Positions 1-64,000 of a stretch of 64,000 bases of DNA are shown here, in pieces (position 1 is the stretch's first letter; the number at the start of each line of letters is the position of its first letter). The notes beneath the pieces were generated by a model, which was not told the origin of the DNA, searched no databases, and saw nothing but the letters and a program-made list of their open reading frames with translations. Source of the DNA: Succinatimonas sp. CAG:777 (GTDB lineage Bacteria > Pseudomonadota > Gammaproteobacteria > Enterobacterales > Succinivibrionaceae); contig HF987965.1 in assembly GCA_000431835.1 (NCBI GenBank), forward strand, positions 18,199-82,198. Reading direction: 5' to 3'. The translations under genes were made by a program, and so were the position numbers.

Positions 1-783
1 AATGATGTCACGACGTGTAGTGGTATTAGTGCAAGTCATGCCATCAATACCCAAATCCAGGCAGACCTGACAAATACTCTCAATAGCTTCGTCAGATAAA
101 TCTGGACCGATTTTTACAACAAGAGGAACGTACTTGTTAAACTTGTCTTTTAACTCAGCCTGTCCTTTCTTTAAGGGCTCTAGAAGCTTAATTAAAGGCT
201 CACGAGCCTGCAACTTAGTTAAATCATGGGTGTTAGGACAGGATACGTTGACTGCGATATAGTCAGCGTACCGATAAACCTTATCCATGCAGATTAAGTA
301 ATCGTCAACAGCTTTTTCAATTGGAGTAGTCTCGTTCTTGCCGATACTTACACCTAAAACGCCGTCATAAGTGCGCTTTTTTAAATTCTCAACTAAATAA
401 TCCACTCCAAGATTATTAAAGCCCATGCGATTGATAATACCCTGAGCCCCTTTGATTCTGAACATTCTTGGTTTTGGATTTCCAGGCTGTTCTTTAGGAG
501 TTACAGTACCTACCTCAATATGACCAAAGCCTAGAGCTCCAAAGAAATCAATGGCATCACCATTCTTATCAAGCCCTGCAGCAAGACCTACAGGATTTTT
601 AAACTGTAATCCCATCATCTGTACAGGACGGAAAGCTACAGTCTGAGAGAAAAGAGTTTTCCATGGATTCTTTGACATGAATTTAGCACTATTGATAATC
701 ACACCATGAGCTGTTTCTGCATCTAGTAAAAACAGAAGTGGTCTTATAAAAGTTGGATACAGGCTATAAGGGATCAATTGCAT
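1..783 (-). CDS. pyrD: dihydroorotate dehydrogenase (quinone), partial; C-terminus lies beyond the window start
   Basis: Reverse-strand translation from the ATG (complement of 781-783) gives [41 protein letters not shown]...[10 protein letters not shown]..., a close match to E. coli PyrD. Adjacency to pepN as in E. coli. Confidence 0.85.
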
Positions 784-896
784 TTTCTTTCTCTAATTTT
801 GCTTACAGTAAATTTGCTTTGTAAAACTATGTTCTTAAAATTTTTGTCTGTAAATCTTGAATCTGTTTACTTAGACCGTGATTTTAAGGATTAGTT

Positions 897-1127
897 CTAA
901 TTTAATCTTTGTATTTTTACAAACTTGTTTTCCTGAGTGGTAAGTAGCTCAAAGATGCCATGAATACCATCCTCAGAAGTGAACTCTTTTAGATGGTTAG
1001 CATCAAGATCAACAACCATACCCTCATCTGTTCTGACACGGATCCTCTTTACGGCCCCCTGATAAACAGACAGGAGAGTATCCCTGTCAATTGACAGGGA
1101 AAATCTGTAATGTTTATATCCGTACAT
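897..1127 (-). CDS. small conserved hypothetical protein (76 aa) between pyrD and pepN
   Basis: Intact ORF in a tight gene arrangement. No family assigned from the sequence alone. Confidence 0.4.
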   Translation of the reverse strand: MYGYKHYRFSLSIDRDTLLSVYQGAVKRIRVRTDEGMVVDLDANHLKEFTSEDGIHGIFELLTTQENKFVKIQRLN

Positions 1128-1153
1128 TACTTTATTACTCTTTCAATCAACAA

Positions 1154-3793
1154 CTACTTTACGACTTTTAAAGCAGACTCTACCTTCTCGTAAATAGATC
1201 TTGAGATTGAAGGGAGCTTCATTAACTTCTCAAGACGTTCACGGATCATCTGCTGACGTTTATCATCAAGTCTTCTAAAGCTTAACAATGGGGTTAATAT
1301 TCTTGCAGCAACACTTGGGTTAATGCTGTTTAATCTCTGAACTTCAGAGCATAAAAGATCATAACCACGACCGGATAAATCGTTTAGTGCTACAGGATTT
1401 GACAAAGCCAAAGCACCTGGCAGAGCTCTTACTCTGTTAGGGTTGTTGCCATCATATGAAGGATGTTTCTTTAACTCATTAACATTATCCACAGCTGATA
1501 CATCAGGTACTGTAGCTTGTACTCTAAAGTAATTATCAAAGGCTAGTGCATTCTTTGAGTAATCTTTTTCAAAGCTCTTTAAGAGCTCTTCTTTACACTT
1601 TAGATTTAAGTAAACAGCATCAGTTAAAGCCTGTAACTTGTCAGTCATGTTAGCTGAACCTGTATAGTGTCTTAGAACTAAAGCTGATGCTACATCAGAC
1701 TTAGCGGTTGCAACATAAGCTACTGACAGCATATGTAAAGCGCTGTTGCTGATGGCACGGCGTGACATATCAATTACAGAGTACATATCAGACTGTGCTT
1801 TAATTCTGCCGTAAATCTCATAGAACTCTTTTTCTAAGGCAACAGCAACTCTCTGCTCTAATTCGTTGTGTAATCTTGCAATTGCATCAATGTCGATGTT
1901 GTCTTCAAAGGTTTCCATTAAAGATGCTACAGACATGATCTTTAAGGTCTCATTCAGTAACAAAAGATCAGTCTTTTTATCAACAGACTTTAACAGAGCT
2001 TTATATGACTCAATTAACTCTACAGGATCTTTTAGAGTACCGCCCTGTTCTAAAAGCTTAATGTTTTCATGAACATAACGCTTCTGCATGGTCTGTGCAC
2101 TGTCAACCTTAATAAAAGCATCATCACAGAATGACAGCATGTGCTGTAATTCCTCGGTTGTGTATGGAGCATCAAGTTTAACTGGTGCTGAGAAGTCACG
2201 TAATATTACTGGTAAGGTACCTTTATCTAAGGTAAATGAGTAAGTCTGTGACTCTTCTTTTAGAACTATAATACCAGAAGCTGGTAGCTCTGAAGGATGC
2301 ACATCATGGCCTTCTTCATCTAAGAAGCTGATCCTGATTGGCATATAGAATGGCAGTTTCTCTTTCTGGTCACGTGTAGGCTTGGTCTTTTGAGATAGAG
2401 TTAAGTTTAAGGTTCTGTTTGCCTCATCATAGGTCCATGAAGCTGTTACATTTGGAGTACCAGCCTGTGTATACCAGCGACGGAACTGAGTTAAATCAAT
2501 CTCGCCTGCCTCTTCCATACAGGACAGGAAGTCCTCAATTGTTACTGCCTGACCGTCAAATCTGGTCAGATACAGATTTAAAGCTTTTTTGAACCTGATT
2601 TCACCTATCAGAGTGTGGATCATGCGGATAACTTCAGCACCTTTATCGTAAATAGTTACGGTGTAGAAGTTGTTCATCTCCATTACCTCTTCAGGTCTTA
2701 CTGGGTGAGCCATAGGAGATGCATCCTCAGCAAACTGAGGTCCACGGATTACGTTAATTGCATGAAGTCTGGTTAAAGCACGACTTGCAACATCTGAGCT
2801 GAATTCCTGATCTCGGAATACAGTTAAACTCTCTTTTAGAGATAACTGGAACCAGTCTCTTAAAGTTACTCTGTCGCCAGTATAGTTATGGAAATACTCA
2901 TGTCCGATTACGCTTTGAACATTATAGAAAGCAGTATCAGTAGCTGTCTGTGGATCAACCATTACATAGATTGAGTTAAAGACATTAAGGCTCTTGTTTT
3001 CCATAGCACCGAAGTTGAAGAAATCAACAGCTACAACTTTGAAGTTATCAAGATCATACTCAAGCCCCCAGCGAGTTTCATCCCACTTCATGGAATCCTT
3101 AATACTCTGCATTGCCCACAGACCTCTATCATAGGCGCCTCTGTCAACATAAAGCTGCAGTGAAACATTACGTCCTGACTTAGTAGTAAAGGTATCAGTT
3201 ACGATATCAAAGGTACCTGCTACTAATGCAAACAGATATGATGGCTTTGGGAAAGGATCTTCCCAAACAGCATAAGCTCTACCCTTTTTAGTACCTTCAT
3301 CAATGAGGTTACCATTAGATAAAAGCACGCCACAGCCATACTCAGGTCCGATGATGGTTACCTTGTACTTTGCTAAAACATCAGATCTGTCTAAAAAGTA
3401 AGTAATGCATCTAAATCCCTGTGGCTCACATTGTGTGCAGAAGGCTCCGTTTGACTTGTATAAGCCCATTAAAGAAGTATTAGCAGTTGGATTTATTACA
3501 TTCTCAATTACAAGTTCAAACTCATCTGGAACATTTGCAATCTCAAGCTTGTCTTTGACAATCTTATACTTACAAGGAATGCCATCTAACTTAACAGACA
3601 GAAGCTTTAAATTCTCACCATCTAAGACTAAAGGAGCCTTTTGATCATTAGTTAATCTTCTATACTTAGCAACAGTTGTTACCTTGGTAGCTTCATCGTC
3701 AAGTTCAAAGGTAAGATCAATATGGCTTGAGGTAAAGTCTGGTGCTTTATAATCAGTACGTTTCTGTGCCTTATAGGTATTGTTCTTTTCCAT
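1154..3793 (-). CDS. pepN: aminopeptidase N (M1 family, 879 aa)
   Basis: HEYFHNYTG zinc-binding motif (HExxH) followed by a downstream E. Length and overall similarity match E. coli PepN. Confidence 0.95.
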   Translation of the reverse strand: MEKNNTYKAQKRTDYKAPDFTSSHIDLTFELDDEATKVTTVAKYRRLTNDQKAPLVLDGENLKLLSVKLDGIPCKYKIVKDKLEIANVPDEFELVIENVINPTANTSLMGLYKSNGAFCTQCEPQGFRCITYFLDRSDVLAKYKVTIIGPEYGCGVLLSNGNLIDEGTKKGRAYAVWEDPFPKPSYLFALVAGTFDIVTDTFTTKSGRNVSLQLYVDRGAYDRGLWAMQSIKDSMKWDETRWGLEYDLDNFKVVAVDFFNFGAMENKSLNVFNSIYVMVDPQTATDTAFYNVQSVIGHEYFHNYTGDRVTLRDWFQLSLKESLTVFRDQEFSSDVASRALTRLHAINVIRGPQFAEDASPMAHPVRPEEVMEMNNFYTVTIYDKGAEVIRMIHTLIGEIRFKKALNLYLTRFDGQAVTIEDFLSCMEEAGEIDLTQFRRWYTQAGTPNVTASWTYDEANRTLNLTLSQKTKPTRDQKEKLPFYMPIRISFLDEEGHDVHPSELPASGIIVLKEESQTYSFTLDKGTLPVILRDFSAPVKLDAPYTTEELQHMLSFCDDAFIKVDSAQTMQKRYVHENIKLLEQGGTLKDPVELIESYKALLKSVDKKTDLLLLNETLKIMSVASLMETFEDNIDIDAIARLHNELEQRVAVALEKEFYEIYGRIKAQSDMYSVIDMSRRAISNSALHMLSVAYVATAKSDVASALVLRHYTGSANMTDKLQALTDAVYLNLKCKEELLKSFEKDYSKNALAFDNYFRVQATVPDVSAVDNVNELKKHPSYDGNNPNRVRALPGALALSNPVALNDLSGRGYDLLCSEVQRLNSINPSVAARILTPLLSFRRLDDKRQQMIRERLEKLMKLPSISRSIYEKVESALKVVK

Positions 3794-3812
3794 GATATTT
3801 CCTTGCTTTCAC

Positions 3813-3842
3813 AAAAAAGCCTGGAATTTTCCAGGCTTTTTT
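3813..3842. terminator. bidirectional rho-independent terminator between prc (3' end) and pepN (5' end)
   Basis: Hairpin aagcctgg-aatttt-ccaggctt, flanked by an A-run on one side and a T-run on the other. Confidence 0.6.
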
Positions 3843-3844
3843 AA

Positions 3845-5917
3845 CTAATTATCTTTTTCTGCCTGATATTGCAGTAGCAATGGCTTTTCTTCGACTTCAT
3901 GAGCACCTGCTTTGTTGAGCATATCTGAGTAGTCGGAGGTAATATTTACTGTTTCCTGTAAAATCGGATCGTCATACTCAAAGTCGTCAGGCAAATCTTT
4001 TACAGACTTAACTTCTTTCTTATGCATTGCCTTAAGTCTGATATTGGTGTTCTTTAAGGTGATCTTCTCATCTTCATCGAACATTTTCTTACGCTCTTCA
4101 AAATTCAAGGTAAGAGTCTTGCTGTTCTTTAATTTATAGTAACGCTCTCTTTCAGACTGAATTACCTTAAAGACAGGATCAGTGCTGATTCTCTTTTCAT
4201 GCAGTGCCATCAGATCTTTAACAAAGAAGCTTGGATCTGAGTACTTCTGATATTTAGAAGGAGCAATCTTATCCCAATTTAAAGCATTAGGTTCAGTCTT
4301 TTCACCAAACTCAGTTACATCAATTAAAGTAGGCATAGCAATATCTGGAGTTACGCCCTTTAGCTGAGTTGAACCACCATTGATTCTGTAGAATTTGGCA
4401 ATAGTGTAGTGAATAGAGCCTAAATCAGCGCCGATGAGATCATAGAGTCTTGTAAGTGGACGAGACTGCTGCACAGTACCCTTACCGTAAGAGGTGTCAC
4501 CTACAATTAAAGCTCTACCATAATCCTGCAAAGCTGCAGCCATAATTTCAGAGCTTGATGCTGACAGTCTGTTGATTAAGACTACCAATGGACCTTTATA
4601 TAACATAGAAGCATCGGTGTCATCATAAGCAGACTCATTGCCGTTAACATCTCGAACTAAAACTACAGGACCATCTTTGATGAAAAGACCTGTAGTATAG
4701 ACAGCCTCAGGTAATAAACCACCACCGTTGTTTCTTAAATCAACGATAATACCGTCTACGTTCTCACTTTCTAACTTTGAAAGCTCGCGTTTTACATTTA
4801 AAGACAAGTCTGTATAGAAGCTAGAAATAGTGATTACGCCAATCTTTCTGCCATCATAAGAGGTATAAACCTTTGATTTTGCCTCTTTATCCTGAAGTCT
4901 AATCTTGTCACGTGTAAGTTCAACATTAAAGGTCTTAGCAGCAGCGCCTTCGCCACGCTCAATTTCAAGTACAACTTTAGTGCCCTTCTTACCTTTAATC
5001 TTTTTAACTACCTCAGTTAATCTCCAGCCAATGATATCCTCAAATTTGCCGTGTTCCTGTTTTACAGCAACGATCTTATCTTTTGGCTTTAACTTCTTTG
5101 ACTTTTCAGCAGGAGAGCCCGGCATAATCTGTACGATTACAGTGTATTCATCCTCTTGGGATAAAACTGCACCGATACCTTCTAGTGACAGGTTCATATC
5201 GTCATTGAAGTTTTCAGACTCCACAGGTCCAAAGTAATTGGTATGAGGATCGATTGCTGCTGCAAATGAATTTTCAAATGCAGAGAAAACATCTTCTGAA
5301 GAGTACTGAGAAATTCTTCTCATCGCTACAATGTAACGATTCTTAATACGTTCAACAGCCTGAGCTTTAGTTTTACCGTTTAAAAGCTGTGTTTCAAACT
5401 CATTTTTAAGCTCTGCCTTCCATAAAGACTTTAAATCATCTTCTGTTTTGGCAAATGGAGCTTTGGTTCTATCAAGAGCAATTGTCTCATTGGTATTTAA
5501 ATCAAGATTTTCAGAGACATTGTCGATCATGAACTTGTATTTCTGATAACGCTTTTTAATGTTTTCGTTATACAGAGAATAAGGATAATCAAGTTCACAC
5601 TTGTTAATACCATTTAAAATGCTCTTAGTATGAGCATAAATAGAATCAACTTCACTTTGTGTATAAAGAGAATGGTTCATATCAAGATAGTTCATGAGTC
5701 TGCCTATGACGTTTTTAGCAAAATCATCATTAACATCAACAATCTTGTAATGAGCTCTTGTGAAGTAATTGTATATTCTAGAACAGGATGTTTCGTGTCT
5801 TTCTTCAGGAGAGAGAACAGGCATCTGTTCTAAAGAAGGAACTGTAAGTTTTGCTTCACTTACAATAGCGTAGCCTACAAGAGCGCAGGCTACAGCTACT
5901 TTTATTATTTTATTCAC
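3845..5917 (-). CDS. prc: tail-specific (C-terminal processing) protease Prc (690 aa)
   Basis: Strong similarity to E. coli Prc throughout, including TNYxxP, LSLEGIGAVL, the PDZ region and the GKGTVQQ S41 active-site region. proQ-prc operon order as in E. coli. Confidence 0.95.
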   Translation of the reverse strand: MNKIIKVAVACALVGYAIVSEAKLTVPSLEQMPVLSPEERHETSCSRIYNYFTRAHYKIVDVNDDFAKNVIGRLMNYLDMNHSLYTQSEVDSIYAHTKSILNGINKCELDYPYSLYNENIKKRYQKYKFMIDNVSENLDLNTNETIALDRTKAPFAKTEDDLKSLWKAELKNEFETQLLNGKTKAQAVERIKNRYIVAMRRISQYSSEDVFSAFENSFAAAIDPHTNYFGPVESENFNDDMNLSLEGIGAVLSQEDEYTVIVQIMPGSPAEKSKKLKPKDKIVAVKQEHGKFEDIIGWRLTEVVKKIKGKKGTKVVLEIERGEGAAAKTFNVELTRDKIRLQDKEAKSKVYTSYDGRKIGVITISSFYTDLSLNVKRELSKLESENVDGIIVDLRNNGGGLLPEAVYTTGLFIKDGPVVLVRDVNGNESAYDDTDASMLYKGPLVVLINRLSASSSEIMAAALQDYGRALIVGDTSYGKGTVQQSRPLTRLYDLIGADLGSIHYTIAKFYRINGGSTQLKGVTPDIAMPTLIDVTEFGEKTEPNALNWDKIAPSKYQKYSDPSFFVKDLMALHEKRISTDPVFKVIQSERERYYKLKNSKTLTLNFEERKKMFDEDEKITLKNTNIRLKAMHKKEVKSVKDLPDDFEYDDPILQETVNITSDYSDMLNKAGAHEVEEKPLLLQYQAEKDN

Positions 5918-5929
5918 TTTAAGTTAGGC

Positions 5930-6616
5930 CTATTTTGCTTTTTTAGGAAGCAGAACTCTCTCAAGTGGAAGATTTACAGTAAGACCTGATTTTAAGGTTA
6001 CATATACAGTGTCTTTCTGAGCATTTTCAGCTACAACACCAAATACGAAACGCTGTTCTGAACTTAGAACTAAAACCTCAGTACCAGCTTTTAAGTCTTC
6101 TACTGTAGGCTTAATGCCATCAACCTTGTTAGGCTTCTTATGGAACTTAGCGCCATTTACAGGCTTCTTAAAATTCTTCTTGTTTACAGGAGATTTCTGA
6201 GGCTTAGATGCTTTACGCTTTGCGTTAATCTCATCGATGCGCTCTTTAGCATAAGTTGCGTGTTCTGCACTTACAGTATCACCACACTCATTACCATCGA
6301 TATCAATTCTTGGAGCACCTTCTTTTACGCTATATAAATACTTCAAGCGAGAAGTATATAAACGTAAAGCGGCTCTTACTTTTGAAATAGATAAACCTTC
6401 AACAGAAGCACACTTCTCTTTTAAATCCTCAAAGATACCAATCTTTAAAGGACGAGCCTCACCGTCTTTTACAAAAGCTTTTGGAAAGGTCTTGTATAAA
6501 AGTTCTAAGGTCTCTTTTACGTGTTCAAAATGAGTGCCTTCTTGAGCCTGAGTTTCAGTCTGCTTCTCAGCGTTTTTATTTAACTCTTGCTCTTTTTTGA
6601 TTTCCTGGGTTTCCAC
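5930..6616 (-). CDS. proQ: RNA chaperone ProQ (228 aa)
   Basis: GEARPLKIGIF...ALRLYTS motif of the ProQ/FinO N-domain. Basic linker and a C-terminal Hfq-like domain. Lies immediately upstream of prc. Confidence 0.9.
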   Translation of the reverse strand: METQEIKKEQELNKNAEKQTETQAQEGTHFEHVKETLELLYKTFPKAFVKDGEARPLKIGIFEDLKEKCASVEGLSISKVRAALRLYTSRLKYLYSVKEGAPRIDIDGNECGDTVSAEHATYAKERIDEINAKRKASKPQKSPVNKKNFKKPVNGAKFHKKPNKVDGIKPTVEDLKAGTEVLVLSSEQRFVFGVVAENAQKDTVYVTLKSGLTVNLPLERVLLPKKAK

Positions 6617-6806
6617 AAGAAACTCCTTAAAATAATTATTTAATAACTTACAATTATGCTCATTTTACAATAAGTTGAATTTTATTGCGAAAAATTTTGT
6701 CTAAAAGATTGTTCTAATGCACTAAAACTAAGACTTATAGCTTGAGTTGCTCAATTTTCTTGTTTTTACCCGCTGATATACAAGCTATTAAAAAAAAGGA
6801 TATAGA

Positions 6807-8650
6807 TCACTTTAGTTTCTTTACCGAAACTGCACAGTTTTTTCCTGAAAATGCTATACCTACAGCATTTACACAGGTAATGTTCTCATCTTCAAAAATA
6901 GTATCTGCATAGTGTTTTTCAAGGATCTGCTCAATAGCTTCATTAGCTTTTTTTGCTCTACTTTCTTTTTCTTTGCAGACTTTAATTTCAATAACACAAG
7001 ATTTAGTACCACCTAGATTATTAAAGGTAATATCTGCATAGCCATCACCTGCTTCATAATTAGAACGGTATTTACCAAGGTTATCTTTACAGTTAGTAAA
7101 GATACCGTTTAAGAATCCGTGGTAGTAATTCTCGTGAGGAGCTTTGGTTGCAGTATCTCTTACAGATACAAATGAACGTAATAGTGATCCTAACTTATCC
7201 TGTACGAAATCAAAATTACCTTCTAATAAGGCATTTGCCATGTTTAAAGCAAGGTTGTCTTTCTTTACAACATTACTAAACCTTGCTTTAATGTTTGAAT
7301 CAAAGCAATCTAAGATTTCTAAATTAGGAATTCTTGCGAAGACATTTTTATTAGTTGAATGGTCTTTAGATAACTCTTCATCATCTGACTTTTCCCAGTC
7401 TAGGGTCAGGTAACCTGTATGTAGGAGTAGTGACCAGAAATCATCAGAGTTATGCTCTGATAAAGTGTCATAGTTCATGGACTCGTTTAAATTAAAACTA
7501 ATTGACTTACCATCAACCAAGTTCTGCATCTTTTGATTGTCATTATCGGTTAAATAGCCTATGTAATCAGACAAAGAGTTATCAGAGGTCGAACCATTCC
7601 AGTAGTTACCTGTTTCAATTTCAGAAAGTTCACCACTTTGCTTAAAATCAAAGTTCTTTCTTACAAATTTAACTACATCCCAAGGACAGAACATCTCTTT
7701 GTCAAAGAACTTGTAGCCGTCATAATGTTCTTTTACTTTCTGAGCATAATCGTCTAACTCATAGTCTTTTAGAAATTGATAGGTTTCTTCTTTTGTAAAG
7801 CCTATGATATCTGTGTATTTCTTTTCTTTATCTGCGACACTGTTTACAGTAAAGTTATTTACACCTGTAAAGAGACTGTTCTTAGCTACCTTTAAGCATC
7901 CTGTGATAATTGTTTTGGTAAGAGCGTTTTTATTTTTTTAAATACCCAAAAAACCTTTCATTAAGGTTACCATTCGTGAATGATAATCTGCTTTAAATTC
8001 CTTATCATCTCCATACAGTTTTGTATTCTGTATGTCATGATATGAAACATTAGCTAAAGGTACATCGTACTCGTCTATAAGCAGTATTGGATACTTTTCG
8101 TACTCTTTATATAGAAAACTTGATAAATGTTTTAAAGAGTTTTTCACTCTCTGAGAGTTATTGATGTCTTCTAGATAATTGATATCTGTAAGCTGTCTTA
8201 AGATAACTTTGTCTGATTCATCAAGTTTATTGCTGTTTAGCAGGTAAGAATATCTTTTGGAAACATCAAAGACAATATCTGCAAACATCTTGTAAGCTTC
8301 TTCAAAGTTATTACCATCAACATCTTTTAAAGTAATATCAATAACAGGATACTGCCCCATGAACTTTGAACAGAACTCTTTGTCTTCTAGTATCTTGGTG
8401 CCTTGAAAGTACTTTTGCTGGAATGAAGTATCAAATGGCTTTTCAGGATCTATTTTTAAGAAAGACTGAACATGGTCATGAGCAGGGGCTTACCAAAACG
8501 TCTTGGTCTTGTAAACAACAGAACTTTGGCTGAATCTGTAAACACAGTCTTGATAAACTCTGTCTTGTCTACAAAGTAACCATTTTCATCTATCAGTTCT
8601 TCAAAACTGGTAGGACTTTCTGGTAAGGCTAAGAATTGTTGTCGCTCATT
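6807..8650 (-). pseudogene. decayed AAA-ATPase-like (PF09820-type) / PD-(D/E)XK nuclease (PF08011-type) gene, broken into at least 4 frame segments
   Basis: Minus-strand translation gives MSDNNS*. Then LPESPTSFEELIDENGYFVDKTEFIKTVF..RPRRFGKPLL in one frame, continuing in another frame into the ORF 7938-8360 (..IDEYDVPL..), and in a third frame (KNKNALTKTIITGCLKVAKNSLFTGVNNF) into ORF 6807-7694. The last segment ends with the ENYYHGFLNG...YRSNYEAGDGYADI...VIEIKV PD-(D/E)XK nuclease motifs. The N-terminal part resembles the second copy at 61786. Confidence 0.6.
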
Positions 8651-8732
8651 TTATTGATCCTGATATTTAGCTTATTTCAATTATAACCTACATTAAAAGA
8701 ATATGCAGAGATTACAAAACGCTCTGAAAGAC

Positions 8733-8764
8733 AATAAAAATGGAGACCTAAGCCTCCATTTTTA
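8733..8764. terminator. rho-independent terminator downstream of degQ (hairpin with flanking A/T runs)
   Basis: Hairpin atggag-acctaagc-ctccat, followed by ttttt on the + strand and preceded by aaaaa. Confidence 0.5.
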
Positions 8765-8841
8765 GATACAGGAAATATTAACCTTTGTGACTGTAGTTAA
8801 GCTTAACTACATCTTAGCTATAGATTAACCTTCAGAGATAA

Positions 8842-10239
8842 TTATCTGATTGTGATAAATAAGGTACCACCGTTACGGTTAATTCTAATTGCTGAAATCT
8901 TGCCTTTAACGTTCTCTAGATTCTTCTTCAAATCTGAGATGGTCTTAATTTCAGCACGGTTTACAGCAGTGATAACGTCACCTTTACGTAAACCAAAGCG
9001 CTGAGCAACAGAGCCTTTAGCTACATCAGTTACCTCTACGCCGCCATCTTTAGCGTTTGCAAATGAAGCGCCTTCAAAAGCAGGAGAAATACTCTTTGAG
9101 TTTGTAGCAGCTACTTCTGACTCTTCAGTGTTCTTACCGATCTTTACAGTAAAGTCTTTGTATGAACCGTCACGGAAGACAGTGATATTAACCTCAGAGC
9201 CTTCACGCATTGTGGCAATTTCAGCTCTTAACTGGGCAAAAGAAGTTACCTTCTTACCGTTTACAGCAGTGATGATATCACCTGATTTGATACCAGCTTT
9301 ATCAGCACCTGAGCCTTTCATAACCTCATTTACGAAAGCACCAGTACTCTGGTTATAACCAAAGCTTTGAGCAAGATCTGCATTTAATTCAGTACCTGAA
9401 ACGCCTAATAAACCACGCTTTACTTCACCGAACTTTAATAACTGTTCAGTTACAGTCTTCACCATATTAGCAGGGATTGCAAAGCCGATACCGATGTTGC
9501 CACCTGATGGAGCCATAATAGCGGTATTAATACCGATTAACTGACCGTTTAAGTTAATTAAAGCACCACCTGAGTTACCTGAGTTAATAGCAGCATCTGT
9601 CTGAATGAAGTTTTCGATGTTTTCAATATTAAGTCCAGTTCTGCCTAAAGCTGAAACGATACCTGAGGTTACAGTCTGACCTAAGCCATATGGGTTACCG
9701 ATTGCTACAGCGAAGTCACCAACTTCAAGACTGTCAGAATCAGCTAAATCGATCTGTGTTAAATTCTTAAACTCTTTTAACTTTAATAAAGCCAAATCGG
9801 TGTGAGCATCTTTACCAACTAACTTTGCGTCAAACTCGCGACCATCTGATAACTGAACCTTGATCTCATCTGCTGAATCGATAACGTGGTTGTTAGTTAC
9901 TACAAGACCTTGTGCTGCATCGATGATTACACCTGAACCTAGGGCACGGAATTCCTGTTGGCGAGGCTGCGATGGACCAAATGCGTCGCCCATACCTGGG
10001 AACATAAATCTAAACTCATCTGGTAATGAGAAGCCCTGAACATCTTTTTTACCCTTTACAGAGATATTAACTACACCAGGTAGTACCTTCTTTAACATAG
10101 GGGCAAGAGATGGCATATCACCTTTTGCCATTAAATCATTGATAATAGGGGCTGCAGCCTGAGCCTGACCTGCTGTAAGCACTGTCATTGATAATGCCAT
10201 TGCAGCTGCTAATGATGCGTTCTTAATCTTGTTTAACAT
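8842..10239 (-). CDS. degQ: periplasmic serine endoprotease DegQ/DegP family (465 aa, trypsin domain plus 2 PDZ)
   Basis: Signal peptide, catalytic triad context (TNNHV, DLALLK, GNSGGAL) and two PDZ domains. Adjacent to zapG(yhcB) as for degQ in E. coli. Confidence 0.85.
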   Translation of the reverse strand: MLNKIKNASLAAAMALSMTVLTAGQAQAAAPIINDLMAKGDMPSLAPMLKKVLPGVVNISVKGKKDVQGFSLPDEFRFMFPGMGDAFGPSQPRQQEFRALGSGVIIDAAQGLVVTNNHVIDSADEIKVQLSDGREFDAKLVGKDAHTDLALLKLKEFKNLTQIDLADSDSLEVGDFAVAIGNPYGLGQTVTSGIVSALGRTGLNIENIENFIQTDAAINSGNSGGALINLNGQLIGINTAIMAPSGGNIGIGFAIPANMVKTVTEQLLKFGEVKRGLLGVSGTELNADLAQSFGYNQSTGAFVNEVMKGSGADKAGIKSGDIITAVNGKKVTSFAQLRAEIATMREGSEVNITVFRDGSYKDFTVKIGKNTEESEVAATNSKSISPAFEGASFANAKDGGVEVTDVAKGSVAQRFGLRKGDVITAVNRAEIKTISDLKKNLENVKGKISAIRINRNGGTLFITIR

Positions 10240-10315
10240 CTTTGTTTGTTACTCCCAAATAAAAGTATCAATTTTTTAAGAATCGTTTTTTAGTACAAGT
10301 TACTAACTTGACTGA

Positions 10316-10843
10316 TTAAACTTTTAACTTTTCTTCTTCGACAACTTCTTCTTTTGTCTCTGTTTCTTCCTCAGAAGGTTTTTCAATATTCTTTTTTACC
10401 TTCACAGGATCTGTAAATTCAGTTTGGATCTCGTTTGGTCTTAATACCTTAGGTGTTGGAATTTCACCTAAGGTACCAGTTACTTCCTTAGTTGTTTCTG
10501 ACTGTTGCCTTTTTGACTCTTGTCTTGTGGTTACACCTTCGTATATACCCTGATTTAAAAATTCGTGACTGTCAGCCTCTTCAGGTGCAATCTTTTGGGC
10601 TGCCTCTTTTAAAAACTGAACATATTGCTGATGGGCTGAATCAATCTCAGAAAACATATCTAAAGAGGTTTTAAAGAACCTGTCTAGAGTACGTTGAGCT
10701 CTAATGGCAGCTCTTTTGGTTTTTAAAAGCTCATCCTTAACTCTTTTGTGTTTGTAGATCTGAGCCATTACTAAAAAACATGTAGCAGCACCGACAATAA
10801 AACCTGCAAAAAAGATTGCTACTAGGAGCGCGTAATTATCCAT
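10316..10843 (-). CDS. zapG: Z-ring associated protein ZapG / YhcB (DUF1043), inner-membrane anchored
   Basis: Start assigned to MDNYALLVAIFFAGFIVGAA, with an AGGTGGGAT RBS. N-terminal TM helix then a coiled-coil, resembling E. coli YhcB. Synteny with degQ and rplM. Confidence 0.7.
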   Translation of the reverse strand: MDNYALLVAIFFAGFIVGAATCFLVMAQIYKHKRVKDELLKTKRAAIRAQRTLDRFFKTSLDMFSEIDSAHQQYVQFLKEAAQKIAPEEADSHEFLNQGIYEGVTTRQESKRQQSETTKEVTGTLGEIPTPKVLRPNEIQTEFTDPVKVKKNIEKPSEEETETKEEVVEEEKLKV

Positions 10844-11194
10844 ATCCCACCTTAAATTCTGCGCAGCTACTCTGCTACTGCGCACTATTGAGAATAAATT
10901 TATTTTCTTAGTTAATACTTAGTTTTTATTTTTTAGCTTCAATAAAAATGGTACATATTGAAATATCAAATAAATTATCATCGAAAATGGCTAATAAAAC
11001 TGCCACAACTTTTTAATTATTTGAGGTTGAACATTACTTTTTTCAAGTTTTTTTACAAAAGGTGATAATTATTGTTGATAATTCTCGTGGAGCATTAGCT
11101 TGAACCTCAAAAGATTGGATAATACATATAAATACGGGCTACATCTTATGACTATGAAAGCTCACTTTAGACATAACTAAAAATAAAGAAAGAG

Positions 11195-12388
11195 TTGTTT
11201 ATGCTGATAAAAAATGGCTTGGTTTTTACAAAACAGGGTTTTGAACATAAAGATATTAAAATTGCAGGTAACACTATCTCTTGCCTAAAAGGCAAGTGTG
11301 ATGATGCAAAAGATGAGTCTTTAATCAATGACATAACAGTCATCAATGCTGATGACTGTTATGTCATCCCTGGTTTTATCGATCTGCATTTTCATGGAGC
11401 TGCAAAAGTCGACTTTATGGATGGCAATTTAGATAGTGTAAAAACCTTAGCAGCTTATGAAGCTTCTTGTGGTGTAACTTCAATTGCACCTGCTACTATG
11501 ACGATGCCAACAGTTGCTATTAAAAAGAGTATAAATTCAGCTTTAGAATTTAAACAGCAGTTAAATGATAATGAAGCATCTCTTGAAGGTATCTACATGG
11601 AAGGTCCTTTTGTAAGTCCTAAAAAGTTAGGTGCGCAAAATCCTGAATATGTACTAAAACCAAATTCACAAGATTTAGAATCTCTTTATGAATTTTCTCG
11701 AGGCTTAATTAAAAAGGTCGTGATTGCTCCTGAAGTGAATGGCGCTTTAGATCTGATTAAAGCTTTTCATAATAAAGTCTCTTTCGCCATAGGTCACACT
11801 GTAACAGACTATGAAACTGCTACTGCGGCCATGAAAGCGGGAGCTAATGAACTTACTCATACCTTTAATGCAATGCCTCCATTAAATCATCGTGCTCCTG
11901 GTCCTATCGGTGCAGCTTTTGAAAATAAGCATGTATTTTGTGAGCTGATTACTGATGGAGTGCATGTAGATAAAACCATGGTTAACATTCTCTTCACATT
12001 GATGGGAGATGACCGTATCGTCATGATTTCAGACTCAATGATGGCTACAGGTCTAGATGACGGAGAATACTCTCTTGGAGGGCAGAAGGTTTTTGTAAAA
12101 GGAAATAAAGCTACCTTAAAAGATGGCACGATAGCTGGCTCTGTTACCAATCTTTATAACTGCTTTGTAAATGCAGTTCTAAACATGAGGATAAGTCTTG
12201 AGAGTGCTGTAAAAGCTTGTACCATAAATCCAGCTCGAGCCTTGAAGATTGACGACAGAGTAGGTGAGATCTGTGAGGGTAAAAGAGCTGATCTTTTAGT
12301 TGTCGATAAGAATTTAAAGATAAAAGAGATCATCTTAAGAGGTTCAATCCTAAAAGAGCTTAGTTCAAACGTTACTAAACAAAATTAA
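11195..12388 (+). CDS. nagA: N-acetylglucosamine-6-phosphate deacetylase, paralog 1 (397 aa)
   Basis: Amidohydrolase fold motifs: DLHFHG, metal-binding His residues and a NagA-like GxxxxHxFNAM region. Second nagA-like gene at 59511. Confidence 0.75.
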   Translation: MFMLIKNGLVFTKQGFEHKDIKIAGNTISCLKGKCDDAKDESLINDITVINADDCYVIPGFIDLHFHGAAKVDFMDGNLDSVKTLAAYEASCGVTSIAPATMTMPTVAIKKSINSALEFKQQLNDNEASLEGIYMEGPFVSPKKLGAQNPEYVLKPNSQDLESLYEFSRGLIKKVVIAPEVNGALDLIKAFHNKVSFAIGHTVTDYETATAAMKAGANELTHTFNAMPPLNHRAPGPIGAAFENKHVFCELITDGVHVDKTMVNILFTLMGDDRIVMISDSMMATGLDDGEYSLGGQKVFVKGNKATLKDGTIAGSVTNLYNCFVNAVLNMRISLESAVKACTINPARALKIDDRVGEICEGKRADLLVVDKNLKIKEIILRGSILKELSSNVTKQN

Positions 12389-12598
12389 TTTTCGATTTTT
12401 ATGCGTAAAATTAATGAAAATACTGTTTGATAAAAGTCGCTATTTTGTTTAAAATACACCATTGCCCCTCTAATCGAGGAACCGGTTTCCCACCCGAGTT
12501 GCTTGATGCAGATTGAGCAATCAGTCTGTTTGGAAAGAGAGCAGATATTTTTATCTGTATGTTTTAAAGGAAATTTTCCTTCAAAAAAGGGTTTTTTA

Positions 12599-13027
12599 AT
12601 GAAAACTTATGTTGCAACACCATCAACAATTAAGCGTGATTGGTTAGTTATTGATGCTGAGGGTCAGACTTTAGGTCGCCTAGCTACTGAAATTGCTTTA
12701 CGTTTACGCGGTAAGCACAAGCCAGAGTACACTCCATTCTTAGATACCGGTGATTATGTTATCGTAATCAACGCATCAAAGGTTAAGGTAACTGGTAACA
12801 AGGCTCACGACAAGATGTATTATCACCACACTGGTTTCCCAGGTGGAATCAAGTCAGAGTCTTTCGAGAAGTTATTAGCACGTAAGCCAGAGGATGTTAT
12901 CGAGACTGCTGTTCGCGGTATGCTTCCAAAGGGACCATTAGGTCGTGCTATGTTCCGTAAGCTAAAGGTATATGCTGGTGAGTCACATAATCATGCTGCT
13001 CAACAGCCTCAGGTTATCAAGTTTTAA
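12599..13027 (+). CDS. rplM: 50S ribosomal protein L13
   Basis: [29 protein letters not shown] matches L13. The tracked ORF start at 12503 is an upstream in-frame extension; the true ATG is at 12599. Confidence 0.95.
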
Positions 13028-13040
13028 GGAGCATTAGCAA

Positions 13041-13433
13041 ATGGCTGCAAATCAGTATTATGGTACCGGTCGTCGTAAGGACTCAACTGCACGTGTATTC
13101 TTAAAGCAGGGTACTGGTAAATTAGAGATCAATGGTAAGACTCTTGATCAGTATTTTGGTCGTCCAACTTCTCGTATGGTTGTAGCTCAGCCATTAGAGT
13201 TATTAGAAGTTGCTGACAAGTTTGATCTGTACATCACTGTTAACGGTGGTGGTATCACTGGTCAGGCTGGTGCTATCCGCTTAGGCATCACCAGAGCTTT
13301 AATTCAGTATGACGAGACTTTCCGTTCAGCTTTACGTAAGGCTGGCTTCGTAACTCGTGATGCTCGTGCTGTAGAGCGTAAGAAGGTTGGCCTTCACAAA
13401 GCTCGTAAACGTCCACAGTACTCAAAGCGTTAA
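13041..13433 (+). CDS. rpsI: 30S ribosomal protein S9
   Basis: [15 protein letters not shown]...KRPQYSKR, a canonical S9. Confidence 0.95.
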
Positions 13434-13461
13434 TATCAAAACAATTTTCATTGTTTTGTCA

Positions 13462-13493
13462 AAAGCCTCTGCCTCACCGCAGGGGTTTTTTTA
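13462..13493 (+). terminator. rho-independent terminator after rpsI
   Basis: GC hairpin cctctgc-ctcac-gcagggg followed by a T7 run. Confidence 0.7.
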
Positions 13494-13533
13494 TGAATTT
13501 TTTATGTATAATATCCTTCAGAGGATATCTGTT

Positions 13534-14091
13534 ATGGAAAGATTAAAAAGCTTAAAACCTTATCTATTCACCGCTTATTATGATTGGCTAATCAACAATA
13601 AGATCACTCCACATCTGTTAGTTGATGCTAAGATGCCTGGAGTTAGAGTTCCTGTTGAATATGTAAATGATGGTCGCATTATCTTAAGTCTTTTACCTTC
13701 AGCCATTGCAGATTATCAATGCTTATCTAAAGGTATTTCATTCAAAGCTCGTTTTAAGGGCAAGAGTGAGGATATTTTTATTCCTTTCCATGCTATGGAG
13801 CAGTTAATTGCTTTAGAGTCTGGATCTGCTCTTCCTATAGGTAGTGTTTTAGAGCAGTTAGATTTAGCTCCGGACGATGAAGTATATCCTGATGAAGCAT
13901 CTGAATCTCCAATGTTCAAATTGGATGATGAAGATGGAGCAGATGATGAAGAAGTTTCATCAGAAGTTTTAGCAGAAGATGACAAAATTCCTTCCGATAT
14001 CAAGACATCAGAAGCTACTAAGATTGAAGCTACAACTCCAGCAAAAGAAGAAAACAAACCAGCTTTCTCTTTTGTAAAGGATGATGAATAA
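13534..14091 (+). CDS. sspB: ClpXP adaptor SspB (stringent starvation protein B)
   Basis: MERLKSLKPYLFTAYYDWLINNKITPHLLV... matches the SspB N-domain, and there is an acidic C-terminal tail. The ORF-track start at 13387 overlaps rpsI and is spurious. The GAGGA RBS precedes the ATG at 13534. Confidence 0.8.
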   Translation: MERLKSLKPYLFTAYYDWLINNKITPHLLVDAKMPGVRVPVEYVNDGRIILSLLPSAIADYQCLSKGISFKARFKGKSEDIFIPFHAMEQLIALESGSALPIGSVLEQLDLAPDDEVYPDEASESPMFKLDDEDGADDEEVSSEVLAEDDKIPSDIKTSEATKIEATTPAKEENKPAFSFVKDDE

Positions 14092-14289
14092 CGATTTATA
14101 GTTTGAAATTGTCTATGAATTTTGCATTCTAAAGCGTAGACAACTAGAATCGCAGATGAATTCTCTAATTGAGACAAAACAAGGATCTGTTACAAAACAA
14201 GACAATGTTGATCGTGACCATAGTTTTTCTATATCAATATTTAACGTTTTAATATCATTTCTGATGTTCCTGCTTTGTGAAAATTTCTT

Positions 14290-14510
14290 TTATTAATCTT
14301 TTTCTCCTTCTACTTTATAGGCTTTATATAACTGTGGTTTGTCTTTAAATCCTGCTGCATATGCGAGCTCATCTTCAAAATTAAGTTTTTGGACTAGAAT
14401 GTGCACCTGATTGTTTGTAGTCAGAGCTAATTTCCTTATGTTTGAGACGAATCTATTTTTATGTGTGTCCGTAACTACATCAGTGTCGCATACGATTACA
14501 ACAGTTGATT
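14290..14510 (-). pseudogene. 3'-terminal gene remnant (about 65 codons, no start) in a 780-bp noncoding gap downstream of lpoA
   Basis: Minus-strand frame is open only from IFDKKSTVVIVCDTDVVTDTHKNRFVSNIRKLALTTNNQVHILVQKLNFEDELAYAAGFKDKPQLYKAYKVEGEKD*. No initiator or upstream reading frame. Confidence 0.3.
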
Positions 14511-14833
14511 TTTTATCAAAAATTTAAACAGTGAAGATAAAGCCCTTTCATTAGTGTTCAACAAGTTTACAATTCTCACTCTTCCAAGAAAAAGTGTACT
14601 TATTAGACAATATGAAGTGACCTCCGCGAATGTAAATTCGTGGATTTACCGTGTAAACTGTAGATGTTAAAAATTTAACAGAAACGGATTTACCGCATAC
14701 ATTAGGAAGGTCACTTCATAACAGATTGTTAATTCTTATATCGGTAATAATCATATATAAATTCCTAACTTTGGAATTTAGATGTTGTGATTGCAACCTT
14801 TTAAAGAAGAATTTTAAAGTAGTATTTTCGACT

Positions 14834-14866
14834 GAAAATAAAAAGGCGGTTATAAAACCGCCTTTT
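14834..14866 (-). terminator. rho-independent terminator after lpoA
   Basis: Hairpin aaggcggtt-ataa-aaccgcctt with a T-run on the minus strand (A-run on +). Confidence 0.65.
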
Positions 14867-14887
14867 CAGAAGATTATTGATTTAATC

Positions 14888-16714
14888 TTATCTAATCTTT
14901 CCTAAGTCAACCCACATAGGAGTTGATTCAATTAGACCGTTCTGGCCTAAAGAGATATCTCCTGATAATCCGTGTAGAACGTCTTCTTTGTTAGCTGCTA
15001 ACTTCTCAATTACAAGAGCAAAATTTACGCTGTCATAAGCTGCAGCAAATACTCTTTGAACTTGGTTATTGGCCTTTGGTAAAGACTGCATGAATGAGTC
15101 CTTTAATGGGCTATCGGTTAATAACCAAGGCATATCACCTAAGGTTGAACCTTTTAGAGCTAACTCTTGAGATGAGTTATTAACACCAATGTAGCTCTTA
15201 TCAGTTAAGTAAACATGAACTGTTGATGGAATAGCAGCTTTAATATCTACAGCGTCAACAACTGATGCATTTACATAAGCACTGTCTGCCTCTGATAGAG
15301 GGCAATTTGACATTGAAGTCTTAATGGTTGCAACATCAGAGTAATAGCAAACAGGTACGTTTGCATTTACCTTTGAGAAGGTTGTCTTAAAGCTGTGTAC
15401 TGAACGCTGTGATGATGTATCACTGCTCTGAGCAATAACAACTGGTTTCTTGTAGCCATCAGCATAGATCTTTGAAGCTGCAATAGCACCTTCATAGTTA
15501 GGACCTAAATCGAAGTACCACTGATTAGCAGGTTTGCTTCCTTCAGGCTGGTTTAAGACGATTGAAGGAACCTTAAGACCGGTTGAATTTAAGGCATTAA
15601 CTTCAGGCTTTAAGATAGGACCGATAACTAACTTGGTACCATCATTCTGAACTTTAGCTACGATCTCAGAGATGTTGTTCTTGTTGGTATCGTAGAAAAC
15701 AACTTTTGAGTTTGAATTTCTATCTTTTAGAGCAGCTAAGATACCTAACTTAGCAGGTTCGCCTACGATTGGAGCAAAACGACCTGATAGAGGTAATAAC
15801 ACTGCAATTCTGTCACCGTCTGAGAACTTGAATAGAGCGTTAGCTGGAACATTAGCTGGAGCTACATTATCAGGTGTTGCGTCATCTGATGAATTAGCAA
15901 CTTCATTATCAACTACAGTGTTGTCAGCTGTTTCTGTTGCTGTATCCTGTGCCTGAGAAGGAGCGATAAGCTCGTTTACAGGGTGGTTAGGATATTTCTT
16001 TGAGAACTCTGCTAAAGCCTGTTGCTGTAGCTCACTGCTCTGTGAACGAGTGATGATAGCGTACTCAATAAAGCCCTTATCATAATCAGATTGAGCTGAT
16101 TTCATTGCCTGAGCTAAATCTTTATCGCTTAGAGACTTTAATAAATCGTTACTCTGAGTGATAACAGTTGCTCTGTCTGATTTCTTTTCAACAATCTTTA
16201 ATAAAGTAGCTTTGTTCTTGAATGCATTTAACTGATACTTTGGATCTTTGGTCTGTCTGTAAAGCTTTGCATTTACATTTGAGTTTAAGATTAAGTAGTA
16301 AGACAGTGACTGCTTTGGAAGAGCTTTATAGTTAACCTGATTTAACAGTGCAGATGCTTCTTTTAACTGGTTCTGTTTAACTAATAGCATAGCTTTAACT
16401 AAAGAAGCCTGATCTTTTTGAACATCAGTCTGTGCATTTGCATATAGATCATTGATGTTAGATGCTGCTTTATCTAAATCTCCTGAAACGATCTGAGAAC
16501 GGGTCAGAAGAACTTGAGCTTTAAAGCTAGTGTCGCTTGAAGCATCATCAAATGCCTGCTGATATTCCTGTGTGGTCAGATTTAATGGACCAAAAGCATT
16601 GGTTGATGCGATTTTCTGAGTAGCTTCATTTGAAGCACAAGCAGATAGAGTAATGGTTGCAGCTGCAAATAAACTGCATAAACATAGATTTAATGTTGAT
16701 CTTTTAGCTTTCAC
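14888..16714 (-). CDS. lpoA: penicillin-binding protein activator LpoA (outer-membrane lipoprotein, 608 aa)
   Basis: Lipoprotein signal with LSAC lipobox. TPR-like N-domain and a periplasmic-binding-protein-like C-domain. Divergent from rsmI as in E. coli. Confidence 0.8.
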   Translation of the reverse strand: MKAKRSTLNLCLCSLFAAATITLSACASNEATQKIASTNAFGPLNLTTQEYQQAFDDASSDTSFKAQVLLTRSQIVSGDLDKAASNINDLYANAQTDVQKDQASLVKAMLLVKQNQLKEASALLNQVNYKALPKQSLSYYLILNSNVNAKLYRQTKDPKYQLNAFKNKATLLKIVEKKSDRATVITQSNDLLKSLSDKDLAQAMKSAQSDYDKGFIEYAIITRSQSSELQQQALAEFSKKYPNHPVNELIAPSQAQDTATETADNTVVDNEVANSSDDATPDNVAPANVPANALFKFSDGDRIAVLLPLSGRFAPIVGEPAKLGILAALKDRNSNSKVVFYDTNKNNISEIVAKVQNDGTKLVIGPILKPEVNALNSTGLKVPSIVLNQPEGSKPANQWYFDLGPNYEGAIAASKIYADGYKKPVVIAQSSDTSSQRSVHSFKTTFSKVNANVPVCYYSDVATIKTSMSNCPLSEADSAYVNASVVDAVDIKAAIPSTVHVYLTDKSYIGVNNSSQELALKGSTLGDMPWLLTDSPLKDSFMQSLPKANNQVQRVFAAAYDSVNFALVIEKLAANKEDVLHGLSGDISLGQNGLIESTPMWVDLGKIR

Positions 16715-16857
16715 GATAGTTTCCTGCTAAATCACAAATGAATTATTGGTTGGATATTTTACCATAATGTGAGATAGGTAACGTGTATTGAAACAAAAAT
16801 CACTCATAGTAGATAGTAATGCCAAGTTGTTGATTGATATATGTAATAGGTAATGAT

Positions 16858-17517
16858 ATGTGTATTGAAAACACTGAAAAACTCTACAAAGCGACTCGTG
16901 ACGGTTGTGATGAGTCATTTCGTATCAGAATTCACAGAGCCATAAGTTGGGTTAAAAAGGCTAGAGCGCTACCTGAAGAAGATATTGATTTGAAGTTTAT
17001 TTCTTTATGGATTGCCTTTAACTGTGCTTATGGCAAAGAGATTTCTACTGATGGTTATTTTGGTGAAAAGGTTGGTTTTAGAGACTTTTTGACTGTAATT
17101 TGTGATCTTGATGAAGAAAAGACTTTAGATAAGATTTTGTGGAAAAGATTTTCTCAGAGCATCAAAGCACTTTTAGAAAATAAGTATACCTATCAACCAT
17201 ACTGGAATTATTACAATAGTGGTGACAGAGATGCTGACTGGGAGTTAACTTTTAAAAGCTACAATTCAAAAGCATTAAAAGCTTTAATGACACAGAATAC
17301 AGCTATGGTCTTGAACATTGTCTTTGACAGACTTTATACCATCAGAAATCAGCTCTTCCATGGTGGTGCTACCTGTAACAGTAAAGCTAATCGCATGCAG
17401 TTGCATGACGGTTGTGAAATCTTATCTGAACTGATGCCATCTGTTCTTGATATCATGCTAAAGCATCATGACAGAGATTGGGGACGAGCTTTCTACCCTT
17501 ACGTAAAAGAAGACTGA
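16858..17517 (+). CDS. HEPN-domain protein (Rx4-6H motif), solo, inserted between lpoA and rsmI
   Basis: C-terminal IRNQLFHGGA (RNxxxH, typical HEPN RNase signature). Predicted all-alpha. Probable start at 16858 (AGGT RBS); an alternative upstream ATG is at 16834. No E. coli counterpart at this locus. Confidence 0.5.
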   Translation: MCIENTEKLYKATRDGCDESFRIRIHRAISWVKKARALPEEDIDLKFISLWIAFNCAYGKEISTDGYFGEKVGFRDFLTVICDLDEEKTLDKILWKRFSQSIKALLENKYTYQPYWNYYNSGDRDADWELTFKSYNSKALKALMTQNTAMVLNIVFDRLYTIRNQLFHGGATCNSKANRMQLHDGCEILSELMPSVLDIMLKHHDRDWGRAFYPYVKED

Positions 17518-17631
17518 ATGGCGCTTTTCCTAAATTCACATGAAAGCAAAGCCATCAGACGGTATAATGCTTCCTTAGTTAAATGAAAGCAGTAAATTGA
17601 AGCTGTGATTTTCAAAGATAAAAGGTTAAAC

Positions 17632-18480
17632 ATGTTAGACAGTGCTTTATATATTGTTCCTACTCCAATTGGTAATCTTGATGACATCACTTTACGAGCA
17701 ATTGAAGTTCTAAAAAACGCAACTTTAATTGCAGCTGAAGATACCAGACATTCAAAAATCTTATTAGATAAGTTAGGGATCTCTGGTAAAAAGATGATTA
17801 GCTGTCATGATCATAATGAGGAACAAAGAGCATCTATCATTATTGATGAAGTTAAAAATGGCGGTATCGTCGCTTTAATTTCTGATGCAGGCTCTCCTTT
17901 AATCAATGATCCTGGCTATAGAGTAGTAACACTATGCTCAAAAGCAGATGTAAGAGTAGTGCCACTACCAGGTCCATGTGCCTTAATTACAGCTCTTGAA
18001 GCTAGTGCATTACCTACAGACAAATTCATGTTCTTAGGCTTTTTCCCTGTAAAAGAAAAGGAATTAACAGAAAAGGTTCAGTCTCTAGAGAACGCAGATT
18101 ACACAGCTGTGTTCTATGAGACCCCACGTCGTATCGTCGATACCATGGAAATTGTAGGTAAGATTTTACCTGAGCATGATGTAACTTTATGCAGAGAGAT
18201 GACTAAGACATTTGAATCTTTCTATAGATTAAAAGCAAAGGATGCTGCTTCATTTTTAAAGGCAGATCCAGATAGAACCAAAGGTGAGTTTGTAGTAGCT
18301 ATCGGTTCATTAAAACAGGAAACATCCTCTGTTCCTGCTTCTGTAGTAAAAGCCATTTCAGAGCTTATCAAGACCTCTCCTGTAAAACAGGTTGCTAATG
18401 TCTTATCAGATCTTACTGGTATTAAAAAGAACGATTTATATAACCTAGCTTTGGATCTTAAAAACAAAAGCGATGAATAA
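17632..18480 (+). CDS. rsmI: 16S rRNA (cytidine1402-2'-O)-methyltransferase RsmI
   Basis: LYIVPTPIGNLDDITLRA...AAEDTRHS motifs of the tetrapyrrole-methylase-fold RsmI. The start is set at the internal Met matching the E. coli N-terminus. Confidence 0.9.
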   Translation: MLDSALYIVPTPIGNLDDITLRAIEVLKNATLIAAEDTRHSKILLDKLGISGKKMISCHDHNEEQRASIIIDEVKNGGIVALISDAGSPLINDPGYRVVTLCSKADVRVVPLPGPCALITALEASALPTDKFMFLGFFPVKEKELTEKVQSLENADYTAVFYETPRRIVDTMEIVGKILPEHDVTLCREMTKTFESFYRLKAKDAASFLKADPDRTKGEFVVAIGSLKQETSSVPASVVKAISELIKTSPVKQVANVLSDLTGIKKNDLYNLALDLKNKSDE

Positions 18481-18542
18481 AAAGCTTTAGAATAAAAGTA
18501 ATTAACAGTTCGAAGAGTCAACATTTTTCATGTATAATGCAC

Positions 18543-18918
18543 GTGAGTCGACCGGGCAATCGCTGCCGTGCACGCGTGTTTAAGATCTTTAAGCATACGG
18601 TCACTGGGGGAGGAAAGTCCGAGCTCCGAAGGACAAGGTGCCAGGTAACGCCTGGAGGGCGCAAGCCCATGACAAGTGCAACAGAAAGTAAACCGCCACT
18701 TTGTGGTAAGGGTGAAATGGCGAGGTAAGAGCTCACCGCTTTTCTAGCAATAGGAAAGGCATGGTAAACTCCACCTGGAGCAAGATCAAATAGGCTCTCT
18801 ATGGTTTGGTCCGAACCGAGGGCGGGTTGATTGCTGGAACCAGCGAGCGATTGCTGGTCTAGAGGAATGGTTGCCACTGCTTAGCAGAACAGAACTCGGC
18901 TTACAGGTTGACTCATCT
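18543..18918 (+). ncRNA. rnpB: RNase P RNA (bacterial type A, M1 RNA)
   Basis: Universally conserved blocks GGAAAGTCCG.GCTCC, AGGTAACGCCTGG, ACAGAAAGTAAACCGCC, GGTAAACTCCACC and ACAGAACTCGGCTTA. P1 pairing gtgagtcgacc/ggttgactcat. TATAAT at 18533-18538 just upstream. Confidence 0.9.
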
Positions 18919-19292
18919 TTAAGCCTCTTTCTATTTAAATCTCAATATCACAAGATACACTTCTATATTTTTACATCAGTATATTCAGCAATTGCATTTG
19001 TTTGACCATTAATAGTTCAAAATAAGCTCATAAATGGACATCTTTCAGTTTATTTGCACTAAAAAATGTGTAATAGATCACATCCTTATAACAACGTAAT
19101 TTTAAGCTACAATTTGCGCACATTTTTTTCTTGTTTTGTTTAATAAATTGCCTTGATTAATAATGCGATAGAGAAGATTAATCTTCAAAAATAATTTTTT
19201 CTCCCACATTTACATATTCTTTGTAACATCTTGAATTAAAAGATTTTTTATAAAAGAGCTAGATATTATTTTCTTGAAATTCTCATATGATT

Positions 19293-19333
19293 TGGTAAAC
19301 TAAATGGGTAAAAGTGGTAAATTGTGGTGAAAG
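19293..19333 (+). promoter_or_regulatory. MraZ operator-like direct repeats in the mraZ/dcw promoter region
   Basis: Four TGG(G)TAAA-type repeats (TGGTAAAC, TGGGTAAAAG, TGGTAAATTG, TGGTGAAAG). Three are at exact 10-bp phasing. They lie about 60 bp upstream of mraZ and resemble the E. coli MraZ binding repeats (TGGGN at 10-bp periodicity). Confidence 0.5.
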
Positions 19334-19391
19334 TAGTATTAATCTTTCCCCAAAATGACTACTAGGTAGTGTGAATTAGGCTTTTTAAATT

Positions 19392-19874
19392 ATGTTTGAC
19401 GGTTTGCTTTTAAGTGGAACAAGTGAAGTTTCCCTTGATTCTAAAGGGCGACTGTCTGTGCCTGCACGCTATAGAGAAATATTTGCAGATGATGGAGATG
19501 GTCAGTGCATAGTCACTCGCTCCTTGTTTGACAAATGTTTATGGCTATACCCTTCCAGTGAATGGGATAACGTAGTCTCAACCTTAGGCTCACTTCCTAC
19601 TATGACTGATCCACTGTGTCGTACCATTCAGCGTATTGTTTTAGGCAGTGCAGTTTTTTGTCAGTTAGATGCCCAAGGTCGAATTTTATTACCACCTGAG
19701 TTAAGACAGGTAAGTGAGATCACTAAGAAAGCTTATCTTATCGGTTTTAACAACAAATTTGAGCTTTGGTCTGAAGATAACTTTGCTCTTCAGCGTAAGG
19801 CTGATGACGAATTATTACAGCAGGCAGCAAAAGATCTTGCATCACACAGCGTGCTTGCTAATTTAAAACTATAA
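19392..19874 (+). CDS. mraZ: transcriptional regulator MraZ
   Basis: Two-repeat MraZ fold (DxxxR motifs; LDSKGRLSVP..., LDAQGRILLP...). First gene of the dcw cluster. Confidence 0.9.
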   Translation: MFDGLLLSGTSEVSLDSKGRLSVPARYREIFADDGDGQCIVTRSLFDKCLWLYPSSEWDNVVSTLGSLPTMTDPLCRTIQRIVLGSAVFCQLDAQGRILLPPELRQVSEITKKAYLIGFNNKFELWSEDNFALQRKADDELLQQAAKDLASHSVLANLKL

Positions 19875-19899
19875 GTATTTAGAATAATAAGAATTTATC

Positions 19900-20850
19900 A
19901 TGGCATTTTCACATATTCCTGTATTACTAAATGAAGTCCTTGAAGGCATGAATATCAAGGAAGATGGGATCTATGTAGATGCCACATTTGGTCGAGGCGG
20001 CCATTCTAGAAAAATTCTAGAAAGATTAGGTCCTAATGGCAGATTGTATGGTCTTGATAGAGACTTAACCGCTGTAGAAGCAGCCAAAACCATTACAGAT
20101 CCTAGATTTAAAATCACACACAGTGCATTTTCAAATCTAAAAGAGGTATGTGAGTCTTTAGGTATTGAAGGAAAGGTTGACGGTATCTTAATGGATATCG
20201 GTGTTTCCTCTCCTCAGATTGATGATCCTACTCGTGGCTTTTCTTTTGAAAAAGATGGTCCTTTAGATATGCGAATGGATCAGAGTGCTAAGTTAGATGC
20301 CAAGACCATCGTTAATACCTATTCAAAACAAGATCTCGCCTATATCTTTAAAGTTTATGGCGAAGAGAATTTTGCAGCTAAAGTAGCTACAGCTATAGTA
20401 AGAGAGCGCGAGAAGACACCTTTTGAAACTACACTGCAATTATCAGAATTTATTAAAAGAGTAATCGGCGGTAAGCCTACTCCTAAACACAAAGCTACCC
20501 GCTGTTTTCAAGCCTTGAGAATTGCTGTAAACGGCGAGCTTGATGAATTAAAAAAAGCTCTAGAGAGCAGTATTGATGTATTAGCAGATGACGGTCGTCT
20601 GTGTGTTATCTCATTCCACTCTTTAGAAGACAGAATAGTAAAAACATTTATAAAAGATAAGTCTCAGGGACAGAAGATCCCAAATGGCCTTCCAATTACT
20701 TTTGAAGAAGCCGAAAAAATGAGACTTGCTACAGCAAAAGTGGAGCCTGTAGGAGGTGCTATTAAGGCAACTCCTGAAGAAATAGCAGCCAACGTAAGAT
20801 CTAGAAGTGCCACACTTAGGATCTGCAAGAGGCTTAAGAGGCTACCCTAG
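19900..20850 (+). CDS. rsmH: 16S rRNA (cytosine1402-N4)-methyltransferase RsmH (MraW)
   Basis: HIPVLLNEV...DATFGRGGHS SAM-binding motif. Position after mraZ. Confidence 0.95.
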   Translation: MAFSHIPVLLNEVLEGMNIKEDGIYVDATFGRGGHSRKILERLGPNGRLYGLDRDLTAVEAAKTITDPRFKITHSAFSNLKEVCESLGIEGKVDGILMDIGVSSPQIDDPTRGFSFEKDGPLDMRMDQSAKLDAKTIVNTYSKQDLAYIFKVYGEENFAAKVATAIVREREKTPFETTLQLSEFIKRVIGGKPTPKHKATRCFQALRIAVNGELDELKKALESSIDVLADDGRLCVISFHSLEDRIVKTFIKDKSQGQKIPNGLPITFEEAEKMRLATAKVEPVGGAIKATPEEIAANVRSRSATLRICKRLKRLP

Positions 20851-21411
20851 ATGCAACAGTCAAATGCAGTAAGAAAGCTAGAAGAGAATTTTCCAACAGA
20901 GGCTCCTCAAATTAAAAAGAGGGAACCTCAGTTTGGTGATAGACCTAATCCACAGGTCAAACCTGTGCAAAAGGTTGTTCCTAGTGTTACCACTCAGGTA
21001 ACCCATGAACATATCATTAGAATTCAGGCACCAACAGATTTATTGAATGATGGTGAGTCTCAGTTAGCTGTACCATCATTAAGCCTTTTTGAAGGTTATA
21101 AAAAACAGAAAAAGGCTTTGGTCCCAACTATTTTAAATGACATATTCTCAAATCTTTTGACTTATGTTCTGATCCTTGTCGTTACAACTTTAGCCGTATT
21201 AAAGGTGCATCAAGTACAGATGACCCGTGATATGACTATACAGTATAATGAGGTTATAAGGCATAACGAGCTTCTGCATAAGGAATGGTTAACTCTGTTA
21301 TCTGACAGAGAAGCCTTAACAGAGTATTCTGTGATCCGTAAAAATGCTGATGAAAAGCTTGGTATGGTTCAGCCTAAAACTGAAGACGAAGTTGTAATCG
21401 ATTTGAGATAA
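20851..21411 (+). CDS. ftsL: cell division protein FtsL (186 aa; unusually long, about 100-aa cytoplasmic N-terminal region)
   Basis: Single TM (LLTYVLILVVTTLAVL) followed by a coiled-coil. Position between rsmH and ftsI. Start coupled to the rsmH stop (TAGATG). Confidence 0.6.
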   Translation: MQQSNAVRKLEENFPTEAPQIKKREPQFGDRPNPQVKPVQKVVPSVTTQVTHEHIIRIQAPTDLLNDGESQLAVPSLSLFEGYKKQKKALVPTILNDIFSNLLTYVLILVVTTLAVLKVHQVQMTRDMTIQYNEVIRHNELLHKEWLTLLSDREALTEYSVIRKNADEKLGMVQPKTEDEVVIDLR

Positions 21412-23121
21412 ATGGCTTTAAAACAAGTTAACGATGGATCCTATAGCCGCCTACAAGTATCAACAACCAGAATAGCCATCGTATGGTTTTCTGTAGGCTG
21501 TCTTTTCATATATATCCTAGCCAGGTTATTCTGGATACAGGTTCTTTATCCAGAAAATCTTATCCGTGAAGGTAATGCTCGTGTCGTCAGAAACTACCAT
21601 TACGAGCCTCCAAGAGGTTTAATTACCGATAGAAATGGTAAAATCTTAGCTATTTCTGTACCTGTAAAATCCGTAGAAGCCGATCCTAAATTTTTACATG
21701 AAGAAGGAGTTTATGATGATCCTTCTAAGATGAAAAAGTTAGCTTCAATTCTTGAAATTGATGTTAATGAGCTCTACAAAAAGACTAAAGATCCTACACG
21801 CCGTTACGTGCATTTAAAACATTATCTCGAGACTGATAAGGCAAAAGAAGTAAGAAAGATTTCAAAGACCGGAATTATCTTGAATGATTCCTATCGTCGT
21901 CACTATCCTACAGGCGAGATTAACTCAAATCTTGTCGGTATTTTAAATGGTGATGGTGTCGGTGTTTATGGAGTAGAGCAGAGTTTTAATTCTTATTTAA
22001 CCTCAACTGCTTCCACAAAATTGGCTAAAAAAGATCGCTATAACCATATTGTTGAAAACTTAGGTACCGTCAAGAAAGGAAATCTTGGTGGTAACTTAAT
22101 GCTAAGTGTAGATAATCGACTGCAAGAATATGCTCATGCCATGTTAAAACAGGCAGTTGAAGAAAACGAGGCTGACAGTGGTACTGCAACCCTGATCGAT
22201 GTTAAAACAGGTGAAATTTTAGCTTTAGCAAATGCGCCTTCATTTGATCCAAATGATAGAAAACACTTTGACAGCACTAATGCCAAAAACAGAGTTGTAA
22301 CTGATATCTTTGAGCCTGGATCTACACTAAAACCAATTGTGGCATTAGCAGCCCTTGAGGCAAAAGCTACAAACTGGTCTGAAGTCTTTGACACCAGACC
22401 TTTTATTGTCGATGGCAAGATGGTGCGTGACTCTCATGCAATGTCTCAGGGTACCTTAGCCGACATTATTCAGTACTCTTCAAATACTGGTATGGCAAGA
22501 ATTTCTATGAGAGTAGGTCCTCAAAAGATCATGCAGGTTTTTACCAGATTTGGCTTTGGTTCTAAAACTGAGTCTGGTCTTGTAGGAGAGAACACCGGAA
22601 GACTTAATGAAAACAGAAAGTTCTGGTCAGAAATTGATAAAGCTACTTTAGGCTTTGGTTACGGTGTGGCTGTAACTAATCTGCAACTGACTCAGGCATA
22701 TGCAACCTTAGCTAACAACGGTATCAGAAATCCAGTTTCTATTTTAAGATTAAAGAATCCTCCAAAAGGCACCTTAGTTGCTCAGTCAAATCAGGTAGCT
22801 AATATGCAAAAGGCACTTGAGACGGTAGTTGCACAAGGTACAGGTGGCAAGGCTGCTATTGACAGATACCGTGTAGCAGGTAAAACCGGTACTGCTAAAA
22901 TTGCATCGGTTGGTGGTTACGGTAAATACTACATGTCAACCTTCGCAGGCTTTGCTCCTATTTCAAATCCACGTTTTGCTTTAGTGGTAGTTATCAGTGC
23001 TCCAAAGGCTGGTAAGTTCTACGGTGGTGTGGTTTCAGGACCTGTATTTAGGGCCGTGATGTCTAAAGCTTTACAGCTGTATAACATCAAGCCTGACCGA
23101 GAGAAGGACGAAAAGAATTAG
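21412..23121 (+). CDS. ftsI: peptidoglycan D,D-transpeptidase FtsI (PBP3)
   Basis: N-terminal TM. Transpeptidase motifs STLKP, SSN and KTGT. Confidence 0.9.
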   Translation: MALKQVNDGSYSRLQVSTTRIAIVWFSVGCLFIYILARLFWIQVLYPENLIREGNARVVRNYHYEPPRGLITDRNGKILAISVPVKSVEADPKFLHEEGVYDDPSKMKKLASILEIDVNELYKKTKDPTRRYVHLKHYLETDKAKEVRKISKTGIILNDSYRRHYPTGEINSNLVGILNGDGVGVYGVEQSFNSYLTSTASTKLAKKDRYNHIVENLGTVKKGNLGGNLMLSVDNRLQEYAHAMLKQAVEENEADSGTATLIDVKTGEILALANAPSFDPNDRKHFDSTNAKNRVVTDIFEPGSTLKPIVALAALEAKATNWSEVFDTRPFIVDGKMVRDSHAMSQGTLADIIQYSSNTGMARISMRVGPQKIMQVFTRFGFGSKTESGLVGENTGRLNENRKFWSEIDKATLGFGYGVAVTNLQLTQAYATLANNGIRNPVSILRLKNPPKGTLVAQSNQVANMQKALETVVAQGTGGKAAIDRYRVAGKTGTAKIASVGGYGKYYMSTFAGFAPISNPRFALVVVISAPKAGKFYGGVVSGPVFRAVMSKALQLYNIKPDREKDEKN

Positions 23122-23198
23122 TAGTGAAAAATAAAAGTCTGAAGGACTTTAATACATTTTCAGAACAGAATTTATAAAGGTAAGAGCGAAAAACAAAG

Positions 23199-24701
23199 AT
23201 GAAAAAGTTAAAAGAAATCTTTCAGTATTTGGGCATTAAAAGAAAAGCTCCTGACATTGAATGTACATCACTTGAAGTTGATTCACGTCAGGTAAAAAAA
23301 GGAAGCCTGTTTGTAGCTTTAAAAGGTACCAGGGCCAACGGTCTTGATTATGCTAAAAAGGCCTATGAATTAGGTGCTGTTGCAATCATGTTCGAAGAGG
23401 GAAATACCCCTTCTGAGGAACTTTTAAAAGAAGTTCCTGTCCCTTTTATCAAGTTGTCTGCTAAAAGAAATTTAGGTGAGTTTTGCTCTTTCTTCTATGA
23501 TGAACCTTCTAAAAGATTAGGTTTAATCGGTATTACCGGTACTAATGGCAAGAGTACTATCACTCAGCTGATTGCACAGTGGCTTAGTGTTACCTTTTCT
23601 ACAAAATGCGCAGTCTTTGGAACTTTAGGATATGGTTTTTTACCAACTCTAAAAAAGAGTTCTAACACTACTTTAGATGCTGTAAGACTGCAACAGACTT
23701 TAAATGAAATGGTAAATGAAGGTGCTCGCTTTGCTGCTTTAGAAGTATCCTCAATCGGTGTTTGTGAAGGTCGAATTGACGGTTGCACTTTTGTTGCAGG
23801 TGGTTTTACTAATTTAACTCGTGATCACCTTGATTACCATAAGACCATGGAAAACTACGCTAAAGCAAAAGAAGATTTCTTAAGACGTGTTCCTAAAGAG
23901 AGACTTGTAATCAATGTAGATAATGAGCAGGGATGTAAATATGCAGATACCTTCGGTAAATGTGTGGCCTATTCCTGCAAGAGCGACTTTATGGGCTCAG
24001 TTTCATCTTTAATCTACTCTCAGTATGTGTGGATTAAATCTGTAACCTATAAGCCTCATGGCATTGCTCTTGAAATTGAATCTACCTTTGGCTCTGGTAA
24101 ATGTGAACTTGGTTTATTAGGTGGCTTTAACGTCGAGAACTTTGCCTGTGCCTTAACTGTACTTTTATCAATGGGCTATGATTTTGAAAAACTCTTACGC
24201 GGAGCTTCAAAACTAAAACCAATTAAAGGTCGTATGGAGTGCTTTAGCGCTGAAGGCAAACCTCATATCGTAGTTGATTATGCTCATACCCCAGACGGTG
24301 TAGAGCAGGTATTGCGTGGCGTAAGAGAACATCACCCCGATGGTAAAGTCTTCTGCATCATAGGCTGTGGCGGTGACAGAGATAAGGGCAAGAGACCTAT
24401 CATGGCAATTAAAGCCTCAGTCTTCTCTGATATGGCTATTTTAACCTCAGACAATCCTCGTTCTGAAGATCCTGAGTCAATCTTACGTGATATGGCTTCA
24501 GGTGTTGGTGAAGCTAATAACGTTGTACTCATTGCCGACAGACGTAAAGCTATTGAATATGCTTTTGAAAAAGCAGGTCCTAAAGACTGCATTGTGATTG
24601 CTGGTAAAGGTCATGAAGATTATCAGATCTTTAAAGATAAGACCATTCATTTTTCAGATAGAGAAATTGCCTGTGAACTTTTAGGAGTTAAATGTGATTA
24701 G
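23199..24701 (+). CDS. murE: UDP-MurNAc-tripeptide synthetase MurE
   Basis: Mur ligase P-loop GITGTNGKST. DNPR meso-DAP selectivity motif. Confidence 0.95.
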   Translation: MKKLKEIFQYLGIKRKAPDIECTSLEVDSRQVKKGSLFVALKGTRANGLDYAKKAYELGAVAIMFEEGNTPSEELLKEVPVPFIKLSAKRNLGEFCSFFYDEPSKRLGLIGITGTNGKSTITQLIAQWLSVTFSTKCAVFGTLGYGFLPTLKKSSNTTLDAVRLQQTLNEMVNEGARFAALEVSSIGVCEGRIDGCTFVAGGFTNLTRDHLDYHKTMENYAKAKEDFLRRVPKERLVINVDNEQGCKYADTFGKCVAYSCKSDFMGSVSSLIYSQYVWIKSVTYKPHGIALEIESTFGSGKCELGLLGGFNVENFACALTVLLSMGYDFEKLLRGASKLKPIKGRMECFSAEGKPHIVVDYAHTPDGVEQVLRGVREHHPDGKVFCIIGCGGDRDKGKRPIMAIKASVFSDMAILTSDNPRSEDPESILRDMASGVGEANNVVLIADRRKAIEYAFEKAGPKDCIVIAGKGHEDYQIFKDKTIHFSDREIACELLGVKCD

Positions 24702-26073
24702 CTTTAGTTTAGGTGAACTTGCAACCTTTGGAAATTACATCCTAAAGGGACAGGATTTAGTTATCGATGCTGTAAGCACCGATTCAAGAAAATGTAAAAA
24801 CGCTTTATTCGTAGCTCTAAAAGGTGAGAAGTTTGATGGACACGACTATATAGAAAAGGCTATTGAAGGTGGTGCTGTAGCAGTAGTGTCATCAAAAGTC
24901 CTACCTGAGAGTATTACTGACAGAGTAAGCATAGTTTTATGTGATGATACTTTAAAAGCTTTAGGCTATTGTGGTTATTTAGTAAGACGCAAAAGTAAAG
25001 CTAGAATTGCCTCTCTAACCGGTTCATGCGGTAAGACCACTGTTAAAGAATTAACCCATGCCATCTTATCTATCTGTGGCAACTGCATGTGTACACAGGG
25101 TAATTTCAATAACGACGTGGGGGTGCCTTTAACTTTATTGTCATTAACAAAAGATACCAAATATGCAGTAATTGAGCAGGGCGCAAGTCACCTGTTTGAT
25201 ATTGCTCATACCTGTGAGTTTGTAAAAGCAAATACCGCAATTATCAACAATGTAGGTGGTGCTCATCTAGAAGGCTTTGGCTCTTATGACGGTGTTTACC
25301 GTGGTAAATCACAGATCATAGATGATGTGCTCTCACGTGGCGGACGAGCTGCAGTTCCATCTGACTCAAAGTACTTTGAGCGCTGGAAGAGTGAGTATGC
25401 TTCAGCTTTTAGAAAGGGTTCATTAGTATCTTTTGGTACTCATGAATTTGATTTTGTGCAGTACTCAAATGTAAAAGAGAGCCTGTCAGGCATTGAGTTT
25501 GATTTAAGATCGCCACTTAATGATTACAAGATCAAAATGAATGTTCTAGGAGCTCATAATGCTTCAAATGCTGCTGCAGCTACTACTTTAGCTTTAATGA
25601 CAGGAGCTTCAGAGGCTGCTTTAAAAGCTGGCTTAGAGTCTGCATCATCAATGCAGGGGCGTCTTTGTGCTCATGATTTTAAAAAGATGACTGTAATTGA
25701 TGATGCCTATAACGCAAGTTTCAATGCATGCATGTCAGCTATTGATACTCTGTCTTTATATAAAGGCCATAGAGTTTTCATTTTCGGTGACATGGGAGAA
25801 CTTGGTAATGCAGCAGTAGAGTTGCATGAAAAGTTAGGAGAACATGCAGCTTCAAAAGTAGATGAAACCTTGTGCGTAGGTCCATTGAGTGAAAATACCA
25901 GCAGATGCGCAGGAGTGAGCGGTAAGCATTTTAATTGTCATTCAGATCTCGTACAATATGCACGCGATTTATTAGATAAATATCCTTATGTAAGCTTTTT
26001 AGTCAAGGGATCACACTCTATGCATATGGATACGATAAGCAAAGAACTAATCGCTCTAGGAGAGCTGTTATGA
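24694..26073 (+). CDS. murF: UDP-MurNAc-pentapeptide synthetase MurF
   Basis: Mur ligase P-loop TGSCGKTT. Overlaps the murE stop. Order as in E. coli. Confidence 0.9.
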
Positions 26074-27152
26074 TAGTTTATTTATCAGATTACCTAAGTC
26101 AGTATATTCCATCATTAAGAGTTGTAAGTTACCTGACCTTTAGAGCTGTAATGTCTTTATTTACAGCCTTAGCAATTTCTCTGTTTTTGGGTCCATATGT
26201 GATTAGAAAACTGCAAATGTTGCACTTCGGACAGGTTGTCAGAGATGACGGTCCTCAGACTCATTTAAAGAAAACCGGTACTCCTACCATGGGAGGTGTG
26301 CTGATTGTAAGTGCCATTGCCATTTCCATGTTACTTTGGTGTAACCTTGCAAATGTTTATGTTTGGTATACCTTAGCAACTTTAATCTGCTATGCTGCCA
26401 TCGGTTTTTCTGATGACTTCTTAAAAGTAGTGCGTCACGATCCAAAAGGTTTAAGAGCTAAGTATAAATACTTCTGGCAGTCAGCTTGTGCTATTGTTTT
26501 ATCCTGCCTTATCTATGGCTCAGCAAAATTGCCATCAGAAACTACTTTTGTAGTGCCTTTCTTTAAAGACTTCATGCCTGATATTGGCTTTTTAATTATT
26601 CCTTTAGCTTATTTTGTATTAACCGGATCTTCAAATGCGGTTAACTTAACTGACGGTCTGGATGGTTTAGCTATTATCACTACCATTACCGTAGCAGCAG
26701 GTTTAGGTATTGTGGCCTGGGCAACCTCAAATGTTAACTTTGCTTCATATCTTTATATTCCGTATGTTCCAAGAGCTGCTGAAATTACCATTGCATGTAC
26801 TGCAATCGTAGGTGCAGGTTTAGGATTCTTATGGTTTAACTCATACCCTGCACAGGTATTCATGGGAGATGTAGGCTCTCTATCTTTGGGTGCGGTTTTA
26901 GGTATGATTGCCCTCTTAATTCGTGAAGAAGTATTACTGTTCATCATGGGTGGTATCTTTGTATTAGAGACTGTAAGTGTGATCTTACAGGTAGGTTCAT
27001 ACAAGTGGACCGGACGTAGAATCTTTAGAATGGCTCCAATTCACCACCACTTTGAGAAAGGTGGCTGGCCTGAGCCTCGAGTAATGGCCCGTTTCTGGAT
27101 CATTACTTTAGTATTGGTTCTAATTGGTCTTATTACTTTAAAGATCCGCTAA
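26070..27152 (+). CDS. mraY: phospho-N-acetylmuramoyl-pentapeptide transferase MraY
   Basis: 10-TM protein with conserved [13 protein letters not shown] and MGDVGSL motifs. Confidence 0.95.
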
Positions 27153-27162
27153 GGATTAGAAA

Positions 27163-28500
27163 ATGAATTCACAGCTTAACAATAAAAAAATCGCCGTAAT
27201 TGGTTTAGGTGTATCTAATATTTCTGTAATTGGATACCTGTTAAAACACGATTTAAAGAAATTCTCTTTATATGACACCAGAATGAATCCTCCTCATGTA
27301 GGTGATCTTCCTGTAGGTGTTGATTTACGCTTAGGACCACTGAATGCTGAAGAATTAAAGCAGTTTGATATGGTGGTTATAAGCCCTGGTATCAGCATTT
27401 ACAACGAGGTCATTGAAGAAGTTGCCTCATCAGGGGTTGAGATTGTAGGCGATATTGAACTTTTCGCTCGTGAAGCTAAAGCTCCTGTAATTGGTATTAC
27501 AGGTTCAAATGGTAAATCAACAGTAACCTCTCTTACAGGTTATATCGCTGATGTAGCTCATATCAAGGTTGCCGTTGGAGCAAATTTTGGAGTGCCTGTA
27601 TTTGATATTTTATCTGACGATGTTGAGCTGTATGTCTTAGAGTTATCAAGCTTTGAGCTTGAGACCACTCGCTCTTTAAAGCTCGATGCTGCCACCATTC
27701 TAAATGTATCTGAAGATCATTTAGACAGATACCACGGTTCTATTGAAGAGTACGCGCAGGCTAAACGCAAAATTTTTGCTCATGCTAAAACTGTAGTTGT
27801 AAACCGTGATGATAAGAGAACCTATCCTGTAGAGTCTGATTTAAAGAATCATGAGATTGTAAGCTTTGGTTTAGATGACAAAGAATATGGTCTAATTACA
27901 GAAGGTTATGACACTTATCTTGCTGTTGATGGCAATAAAGTATTAAACGTTAATGAAATGCGCATTTACGGTGAGCATAACCACTTAAATGCTTTAGCAT
28001 GTATGGCGTTAGCTGATGCAGTGGGCATTTCTCGTGATGCTCAGATTACCGCACTGCGTAATTTCTCTGGTCTGCCACATCGCTGTCAGCTCGTAAAAAA
28101 GATCAAGGGCGTGTCTTACTACAACGATTCTAAGGCAACTAATGTAGCTTCAACTGAGGCTGCTATCTCTGGACTTAAGGGACTGCACAAAAATGGCATT
28201 ATCCTTTTAGCAGGAGGTTTAGGTAAAGGTCAGGACTTTACCCCTTTAAAGAGATATCTAGGTCATGAGGTCAGCGCTGTTTACTGCTTTGGTAAAGATA
28301 AGCAAAAGTTATTAGATTTATCTGATAAATACTGCTTTGATGTTGAGAACATGGAACAGGGCTTGAACGAAGCTTATAAGGTAGCTAAAGAAGGACAGGC
28401 TGTGTTACTGTCTCCTGCTTGTGCTTCCTTTGATCAGTTCAAGGGCTTTGAGCAACGAGGTCAGGTTTTTGTAGATTTAGTAGCAAAACTACAAGAGTAA
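27163..28500 (+). CDS. murD: UDP-MurNAc-L-alanine:D-glutamate ligase MurD
   Basis: GITGSNGKSTV P-loop. Position. Confidence 0.95.
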   Translation: MNSQLNNKKIAVIGLGVSNISVIGYLLKHDLKKFSLYDTRMNPPHVGDLPVGVDLRLGPLNAEELKQFDMVVISPGISIYNEVIEEVASSGVEIVGDIELFAREAKAPVIGITGSNGKSTVTSLTGYIADVAHIKVAVGANFGVPVFDILSDDVELYVLELSSFELETTRSLKLDAATILNVSEDHLDRYHGSIEEYAQAKRKIFAHAKTVVVNRDDKRTYPVESDLKNHEIVSFGLDDKEYGLITEGYDTYLAVDGNKVLNVNEMRIYGEHNHLNALACMALADAVGISRDAQITALRNFSGLPHRCQLVKKIKGVSYYNDSKATNVASTEAAISGLKGLHKNGIILLAGGLGKGQDFTPLKRYLGHEVSAVYCFGKDKQKLLDLSDKYCFDVENMEQGLNEAYKVAKEGQAVLLSPACASFDQFKGFEQRGQVFVDLVAKLQE

Positions 28501-28525
28501 GATCTTTTATAAGTAGAGCAAACTG

Positions 28526-29674
28526 ATGATGTTATTTCATAAAGGCAAAATTCCCGCTTTTGATAGAGGCCTGTTAGTAGCCTCTTTGCTCTTGATTTGT
28601 CTTGGCATTATGGTCATCAGTTCGGCCTCTGTAATGGAGTCGATGGTAAAGTACGGAGATTCTCTGTACCAAACCAAAAAGCATGTATTTGCAGTGCTGA
28701 TGGCTCTGTTTGTAGGTATGCTCTGTGCTATGACTCCTACTGAAATCTGGAAAAAGTACTCACTGCATTGTTTTATTGTAGTGTGTGTGTTGATGATTTT
28801 AGTAATGATAGTAGGTCGTGAAATCAACGGTGCAAAACGCTGGTTACCATTAGGTTTTATTAACTTACAGCCTTCAGAATTATTAAAGATTTTTTGGATC
28901 TTGTACTTTTCGTCATATGTTTCAAGAAAGATTGAAAGTATCAGTACCACCACCAAAGGCTTTATAAAACCGTTAGCTTTCATTGGTGTCATGGCTGTGC
29001 TCTTATTAGTTCAGCATGATATGGGATCTTTAGTGGTGGTCTCATGCATTACTTACTCTTTAACTTTTATAGCAGGTGCAGGTTTCATTAAATATGGTGT
29101 GGTTATCATGCTAGCACTGCTGTTAGCATTTTTACTGGTATTAGTATCTCCATATCGTATTGCAAGATTTAAATCCTTTATGGATCCTTGGCAGGATCAG
29201 TACGGTTCAGGTTATCAGTTAACTCAGTCTTTAATGGCCTTCGGTCGTGGAGGTATTACAGGCGAAGGTTTAGGTAATTCATATCAGAAATTAGGCTATT
29301 TACCTGAGGCTCATACCGATTTTATTACCTCAATTTTGGGCGAGGAATTCGGCTTTGTAGGTATGGTATTGCTCTTATTGCTAGAGCTGTTCATTGTCTA
29401 TAAGTCTTTTAGACTTGCTTTTAAGATTTTAAAACAAGATGCAATCTATCAGGGGTATGTCGCAGCAGGTATCGGCACCTTGTTCTGTGTACAGACTTTT
29501 ATCAATGTAGGTTCAGCTTCAGGTGGTATTCCAACTAAAGGTTTGACCTTGCCACTTGTAAGTTATGGTGGCTCTTCGATGATTTCTTGCTGTATGGCGA
29601 TTGCTATATTACTCAGAATAGATTTTGAATGGCGTAATAACGCTATAAGTGATAAACGAAAAAATGAAAGTTAA
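28526..29674 (+). CDS. ftsW: peptidoglycan glycosyltransferase / lipid II flippase FtsW (SEDS family)
   Basis: Polytopic membrane protein with SEDS motifs (EFGFVG...PLVSYGGSS). Position between murD and murG. Confidence 0.9.
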   Translation: MMLFHKGKIPAFDRGLLVASLLLICLGIMVISSASVMESMVKYGDSLYQTKKHVFAVLMALFVGMLCAMTPTEIWKKYSLHCFIVVCVLMILVMIVGREINGAKRWLPLGFINLQPSELLKIFWILYFSSYVSRKIESISTTTKGFIKPLAFIGVMAVLLLVQHDMGSLVVVSCITYSLTFIAGAGFIKYGVVIMLALLLAFLLVLVSPYRIARFKSFMDPWQDQYGSGYQLTQSLMAFGRGGITGEGLGNSYQKLGYLPEAHTDFITSILGEEFGFVGMVLLLLLELFIVYKSFRLAFKILKQDAIYQGYVAAGIGTLFCVQTFINVGSASGGIPTKGLTLPLVSYGGSSMISCCMAIAILLRIDFEWRNNAISDKRKNES

Positions 29675-30734
29675 AAAAGTTTTAGTCATGGCAGGCGGTA
29701 CAGGTGGACATGTATTTCCTGCTTTAGCTATTGCAAAGGCTCTAGAAAAAGAGGGCGCAGAGATTTTGTGGTTAGGAACACGTGGACGCATGGAAGAAAT
29801 GCTTGTTCCTAAGTACGGTTACAACATCCGTTATATTGATGTTAAAGGTGTTAGACGTAATGGTCTTAAAACACTTTTAAAAGCTCCTTTTATGGTAGCA
29901 AGAGCTATTGTTCAGGCAAGAGCTGTAATTAAAGAGTTTAAGCCTGATGTTGTTTTAGGTATGGGAGGTTATGCTTCAGGTCCAGGTGGAGCAGCTGCTT
30001 TCCTCTCAGGCATTCCTGTAGTTTTACATGAACAGAATGCAGCTGCCGGAATGACCAATAAGTTGTTATTTAAAATTGCCTCAAAAGTAATGTTAGGCTT
30101 TCCGGGGGCTTTTGCAGGTGAGAAAGTATCAGTAGTTGGCAATCCAGTACGTGACAGTATTATTGCTTTGCACGAAAAGACTCGTGATTTTACACATACT
30201 CCTGTAAGAATTAGTATTATCGGTGGCTCATTAGGCGCAAGAGCCTTAAATGAACTGGTACCTCTTGCTCTAAAGAAATTTACTGATGACTCAATTTTGG
30301 TTACTCATCAGTGTGGCAAGGGTAACAGTGACAAGGTTAAAGCTTTATATGAAAGTGCTTCATTTAAAGTAGAAGCAACTGATTTTATTGATAACATGGA
30401 TGCGCTGTATGCCAATACAGATTTAATTATCTGCAGAGCCGGTGCTTTAACTGTAGCTGAGACCTCAACTGCTGGTATTCCTGCTATCTTTGTACCTTTA
30501 CCTACAGCAGTAGATGATCATCAGACCAAGAATGCTTCAGTTCTGGCAAAAGCAGGGGCTGCTTATGTATGCAAGCAGTCATCACTTAGTGCAGATTCTC
30601 TTTATGATTTGGTAAAATCTTTAGTAGATGACAGAGAGAAACTTGCATTCATGTCTGCAAAAGCTTATGAATGCGCAATTACCGATGCTACAGAGCGCGC
30701 TGTAAAGATTATTGAAAGCGTGGTTAAAGACTAG
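29649..30734 (+). CDS. murG: undecaprenyldiphospho-MurNAc-pentapeptide beta-GlcNAc transferase MurG
   Basis: VLVMAGGTGGHVFPALA G-loop. GT28 fold. Confidence 0.95.
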   Translation: MINEKMKVKKVLVMAGGTGGHVFPALAIAKALEKEGAEILWLGTRGRMEEMLVPKYGYNIRYIDVKGVRRNGLKTLLKAPFMVARAIVQARAVIKEFKPDVVLGMGGYASGPGGAAAFLSGIPVVLHEQNAAAGMTNKLLFKIASKVMLGFPGAFAGEKVSVVGNPVRDSIIALHEKTRDFTHTPVRISIIGGSLGARALNELVPLALKKFTDDSILVTHQCGKGNSDKVKALYESASFKVEATDFIDNMDALYANTDLIICRAGALTVAETSTAGIPAIFVPLPTAVDDHQTKNASVLAKAGAAYVCKQSSLSADSLYDLVKSLVDDREKLAFMSAKAYECAITDATERAVKIIESVVKD

Positions 30735-30799
30735 CCAAAAAGTCATACATAAATAAGAACGTAAACAAGTTACACAAGTACAAGATAAAGAAAGATTAA

Positions 30800-32227
30800 A
30801 TGGAAAGTTCAAAGTTAAACTGCAATGTGCCTTTGATGCACAAAGTTAAAAGAATTCACTTTGTAGGTATCGGTGGTGCCGGCATGTGCGGTATTGCTGA
30901 GGTTTTAAGAAATGAAGGTTATGCAGTATCTGGTTCTGATATTGCATCATCTAAAGTTACCAAAAGATTAGAAAATTTAGGTATTACCGTATTTATTGGC
31001 CACAATGCATCTAATGTAAATGGCGCTAGCGTAGTTGTAGTGTCATCGGCAATTCATGAGGGTAATCCTGAGGTTGAGAGTGCTAGAGCTCTACATATTC
31101 CAGTGGTAAGGCGCGCTGAGATGTTAGGTGAGCTAATGCGTTACCGCTATGGTATTGCTATTAGTGGTACTCACGGAAAAACTACAACCACAAGTTTGAT
31201 TGCATCTATCTATGCTGCCGCAAAACTTGATCCTACCTTTGTTATAGGTGGCCTTTTAAACAGTGCTGGTACTAATGCTAGATTAGGTACAGGCAGATAT
31301 TTAATTGCCGAAGCTGACGAGTCAGATGCTTCTTTCTTACACTTACAGCCAATGATGACTGTTGTAACCAACATTGAGCCTGATCATTTAGATACTTATG
31401 GTGGTGATTTTAACTGTCTTAAAAAGACCTTTGTTGAGTTCTTACACAACTTGCCATTCTACGGTGTAGCCGTAGTTTGTGTTGATGATCCTAATGTAAG
31501 AGATATCATTCCCCAGATTGGCAGAACTGTTATTACCTATGGTGTAAGTGAAGATGCTGATTTTAGAGTAACAGATTTTAAAGAAACAGGTCCTCACAGC
31601 TCATTTACCTTAGTAAGAAAAGATGCAGCACCATTAAAGATTGAACTTCCAATTCCAGGTCTTCATATGGCAAAGAATGCAGCTGCTGCTATTGCTGTAG
31701 CATTAGAAGAAGGTATTGAAGGTGACGTTATCGTGCAGGCTTTAAAGAACTTTAAAGGTGTGGGCAGACGTTTCCAAAATTATGGTGAGTTTAAGACTAA
31801 AAAAGGCTGTACCTTAACCTTAGTAGATGACTACGGTCATCATCCAACTGAGGTTGATGCAACTATTAAAGCTGCAAGACAGGCATATCCTGACAAGAAA
31901 TTAGTTATGGTATTCCAACCTCACCGCTACACACGTACACGTGACTGCTATGAGGACTTTGTAAGAGTATTACAGCAGGTTGATAAGTTAATTTTAGTGG
32001 ATGTATATCCAGCAGGTGAACCCCCAATTCCAGGTGCCGATGGCAGACATTTATGTATGTCAATCAGATTGCAGGGTAAGATTGAACCTCACTTTGTGCA
32101 GACTGTAGATGAAGTACCTGCTCTTTTAGAAGAACTTGTTGAGGATAACTCATTAGTTCTGACTCAAGGCGCTGGTAACGTAGTACAGGTTGCCAAAAAC
32201 TTAAGTCAAATCTGGGAAAAGATTTAA
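30800..32227 (+). CDS. murC: UDP-MurNAc:L-alanine ligase MurC
   Basis: [12 protein letters not shown]-terminal motif. [10 protein letters not shown]-loop. Confidence 0.95.
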
Positions 32228-32244
32228 TTTAGGCTTTAAAGAGT

Positions 32245-33018
32245 ATGGCAGGCAGTAGACAGACAAGAGGTTACTTTATAGCAGGTGCATTGTTCCTGCT
32301 AATCCTGCTTATTGCCATCGTAAAAAGTGACTACATCATTCAGAATACACTGTCTAAAACTGGAGCATTACCAGTTAGGGCGGTGAAAATTGATGGAGTC
32401 TTCAGACAGATTACAAGAAAAGGCATAGCAGATGTTACTGGTAGGGTTTGCGCAGGTCAGAATATAGCAACACTAGACACTAATGTCTTAAAGACAGAAC
32501 TCATGAAAAATCCATGGGTAGCTCAGGTTGCTGTAAAGAAAAAAATGCCAGATACTATCGTATTATCTGTAATTGAACATGTACCTGCTGCCTACTGGAA
32601 TGATAATGGCATCTATGATGCCCGCACAAAATCAATTTTTTATCCGGATCTGTCACAATTTAGCCAACCATTAGTGAAACTTGGGTCATTTAGGGATAAT
32701 CTGTGCAATGAAGTTTACGACAGTGCGGTTTTGTTCATAAGAGCTATGAATGACAGTCCCTACCAGATGGTAGCTTTGTATTTGGATAAAGTAAGGTGTT
32801 ACACCATTACTTTAGATAATGGAACTAGGCTAATCTTAGGTAGAGGTCAGGACAAGGCTCTTAACCGACTAAAGAGATTTATAAGATCATTTAGTCACAC
32901 TGGACTTAGCATCGATGATGTCGATTATGTGGATTTAAGGTATGATGTGGGTTTTGCTGTAGGTAAGAGAGACGCTAACTCTAACAATACAGTACAGACT
33001 GACAGTGCAAACTATTAA
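32245..33018 (+). CDS. ftsQ: cell division protein FtsQ (POTRA)
   Basis: N-terminal TM then POTRA/beta domain (PVRAVKIDG..., WVAQVAVKKKMPDTIVLSV..E). Follows murC directly; no ddl is present between them. Confidence 0.8.
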   Translation: MAGSRQTRGYFIAGALFLLILLIAIVKSDYIIQNTLSKTGALPVRAVKIDGVFRQITRKGIADVTGRVCAGQNIATLDTNVLKTELMKNPWVAQVAVKKKMPDTIVLSVIEHVPAAYWNDNGIYDARTKSIFYPDLSQFSQPLVKLGSFRDNLCNEVYDSAVLFIRAMNDSPYQMVALYLDKVRCYTITLDNGTRLILGRGQDKALNRLKRFIRSFSHTGLSIDDVDYVDLRYDVGFAVGKRDANSNNTVQTDSANY

Positions 33019-33073
33019 GCTCAGTAAAGCGCAATGCGTTTAAAAGAGTTTTTATTAAGGGAAATAATTCATA

Positions 33074-34489
33074 ATGTTAAATATGAAGAAGAAAAACAAT
33101 AATGCAGTTGCAAAGAGTGATAAGGAAGAACTTATCACCGCCCTTGATATTGGTAGTAGTCATCTGCGTTTGTTATCAGGTTATGTAGGTCCTGATAAAC
33201 AGATTAGGATCAGAGGCTATAAAGAAATTAAGAGCGTTGGTTATTCTAATGGCGAAATTAACGATATTGGAAAACTGGCAGGCTCAATAGCTTCTATTGT
33301 GCAGCAGTTCCAGAATGAATATGGAATTGAGGTTAAAGATGTAGTAACTGGTGTTCCAGGTCACGTTATTCAGGGTGAAAATCAGCAGGGTAATATCACT
33401 GTAAGTTCAGGTCAGGTAACTGAAACTGATAGAAATAGGGCTATCGAAAACGCTGCTGCTGGTTTACAACAGTTAAACCGCAATGACTTTGTGGTAATTC
33501 ACAAAAATCCACAGAATTATTCAACCGAGTCATCAGAAAACATTGTTAACCCAATCGGCTTTTATGCTAAAAGACTTGATGTAAATGTCCATTTTATAGG
33601 TTGCAAAGGCTTATATAAAAAGAACATTGAACAAGCTGTCAGCATGATAAGTTCAAATATTCATACTAAGAATGTTATTTATGTAGGTAACGCAGTCTCT
33701 GCAGCTGCTATTACCGAAAATGAAAAAGAAATCGGTGTTATTCAGGCTGATATTGGCGGTGGTACCATCTCATTTACTGTGTATGATGCTGGTAAACAGT
33801 TAATCTCTCAGGGAATTTCTGATGGTGGTGACTATATTACCAATTCTATTGCAAGAGAGTTTGCTATTCCTAAACAGTCAGCAGAAGAGCTAAAACTCAA
33901 ATACGGCATAGCATCTCCTGATATCATCCCAGATGATCAGAAAAATTATCAACTTAAAGTTGAAGTTCCAACTCAGTTCTCAAATCAGACTGAAGAGGTA
34001 ACCATTACTTTAGGAGAGTTGTCTGCAGTTATCTACAGATGCTTAGGCAGCATGTTTGAACTTTTGTTCCAAAGAATAACAAGTCATGGTAAATCTTTCT
34101 TAAAATCTTTAGATATTGGTGCTGGTGTGGTGTTGACTGGTGGAACAGCCATGTTACGCGGTATTGATACAGTGCTATCAGACTACATCAACTATTACAG
34201 CCAGAATCCTGCTAATGAATTTTTACATTGCAACAGCAAGGTTCGTATTGGTGTACCTGTAGGCTTGAGAATGTGCGATGACATTCGAATTCCAAATGAA
34301 TTAAGAAGCTCAATGGCTCCTGGTATAGCTGCAAGACCAGATCAGGCTGTAGTTTTTGGACTTTTGAGAGTGGCTAAATTTGACAATTTAGAGCAATACT
34401 CAAATTCAAGAAGCAGAAACGACGATTCAGATGAAGTTGGAAAAGGTTTCCTTGGCAACTTTAAAAATTGGATGAAAAGAGAGTTATAG
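33074..34489 (+). CDS. ftsA: cell division protein FtsA (actin-like ATPase, 471 aa)
   Basis: LDIGSS phosphate-1 motif, DIGGGT and GGTAMLRGI motifs. C-terminal amphipathic membrane-targeting helix GFLGNFKNWMKREL. Confidence 0.9.
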   Translation: MLNMKKKNNNAVAKSDKEELITALDIGSSHLRLLSGYVGPDKQIRIRGYKEIKSVGYSNGEINDIGKLAGSIASIVQQFQNEYGIEVKDVVTGVPGHVIQGENQQGNITVSSGQVTETDRNRAIENAAAGLQQLNRNDFVVIHKNPQNYSTESSENIVNPIGFYAKRLDVNVHFIGCKGLYKKNIEQAVSMISSNIHTKNVIYVGNAVSAAAITENEKEIGVIQADIGGGTISFTVYDAGKQLISQGISDGGDYITNSIAREFAIPKQSAEELKLKYGIASPDIIPDDQKNYQLKVEVPTQFSNQTEEVTITLGELSAVIYRCLGSMFELLFQRITSHGKSFLKSLDIGAGVVLTGGTAMLRGIDTVLSDYINYYSQNPANEFLHCNSKVRIGVPVGLRMCDDIRIPNELRSSMAPGIAARPDQAVVFGLLRVAKFDNLEQYSNSRSRNDDSDEVGKGFLGNFKNWMKREL

Positions 34490-34600
34490 ATTACTATATG
34501 CTCACTTTGACGTGAGCTATAACAAAATTTTATGCTAAATTTGAGCAGAATGTCTCAAATATTGGTATGATTTAGTAAAGATTTTTAAGAGAGTACAAAA

Positions 34601-35968
34601 ATGAGCGATTTTCGTGTTGAATCAGTGTCAAATTCAAATGCAGGGAGCACTATCACTCCTTCAGGAAAATGTGTTATCAGAGTATTAGGCATCGGTGGCG
34701 GTGGCGGTAACTCACTACAGCACATGATTAATGACAGTCTTTCAGGTGTGGAGTTTATTGCTGTAAACACCGACTCTCAGGCTCTTTCTAAGTCAACTTC
34801 ACCATTAAAGGTTCAGATTGGTGTTAAGTTAACAAACGGTCTTGGTGCAGGTTGTGATCCTAATAAGGGTCGTAAAGCAGCTGAGGAAAGCAAGGAAGAC
34901 ATCAAGAAGTTGATTCAGGGATCTGACATGGTATTTATCACCGCAGGTATGGGCGGTGGCACTGGTACTGGTGCAGCTCCTATTATTGCAGAGATCGCAA
35001 AAGAAACCGGTGCTCTTACAGTTGCAGTTGTAACTAAGCCATTTAAGTTTGAAGGCAAGAGACATATGGTTAATGCCGAGTCTGGTATTACCGAGCTTTC
35101 AAAGCATGTTGATTCTTTAATTGTTATTGATAACGACAAGTTATTAAAGAACTTAGGTGCAAACATTTCTATTGTTAACGCATTTAATGCAGCAAATGAT
35201 GTGCTGTTAAATGCAGTTAAGGGTATTACTGACGCTATCACAAGCCCAGGTTACATCAACCTTGACTTTGCTGATGTTGTAACCGTAATGCGTGGTCGTG
35301 GTCATGCAATGATCGGCAACGGTGTAGGTCAGGGCGCAAACTTTGTTGAGGACGCTGTAGATAGAGCTATCCATTCACCTCTAATTGAGCAGGTTGATAT
35401 CAAGTCAGCAGCAGGCTTACTTGCAAATGTTCGTGTTAACCCTAACTTCCCAATTGCAAAATGGGAAGAAATTTGTAACGCAATTCAGTCATATGCTGAT
35501 GAAGAGGCAGATTGCAAGTTTGGTATGAGCTTTGACGATTCTATCGCTGAAGATCAGGTTGCAATTACCATCTTAATTACAGGTATCAGCGCAACAGACA
35601 ATACTTTAGCAGCTAATAAGCCTCGTCCAAATACTGTTGAAGGCTTAAACCGCCCTGCAATGCCAGGTACAAGACCTGCTGCAAGAGGTTTCTTCACACA
35701 GGCAAGAACTGATGCTGCTCCACAGCCATTCACTGCTTCACAGCCACAACAACCACAGCAACAGCCTCAGCAGCACGCTCAGACATCAGATCCATTTGCT
35801 CAGACTGCATATAATGGTAGCTTTGGCTCGGCAGCTCCACAGGAGCCAACCTTTACAGGTTTAAAGAGCGCAACTGAAGTCCCTGTAGACAGCTTTGGTA
35901 AGAGCCCTGCTGAAGACAACAGCAACATTTGGGAATTACCTCCAATCTTACGTTCAAAGTCTGAATAA
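34601..35968 (+). CDS. ftsZ: cell division GTPase FtsZ (canonical copy; long Q/P-rich linker and conserved C-terminal peptide)
   Basis: Tubulin signature GGGTGTG, T7 loop NLDFAD, QPQQPQQQPQQ linker. C-terminal ELPPILRSK resembles the FtsA/ZipA-binding peptide (DIPAFLRKQ in E. coli). Confidence 0.95.
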   Translation: MSDFRVESVSNSNAGSTITPSGKCVIRVLGIGGGGGNSLQHMINDSLSGVEFIAVNTDSQALSKSTSPLKVQIGVKLTNGLGAGCDPNKGRKAAEESKEDIKKLIQGSDMVFITAGMGGGTGTGAAPIIAEIAKETGALTVAVVTKPFKFEGKRHMVNAESGITELSKHVDSLIVIDNDKLLKNLGANISIVNAFNAANDVLLNAVKGITDAITSPGYINLDFADVVTVMRGRGHAMIGNGVGQGANFVEDAVDRAIHSPLIEQVDIKSAAGLLANVRVNPNFPIAKWEEICNAIQSYADEEADCKFGMSFDDSIAEDQVAITILITGISATDNTLAANKPRPNTVEGLNRPAMPGTRPAARGFFTQARTDAAPQPFTASQPQQPQQQPQQHAQTSDPFAQTAYNGSFGSAAPQEPTFTGLKSATEVPVDSFGKSPAEDNSNIWELPPILRSKSE

Positions 35969-35984
35969 GATTGCAATGATTAAA

Positions 35985-36016
35985 TAAAAAACGGAGCATA
36001 AGCTCCGTTTTTTTGT
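35985..36016 (+). terminator. rho-independent terminator after ftsZ
   Basis: Hairpin acggagc-ataa-gctccgt followed by a T8 run. Confidence 0.75.
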
Positions 36017-36117
36017 CAGAGCAAAACCAAAATAGACATACTTTCCGACTAATACTTATCCTTTACATTTTTCTCTTATTCAATAAGTGTGCAATACACA
36101 TAAATATCAGCCTGAGG

Positions 36118-36145
36118 TTGCAAAATAAAACTTATTTTTTATAAT
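36118..36145 (+). promoter_or_regulatory. putative sigma70 promoter for the second ftsZ paralog
   Basis: TTGCAA - 16 nt - TATAAT, about 35 bp upstream of the ATG at 36181. Confidence 0.45.
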
Positions 36146-36180
36146 GTCATTCAATATAAACTTGCGGAGCCAAGAGATAA

Positions 36181-37230
36181 ATGAGTGATGTTAAAGTAGA
36201 AAACGATATTAACATGCAGGGAGATACCATTACTCCTTCATGTGGCTGTGTAATTAGAGTCATCGGCGTCGGCGGTGGCGGTAATAACGCACTGCAGTAT
36301 ATGATGGATAAAAATTTAGCTGGTGTAGAGTGCATGGCTATCAATACTGATCCTCAGACTCTTGAAAGAACCAATGCAAAATTAAAAGTTCAGATTGGTG
36401 TAAGAACCACCAATGGTTTAGGTGCAGGCTGCGATCCTAATAAGGGACGTAAGGCTGCTGAAGAGAGCTATGAGGATATTAAAAAGTTACTCTCAGGCTC
36501 TGATATGGTATTTATTACAGCTGGCATGGGCGGTGGTACCGGCACTGGAGCCTCCCCAATTGTCGCCAAAGTTGCTAAAGAAGTTGGAGCCTTAACAGTT
36601 GCTATCGTAACTCAGCCTTTCTCTTTTGAAGGTAAACGTCACCGTATCAATGCAATGGCTGGTATCAGTGAGCTTGCTAAAAACGTTGATTCCATCATTA
36701 TTGTTGATAATGACAAGTTATTAAGAAACTTAGGCCCGAACGTATCTTTAAAGAATGCCTTTGAAAAAGCAAATGATGTTTTATATCAGGCAGTAGAAGG
36801 TATTACCTCAGCTATTACAAACACAGGTTTTATCAACCTTGATTTTGCTGATATCGTAACCGTAATGAGAAACAGCGGTTTGGCTATGATTGGCTCATCT
36901 GAAGGTCAGGGACCAAACTTAGTTGAAGATACTGTAAGAAAGGCAATCAACTCCCCATTAGTTGATAACGTAAACTTAGGTTCAGCTACTGGCCTAATTG
37001 CTAATATCAGAGTAAGCCAGAATATTCCTGTAAATCTGTTGTCTGAAGTTTGCGACGCCATTCAGGCATACGCTCGTGAGGATGCAACATGTAAGTTTGG
37101 TCTGTATTTTGATGACAAACTTGATGACGGTAAGATTGTTGCTACAGTTTTAGTAACCGGTATCAGTTCAACTGATATTGATTTACCTTCAAATCAGGCT
37201 ATCAACAGATTAAATCCTGCAAATAATTAG
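36181..37230 (+). CDS. FtsZ paralog (349 aa): intact GTPase core, no C-terminal linker or conserved C-terminal peptide
   Basis: About two-thirds identical to the upstream ftsZ over the core ([24 protein letters not shown] all kept). Ends ...[26 protein letters not shown] with no downstream coding continuation in any frame. Has its own promoter and terminator. Confidence 0.85.
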
Positions 37231-37292
37231 ATAAAAATCTTGAGATAAACAGGTTATAAACCTGATAAAAATCGGATTATACATACGATAAA

Positions 37293-37330
37293 GTCGTAAT
37301 TGCACTAGACAGGTAATTACGCTTTTTTTT
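37293..37330 (+). terminator. possible rho-independent terminator after the ftsZ paralog
   Basis: Stem cgtaatt...aattacg (13-nt loop) followed by cttttttttat. Confidence 0.4.
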
Positions 37331-37527
37331 ATAAATTTAAGAAAATAATTAAATTTTAAATTGTCGCTTTCTGCTAATTTTTACCTAAGAATAAGCGACT
37401 AATATCACATGTAGCAAATAAAAGATCTGTAAACTATTGTTTAACTTAATGTTAAAAATGTTCGCTAGATCGCAAAAAAGTTATATAATGTGTGCAGTTC
37501 TGCACCACATTGGCGTGAGGTATTCAA

Positions 37528-38466
37528 ATGATCAAGCAGAGAACAATCCTAAAACCTGTATCTATGACAGGTATCGGTCTTCATTCTGGTGCTAAAGTAG
37601 AAGTGGCTTTCAGACCAGCTCCTGCTAATACCGGTCTTGTTTATACTCGCACAGATTTAAATCCAGCCGTAACAATTAAGTGTAATGCAGACTCTGTAAG
37701 AGATACTCAGTTATGTACTGCACTTGTCAATGATAATGGCGTAAGAATTTCAACTGTTGAGCATCTTACAGCTGCTTTAAGCTCATTAGGTATTGATAAC
37801 CTTTTTATTGATGTCAATGCGCCTGAAATTCCTGTAATGGATGGTTCAGCTCAACCATTTATCTATTTGTTCGGTACAACAGGGATCAAAGAATTATCTG
37901 CTCCTAAAAAGTTTTTAAGAGTTGCTCGTAAGGTTCGTGTAGAAAACGAAGGTAAGTGGGCAGAATTAACTCCATCAGAGAGTGGTTTCCATTTAGATTT
38001 ACAAATCGATTTTAACCACCCTGCAATGGATAGAGATAAGCAGCACTTTGCAATGGACTTTACAGGTCAGAGATTTGCAAGTGAAGTATCTCGTGCTCGT
38101 ACCTTCTGCTTTATGCGTGATGTTGAATTCATGCATGCTCATAACTTAGCTTTAGGCGGTTCATTAGAAAACGCTGTGGTTTTAGATGACAACAGAGTAA
38201 TTAACCCTGAAGGTTTACGTTATGAAGACGAATTCGTAAAGCACAAGTTATTAGATGCAATCGGTGATCTGTATATGGATGGTCACAGCATCCTTGGTAA
38301 TTTCAAAGCTTACAAGACTGGTCATGATTTAAACAACCGTCTATTAAGAGCATTCTTAGCAGATCCTAAGAACTATGAAGTTATCGAATTTACAAATGAA
38401 ATTGCTGAAAGCCCTGAACATGCTATTGATTTTCTTGATAGCAAGAAAGCACTAAGAGCCTTTTAA
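37528..38466 (+). CDS. lpxC: UDP-3-O-acyl-GlcNAc deacetylase LpxC
   Basis: MIKQRTLK..SGIGLHSGxKV and HxxxxxxAxxGD-type zinc-site motifs. Position after ftsZ as in E. coli. Confidence 0.95.
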
Positions 38467-38475
38467 GGATATTAG

Positions 38476-39006
38476 ATGCTGTCAATTAAGGCCGGATGGA
38501 TTGAAGGAATTCGTCAGGTTCCGGTCAAAAGATTCGGTCCTCGTCCTAGTGTTTTTGAAATCTCTCTAATTGTCATCCACTGTATTGCTCTGCCTCCAAA
38601 ACATTTTGGAGGACATTATGTGGATGATATCTTTACAGGATGTCTTGATCCTGACGCTCATCCCTACTTTAAGGATGTAGCCCATCTTGAAGTATCCTCT
38701 CATCTTTTTATCAACAGACTTGGTCGTATCACTCAATACGTTTCATTCCTTGATAGGGCATGGCATGCTGGTCGTTCATCATATAATGGGCATAAAGAGT
38801 GCAATGACTACTCAATTGGTATCGAACTTGAGGGAAGCGATGATAGTGAATACACTATAGATCAGTATAAGAGTTTAAAAGAAGTCGTAGCTCTTATTAA
38901 GCAAACCTATCCTGCAATTGGTAATAATGTTGCAGCTCATAGTGAAGTCGCTCCAAACAGAAAGACCGACCCTGGTCCTTATTTTGACTGGAGTGGCCTA
39001 AGATAA
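38476..39006 (+). CDS. ampD: 1,6-anhydro-N-acetylmuramyl-L-alanine amidase AmpD (amidase_2)
   Basis: Near-colinear with E. coli AmpD (HxISLPP..FGG, AHL.VS.H..I.R.G...QYV.F..RAWHAG.S.Y.G...CNDxSIGIELEG, KTDPGP.FDW). Confidence 0.85.
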   Translation: MLSIKAGWIEGIRQVPVKRFGPRPSVFEISLIVIHCIALPPKHFGGHYVDDIFTGCLDPDAHPYFKDVAHLEVSSHLFINRLGRITQYVSFLDRAWHAGRSSYNGHKECNDYSIGIELEGSDDSEYTIDQYKSLKEVVALIKQTYPAIGNNVAAHSEVAPNRKTDPGPYFDWSGLR

Positions 39007-39046
39007 AAATAAAGATAACCTAAAGATAAAGAGGTGTACCAAACTT

Positions 39047-41599
39047 ATGGCTAACTATCTTACTTCTTACTTTGAACAAGCGAAAGAGCGTCAGACTGCA
39101 GGTGTAGAGCCTTTAGCATTGAATGCAGAATTTACAAAAGAACTTGTTTCACTTCTAAAAACACCTCCTGTAGGTTCAGAAAATGACCTTTTACACCTCT
39201 TAAAAGACAGAATCAATCCAGGTGTAGATGAGTCTTCAAAAATAAAAGCTGACTTTTTATATGAAATTGCAACAGGCAAGGCTGTAAGCCCCATTGTTGA
39301 TAAGAAATTAGCTGTAGCTCTTTTAGGCAATATGAAAGGTGGCTTTAATGTAGGTTACTTGGTGTCTTTATTGTCAGATAAAGAGTTAGCAACGGACGCT
39401 GAAGATGCTCTAGAGCAGACTCTTTTAATCTACAACGCTTTTGATGATGTAGCAACATTAGCTACCAATGGCAATAAGAATGCTCAGTCTCTAATTCAAA
39501 AATGGGCTGATGCAACTTGGTTTACTAAAAAAGCTGAATATCCAAAGAAAGTTACTTTAACCGTATTTAAAGTAGCAGGTGAGACTAATACTGATGATTT
39601 CTCACCAGCTCCTGATGCCTGGTCACGTCCTGATATCCCACTGCATGCACTTGCTATGTACAAGATCTCACGTGATGACTTAAAGGCTGATATTGAAGGT
39701 GTAAAGGGCCCAATCTCTACTATCGAGAAATTAAAGTCAAAGGGCAATCCTCTCTTATTCGTAGGTGATGTTGTAGGTACTGGCTCTTCAAGAAAGTCAG
39801 CAGCTAACTCACTTATCTGGCACATCGGTCATGACATCGAAGGTGTACCTAACAAGAGAGCAGGTGGCGTAGTTGTAGGTGGTAAGATTGCTCCTATCTT
39901 CTACACAACTTTAGAGGATTCTGGTGCCCTTCCAATTGAAGCTGATGTTTCAAACTTAAACTCAGGCGATGTAGTAGATTTAAATGTTTATGACGGCACT
40001 ATTACCCGTCATGATTCAGATGAGGTTTTAACTAAGTTCAGTTTAAAGACTAATACTTTATTAGATGAGGTTAGAGCTGGTGGTCGTATTCCTCTTATCA
40101 TTGGTAAAGATTTAACCTCAAAAGCTAGAAAGTTCTTAAAGTTATCTGAGTCTGAGGTCTTTGCAAAGTCTTCAAAGATTGAAGGTGCTGGTGGCTACAC
40201 CAGAGCTCAAAAGATTGTAGGTAAGGCTTGTGGCTTAGAAGGTGTACGTCCAGGTCAGTACTGTCAGCCTGTAATTACAACTGTAGGCTCACAGGATACA
40301 ACAGGACCTATGACAAGAGATGAGTTAATTGATTTAGCTTGTCTTAAGTTCTCAGCTCCAGTTGTAATGCAGTCATTCTGTCATACTGCAGCTTATCCAA
40401 AGCCTGTTGATGTTAAGACTCATCACACCTTACCTCAATTCATCCAAAACAGAGGCGGTATTGCTCTGCACCCAGGCGACGGTGTTATCCATTCATGGTT
40501 AAACAGAATGTGTCTGCCTGATACTGTAGGTACCGGTGGTGATTCACATACCCGTATGCCATTAGGTATCTCATTTGCAGCAGGTTCAGGTCTTGTAGCT
40601 TTCGCAGCTGCAACCGGCATCATGCCACTTGATATGCCTGAGTCTGTATTGGTTCGCTTTACAGGTAAGAGAAAGCCTGGCATCACCTTACGTGATCTTG
40701 TACATGCTATCCCTTATTTTGCAATTCAAAAGGGCTTATTGACAGTTGAGAAGAAGGGCAAAAAGAACATCTTCTCAGGCAAAATCATCGAAATTGAAGG
40801 TCTTGAGGATCTGTCAGTTGAACATGCTTTTGAATTAGCTGATGCTTCAGCTGAAAGATCAGCTGCTGCCTGCGCTATCTCTTTATCAAAAGAGTCTGTC
40901 GCTAAGTACTTAAAGTCTAATATCGCTCTCTTACGTCAAATGGCAAAAGATGGCTATGAGACCAAAGAAGCTTTATTAGCCCGTGCTGATGCTATGCAGA
41001 AGTGGCTTGACAACCCAGAGCTTGTAGAAGCTGACAAAGACTGCTCATATGCAGCTGTACTAGAAATTAACTGCGATGAAATTAACGAGCCTATCTTATG
41101 TGCTCCTAATGATCCTGATGATGCTCGTTTATTATCAGAGGTTGCAGGCACTAAGATTAATGAGGTTTTTGTCGGTTCATGTATGACTAATATCGGCCAT
41201 TACAGAGCAGCTGCCGAGATCTTAAAAGGTCAGAGCCATGAAGTTCCTGTAAGACTGTGGATGACTCCTCCTACCAGAATGGACAGACAGGAGTTGTCAG
41301 ATGAAGGCCTGTTCTCTATCTTAGGTAAGGCTGGTGCTAGAATTGAAATTCCTGGCTGCTCACTATGTATGGGTAATCAGGCACGTGTTGCAGATAACGC
41401 AACTGTAATTTCAACTTCTACAAGAAACTTCCCTAACCGTTTAGGTAATGGTGCAAATGTGTTCTTAGGCAGTGCAGAGCTTGCTGCTGTTACTGCAAAA
41501 TTAGGCAAGTTACCTACAGTTGATGAATACTTTGAAAACACCAAATGCCTTGATGGCAAAGAAAGTGAGATCTACTCACTGTTAGATTTTAGCAAGTAG
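39047..41599 (+). CDS. acnB: aconitate hydratase B (bifunctional aconitase / 2-methylisocitrate dehydratase, 850 aa)
   Basis: AcnB-specific N-terminal HEAT-like domain. Fe-S cysteine ligands (SCMTN, CSLCMGNQARV). Confidence 0.95.
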   Translation: MANYLTSYFEQAKERQTAGVEPLALNAEFTKELVSLLKTPPVGSENDLLHLLKDRINPGVDESSKIKADFLYEIATGKAVSPIVDKKLAVALLGNMKGGFNVGYLVSLLSDKELATDAEDALEQTLLIYNAFDDVATLATNGNKNAQSLIQKWADATWFTKKAEYPKKVTLTVFKVAGETNTDDFSPAPDAWSRPDIPLHALAMYKISRDDLKADIEGVKGPISTIEKLKSKGNPLLFVGDVVGTGSSRKSAANSLIWHIGHDIEGVPNKRAGGVVVGGKIAPIFYTTLEDSGALPIEADVSNLNSGDVVDLNVYDGTITRHDSDEVLTKFSLKTNTLLDEVRAGGRIPLIIGKDLTSKARKFLKLSESEVFAKSSKIEGAGGYTRAQKIVGKACGLEGVRPGQYCQPVITTVGSQDTTGPMTRDELIDLACLKFSAPVVMQSFCHTAAYPKPVDVKTHHTLPQFIQNRGGIALHPGDGVIHSWLNRMCLPDTVGTGGDSHTRMPLGISFAAGSGLVAFAAATGIMPLDMPESVLVRFTGKRKPGITLRDLVHAIPYFAIQKGLLTVEKKGKKNIFSGKIIEIEGLEDLSVEHAFELADASAERSAAACAISLSKESVAKYLKSNIALLRQMAKDGYETKEALLARADAMQKWLDNPELVEADKDCSYAAVLEINCDEINEPILCAPNDPDDARLLSEVAGTKINEVFVGSCMTNIGHYRAAAEILKGQSHEVPVRLWMTPPTRMDRQELSDEGLFSILGKAGARIEIPGCSLCMGNQARVADNATVISTSTRNFPNRLGNGANVFLGSAELAAVTAKLGKLPTVDEYFENTKCLDGKESEIYSLLDFSK

Positions 41600-41635
41600 T
41601 ATTTACTATTTTTCTGAAAATCAACCTATACTTGA

Positions 41636-41670
41636 AAAAGCAGAGTGAGAAATATACTCTGCTTTTTTTA
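41636..41670 (+). terminator. rho-independent terminator after acnB
   Basis: Hairpin agcagagt-gagaaatat-actctgct followed by a T7 run. Confidence 0.7.
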
Positions 41671-41865
41671 TATGATCTCATTTTTGAGAGTTGTATACTA
41701 TTCACATTGCACAAGCGATGTAATCGTTTGCTATAATAGGAAAAGTTAAGAGTTTTATCTCTTTTTAGTAGATCTTTCTACAATAAAGTTTCGACAATAG
41801 ATTTTTTCAAAATAAAGTTCTATGTAATAGGACTTTGTAAATATAGTTATTGTTAGGAGTAACAC

Positions 41866-42825
41866 ATGAAAGTTGCAGTTTTAGGTGCAGCAGGCGGTAT
41901 TGGCCAGCCTTTATCAATGATTTTAAAGAACAATTTACCAGCTGGTTCTTCTCTGAGCCTGTTCGACGTAGCACCATTTACCCCTGGTGTTGCAAAGGAC
42001 TTAAGCCACATTCCTACAGACGTAACAGTCGACGGCTTCACAGGTGACGACCTAACTAAGGCTTTAGAAGGCGCTGACGTTGTAGTAATTCCTGCAGGTG
42101 TTGCTCGTAAGCCAGGTATGACTCGTGATGATTTATTCAACATCAACGCAGGCATCATCGCAAACTTAGTTCGCAACATTGCAAAGACCTGCCCTAAGGC
42201 ATGTATCTGCATCATCACCAACCCAGTAAACTCAACTGTTCCATTAGCAGCTGAAGTATTAAAGGAAGAAGGCGTATACGACAAGCACCGTTTATTCGGT
42301 ATTTCAGTTCTTGATGTGCTACGTTCAGAGACTTTCTTAGCTGAAGAGTTAGGTATTTCAAATCAGCGTATCCTAGTTCCAGTAGTTGGTGGTCACTCAG
42401 GTACTACTATCGTTCCTTTAATCTCTAAGGTTATCGGTCACGAGAAGATCTCTCAGAAGAGAATCGAAGAGTTAACCTACCGTATCCAGAACGCTGGTAC
42501 TGAGGTTGTTGAAGCTAAGGCTGGTGCTGGTTCTGCTACCTTATCAATGGCAACAGCTGGTGCTCGTTTTGCTCTTAAGGTTGTAAAAGGCTTATTAGGC
42601 GAGCCTGGTGTTAACGAGTACTCCTACGTTGAAGGTGGTTCAAAGTACGCTCCATTCTTTGCTCAGTGTGTACGCTTTGGCAAGAACGGCTGGGACGAGA
42701 CCTTAGATTTAGGTACTGTTTCAGAGTATGAGCAGAAGTTAATCGATGAGGCAGCTCCTCAGTTACAGAAGAACATCGAAAAGGGTGTTAACTTCGCTAA
42801 AGATTGGCTTGCAAAGAACAAGTAA
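41866..42825 (+). CDS. mdh: malate dehydrogenase (NAD-dependent, 319 aa)
   Basis: [17 protein letters not shown]-binding motif. Near-identical architecture to E. coli Mdh. Confidence 0.95.
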
Positions 42826-42860
42826 TCTAAAAGAATCATAAGTTAAAATAAACTATTCTT

Positions 42861-42898
42861 GGGAAGGCAGTTTCTTTTTTAGAGGCTGCCTTTTTTTG
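42861..42898 (+). terminator. probable rho-independent terminator after mdh
   Basis: aggcag...ctgcct stem followed by a T7 run. Confidence 0.5.
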
Positions 42899-42946
42899 TA
42901 ATATGAAATATAAATACACCATTTTTTAGAATGTTCATATTGCTAA

Positions 42947-43727
42947 TTTGCAAATTTATCTGATTCAATCACCAAAGCAAATAAGACTGCTAAAGAAATA
43001 TTGGATTATGCATTTTCAGAAATGTTTAATAATTTTTTAAGCGCTCTAATGCCTCTAAGGTGACTGTAAAATTCATTGAAGATGCAATGAAAACATACAT
43101 TGTTGTTGAAGATAATGGTATTGGTATTTTCAAGAAAATTAAAAATGATTTATCCCTTCAGGATGAACATCAATCATTATTGGAACTTGCTAAAGGAAAG
43201 TTTACCTCTAATCCAAAAGAACATTCAGGCGAAGGTATTTTCTTTTCATGTAGAGCTTGTGATTTGTTTTTAATTCATTCAGGCTCTTTGACCTACAGTC
43301 TAGATCGTGCTTCAGATATTGGAAAGTTTATCGAAACAGATAAAGATCTTGAAGATAATAATTTCTCAGGTACTCTTGTGTTAATGGCTATGAACAATAA
43401 TTCCTCAAACTCTCTGAAAAAGTTTTTGATGAATATTTTTCAAGTTACGAAGATAAAACTTTTGGTAAAACTGTTGTTCCTGTTAAATTACTTCGCTATA
43501 AAGATGAAGGCATTATTTCAAGATCTCAGGAAAAACGCTTACTTGCAAGGTTTGATAAATTCAAATATGCAGTGTTGGATTTTTCTGGCATCGACGATAT
43601 AGGACAGGTGTTTGCTGATGAAATTTTCAGGGTATTTGTAAATTCACATTCTGAAATAGAAATATCATATATTGAAGCTAACAAGAGCATTAAAAACATG
43701 ATAGAGCACGTTTCTGCTAACAGATAA
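42947..43727 (+). pseudogene. frameshifted, 5'-incomplete gene for a HATPase_c (GHKL ATPase) + STAS-like (DUF4325-type) protein
   Basis: Frame 2 (42947-43056) carries an N-box-like piece, KEILDYAFSEMFNNFLSAL. Frame 1 (43060-43400) carries the G1 box VVEDNGIGI. Frame 3 (43401-43727) carries ...LARFDKFKYAVLDFSGIDDIGQVFADEIFRVF... (STAS-like). There are at least two frameshifts and no ATG for the first piece. Shifts lie in A5/T5 tracts. Confidence 0.5.
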
Positions 43728-44041
43728 GCCCCATCTTATTCCTTTATCAATAGAATTTAGTTCTTTGCAGATATAAGTGGTGGAGGAGCAATCTCCACCA
43801 TTTCATGTTTAGAAACTGTTGGTTGTAGAGCCTCATTTTTGTGGATTTCTCTTGAGCTCTCAAGCTGTTCTTCTGAGTATGTGATCTATCAGCATATAAG
43901 CAATGATCTCCACAATTGCAAAATAAAATTAAACTATATTTAACTTTTACCGAAATATAAGTATTAGAAGAAAAAAGTTTCAAGATAAGTTCTAGATAAA
44001 AGTTCTTAGCTTATTTTGAGAGTTTGTTTCTTAAAACCGTG

Positions 44042-44068
44042 TCATGTCACCTATACTTAGTGACATGA
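44042..44068 (+). promoter_or_regulatory. perfect 9-bp inverted repeat (TCATGTCAC-N9-GTGACATGA), a putative operator upstream of the Sel1 gene
   Basis: Palindrome sits 25-50 bp upstream of the ATG at 44094, between the presumptive promoter and the AGGAGG RBS. Confidence 0.4.
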
Positions 44069-44093
44069 GAATATTAACTTAGGAGGACGTACG

Positions 44094-44825
44094 ATGAGGT
44101 TAAACTGTAAAATCAGTCTCATTGCACTTGCTGCAAGCTTGATGTGCGTATCGGCTCCTATTTCATCCTATGCTGCAAAATATGAGGTTGTAACTAGTAC
44201 TAAGGCAATGGTAGCTCGTGATACCTTACAGGGTATTGATATGAGTTCAATCTCTAATTCTGGCGGTGCAAGTACTGAAATGTACACTGCGGACAGAATG
44301 AATGCCATTGTTGAGAATACTGATCTTGTAAGTGTGGTAAAAGATCAGGATAAGTGCCAGTTCACCTCCGATATTGAAGATAGAGCAAGACTTGTAAAAA
44401 GTCCTGTCTTTATGTACGCATGGGGAGTAATGTTGCTCAATGGTACCTGTGTAACACAGGATCGTGATCTTGCAATTGGATATATTAGAAAAGCAGCTGA
44501 CAATGGTTATGCTCCTGCCATGGTAAGAATGTCTCAGTTCTTTGAGCGCGGTCTTTACATGGGCAAGAATATGAATATGTCAGAGCAGTATATGCATACT
44601 GCTGCTGCTTTAGGTTCTAAGACTGCAAGATTAGGTTGGGCTGATATGTTAGTACGAGGCTATGGAACTCCAGCCTTGTATGAAGAAGCTTATGGCTGGT
44701 TGTATCATTCTGAATACGAAGATAACTATTCTAAAGCTAAAAAAGCATATCTTGAGAGTCAGCTAAAGAAGCATCTACCACCTAATGTGATAGCCCGTAA
44801 TGAGGCCTTTGAGCCTGATTACTAA
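44094..44825 (+). CDS. secreted Sel1-like (TPR-like) repeat protein, 243 aa
   Basis: Signal peptide MRLNCKISLIALAASLMCVSAPISSYA. Sel1-type repeats (A.GYAPAM..M..FFERG.YMGKNMN..EQYMHTAA..G). Strong AGGAGG RBS. Confidence 0.6.
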   Translation: MRLNCKISLIALAASLMCVSAPISSYAAKYEVVTSTKAMVARDTLQGIDMSSISNSGGASTEMYTADRMNAIVENTDLVSVVKDQDKCQFTSDIEDRARLVKSPVFMYAWGVMLLNGTCVTQDRDLAIGYIRKAADNGYAPAMVRMSQFFERGLYMGKNMNMSEQYMHTAAALGSKTARLGWADMLVRGYGTPALYEEAYGWLYHSEYEDNYSKAKKAYLESQLKKHLPPNVIARNEAFEPDY

Positions 44826-44832
44826 AAACTTG

Positions 44833-44859
44833 AGGACGGCAAAGCCGTCCTTTTGTTTT
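44833..44859 (+). terminator. rho-independent terminator after the Sel1 gene
   Basis: ggacggc-aaa-gccgtcc followed by ttttgtttt. Confidence 0.75.
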
Positions 44860-45115
44860 AATGAAGCTTTCCTGTATTCTTACAGTCTCATTTCACTCAA
44901 ATCGTTAGATCATTTTAAGATCTGATATAATCAACGAAGTTTTTAATTATTTCTTACCAATTGGTGGTTATAAAATTACTTTATAAAAGTAATTTATTAT
45001 AACTGCTTATTTCAAATTGTTTTCGATTTGCTGTAAGTTTTGTTTTGATAACTTGTTTATATTAAACAGCGTTTATATAAGAACACAGACAGCAGAATTT
45101 AGATGAGCCTTAAAG

Positions 45116-46510
45116 ATGTTTGATAATCTTACCCAAAGACTTAACCGTACTTTAAAGAATATTAGCGGTAAAGGTCGTATTACCGAAGATAATATTAAAG
45201 ACACCTTACGTGATGTCAGAACAGCGCTGTTAGAAGCTGACGTTGCACTGCCTGTAGTTAAATCATTTACAGCAAGAGTAAAAGAAAGAGCTTTAGGTCA
45301 AGAAGTTGCAATGAGCTTAACTCCTGGTCAGGAGTTTATTAAAGCAGTTCATGCTGAACTTGTTGCTACCATGGGCGGTGAGACCTCTGAAATCAATTTA
45401 GCTCATCAGCCTCCTGCTGTGATCTTATTAGCAGGTCTGCAAGGTGCTGGTAAGACTACATCTGCTGCAAAACTGGCTCTTTACTTAAAAGAGAGAATGA
45501 ATAAAAAGGTACTGTTAGTATCAGTTGATACTTACAGACCTGCAGCTATGGATCAGTTAAAGACCTTAGCACAAGAAATTTCAGTTGATTGCTTTCCTTC
45601 AGATCCAAAGGATAAGCCTGAGAGCATCGCACAGGCAGCTTTAAAAGAAGCAAAACTTCGAGCATATGACGTCATGATCTTAGATACAGCAGGTCGTTTA
45701 GCTGTAGATGAGGAAATGATGAACGAGGTAAAGCGTCTACATGATTTGACAGATCCTATCGAGACCTACTTCGTAGTTGATGCGATGACCGGTCAGGATG
45801 CAGCTAATACAGCCAAAGCCTTTAATGACGCTTTAGAGTTAACAGGTGTCATCTTAACAAAGGCTGATGGTGATGCTAGAGGTGGTGCTGCATTATCTGT
45901 AAGAGAAATTACTGGTAAGCCAATTAAGTTTATCGGTATGGGCGAAAAGATTGCTGCTTTAGAGCCATTCCATCCAGACAGAATTGCATCCCGTATCCTT
46001 GATATGGGTGATATCTTATCTTTAATCGAAGATCTGCAACGAAATACTGATCTTGATAAAGCTAAGAAGATGGCTGAAAAGATTAAGTCAGGCGCGGGCT
46101 TTACTTTTGAAGACTTTAGAGATCAAATTGCTCAGATGAAGAAAATGGGCGGTATGACCGGACTTTTAGATAAATTACCTGGCATGGGTAATTTATCTGA
46201 CAAGATTAAAGATAAAGTTAACGACAAGCAGATAGATCATATGGAAGCTATCATCAATTCCATGACTAAAAAAGAAAGACTTCATCCTGAGATCATTAAA
46301 GGTTCTCGTAAAAAGAGAATTGCTGTTGGCGCAGGTGTTGAGATCCATGAGGTTAATGTCCTCTTACGTCAGTTTGATATGACCCAAAAGATGATGAAAA
46401 AGATGGGTAAAGGTGGTGTCCGTAAGATGGCAGGTGCTATGCGTGGCATGATGGGAGCTATGGGTGGCATGGGCGGAATGGGAGGTATGGGTAACTTCTT
46501 CCGCCGTTAA
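45116..46510 (+). CDS. ffh: signal recognition particle protein Ffh
   Basis: NG domain GLQGAGKTT P-loop. DTAGR. Methionine-rich M domain ending in a GGMGGMGGMG tail. Confidence 0.95.
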   Translation: MFDNLTQRLNRTLKNISGKGRITEDNIKDTLRDVRTALLEADVALPVVKSFTARVKERALGQEVAMSLTPGQEFIKAVHAELVATMGGETSEINLAHQPPAVILLAGLQGAGKTTSAAKLALYLKERMNKKVLLVSVDTYRPAAMDQLKTLAQEISVDCFPSDPKDKPESIAQAALKEAKLRAYDVMILDTAGRLAVDEEMMNEVKRLHDLTDPIETYFVVDAMTGQDAANTAKAFNDALELTGVILTKADGDARGGAALSVREITGKPIKFIGMGEKIAALEPFHPDRIASRILDMGDILSLIEDLQRNTDLDKAKKMAEKIKSGAGFTFEDFRDQIAQMKKMGGMTGLLDKLPGMGNLSDKIKDKVNDKQIDHMEAIINSMTKKERLHPEIIKGSRKKRIAVGAGVEIHEVNVLLRQFDMTQKMMKKMGKGGVRKMAGAMRGMMGAMGGMGGMGGMGNFFRR

Positions 46511-46692
46511 GATTTTTATTAAAGAGAAAAGCCTTAGTATGCTTTAACTTTTTGATAACTTAAGTTAACAGTTGCATAAATTTTTTACTCTTGATTTTTT
46601 GAAAATAAAGTGTAAAATAATGCAACTGTTTTTGTATGTTGACAATTTTTTTAGATTGTCAGATTTTTTTAATTAATATAGGTACTAGCGAA

Positions 46693-47064
46693 ATGGTAGT
46701 CATTCGTTTACGTCGTTTAGGCGCAAAAAAACGTCCTTTCTATCACGTTATTGTTGCAGACAAGCGTTTTGCTGCATCAGGCCGTTTCATTGAGCAGGTT
46801 GGTATTTACAACCCTATCGCTCAGGGCAAGGAAATCCGTCTACGTTTAGATTTAGAAAGCATCAATGCATGGAAAGCAAAGGGTGCACAGCCATCAGATC
46901 GTGTAAAGCGTCTTTTATGGGAAGCTGAGCAGGGTGAAGAGGCTGTTTTAAAGGCTAAGGCTGATAAGCACGAGAAAGCTGTCGCTGCTCGTAAAGCTGC
47001 TGCTGAAGCTAAGGCTAAGGCTGAAGCTGAGGCTGCTGAGTCTTCAGAGGCTGCAGAGGCTTAA
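46693..47064 (+). CDS. rpsP: 30S ribosomal protein S16 with Ala/Lys/Glu-rich C-terminal extension
   Basis: [25 protein letters not shown]... is canonical S16 (the tracked ORF start at 46636 is upstream of the true ATG). Followed by about 40 aa of [10 protein letters not shown] low-complexity tail. Confidence 0.95.
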
Positions 47065-47073
47065 TAGCTGCTT

Positions 47074-47604
47074 ATGGCAGATACACCGCGTCCAATGGGA
47101 GCTTTAGGCTCATCATTTGGAGTAAAGGGATGGATGAAGGTCCGTTCTTTTGCGAGCCAACCTGAGAACCTTTTTGACTACTCGCCATGGTTTATACGTC
47201 AGCGCGGGGCGGAATGGCGCGAGGTTCAGGTTGAAGAATACAGACCACATGGTAACGACTTTGTCGTTAAGTTAAATGTGGCCTCAACTCCTGAGGAAGC
47301 AAAAGCTTATGCAGGAGCTGAGATTGGGATCAGGCGCTCAAGCCTGCCTCCTGTACCTGAAGGTACATATTATTTGTGCGATCTTGAAGGTTGTACAGTA
47401 ATTGGACTTGAAGGTGTAATGCTCGGCAAAGTGTCGAGAATTAGGGATTATGGAGCCACTCCTATTTTAGAGGTGTCTCCCTCTGACCACCTGGCTAAGG
47501 AACGTACAGAAGATTTTCTTATTCCTTATGTCGTGGGCCCAATTGTTAAAGCAGTTGATCTCGAAGCTAAGACAATTGAGGTTGAGTGGGGCGTAGATTA
47601 TTAA
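47074..47604 (+). CDS. rimM: ribosome maturation factor RimM
   Basis: [12 protein letters not shown]...FDYSPWFI matches the RimM N-terminus. PRC-barrel C-domain. Operon position. Confidence 0.85.
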
Positions 47605-47606
47605 CC

Positions 47607-48350
47607 ATGTACTTTGGTGTTGTTACGCTCTTTCCTGAGATGTTTGATGCTGTGACCAAATCTGGGGTTACAAGAAGAGCCTGTGAAAACGGGCTGATTA
47701 AAGTTGAATGCTTTAATCCTCGTACTTATACCTTAGATAAGTTTCACAACGTGGATGACAAGCCATACGGTGGCGGTCCAGGTATGTTGATGCAGGTTCA
47801 GCCATTGCGTGATGCAATTCATGCAGCTAAAGAAGCAGCACCTCAAGGAACTAAAGTAGTTTGTTTATCTCCTCAAGGTAAACAACTAGATCACTCTCTG
47901 GTCACCAAATTCCACAGCTGGGGCTCAATGATTCTTGTAGCAGGTCGCTATGAGGGTATTGACGAGCGTGTCCTTCAGACTGAAGTCGATCTGGAGGTTT
48001 CAATCGGTGACTACGTCCTGTCAGGGGGTGAACTTCCTGCCATGTGTATCATCGACGCAGTTTCCAGAATGGTGCCTGGTGTTTTAGGCAACATTCAGAA
48101 CGCACAAGAAGATACTTTCGCAAAAGGTCTCTTACATTTTCCTCAGTACACACGTCCTGAGGTCATCGATGGACTTAAGGTTCCTGAGATTTTAATGAGT
48201 GGCAATCACGAAAAGATCCGAGCTTGGCGTTTAAAGCAGTGTCTTGGTCGTACTTATGAACGTCGTCCTGATTTACTGCAGAACCGTGAACTGACTAAAG
48301 AAGAGAATAAATTACTTTCTGAGTACTTAGAAGAACACGGCTTGAACTAA
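47607..48350 (+). CDS. trmD: tRNA (guanine37-N1)-methyltransferase TrmD
   Basis: [13 protein letters not shown]... [13 protein letters not shown] ... [15 protein letters not shown], near-identical to E. coli TrmD. Start set at the internal ATG at 47607. Confidence 0.95.
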
Positions 48351-48386
48351 GATTTTTTGTTTTTACTTAATGGTAGGTACATTAAA

Positions 48387-48740
48387 ATGGCTAGCAACCC
48401 AATTATTGATCAGCTAGAGAAAGAGCAAATCCGTACTGACATCCCTGAGTTCAACCCTGGTGATACTGTACGTGTTGAGGTTAAGGTTGTTGAAGGCGAC
48501 AAGAGCCGTTTACAGGCTTTTGAGGGCAACGTTATCGCTAAGCGTAACCGTGGCTTAAACTCATCATTCACCGTTCGTAAGATTTCTTCAGGTGAAGGTG
48601 TTGAGCGTGTATTCCAGACCAACTCACCACTTATTGCTTCAGTTAAAGTAACTCGTCGTGGTGACGTTCGTCGTGCTAAGCTTTACTACTTACGTGACCG
48701 TGCTGGTAAGTCAGCTCGTATTCGTGAGAAGATCAACTAA
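48387..48740 (+). CDS. rplS: 50S ribosomal protein L19
   Basis: [14 protein letters not shown]...[32 protein letters not shown], canonical L19. Confidence 0.95.
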
Positions 48741-48761
48741 TCAGTACTCTACTGATAAGTT

Positions 48762-48792
48762 AAAACGCCCAGTCTATGCTGGGCGTTATCGT
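48762..48792. terminator. bidirectional terminator between convergent rplS and the HxlR-type regulator gene
   Basis: Hairpin aacgcccag-tctatg-ctgggcgtt. Confidence 0.6.
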
Positions 48793-48800
48793 ATGAATTC

Positions 48801-49179
48801 TAATTTATAGCAAGATAGCTATTCAGGTCTGAGTTAGAATCATCATCTACGTAATACTTCTCACCCCATTTACTTATCATCTCAAAATAGGAATAATCGA
48901 TCTGCCTTTTTCAGACAACGAATATTCGACTTTTGGCGGAATTTCATCATAAGATTGACGAACAATCATTTGACTTGAAATTAGCTCCTTTAGTGAGGCA
49001 GCTAATACTGCATCAGTAATGTTGTCTATTCTGCTTTTTATCTCGCCATACCTTAGATTATCAGCGTTTGCTAATACTGATAGTATGCGTGAATTCCATT
49101 TGCCACTAAACAAATCGAGGCTATACTCAAGTGGATTACGGATATCTTTTTTTTTAGTTTGCACTTTTTCATTACTCAA
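48801..49179 (-). CDS. HxlR-family (MarR-like winged-helix) transcriptional regulator; apparent -1 frameshift near the 3' end (intact ORF is 48877-49179)
   Basis: KWNSRILSVLANADNLRYGEIKSRI...VEYSLSEKGRSIIPIL matches the HxlR fold. The conserved C-terminal ..ISKWGEKYYVDDD continues in the +1 frame after a T4 tract (48874-48879 region). One extra T would restore a roughly 125-aa protein. Confidence 0.7.
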
Positions 49180-49344
49180 ATCACATCTTACTTTTTAACC
49201 CATCAGTTATTCTTTTTGCTACAGTGTTTCTATCAAGTTAATAGGATTGCAGACGTTAAAAATGTGTTATAAATCAAGTTATACGAACAATAAGGAATAA
49301 ATTTGTAGAGGAATAAGAGAAATTTAGATTAGGAGCTGAATTGA

Positions 49345-49401
49345 AGCTTTTTTACAAAATAAAAGGCCACAACCCTACGCTTCGACCTGTAAGTTGTGGC
49401 C
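49345..49401 (-). terminator. strong hairpin (9-bp GC-rich stem) with minus-strand T-tract; orphan terminator-like element
   Basis: GGCCACAAC-N19-GTTGTGGCC followed on the minus strand by ttttattttgtaaaaaa. No annotated minus-strand gene upstream. Confidence 0.4.
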
Positions 49402-49435
49402 CTGACACAATAGTCATGTTCATTTTCGATACCAA

Positions 49436-50002
49436 TTGTTCCATGTAGAGTACCATAAAGACGGTTTCCCAAAATTTGTACTGTCACCGACGATTTTTAT
49501 ATGGTTAGCGATAATATTAGGCACAACAAATATAAGAATTCACGGTTACATAAAAAGACAAATCAAGCAGATAGGAACAGAGCCCAAGCTCATACTAATA
49601 CCAAGAATAATCAGCTCATTTGAAGACAAAAGCATAAGAACCCATAATTTACTTCCAGACTTTGTCTTGCCATATTGTAATTACACAGTAAAGAGTCTAG
49701 CCAGCGTTTTTAGTGCTTATATTCCCACACAAACAGCCATCCGATTTAAGTTATCTGATTGGGACAGACTATCCACAGTAGCCTTTAGCAACAGAAATAA
49801 GCAAACTAGTTCTTATATAAAGCAAAGAGGCTCAAAGCTATTCTATCGATATGGAACCATATCAAAAATGATAGTTCTCTTTAGGAAAGCTAAAGAACGT
49901 AAATTATATTATCCCTGGATGAGCTTCTTTAAATATTATATTTTGACAGAAATACCTAATGTATCAATGTGCTTTATTACCTTGAACCCCCAATTTCTAT
50001 AA
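49436..50002 (+). CDS. orphan hypothetical protein (188 aa) in AT-rich island; possibly mobile-element-derived
   Basis: Long open frame in AT-rich DNA (unexpected by chance). No recognisable catalytic motif. Lies immediately upstream of a decayed M20 gene. Confidence 0.25.
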   Translation: MFHVEYHKDGFPKFVLSPTIFIWLAIILGTTNIRIHGYIKRQIKQIGTEPKLILIPRIISSFEDKSIRTHNLLPDFVLPYCNYTVKSLASVFSAYIPTQTAIRFKLSDWDRLSTVAFSNRNKQTSSYIKQRGSKLFYRYGTISKMIVLFRKAKERKLYYPWMSFFKYYILTEIPNVSMCFITLNPQFL

Positions 50003-50022
50003 CTCATGTTTCATCGGGGCAC

Positions 50023-50392
50023 GTGGAATATCATTCCTGATTCAGTATTTGCAGAAGGCACCGTAAGATCATTTTCAGCTGTAGCACGTTCTATAATCAT
50101 TGAGAAAAATGACGCAGTTAAAGACTGTCTTAGAGATTGAAGGCTATAAGATAGAATTCGCTTTATCAAATGCTGTCCTGCTACAAATAATGATTTTAAA
50201 TTATGTGAGCTTATTAAAGAAGAAGCTACTAAGTTAGGTTTGACTGTAGTCTCTCAAAGAGCAAATCTTGGAGGGGAGGATTTCTCGTGTTTCCAAGAGC
50301 ATGTCAAAGGTGCAATGTTTAACCTAGGAACAGGCATCGGATCTAGCTTACATAATGGAGAATTTAAAGTAGATCCTGATGCTTTAAAATAG
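50023..50392 (+). pseudogene. remnant of an M20-family amidohydrolase (N-acyl-amino-acid amidohydrolase/hippuricase-like), C-terminal part only, with internal stop or frameshift
   Basis: Two frames read TWNIIPDSVFAEGTVRSFSAVARSIIIEKNDAVKDCLRD* and ...DFKLCELIKEEATKLGLTVVSQRANLGGEDFSCFQEHVKGAMFNLGTGIGSSLHNGEFKVDPDALK*, matching the conserved C-terminus of M20D amidohydrolases. No N-terminal half is present. Confidence 0.6.
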
Positions 50393-50480
50393 GTCTTAAT
50401 GTCTATAGCCGTATTCTAAAAAGATTGGTTAGTGTCTAGAAATGTAGCCATAACAGACGTTATGACTACAAAGATCTCAG

Positions 50481-50936
50481 TTATTTCTTCTCCTCAGGAA
50501 AAAGCCTTTTATAGATCTGCTCGTATGCCATTCCAAGCAAAGACACGGGAGAATGTTCGTAAAGGCTATCTAGCAGTCGTTTAGAGTCTTTGATGTGAAT
50601 TCGATTCTCTTTGATTGGATTTAACTGTCTGCAACCAAAGTTGGCAATGATTTTGGGAATACCATCTTTTTGCCTATCACTAAATTTAGCTACGTTATGA
50701 TTCTGCAACAGGATAGCATCAGTTGAGGTTCCATATTTAATTTCACTGATATCGAGACGCAGTATGTAAAGACACTCTAAGAAGTATTTAGGGTATTTAC
50801 CATCTTCCATCTTTGGTTTTGTGATAACAATAAACTCCTGATCATCATGCTTTTTGATGTAGTTATTCCAAACATAAGAAACAGGATCTTGCTTAATCTC
50901 ATCGATAGCCTTAGTGTATATTTCTTCAAAAGTCAT
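50481..50936 (-). CDS. hypothetical protein, paralog A of a tandem pair (151 aa)
   Basis: About 75% identical to the adjacent 51162-51638 product (shared ...DPVSxVWNNxIKKHDDQEFxVIT.PK..KYPKYFxECLYxLRxDISEIKYGxSTDAILLQNHN.AKFxD.QKDGI.KIIA.FGCRQLNPIKE.RIHIK.SK.LLDS.Y.HS...L.G....QIYK.LFPE..K). No known domain recognised. Confidence 0.6.
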   Translation of the reverse strand: MTFEEIYTKAIDEIKQDPVSYVWNNYIKKHDDQEFIVITKPKMEDGKYPKYFLECLYILRLDISEIKYGTSTDAILLQNHNVAKFSDRQKDGIPKIIANFGCRQLNPIKENRIHIKDSKRLLDSLYEHSPVSLLGMAYEQIYKRLFPEEKK

Positions 50937-51161
50937 TTAATTCTCCATATGTTTTTACATGCTTTATGAGCTGGCTTAAAAGGCAAATTAGATGTCCTAG
51001 GTAACTTGAACCTCAATCAGGACACTTATGGCCACGTTAGTGTCTAATGCACGAAGTAAACTGCTCTATACAAAATTAGATTAGAGTTATGCTCTTTTTT
51101 AAGCGCAACAACGAAAGTTACAATGCAGTTACAATCTTGGTTATAACTACATCATGCTTAG

Positions 51162-51638
51162 TTATTTTTGCGCCTCAGGAAAGAGGTGCTTATAGATCTG
51201 ATCACAGCACTTTCCCATTAAAGTTATGACAGAATGAGCATACATGCTGTCTAAAAGAAGTTTTGATCCTTTGATGTGGATCCTTTTCTCTTTAATTGGA
51301 TTTAATTGTCTGCAACCAAAATAGGCAATGATTTTCTGAATACCATCTTTTTGCTCATCAGTAAATTTAGCATTGTTATGATTCTGCAAAAGTATGGCGT
51401 CTGTTGAACTGCCGTATTTAATTTCACTGATATCAAAACGCAGAAAATAAAGGCATTCAATAAAGTATTTTGGGTACTTACCTTCTTTAGGATAAGTAAT
51501 TACCATGAACTCCTGATCATCGTGTTTTTTAATGCAGTTATTCCAAACAAAAGAAACAGGATCTTGCTTAATCTTCTTTAGTTCCCGTGCGTATATTTCA
51601 TCAAAAGTCATTTGATTCTCCATGTCTATTATTTTCAA
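51162..51638 (-). CDS. hypothetical protein, paralog B of a tandem pair (158 aa; start possibly at the internal MENQ or MTFDEIY)
   Basis: See paralog A. Flanking 3' regions are also duplicated (..gttatttt..cctcaggaaa.ag..). Confidence 0.6.
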   Translation of the reverse strand: MKIIDMENQMTFDEIYARELKKIKQDPVSFVWNNCIKKHDDQEFMVITYPKEGKYPKYFIECLYFLRFDISEIKYGSSTDAILLQNHNNAKFTDEQKDGIQKIIAYFGCRQLNPIKEKRIHIKGSKLLLDSMYAHSVITLMGKCCDQIYKHLFPEAQK

Positions 51639-52028
51639 ATCTCATGAACATTAGCAGCAGATGCGCAGTTCAAGAGTTTTGTTAGGTGATATAAAGCTAA
51701 GAGCAAACAGTCACCATTAAGGCGACATTCACCTATATATCTGGCTACTTACAGCCAAAAAGACTTGGACAGAAAATTCAAGATTAAGTGCCTAGCATTA
51801 AGATTTTAGAGTTGATTATTTAGGTATTAACTAGGTACATTTTCATTATAGAATTGAATTTAAAAAATTCAATAAATAGGGGATTAATATTTTTTAAAAT
51901 AATATTAACTATTTAATTCTTAAATAAATTAAGAGACAAAAGATAAAAAGAGTTCGTAGTGCCTATAATCTTAATTTTTGCAACTAACAAGCAGAGATGT
52001 GAATTGACAAGAAAAAAATTTGGACTCT

Positions 52029-52060
52029 AAAAACGAAAAAAGTTCGCTTTTAGCGAACTT
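52029..52060 (-). terminator. rho-independent terminator immediately downstream of tRNA-fMet
   Basis: Minus-strand hairpin aagttcgc-taaaa-gcgaactt followed by ttttttcgtttt. Confidence 0.7.
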
Positions 52061-52068
52061 CTTGAATC

Positions 52069-52145
<77 letters not shown>

Positions 52146-52427
52146 TCAAATTGTGAGCATATGATATAGTTTGAACGCTCCAATGTCAAGCATTTTGTGA
52201 GCCAAATTCTATAATTTATAAAAATAAATTGTTTATTCAACTGTTGTTTGTGTAATAAACGTGATTTATATGCAGTTTGTATAATTTATTAAAAAAGATA
52301 AATTTCATATTGCTGTATTCGTTTCTGGGAATATCTTTTACTGTTGTAAATTTTAGAAGACAGATAATCTTAGAAAGTAAGAAAAGATCTTGAGCGTGTT
52401 TAAGAGAATGAAAGAAAGAGTTGAGAT

Positions 52428-52460
52428 TTTGACAAAATAAAGCGGAACTTAATCCGCTTC
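52428..52460 (-). terminator. rho-independent terminator after the CBM-like gene
   Basis: Hairpin aagcgga-..-tccgctt then ttattttgtc on the minus strand. Confidence 0.55.
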
Positions 52461-52481
52461 ATTCTTCATAAATAGTGAGTA

Positions 52482-52805
52482 TTAGTCACGAACTGCTGAA
52501 AATACAGAGTTATCGCCACCAAATGGGTTAGCTACATAACGCTCAGCATCCCAGTCGTTATCGTACTTAACGCTGTTGTCTTCAAAGGTGTATTTGAATC
52601 TGTACTGATATGAAGGCTGCTCGCCAGCTTTTACAGTGATTGAACCTTTGAAAGTGCCATTCTTCTGAGGCTTCATAGCAACTGGCTGCCAGCCATTGTG
52701 CTCGCATAGAAGATCGATCTTCTTAGCATTCTGTGCTGCAGTCTTTTTAATTGTGAAGGTTACAGTTACCTTATTATCTTTGGTAAACTTCTTAGAAACA
52801 CTCAT
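52482..52805 (-). CDS. small E-set/CBM48-like (glycogen-binding / isoamylase N-domain-like) protein, 107 aa
   Basis: Beta-rich sequence with the NGWQP...W motif (LLCEHNGWQPVAM...YQYRFKY...WDAERY) typical of the AMPK-beta/CBM48 fold. No signal peptide. Confidence 0.45.
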   Translation of the reverse strand: MSVSKKFTKDNKVTVTFTIKKTAAQNAKKIDLLCEHNGWQPVAMKPQKNGTFKGSITVKAGEQPSYQYRFKYTFEDNSVKYDNDWDAERYVANPFGGDNSVFSAVRD

Positions 52806-53279
52806 CGTTTTCTCCTATAGTTACAAAGCACCGGCTTTGAAAACTTGACACAACTTTCTACTACAGACGGTACTTTATTTTTATAATTTCTACACAACCT
52901 TATTGTAAGCCTTTTTTTGTGCAATTTTCTATTTTTTAACCGTAAATAGATAATATACATATTCAATGTGTGAGCTATGATAAATTTTTGTTGAGCATCA
53001 AAAAATGAAAATAATTCGATATATTAAAAAATAACATTCTGAAAAAAAAGACTATTTTTTGTAATTTTTGAATGTTTACGCCGTAAACGTTTGCAATAAA
53101 TGAAAATATTAAATTCAGATAAAACTTTATAAAACAAAAAGTTAAATAATTGTAAAATACAGATAAAAATTATTGTAATTGAATAATTATGAAGATAAGA
53201 TCAGTAAAAATGAAAATTTTTCTCGAAAGTTATTTTAGGTTGTGCCCTGTTTTGATGATTTATATCAGAGTTAACTCTA

Positions 53280-53984
53280 TTACTGTTTTTCTTTCAATTC
53301 TCTTTCAATGAGTTCTTTGGTGAAACTTCTGCGCATATAAAATCCACGCGGTCTGGTTTTTATGATTTCACCATCAGGTCCTGTACAGTCTGTAAGAGCT
53401 TTTCCATTTGCGCACTTTGGTCTTAACTGCATGATTTGACCAATACGGGCATTGATACTTTCGACGTGACCTGTTTTTACCATTTCATAGAGTTCCTCAA
53501 AGTCACTTTTTATTTGATTGAGTTGCTCTTCATTAGGAGTAAAAAAGAAATAACCTGCAATGACTCTATCTTCAAAATTCATGTCTCTTTGAGCGGTAAC
53601 TACTACAAACAGTACTCTTTTAATTTTGGAGTATAGTGCTGAGTTTTCAAAGTTTAAATGTCTGATCCCTGTAAGAGGAGCATGACAAAAGAAAGTTGAT
53701 TCTAGTGGTAATAGATTCTTATCAACAGGCAGAGTTTTTAACTCAAGACCTAATTTAGGAAAGTCTGGAATTGGTCGATTTTCAGCTGTTGCACCTAAAA
53801 CTATCTCTAAAAGCTCTCCTGTAAAACCTTTTCCATGGGTAGTGGAAATAGGCAAAGGCACATTAGCAATTTTGGCAAGTTCACTGATACTTTTACCTAC
53901 AATAGAATTTAGTGAATTGATGAGTTCTTCAAAGGTATCTGGACTTTGGGTTCTGATAATTTTGCAATTGTTAATACTCATCAA
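53280..53984 (-). CDS. mutH: DNA mismatch repair endonuclease MutH
   Basis: GELLEIVLGA...DFPKLGLELKTLPVD...LESTFFCHAPLTG is colinear with E. coli MutH (catalytic D/E-x-K core). Divergent from rppH as in E. coli. Confidence 0.9.
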   Translation of the reverse strand: MMSINNCKIIRTQSPDTFEELINSLNSIVGKSISELAKIANVPLPISTTHGKGFTGELLEIVLGATAENRPIPDFPKLGLELKTLPVDKNLLPLESTFFCHAPLTGIRHLNFENSALYSKIKRVLFVVVTAQRDMNFEDRVIAGYFFFTPNEEQLNQIKSDFEELYEMVKTGHVESINARIGQIMQLRPKCANGKALTDCTGPDGEIIKTRPRGFYMRRSFTKELIERELKEKQ

Positions 53985-54138
53985 AAAATCCTTTAAAAAT
54001 AAAGCACAAAACGAGATCTGGTCTGACTTTGAAATAGGCGTTCTCTGCTATAATACATTACAGTTGTGATTTGTTTTAAATGTAAGATTTAGTTTAAAAC
54101 AAAGATATTAAAAAGTTAAATAGACTAGGCGGTTTTCA

Positions 54139-54699
54139 GTGATAGACAAAGACGGATACAGACCTAACGTAGGTATTGTAATCTGCAACCGCAATGGTCA
54201 GGTCTTATGGGCAAGACGCATCAGACAGAACTCCTGGCAATTTCCTCAAGGAGGAGTTGACTATGGTGAGACTCCTGAAGATGCCATGTACCGTGAGCTC
54301 TATGAAGAACTTGGTTTACAAAAAAGTGATGTTAGACTTTTAGCCTCAACAAAATTTTGGCTTAAATACAGACTGCCAAAAAGACTGGTCCGTTGGAATG
54401 AAAAGCCTGTATGCATAGGTCAAAAGCAAAAGTGGTATTTGTTAACCTTATGCTCAGATAAATCAAGTCACATAGAGTTTTCCCGCGAAGGTCATCCTGA
54501 GTTTGATGACTGGAGATGGGTAAGTTACTGGTATCCAGTAAGACAAGTGGTTGCTTTTAAAAGGGATGTTTACAGAAAGGTGCTGACATTCTTTTCTCAG
54601 GATGCATTGTTTGGACACAACTTTTTCGAAAAAACTGAAAAGTTTGAGAAAAACGATAGACGTGAGAAAAAATTCGGCAAGAACAGGAGAGGAAGCTGA
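54139..54699 (+). CDS. rppH: RNA pyrophosphohydrolase RppH (NudH); GTG start
   Basis: [35 protein letters not shown] plus the Nudix box [17 protein letters not shown], near-identical to the E. coli RppH N-terminus. Confidence 0.9.
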
Positions 54700-54701
54700 A
54701 A

Positions 54702-56990
54702 GTGGAAGAAAATCAAAATTCAATCCTTCTAGCTTTACGCCAGATCATTCAAGAAGTATCAACAAAGAGCTCTTTTGAAGATACTGTGACAACTCTAGTA
54801 GATAGAATTCGCAGCACAACCCATGCTGACTGCTGCTCTTTATATCTATTAAATCCTAGAAAATCTTTATTAAGACTTGCTGCAACAGATGGTCTGCAAA
54901 AAGACTCTATTGGCAAAGCTTCCTTGCAAGTAGGTGAAGGTTTGGTAGGTTTAGTTGCTAAAAAGCAGGAACTGTTAAATCTTGCAGATGCTCCTTCTCA
55001 TCCAAACTTTAAGTACCTTCCTGATGTAGGTGAAGATGAGTTCTTATCATTCCTAGGTGTGCCTGTAATTAACCAAGGTGAACTTTTAGGTGTCCTAGTT
55101 ATCCAGTGTAAAGAGAACAGACAGTTTACAGAACTGGAAGAAACCTTCTTAATCACTCTGTCAGCTCAGATTGCTTCAATCATTTCTGTAAATAAGTCAG
55201 AAAAAGAAACCAGCTCTGATTTTAATAACGGTAAACGTTACAAAGGTAAGACAGGCTCAGGCTCGATTGCTATTGCTCAGGCTGTAGTCTGGAAACCACC
55301 TGTTAACTTTGAAACTATGCAGATCATGTATTCTGATGATAAGGATATTCAGTCAGAATTATTCCATCAGACCATTTTTCAGCTACAAACTGAAATGGAT
55401 TTAGCTAATCTGCATCTACAGGAAACTTCTCATACTGAGGCTGCATCTGGCTATATGTCAGGCTATGGTAGTATGCTTGATGATCAGACTTTTGAAGATG
55501 AGGTTGATAACGAGATCTTCTCACAGGGTTATGTAGCTGCATCTGCAATTAAAGTCGTAGCACAAAGACGTATGGATGAAGCTAAAGCTCAAAATCAGAC
55601 TGATAAAGTTCGTGATATCCGTGACTTTGCCTCCATCTTAATCACAAGACTGGTTCATTTAGCTCCAAAAGAGACTGATGTAACCTCTCCAATTGTCTTA
55701 GTGGTAAAGAGCATGCCGGCTGCCGTGGTAGCTCAAATGCCTCAAGACAAGGTCGCTGGTTTCGTCTGTGTGGATAATGCTACCTCTGCCCATACTGCAA
55801 TCTTAGCAAGAGATCTTGGAATTCCTGCTGTAATCGATGTAAAACTTGATTTAAACGACGTTGATGGAAGGACCATCATCGTTGATGGTCAGAATGCTGA
55901 GGTTATCGTTGACCCATCATCAAGTGTGGTTGATGAGTATATGCAGTTGATTTCTCAGTCTCGTCAGTTACATGATCTCTTTGAAAGTGTGAAGTTTGAA
56001 AAGGGCGTAACTTTAGACGGCAATAAAATTACCATTCAGTTGAACGCAGGTCTAAATCATGAGGATGACGATCTGGCAATTCAAACTGATGGTATCGGTT
56101 TGTACAGAACTGAAATTGCTTTCATGCTAAGCTCATCTCTGCCATCTGAAGAACAGCAGATTTCATGGTATAAGACTTTACTCTCCCAGTTTAAAGGTTT
56201 ACCTGTCTGCATGAGAACTTTAGATATTGGTGGAGACAAGAGCTTGCCTTACTTACCAATCGAAGAGGACCAAAACCCTGCTTTAGGCTGGAGAGGTATT
56301 AGAGTTTGTATCGATCAGCCTAATATCTTAAAGACTCAGCTTCGTGCCATGATCATAGCTAATCAGGAATTTGGCAATCTTGAAATCATGTTACCTATGG
56401 TCTCAAGATTAGAAGAAGTCTTAATCGTAAAGAGGATCTTAAATGAGTCCTTAAAAGAGGTCGCAGAACAAACCGGTAAAGAGGTGGTTCGTCCTCGCTT
56501 TGGTGTCATGATTGAAGTCCCATGTGTAGCTTTCATCTTAAATGAGCTGGCTGCAGAATGTGATTTCTTCTCTATAGGTTCAAACGATTTAATTCAGTAT
56601 TTATTCGCAGCTGACAGATCAAATCCAAAGGTATCTAAGATCTTTGATCCGTTTAATCCTGCTGCAGTAAGATGCCTGAAGTATTTAATCGATAGAACTA
56701 CAGAGGTAGGTAAACCTCTGTCAGTCTGCGGTGAGCTAGCAGGCTCTCCTGTAGGCTCATTACTTTTAATGTCATTAGGCTATAGCAATCTCTCTATGAA
56801 TTATTCACAGATTGCTAGAGTTAAATATATTGCCCGTCATGTTAATCTGCAGGATCTGCTAAGCATCGGCAAGATGGCTCTAACTTTAAACTCAAGTGTA
56901 AAGATTAAGAGCCTATATATTGAATATGCAAAATCTCAAGGTCTATCCTCAGTCATAGATCCAAAGAACTATAACCAGAACAGGAGCTAA
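54702..56990 (+). CDS. ptsP: phosphoenolpyruvate-protein phosphotransferase PtsP (EI-Ntr, GAF + EI domains); GTG start
   Basis: N-terminal GAF domain, then PEP-utilising enzyme motifs (GG..SHTAILAR..GIPAV, ..NDLIQY). rppH-ptsP order as in E. coli. Confidence 0.9.
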
Positions 56991-56992
56991 GT

Positions 56993-57787
56993 GTGCAAGT
57001 TTATTTAGATTTATTAAAGAAGATCATGGAAGAAGGTACTGACAGAAGTGACAGAACAGGCACTGGTACCCGCTCCATTTTCGGAACTCAAATGAGATTT
57101 AACCTAGAAAAAGGTTTCCCATTAGTAACTACTAAAAAGTGCCACTTAAAGTCTATTATCCATGAGCTTTTATGGTTTATCTCAGGCTCTACTAACATCA
57201 AATACCTGCAGGAAAACGGTGTTCGTATTTGGAATGAATGGGCCGATGAAAACGGTGATTTGGGGCCTGTTTACGGTAAACAGTGGCGTGACTTTGAAAC
57301 ACCTGATGGCAGACATATCGACCAATTATCAAATGCTATCGACTTAATTAAACATCACCCAGAATCAAGACGTATTATCGTTTGTGCCTGGAATCCATCA
57401 GATGTGGACAAGATGGCTCTACCTCCATGTCATACTCTATATCAGTTCTATGTGGCTAATGGTAAGCTCTCATGTCAGCTTTATCAGAGAAGTGCTGATA
57501 TGTTCTTAGGTGTGCCATTTAACATTGCAAGCTATGCTCTTTTGACCATGATGGTAGCTAAAGAGTGCGACTTAGGTTTAGGTGACTTTGTTTGGTCTGG
57601 TGGTGATACTCATATCTATAAGAACCACTTTGAGCAGGTAGAACTGCAGTTATCTCGTACTCCAAGAGCTCTGCCTACTATGAATATCTTACGTAAAGCT
57701 CCATCTATTTTTGATTACAAATATGAGGACTTTGAATTAACAGGATATGATCCATATCCTGCAATTAAAGCTCAGGTATCTGTTTAG
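56993..57787 (+). CDS. thyA: thymidylate synthase ThyA (264 aa); GTG start
   Basis: Near-identical to E. coli ThyA (RTGTGT.SIFG.QMRF, LPPCH active-site Cys, [16 protein letters not shown]). Confidence 0.95.
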
Positions 57788-57848
57788 TCTTTAAAGCGTA
57801 ATTTAAAGTAAACAGTAACGAGTAAAGTTCATTAGTTAAGAGAAGAGA

Positions 57849-58115
57849 ATGGTAGAAGTTTCAGGAAAAGTAAAATGGCAGTCAAGACGCGGTATGCGTG
57901 AGCTTGATTTAATGTTACTGCCATTTGTAGATATTGATTTACCAAAATGTGACGAACAGATGCTCAATGATTATGTTGATCTTCTAGAAGCATCTGATCT
58001 TGAGTTGGTGCGCTGGTTTAACGGCACCGAAGAGGCAAATACCGAAAGTCGCCGCAAGGTTATTGAATTTATTAAAAAGTGCCATGCAACACGCATGGGT
58101 AAAGAGGGCGTTTAA
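57849..58115 (+). CDS. sdhE: FAD assembly factor SdhE (YgfY/CptB family)
   Basis: RGMRELDLMLLPF motif (the RGxxE motif of SdhE). 88 aa. Confidence 0.8.
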   Translation: MVEVSGKVKWQSRRGMRELDLMLLPFVDIDLPKCDEQMLNDYVDLLEASDLELVRWFNGTEEANTESRRKVIEFIKKCHATRMGKEGV

Positions 58116-59476
58116 TGCTGTTTTCAGAATTTGGTCTTCCAGATTTTTTAGTTGAGAATATTGAAAAATTAGGTTGGGATAAGCCTACACCTATTCAAAC
58201 TCTAGTTATTCCTAAAGCACTAGAAGGTGCAGACATTTTAGGCGGAGCTCCAACCGGTACTGGTAAGAGTGCTGCTTTCTTATTACCTGTAATTGCAAGA
58301 CTGTCGCTTGAGAAAAAGCCTGGTGTCAGAGCAATTATCCTAGAGCCCACCAGAGAGCTGGCGCTACAGGTTGAAAATGTCTGCCAGGCTTTAATTGAAG
58401 GCTATAACGATTTATCAGCAGGTACTATCATCGGAGGTGGCAGCAGAGAGATTGAGCGCGAAAATCCAAGCTCAATTATTGCGGCAACTCCAGGCAGACT
58501 TATTGAATACATCGAAAAAGGCTGGCTCGACACCTCAACTGTACAGATGTATGTCATCGATGAAGCTGACAGAATGTTAGATATGGGCTTTAGAGATGAT
58601 GTCGCTAAAATTACTCGTGAGCTCTATAACCGTTATCAGACCCTGTTATTCTCTGCAACTCTAGAAGGCTCTGGCATTGAGGATTTTGCATCTTCCGTCT
58701 TAAATGATCCTCTTGAGGTCAGAATTGGTGCCGGCGGTGAAGAGGATGAAGTTTTACCTGAAGAACTGCAGTCTCGTGCCTATTACGCAGCAGGCGACCC
58801 TCAGAAATTAAAGATCCTAGTGCACTTGCTTACTACTATCAAAGGCAAGTCTATTGTCTTTGTAAAGACTAAAGAGAGATTACAGAGATTAGAAGCTTCA
58901 TTACGCAGAAAAGGCTTTAAGTGTGCAAGTCTTCAAGGCTCTATTTCAATGACTGAAAGAAAAGCTGCTCTGCGTAAGTTCAACGAGGGTGAGAGTGATA
59001 TCTTAATTGCAACTGATGTAGCTTCCCGAGGTCTTGATCTTCCGGATGTAACTCATGTTTACAATTTTGATATTCCTGCTAATGCTGCAATTTATGTACA
59101 CAGAGCTGGTCGTACAGCAAGAGCCGGTGCTCAAGGTGTGGTTACTACATTAGTTATGGCCAATGAAATTGGCTTTTTAGAGAAGCTTGAGCGTTACACA
59201 GGTAAAGCTATTGAAAAGAGAGCTATTAAAAACGTCTGTGCTGTTTTCCCTGTAAAAGATCCTAGTGCTCCACGTCAGTCTGAAAAGAAACGGTCACGCG
59301 CAAGCATCGGTGGTAACGGTGGATTTGACAAGAAAGTAAAAGATGAGGAAAAGAAGCCTCATAAAAAGAACAGACTTCGTGATAAAAAGAATAAAGGTAA
59401 ACCAGATTTTGCAGCTAAGAGAGCTAAAAAAGCTCTAAGAGCAAAAGCTAAAGAACAAGCTTCAAAATCTGAATAG
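58115..59476 (+). CDS. DEAD-box ATP-dependent RNA helicase (SrmB/RhlE-like) with basic C-terminal tail
   Basis: Q-motif (PTPIQ), Walla A APTGTGKS, DEAD (VIDEAD), SAT, HRAGRTARAG. Lys/Arg-rich C-terminus. Confidence 0.9.
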   Translation: MLFSEFGLPDFLVENIEKLGWDKPTPIQTLVIPKALEGADILGGAPTGTGKSAAFLLPVIARLSLEKKPGVRAIILEPTRELALQVENVCQALIEGYNDLSAGTIIGGGSREIERENPSSIIAATPGRLIEYIEKGWLDTSTVQMYVIDEADRMLDMGFRDDVAKITRELYNRYQTLLFSATLEGSGIEDFASSVLNDPLEVRIGAGGEEDEVLPEELQSRAYYAAGDPQKLKILVHLLTTIKGKSIVFVKTKERLQRLEASLRRKGFKCASLQGSISMTERKAALRKFNEGESDILIATDVASRGLDLPDVTHVYNFDIPANAAIYVHRAGRTARAGAQGVVTTLVMANEIGFLEKLERYTGKAIEKRAIKNVCAVFPVKDPSAPRQSEKKRSRASIGGNGGFDKKVKDEEKKPHKKNRLRDKKNKGKPDFAAKRAKKALRAKAKEQASKSE

Positions 59477-59510
59477 CCTTTAAATTAGATAAGATATAAA
59501 AGGACGCATC

Positions 59511-60671
59511 ATGGCAGTAACAATCATTAAAAATGCCAAACTCCATGTAACCTCAGAGGAGTTTGTTGACGCCACATCACTAGCAATCATGGATCATAGA
59601 ATTGTACCTATGGATCCAGGTCTTTTAGAGGATGGTACTGCCGAAGAAATCGATGTTAAAGGACTTCACGTATGTCCTGGCTTTATCGATCTCTTAGTTA
59701 ATGGTTGTGCGGGTGTTTCATTTGGTCAGACTCCATCTATTGAAGCTCTAGAGCAGATGCGTCGTTATTTAACTCAACATGGTACAACTACCTTTGTGCC
59801 TACTTTAATCTCAGGTCCTCGTGAGAACTACACAAAGGCTATGGCAGCTGTCGCCGAGTTTAAAGAAAAGCATCCTTCGATCTGTCCTGGTATCCACTTA
59901 GAAGGTCCTTTTATTTCTCAATTACATAAAGGTTTTCATCCATCTGGATATATAAGACCATTAGGTCAGACTGATCTTGATTCATTAAGAGTTCAAAAAG
60001 ATATCATTGCCTATATGACTATCGCACCAGAGGTTGTAAAGGCAAAGAATATCATTGAGTTATTACAGAGCAAAATCACTTTGTCATTAGGTCATACAGC
60101 AACTAGCTATTTTGAGGCTATGCAGTCTTTTAAGGCTGGTGTTACAAATGTAACCCACCTTTTCAATGGCATGCGACCTCCAGTAGGCAGAGAGCCTGGC
60201 TTAGTAGGAGCCGCTTTGCAAAGTGAAAAAGTCTTTGCAAGTATTATTGCTGACGGCAAGCATGTTCACCCATCTTTAGTAAAACTAGCACATAAAGTAC
60301 TAGGTGACAGACTCTACATTGTCTCTGATGCTCAGCCTGTAGCAGGTATGCCAAAGACTCCTCAATCTTTCATTGTCGGTGCTACGGAAGTCTTTGTTGA
60401 TAAGCGTGGACTTATCGATGCAAAAGGCGCATATGCCGGTACTAGTATCTGTATGATGGATGGTGTGAAGTTCTTAATTCAAAGTTGTGGCTTCAGCCTT
60501 GATGAGGCTCTGCTTGCTGCAACCTATACCCCAGCAAGAGCCATCGGTTTGCAGGATATGGGTAGAATTGAAGGTGGCTTTATCGCCGATCTGGTTATCT
60601 TTGATGATGACTTTAGAATTCAGTACGTGGTTCAAAATGGCTTTGTTAAGAGTATTGCTGAGTTAGTTTAA
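59511..60671 (+). CDS. nagA: N-acetylglucosamine-6-phosphate deacetylase, paralog 2 (386 aa, E. coli NagA-like)
   Basis: PGFIDLLVNGCAGVSF (compare E. coli SPGFIDVQLNGCGGVQF), HLEGPF, FNGM. Confidence 0.85.
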   Translation: MAVTIIKNAKLHVTSEEFVDATSLAIMDHRIVPMDPGLLEDGTAEEIDVKGLHVCPGFIDLLVNGCAGVSFGQTPSIEALEQMRRYLTQHGTTTFVPTLISGPRENYTKAMAAVAEFKEKHPSICPGIHLEGPFISQLHKGFHPSGYIRPLGQTDLDSLRVQKDIIAYMTIAPEVVKAKNIIELLQSKITLSLGHTATSYFEAMQSFKAGVTNVTHLFNGMRPPVGREPGLVGAALQSEKVFASIIADGKHVHPSLVKLAHKVLGDRLYIVSDAQPVAGMPKTPQSFIVGATEVFVDKRGLIDAKGAYAGTSICMMDGVKFLIQSCGFSLDEALLAATYTPARAIGLQDMGRIEGGFIADLVIFDDDFRIQYVVQNGFVKSIAELV

Positions 60672-60672
60672 T

Positions 60673-61614
60673 ATGGAAAACATCTTAGACAGAATCGCAG
60701 CTGAAACTGATCTTACAAAGTCAGAGAGAAAAGTAGCTGCTACTATTCTCAAAAATCCAGCATTAGTTGTAAACGAGAATATTGCACAGTTAGCTAAAAG
60801 AGCACAGGTCTCAGAACCATCTATTTGCAGATTCTGCAAGCGCTTTGGAGCTGAGGGATTCCCTGCATTTAAACTGATTCTAAGTGCTACAGTTTCTGCT
60901 GAGAACTTAAAGAAAGTTGAAGCTGTAAAGCAAGGTGATACCGTAGGAGATGTGATTTCAAAAGTCATAGGTGCTGCTAAAAACTCTGTATCTAGTGCCG
61001 AGCGCGCAACCGATGAAGGAACTATTGCAAGAGCAATTGATGTTGTCAGTCAGTCTCGTCGCATCGTAGTTTTATCTCAAGGTTTAACCTCATTTATCGG
61101 TGTTGATTTTGTAAACAGAATGCTAAATTTAGGCTTCTTTTGCCAAGCCTATACTGACAGACAGTCAATGATGTTAGCAGTCTCCTCTCTACGTTCAGGT
61201 GATGTAGTTTTAGCAATCTCAGCTACAGGTAAGAATAAAGATGTCTTAGAGGCCTCTCTTGAAGCTCGTGCCACAGGTTCATGTGTCTTAGCAATCTGTC
61301 CTGAAGAAACACCAATCAGTGAGTGTGCAACAGTTCACTTAAAATCAGCTGAGAGTGTAAGCCCTGAGGATGACAGTATCTTTGCAAACAGGCTGTCTTT
61401 AATGCTGTGCTCTCAGATCATCATTGGTGGCGTAGTTCTGCGTCGTGGAATTGCAATCTCTGATCTTAAGCCAAAGCTAAAAGAAACTAGATTAAAATCC
61501 TATGTGGGAGTGGAAAAAGAAGAACCCGAAAGCTCTGCTCCAAAAGATGATAATGACGATGGTTCATTAAAGCCAGGAGCTCCTATTACTACCTTAGATT
61601 GGCATCCTTACTAG
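60673..61614 (+). CDS. RpiR/MurR-family transcriptional regulator (HTH_6 + SIS domain) with about 40-aa C-terminal extension
   Basis: N-terminal LTKSERKVAATIL...IAQLAKRAQVSEPSICRFCKRFG (HTH_6). SIS sugar-phosphate-binding domain. Adjacent to nagA. Confidence 0.85.
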   Translation: MENILDRIAAETDLTKSERKVAATILKNPALVVNENIAQLAKRAQVSEPSICRFCKRFGAEGFPAFKLILSATVSAENLKKVEAVKQGDTVGDVISKVIGAAKNSVSSAERATDEGTIARAIDVVSQSRRIVVLSQGLTSFIGVDFVNRMLNLGFFCQAYTDRQSMMLAVSSLRSGDVVLAISATGKNKDVLEASLEARATGSCVLAICPEETPISECATVHLKSAESVSPEDDSIFANRLSLMLCSQIIIGGVVLRRGIAISDLKPKLKETRLKSYVGVEKEEPESSAPKDDNDDGSLKPGAPITTLDWHPY

Positions 61615-61785
61615 AAGAGCATATCTTTAAAGTAAAGCGTATCTTGCTATACAGAAGCGGAAATATAGACAATCTTAGTTTTGAATCATCATTTTGTAAA
61701 ACATAGTATTTTTTCTTCAGAACAATTAATATTAGTCACTTAAAAAAGAAAATTCTTTAAATTGCCTATATAATCTAAATTAAGG

Positions 61786-62469
61786 TTGCAGGGAATTATT
61801 GGTATGAAAAAAATAGGCGATACTGGTTCATTTAAAAATTTCTATGAAAATAATAGAATTTATATAGATAAAACAGAATATCTTTATAGAATGCTAGTAG
61901 ACAATCCTCTAGAAAGAATATTTGTCTCAAGGCCTCGCCGCTTTGGTAAATCTCTTACCCTAGATACTGTAGCAACTCTATTTGAATCAGGCGTCGAGCC
62001 CTACTTTAAAGGCACCTGGATTTATGATAAATGGACAGAGCCTACTTATCCAGTATTTAGATTAAATCTGATTGAATATCCAAAGGATGACCTTATAGAA
62101 TTTAAAAGACGACTCATCAAAGATATTTCAAACTTTGCGTTTTTAAACAAAGTAAAAAATTATTTTGAAGATTTCTCCCCAACTGGCTCACTAAAAAGTT
62201 TATTAGAAGCATTAGCAATAGAGCACAGAAAAATAGTCCTTTTAATTGATGAATATGACTGTCAGCTAACAGCAAACATCAATAACAAAAAAATCTACGA
62301 TTCTTTCCAAGAGTTTTTAAGAAAATTTTACGGAATAATCAAAGGCAAGTATGCCATAAGATTCTTAGGTGTGACGGGAGTAACAAGATTAAAAGATGTA
62401 TCAATCTTTTCAGTTGGCTCTGATATCAACGATATCACTAATGACAGTGCCTATTCTCAGGTGTCGTAA
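61786..62469 (+). CDS. AAA-ATPase-like (PF09820-type) protein, 3'-truncated (227 aa; lacks the C-terminal PD-(D/E)XK domain)
   Basis: FYENNRIYIDKTEYLYRML......FVSRPRRFGKSLTLDT..TLFE and LLIDEYDCQL match the N-terminal domain of the family. The ORF ends abruptly and is followed by about 330 bp of noncoding sequence. Confidence 0.6.
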   Translation: MQGIIGMKKIGDTGSFKNFYENNRIYIDKTEYLYRMLVDNPLERIFVSRPRRFGKSLTLDTVATLFESGVEPYFKGTWIYDKWTEPTYPVFRLNLIEYPKDDLIEFKRRLIKDISNFAFLNKVKNYFEDFSPTGSLKSLLEALAIEHRKIVLLIDEYDCQLTANINNKKIYDSFQEFLRKFYGIIKGKYAIRFLGVTGVTRLKDVSIFSVGSDINDITNDSAYSQVS

Positions 62470-62802
62470 CTCACCAATGATCTGGTGACCCTTCAATAGT
62501 AGCACGTTTAACTAAATGTTTCATAAGAATAAAAAAGAATATTTCGCCGTTGGGGTATCGGTCATAACTAAAAAGTGACTTAAAAAACATTAATTACGTA
62601 AATTTTCATGCTGAAAGTACTGATACATCAATATCGCCGATCAAAATTATTTTTGAAATTTTGAATATCAGATTTTTCTAGTAGATTCAGATAGTTAAAG
62701 AGAGATTACAAGAAATTACAAAAGGGCATTTTTGCTACGGCGAAAAATCCGAAAAATAATATTTAAGATCTATGTATTAACTTTAATGGGGTCTATATAG
62801 GT

Positions 62803-63681
62803 CTAATGATTATGCTGTCCATTTATAGTTTCAGTCATTATCTTACAGATTTCTATATCTCTTAAAAAAGATCCTTGATAAGGACTTGCTATAATTCCTT
62901 TATCAATATGACCTCCCCAACCAGGTTCTATTCTATTTAGCTTTTCTAAAATGATTTTTCCAAAGTGTAGGGTTTGTGGGGTAAAAGAAATTGATATCTT
63001 ATGAAGATTGTCATTGATAGCTATAGAAATATCTGCTCCATTTCTTTTTAAAAGACCGTGAATGCCTGTCAATTCAGAACGCAAAAGCATTACTTGGTAT
63101 CCTTCTATACAGAATGTCTTTGCTTTGCATAATTCATCAGATAAAAGCTGCTTCATTGTAGATTTTGCATTTGCATATCTTTTGAAGTTATCTGAAAAAA
63201 GAGGAATATTCCATACAGTGTTTAGTAGGTAATCTGAAGAGAAAATTGCTTTTATAAGCTCGTATCCTTTAGTAAATCTCTCATTTTCATCATTGTAAAG
63301 ATATAGCATGCCACTAAACAGAGATGAAACAGAATAGCTTGATTTGTTTAAAGGCAAAGGAGTGTTGCAGAGTCTAGTATTAGTATCTATGTAAGACACA
63401 TGATCTACAAATTGAAGTAAGCTTTCAGGCGCTCCTATCATATTAAATGCTTGTACAGTGGCGCATGGCAAATCATCATTTTCGTGATGATCATAATTGT
63501 TGAGCGTGCAAAGTCCATCGCCTCCACATTCAATGCACAGGATACTACTATCTTTTAAATCGCTGTCCGAAGCTTTATTTTCTAACCGTTTGATCTGTAG
63601 GTTATCAAGACAATCTGTAAGCATCGCTGCGGTGCTTACTGTATCAAGATCTGCTTTTAGAAAATTTATTTGTTTTATCAT
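62803..63681 (-). CDS. DHH-DHHA1 family phosphoesterase (NrnA-like, 292 aa) with degenerate motif I
   Basis: Motifs ADLDTV (DxD), CIECGGDG, NNYDHHEN (DHH) and PGWGGHIDKGIIASP (GGGH motif of DHHA1; compare B. subtilis NrnA NGGGHPLASGASI). Confidence 0.55.
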   Translation of the reverse strand: MIKQINFLKADLDTVSTAAMLTDCLDNLQIKRLENKASDSDLKDSSILCIECGGDGLCTLNNYDHHENDDLPCATVQAFNMIGAPESLLQFVDHVSYIDTNTRLCNTPLPLNKSSYSVSSLFSGMLYLYNDENERFTKGYELIKAIFSSDYLLNTVWNIPLFSDNFKRYANAKSTMKQLLSDELCKAKTFCIEGYQVMLLRSELTGIHGLLKRNGADISIAINDNLHKISISFTPQTLHFGKIILEKLNRIEPGWGGHIDKGIIASPYQGSFLRDIEICKIMTETINGQHNH

Positions 63682-63784
63682 TTTTTATAATAGAATTTTA
63701 TAAATGGAACACAGATTTAAAAAATGCAATCAAGTATGCTGTTGAGTATATAGACGAAGATAATACCTTTGTAAGGCTTTTCAA

Positions 63785-64000
63785 TGGACATTATATACAT
63801 AGCAGATTTGGATTTTATTGCCAAAAGGGAAATAAAGTCATTACCTCCATTTCATGGTGCTAGATTTAGTGCATTCTTAAGATTTGCCTGTAGAAAGGCA
63901 AATATAAAGCTAGATGAATGTGCCCATGCTTTATTACCCTTTAGGAGTGGCACAAGACATATTCATATAGGAGAGCATCTGCGCTTACGTTTGCTGTTAA
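63785..64000 (+). CDS. partial ORF (N-terminal 72 codons, runs off the window end), unknown function
   Basis: ATG at 63785, then an open frame to the window end: MDIIYIADLDFIAKREIKSLPPFHGARFSAFLRFACRKANIKLDECAHALLPFRSGTRHIHIGEHLRLRLLL. Divergent from the DHH gene. Not in the ORF track because it is incomplete. Confidence 0.3.

Follow-up and report, generated by a model that had tools for sequence, protein, structure and literature searches.

A conserved tail-less FtsZ paralog encoded between ftsZ and lpxC in Succinivibrio is a candidate modulator of the Z-ring

Introduction

What role can a second, shortened FtsZ play when it is encoded directly behind the canonical ftsZ gene in a bacterial division cluster? 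The question is raised by a 64,000-nucleotide stretch of Succinivibrio DNA, referred to herein as the window, in which ftsA, ftsZ1, ftsZ2, and lpxC follow one another, all on the + strand (Table 1). The C-terminal peptide and the disordered linker of FtsZ are used for membrane tethering via FtsA and for the binding of other regulators. At their 3' end, gammaproteobacterial dcw clusters usually have lpxC next to ftsZ. An initial annotation of the window called the position of ftsZ2 unusual for such a cluster and described ftsZ2 as the product of a lineage-specific duplication; the first of these statements is supported by the data below, and the second is revised. Truncated FtsZ paralogs are already known in other bacteria, and the case in this gut or rumen Succinivibrio species adds another example without introducing a new principle. 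A literature search for ftsZ duplication in Succinivibrio or in Gammaproteobacteria found nothing relevant.

Table 1 Features of the ftsZ locus, in positions of the window.
Feature	Coordinates	Strand	Description
ftsA	33074..34489	+	471 aa; TIGR01174 218 bits (cut-off 176); PF14450 and PF02491
ftsZ1	34601..35968	+	Canonical full-length FtsZ, 455 aa; C-terminal peptide NIWELPPILRSKSE (contains ELPPILRSKSE) encoded at 35924-35965
Terminator-like hairpin after ftsZ1	35986..36014	+	AAAAAACGGAGC-ATAA-GCTCCGTTTTTT and T tract, directly 3' of ftsZ1
Conserved block upstream of ftsZ2	36106..36180	+	Promoter-like site (-35 TTGCAA 36118-36123, 16-nt spacer, -10 TATAAT 36140-36145) and Shine-Dalgarno-like motifs (GGAG 36166-36169, AAGAGA 36172-36177)
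ftsZ2	36181..37230	+	Tail-less FtsZ paralog, 349 aa
Terminator-like hairpin after ftsZ2	37291..37331	+	CGTAATT...AATTACG and T tract
lpxC	37528..38466	+	Own conserved TATAAT-containing region upstream

Results

FtsZ2 retains the globular core

Both products of the tandem pair were identified as FtsZ. PF00091 and PF12327 were found in each (164 and 54 bits in FtsZ2), and both proteins score above the cut-off of 295.2 bits for the ftsZ equivalog TIGR00065, FtsZ1 with 394 and FtsZ2 with 359.7 bits. The identity between the two, first estimated as about two-thirds, was measured by BLASTP as 64% over 340 aa (82% positives, E 3e-142). The nucleotide-binding signature GGGTGTG (residues 117-123) and the catalytic T7 loop NLDFAD (residues 219-224) are intact in FtsZ2. 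In a 32-sequence family alignment, N219, D221, and D224 are invariant, and so is the G-box.

FtsZ2 consists of the family N-terminal extension (residues 1-21), a complete globular GTPase and polymerisation domain (22-328), and a stub (329-349). When the PDB was searched with phmmer, residues 22-330 aligned to residues 11-317 of Klebsiella and E. coli FtsZ with a single 1-residue gap (E 1e-85), which places the end of FtsZ2 21 residues past the globular domain. The AlphaFold2 model has a pLDDT of 84.9, with residues 1-19 and 332-349 below 50. The top 50 Foldseek matches of this model are all FtsZ, with target TM values of 0.92-0.94 for the best ones.

The segments of the longitudinal interface are nearly the same in the two proteins. 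The 18-residue T3 segment is identical, and the T7/H8 segment INLDFAD(V/I)VTVM differs by a single conservative change. At family-conserved positions, FtsZ2 carries 22 differences that are fixed in its clade, concentrated in the H1-S2 region and the C-terminal subdomain. [quoted passage not shown]

FtsZ2 ends in a conserved stub in place of a tail

FtsZ1 has the four parts of a canonical division FtsZ, namely the N-terminal extension and the globular domain, followed by a Q/P-rich linker (about 105 aa) and the C-terminal peptide; FtsZ2 has neither the linker nor the peptide. A tail hidden behind a frameshift was looked for by translating 37151-37540 in all frames. The interval 37231-37527 is rich in stops in 3 of 3 frames, and no PPILR-type peptide is encoded in the translated region. 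With the FtsZ1 linker or C-terminal peptide as the tblastn query, the sole match was ftsZ1 itself, so that no tail remnant or frameshifted continuation lies downstream of 37230. The 21-residue stub shows roughly the same degree of conservation as the core, with 12 of 20 residues identical between the window and its relative L001, two genomes between which the FtsZ1 linker is barely alignable. The absence of the tail had been proposed in the initial annotation, as had the two reading frames and the intact motifs, and all of these are borne out.

The peptide missing from FtsZ2 is the part of FtsZ that is bound by FtsA, the presumed membrane tether, and the C-terminus of the FtsA encoded upstream (...GKGFLGNFKNWMKREL) appears to resemble an amphipathic membrane-targeting helix. 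The locus contains ftsA, ftsZ1, lpxC, ampD, and acnB, with no magnetosome genes among them and no organelle genes near ftsZ2. A PADLOC search for a defence-system protein gave zero matches.

Conserved terminator and promoter signals flank ftsZ2

The hairpin between the two ftsZ genes folds with -22.3 kcal/mol (z = -6.1). Its stems are invariant and its loop is variable in 5 species-level genomes, and 65% of its positions are invariant, compared with 18-21% in the flanking spacer. It escaped a consensus terminator scanner owing to the pairing of its T run with the A run. The fold of 37231-37340 (z = -3.2) includes the hairpin behind ftsZ2, which is kept in the window, L005, L007, and L008; the spacer around it is not.

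The sequence TTGCAA-16-TATAAT is the best promoter-like site of the region and matches at 10 of 12 positions. Since the region holds no more promoter-like sites than shuffled sequence, the ftsZ2 promoter is supported by its conservation and not by the match alone. The block around it is invariant at 62 of 75 positions in the 5 species-level genomes, at a synonymous divergence of 0.2-1.3. Thus the terminator and the promoter first noted at this place both hold: the hairpin and the promoter block are kept across five species, and the remaining spacer is not. An Rfam search of the conserved spacer block gave no credible family; the only match, SorY, had 21 bits where the gathering score is 111. 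The ENC values of the ftsZ pair are 37.9 and 40.0, a gap too small for relative expression to be read from codon bias.

ftsZ2 is kept under purifying selection in several species

The order ftsA-ftsZ1-ftsZ2-lpxC was found in at least 8 independent assemblies from about 7 species-level lineages, which confirms that the duplication is real. FtsZ2 orthologues at the same position are present in L001/L002, L003, L004, and L005-L008. The FtsZ2 cluster at 90% identity has 398 member sequences, one of them found on 568 contigs. A contig search with one FtsZ2 query returned close orthologues (95-97%), followed by matches from unrelated phyla.

The dN/dS of ftsZ2 is 0.02-0.04 among close species and at most 0.10 among distant ones, and the reading frame stays intact at 348-351 aa even where the FtsZ2 proteins are only about 70% identical. 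ftsZ2 is under purifying selection in several species. The core of FtsZ1 is 94-100% identical across Succinivibrio, with a dN/dS of 0-0.05. The dN is 0.23 for ftsZ2 and 0.043 for ftsZ1, so that FtsZ2 evolves about five times faster.

The tail loss, not the duplication, is specific to the clade

The shared N-terminal extension had been taken as the mark of a lineage-specific duplication. The extension (MSDF.V...) was found in FtsZ across the whole family Succinivibrionaceae, and this reading is not supported. A second ftsZ between ftsZ and lpxC is also present in S. dextrinosolvens, Anaerobiospirillum, and other lineages of the family. These second copies have 402 aa in S. dextrinosolvens, 456 in Ca. 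Anaerobiospirillum merdipullorum, 472 in L071, and 604 in L072. All four carry a linker and a C-terminal peptide of the PPIL/PTIL type, and these full-length copies have the N-terminal extension of the family and a higher evolutionary rate than the first copy. Their position is that of ftsZ2, with ftsZ before them and lpxC shortly after. Among the second copies of the family, only those of the window's clade are tail-less.

Phylogenetic analysis was performed with neighbour-joining trees (100-200 bootstraps) built without alphaproteobacterial sequences, and shared derived residues were counted alongside. FtsZ2 is placed within or at the base of the Succinivibrionaceae FtsZs, and ftsZ2 never groups with the ftsZ1 of its own genome. 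In the trees, the fast-evolving second copies branch as a basal grade and are not united as one clade, so long-branch attraction is possible. Only 2-4 derived states are shared per pair of second-copy groups, and group Z2a shares 4 with each other group. The S. dextrinosolvens second copy looks younger or gene-converted. The best 120 of 7,998 FtsZ2 matches are all FtsZs with 57-99% identity, and every one with a named source is from Succinivibrionaceae.

These data indicate that ftsZ2 belongs to a wider pattern in Succinivibrionaceae of second ftsZ genes placed between ftsZ and lpxC. What is specific to the window's clade is the tail loss, a derived state of one Succinivibrio subclade. In one related lineage of metagenome-assembled genomes (L063-L065), the sole ftsZ between ftsA and lpxC is tail-less.

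Discussion

ftsZ2 is a real, intact, conserved, and tail-less gene with conserved terminator and promoter signals on its flanks. We infer that it encodes a functional FtsZ paralog that would be transcribed separately from ftsZ1, would polymerise, and would enter the Z-ring by co-polymerising with the FtsZ1 encoded just upstream. Lacking the C-terminal peptide, FtsZ2 would not bind FtsA. As a tail-less subunit it would leave fewer tethers and linkers per filament, and this lowered density may tune the ring dynamics or, when FtsZ2 is present in large amounts, hold division back. The role we favour, at somewhat better than an even chance, is that of a subunit that assembles together with FtsZ1 and tunes or restrains the Z-ring. 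Co-polymerisation is backed indirectly by the near-identical interface loops; the 64% core identity is no guarantee of mixed filaments, and the 22 fixed differences could alter partner or lateral contacts. The near-consensus promoter could also give high constitutive expression, which, by analogy with tail-less FtsZ mutants, could be toxic if FtsZ2 acted purely as a poison subunit.

Modulation of the Z-ring by co-assembly is a reasonable reading by analogy with the closest studied systems. The truncated FtsZs of Hyphomicrobiales (A. tumefaciens FtsZ1 and the Rhizobiaceae/Phyllobacteraceae group) stand, like FtsZ2, beside a canonical full-length FtsZ. They likewise consist of an N-terminal peptide and the GTPase domain with at most a partial linker and no C-terminal peptide, and they too have been maintained over long evolutionary time. 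Another truncated paralog of this order is Sinorhizobium FtsZ2. On its own, A. tumefaciens FtsZ1 cannot polymerise; it co-polymerises with full-length FtsZ_AT, without which it does not reach mid-cell (bioRxiv 10.1101/412759). Its over-expression blocks division (bioRxiv 10.1101/2025.09.29.679267). The origin of the Hyphomicrobiales duplicates is separate, with the nearest relatives of FtsZ2 being Succinivibrionaceae FtsZs among the best matches given above. The Hyphomicrobiales duplicates have been described as located outside the dcw operon, whereas Succinivibrio ftsZ2 lies inside it, and the hosts are a plant-associated alphaproteobacterium in one case and an animal-gut gammaproteobacterium in the other.

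The closest mechanistic analogue of the proposed role is the FtsZ1/FtsZ2 ring of chloroplasts and the green lineage, in which the type without the tether-binding peptide modulates how stable the mixed polymer is and how it turns over (PMC3494859, PMC8142252). The chloroplast pair is an ancient eukaryotic, cyanobacterium-derived duplication in which both members are required, and chloroplast FtsZ1 still has a C-terminal extension, which Succinivibrio FtsZ2 has not. FtsZm of Magnetospirillum is, like FtsZ2, a tail-less FtsZ paralog in a proteobacterium. Its gene lies with magnetosome genes and its role is in magnetosome biology, whereas Succinivibrio ftsZ2 lies in the division cluster. Each of the two FtsZs of Magnetospirillum polymerises, and the two appear to interact (bioRxiv 10.1101/412759).

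A sharper version of the co-assembly idea is that FtsZ2 is a conditional division inhibitor, a 'poison' subunit induced from its own promoter that delays septation. The conserved promoter of ftsZ2 and its insulation from ftsZ1 by a conserved terminator are consistent with this, as are the division block described for over-expressed A. tumefaciens FtsZ1 and the impossibility of tethering a subunit that lacks the C-terminal peptide. However, this promoter resembles a strong sigma-70 site of the housekeeping type, with no recognisable regulator site identified in it and no sign of stress control. We regard conditional inhibition as unlikely.

Less probable still is a separate cytoskeletal structure, unrelated to the Z-ring, for example one that underlies the curved or helical shape of Succinivibrio and Anaerobiospirillum. 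The named genera of Succinivibrionaceae are mostly curved or spiral, several lineages carry a second FtsZ, and FtsZm and the archaeal cell-shape protein CetZ show the kind of role that is meant. The fivefold higher dN of ftsZ2 and its clade-fixed differences, mostly in the C-terminal subdomain, could also reflect such a role. On the other hand, FtsZ2 lacks a membrane-targeting element, no neighbouring partner gene could supply a tether, its locus is the division cluster, and its interface loops are almost those of FtsZ1. The PPILR-type peptide that the other second copies keep is that of division FtsZ and suggests that they share its partners. We give an equally small chance to a family-wide two-FtsZ ring, in which an old tandem duplication in the dcw cluster became a regular heteropolymer partner, as in the chloroplast. 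If this holds, the window's clade shows that the partner works without a linker or a membrane-tethering peptide. The L063-L065 lineage, with its tail-less sole ftsZ between ftsA and lpxC, gives a hint that Succinivibrionaceae may tether FtsZ by more than the canonical C-terminal peptide.

It is very improbable that ftsZ2 is a decaying, recently truncated duplicate without function. It is shorter than every other second copy of the family and evolves faster than ftsZ1; nevertheless, the dN/dS of 0.02-0.10 contradicts a pseudogene, the reading frame has stayed intact in distant orthologues, and conservation extends to the stub, the promoter block, and the terminators. An artefact of assembly or binning has next to no chance, even though the window and most of its relatives are metagenome assemblies and one database protein (P0002) is an obvious chimera: ftsZ1 and ftsZ2 are only about 68-69% identical in DNA, too little for a collapsed or duplicated repeat, the independent assemblies come from different samples and assemblers, and a comparable pair is present in the complete S. 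dextrinosolvens genome CP047056.

In public metagenome-assembled genomes, both genes are labelled simply as "cell division protein FtsZ", and the paralogy is thereby hidden in the annotation. To the few lineages in which the retention of truncated FtsZ paralogs has been studied, an independent case is added from the Gammaproteobacteria, which are abundant in the gut communities of humans and ruminants. The second copies in this slot form a graded series, tailed at 604, 472, 456, and 402 aa and tail-less at 349 aa, that could be used to probe the role of the linker and the C-terminal peptide in mixed filaments.

Locus and the two FtsZ proteins

The 3' end of the dcw cluster in the window carries murG, murC, ftsQ, ftsA, ftsZ1, ftsZ2, lpxC, ampD, and acnB. 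FtsZ1 (full-length) and FtsZ2 (tail-less) are 64% identical across 340 residues. The Tubulin/FtsZ GTPase and FtsZ_C domains were found in both, and both exceeded the TIGR00065 FtsZ equivalog cut-off of 295 bits (FtsZ1, 394; FtsZ2, 360). Residues 22-330 of FtsZ2 were aligned to residues 11-317 of the Klebsiella and E. coli FtsZ structures with one gap of one residue (E 1e-85). The AlphaFold2 model of FtsZ2 is confident over residues 20-331, with 1-19 and 332-349 disordered, and its closest structural matches are FtsZ (target TM-scores 0.92-0.94). In the family alignment, the G-box is invariant, and so are N219, D221, and D224, the catalytic T7 residues of FtsZ2.

Coordinates of the ftsZ pair and its neighbors in the window
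Gene	Position	Product
ftsA	33074-34489	
ftsZ1	34601-35968	455 aa
ftsZ2	36181-37230	349 aa
lpxC	37528-38466	

The FtsZ1 tail consists of a Q/P-rich linker of ~105 residues and the terminal peptide NIWELPPILRSKSE, and FtsZ2 ends 21 residues past the globular domain. Every frame of the 297 bases preceding lpxC contains stops, and nothing resembling a linker or the peptide was found there. Since the domain, equivalog, alignment, model, motif, and downstream-frame results agree, the initial annotation was right in all details in describing a tandem pair whose second member has an intact core and no tail. Both genes are labelled simply FtsZ in public annotations.

A second conserved segment, QEPTF...EVPVDSFGKSPAED, lies upstream of the C-terminal peptide in the FtsZ1 tail (residues ~404-455; 35810-35965). 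Distant Succinivibrio FtsZ1 proteins, whose linkers otherwise do not align, have it in common; it may therefore serve as an additional site for partner binding, and it is absent from the 402-aa second copy of S. dextrinosolvens. The window FtsA is long (471 aa) as well as divergent, passing TIGR01174 and scoring only 169 bits against the enterobacterial-type model NF007009 (cut-off 409). In E. coli-type dcw clusters, ddlB lies between murC and ftsQ. It is missing in the window (30800-33018), where ftsQ comes immediately after murC, and in all family members inspected (L001, L060, L068, L072).

Recurrence in other assemblies

The host is an uncultured Succinivibrio, and a Logan contig (L004) matches the window at 99.4% identity over 10 kb. 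The order ftsA-ftsZ1-ftsZ2-lpxC, with a tail-less second gene of 348-351 aa, was found in four GTDB species representatives (L005-L008), including one rumen MAG and one Hadza gut MAG, and in two lineages further removed (L001/L002 and L003). The FtsZ2 cluster at 90% identity holds 398 member sequences, one of them on 568 contigs. Repeat-induced misassembly is no concern because ftsZ1 and ftsZ2 are only about 68-69% identical in DNA. With this low identity and the recurring order, the artefact that the initial annotation had allowed for was not borne out. One database protein, P0002 (ENA, 337 aa), is chimeric: it is identical to the window FtsZ2 from about residue 150, the N-terminal portion resembles an unrelated, apparently Firmicutes-like FtsZ, and metagenome mis-assembly is the most likely cause.

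Second copies across Succinivibrionaceae

In Succinivibrionaceae, a second ftsZ is commonly seen in the slot between ftsZ and lpxC. A single ftsZ precedes lpxC in L074, a Succinivibrio lineage.

Second FtsZ copies outside the clade of the window
Source	Length	C-terminal peptide
S. dextrinosolvens, complete genome CP047056	402 aa	WNLPPILNSKNDF
Ca. Anaerobiospirillum merdipullorum	456 aa	LWVVPPILRGRAD
MAG L071	472 aa	IWLVPTILRNRAD
Lineage L072/L073	604 aa	LELPPILNRRIR

Every second copy found outside the clade of the window retains the linker and peptide; because of this, the tail loss is a derived event specific to this clade.

In CP047056, ftsZ1 is separated from the 402-aa copy by two NMT1-family genes and a gene of the IS605 OrfB/TnpB type (L061:7572-11298); in L060 and L062, both NMT1 genes lie between the ftsZ copies and the IS element is absent. 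In L071, the first FtsZ (4531-5784, 417 aa) ends in the E. coli-like peptide MQVPDFLLHRN and the second (6001-7419) in IWLVPTILRNRAD, which is of the family type, so the tether peptides of the two copies differ. The longest tail of the series belongs to L072 (7615-9429), with a Q/N/P-rich linker of ~260 residues before LELPPILNRRIR. In a different Succinivibrionaceae MAG lineage, a tail-less FtsZ of 348 aa is the sole ftsZ between ftsA and lpxC (L063:3930-4976, L064:2326-3372, L065:1352-2398). This protein is identical in the three assemblies and shares 80% core identity with FtsZ1; a hairpin lies 3' of the gene, and no tail remnant was found in the 184-bp spacer. Its nearest relative found is P0079 (458 aa, normal tail).

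Origin of the duplication

The initial annotation took the shared N-terminal extension as the mark of a lineage-specific duplication. The extension (MSDF.V...) is found throughout the family, Anaerobiospirillum included, and is therefore uninformative on recent duplication. Phylogeny did not favor the proposal either, with second copies present in several lineages and FtsZ2 never sister to its own FtsZ1. Neighbor-joining (NJ) trees recovered the tail-less clade as monophyletic in 200/200 bootstraps, on a long branch that falls outside the clade of Succinivibrio FtsZ1. It grouped with the other second copies in just 0-4/200 bootstraps, where long-branch attraction is a real concern, and the second copies share few derived residues. 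The 402-aa S. dextrinosolvens copy has 6/7 Succinivibrio-specific FtsZ1 states, which indicates that it is either younger or gene-converted.

Regulatory signals

The hairpin with a T tract 3' of ftsZ1 folds far more stably than shuffled sequence (z = -6.1). TTGCAA-16-TATAAT, upstream of ftsZ2, is the top promoter-like match of the region; the match alone is weak proof because such matches are no commoner there than in shuffled sequence. Across five species-level genomes, the hairpin stems are invariant with a variable loop, and 62/75 bases from the -35 region to the ftsZ2 start codon are invariant, versus only 18-21% of the remaining spacer. This conservation backs the terminator and promoter sites initially annotated between the two genes. 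A second conserved hairpin lies 3' of ftsZ2; the L001/L003 lineage, which is more distant, has a different one at this position. From the conserved hairpins and promoter block we infer, with good support, that ftsZ2 is transcribed independently of ftsZ1.

Selection, proposed mechanism and known systems

Every catalytic and nucleotide-binding element is retained in FtsZ2. Its longitudinal-contact loops are almost identical to those of FtsZ1, with T3 unchanged and a single conservative replacement in T7/H8. Most of the fixed differences fall in the H1-S2 region and the C-terminal subdomain. FtsZ2 has no FtsA-binding peptide, membrane-targeting sequence, or adjacent partner gene. In the simplest reading, it would reach the ring solely via co-assembly with FtsZ1 and dilute tethers and linkers, so that filament behavior would be tuned or, at high abundance, division restrained. 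We consider this account somewhat more likely than not.

Two studied systems, the truncated FtsZ1 of A. tumefaciens and chloroplast FtsZ1, behave as proposed here. The former does not polymerise alone, co-polymerises with full-length FtsZ, and needs it for mid-cell localisation (bioRxiv 10.1101/412759); its over-expression blocked division (bioRxiv 10.1101/2025.09.29.679267). Chloroplast FtsZ1 tunes the stability of FtsZ2 filaments (PMC3494859, PMC8142252). A variant of the co-assembly mechanism, in which FtsZ2 is a conditional division inhibitor, is unlikely. An independent cytoskeletal or shape role for FtsZ2 is more doubtful still.

A decaying gene or artefact has very little probability. 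Among FtsZ2 orthologues, close pairs have a dN/dS of 0.02-0.04 and distant pairs one of <=0.10, and the 21-residue stub is conserved about like the core, with the FtsZ1 linker of the same genomes barely alignable. FtsZ2 changes its amino acids ~5x faster than FtsZ1 (dN 0.23 vs 0.043, same genome pair), and species that have already reached a synonymous divergence of 0.22 still have identical (100%) FtsZ1 cores. Synonymous divergence of ftsZ1 (34601-35605) is 2-3x below that of ftsZ2 (36181-37227) in the same genome pairs (0.22 vs 0.62; 0.58 vs 1.08), at similar ENC (37.9 vs 40.0); recombination, or selection acting on synonymous sites of ftsZ1, could be responsible.

Truncated FtsZ paralogs are already an established phenomenon. 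The window ftsZ2 differs from the known ones in its independent origin in Gammaproteobacteria, its place within the dcw cluster directly 3' of ftsZ, and its membership in a series of second copies that spans the family and varies in tail state. No description of a Succinivibrio or gammaproteobacterial ftsZ duplication was found in the literature searched. To the division field the finding is of moderate interest, chiefly through the second-copy series as natural material for studies of linker and peptide function.
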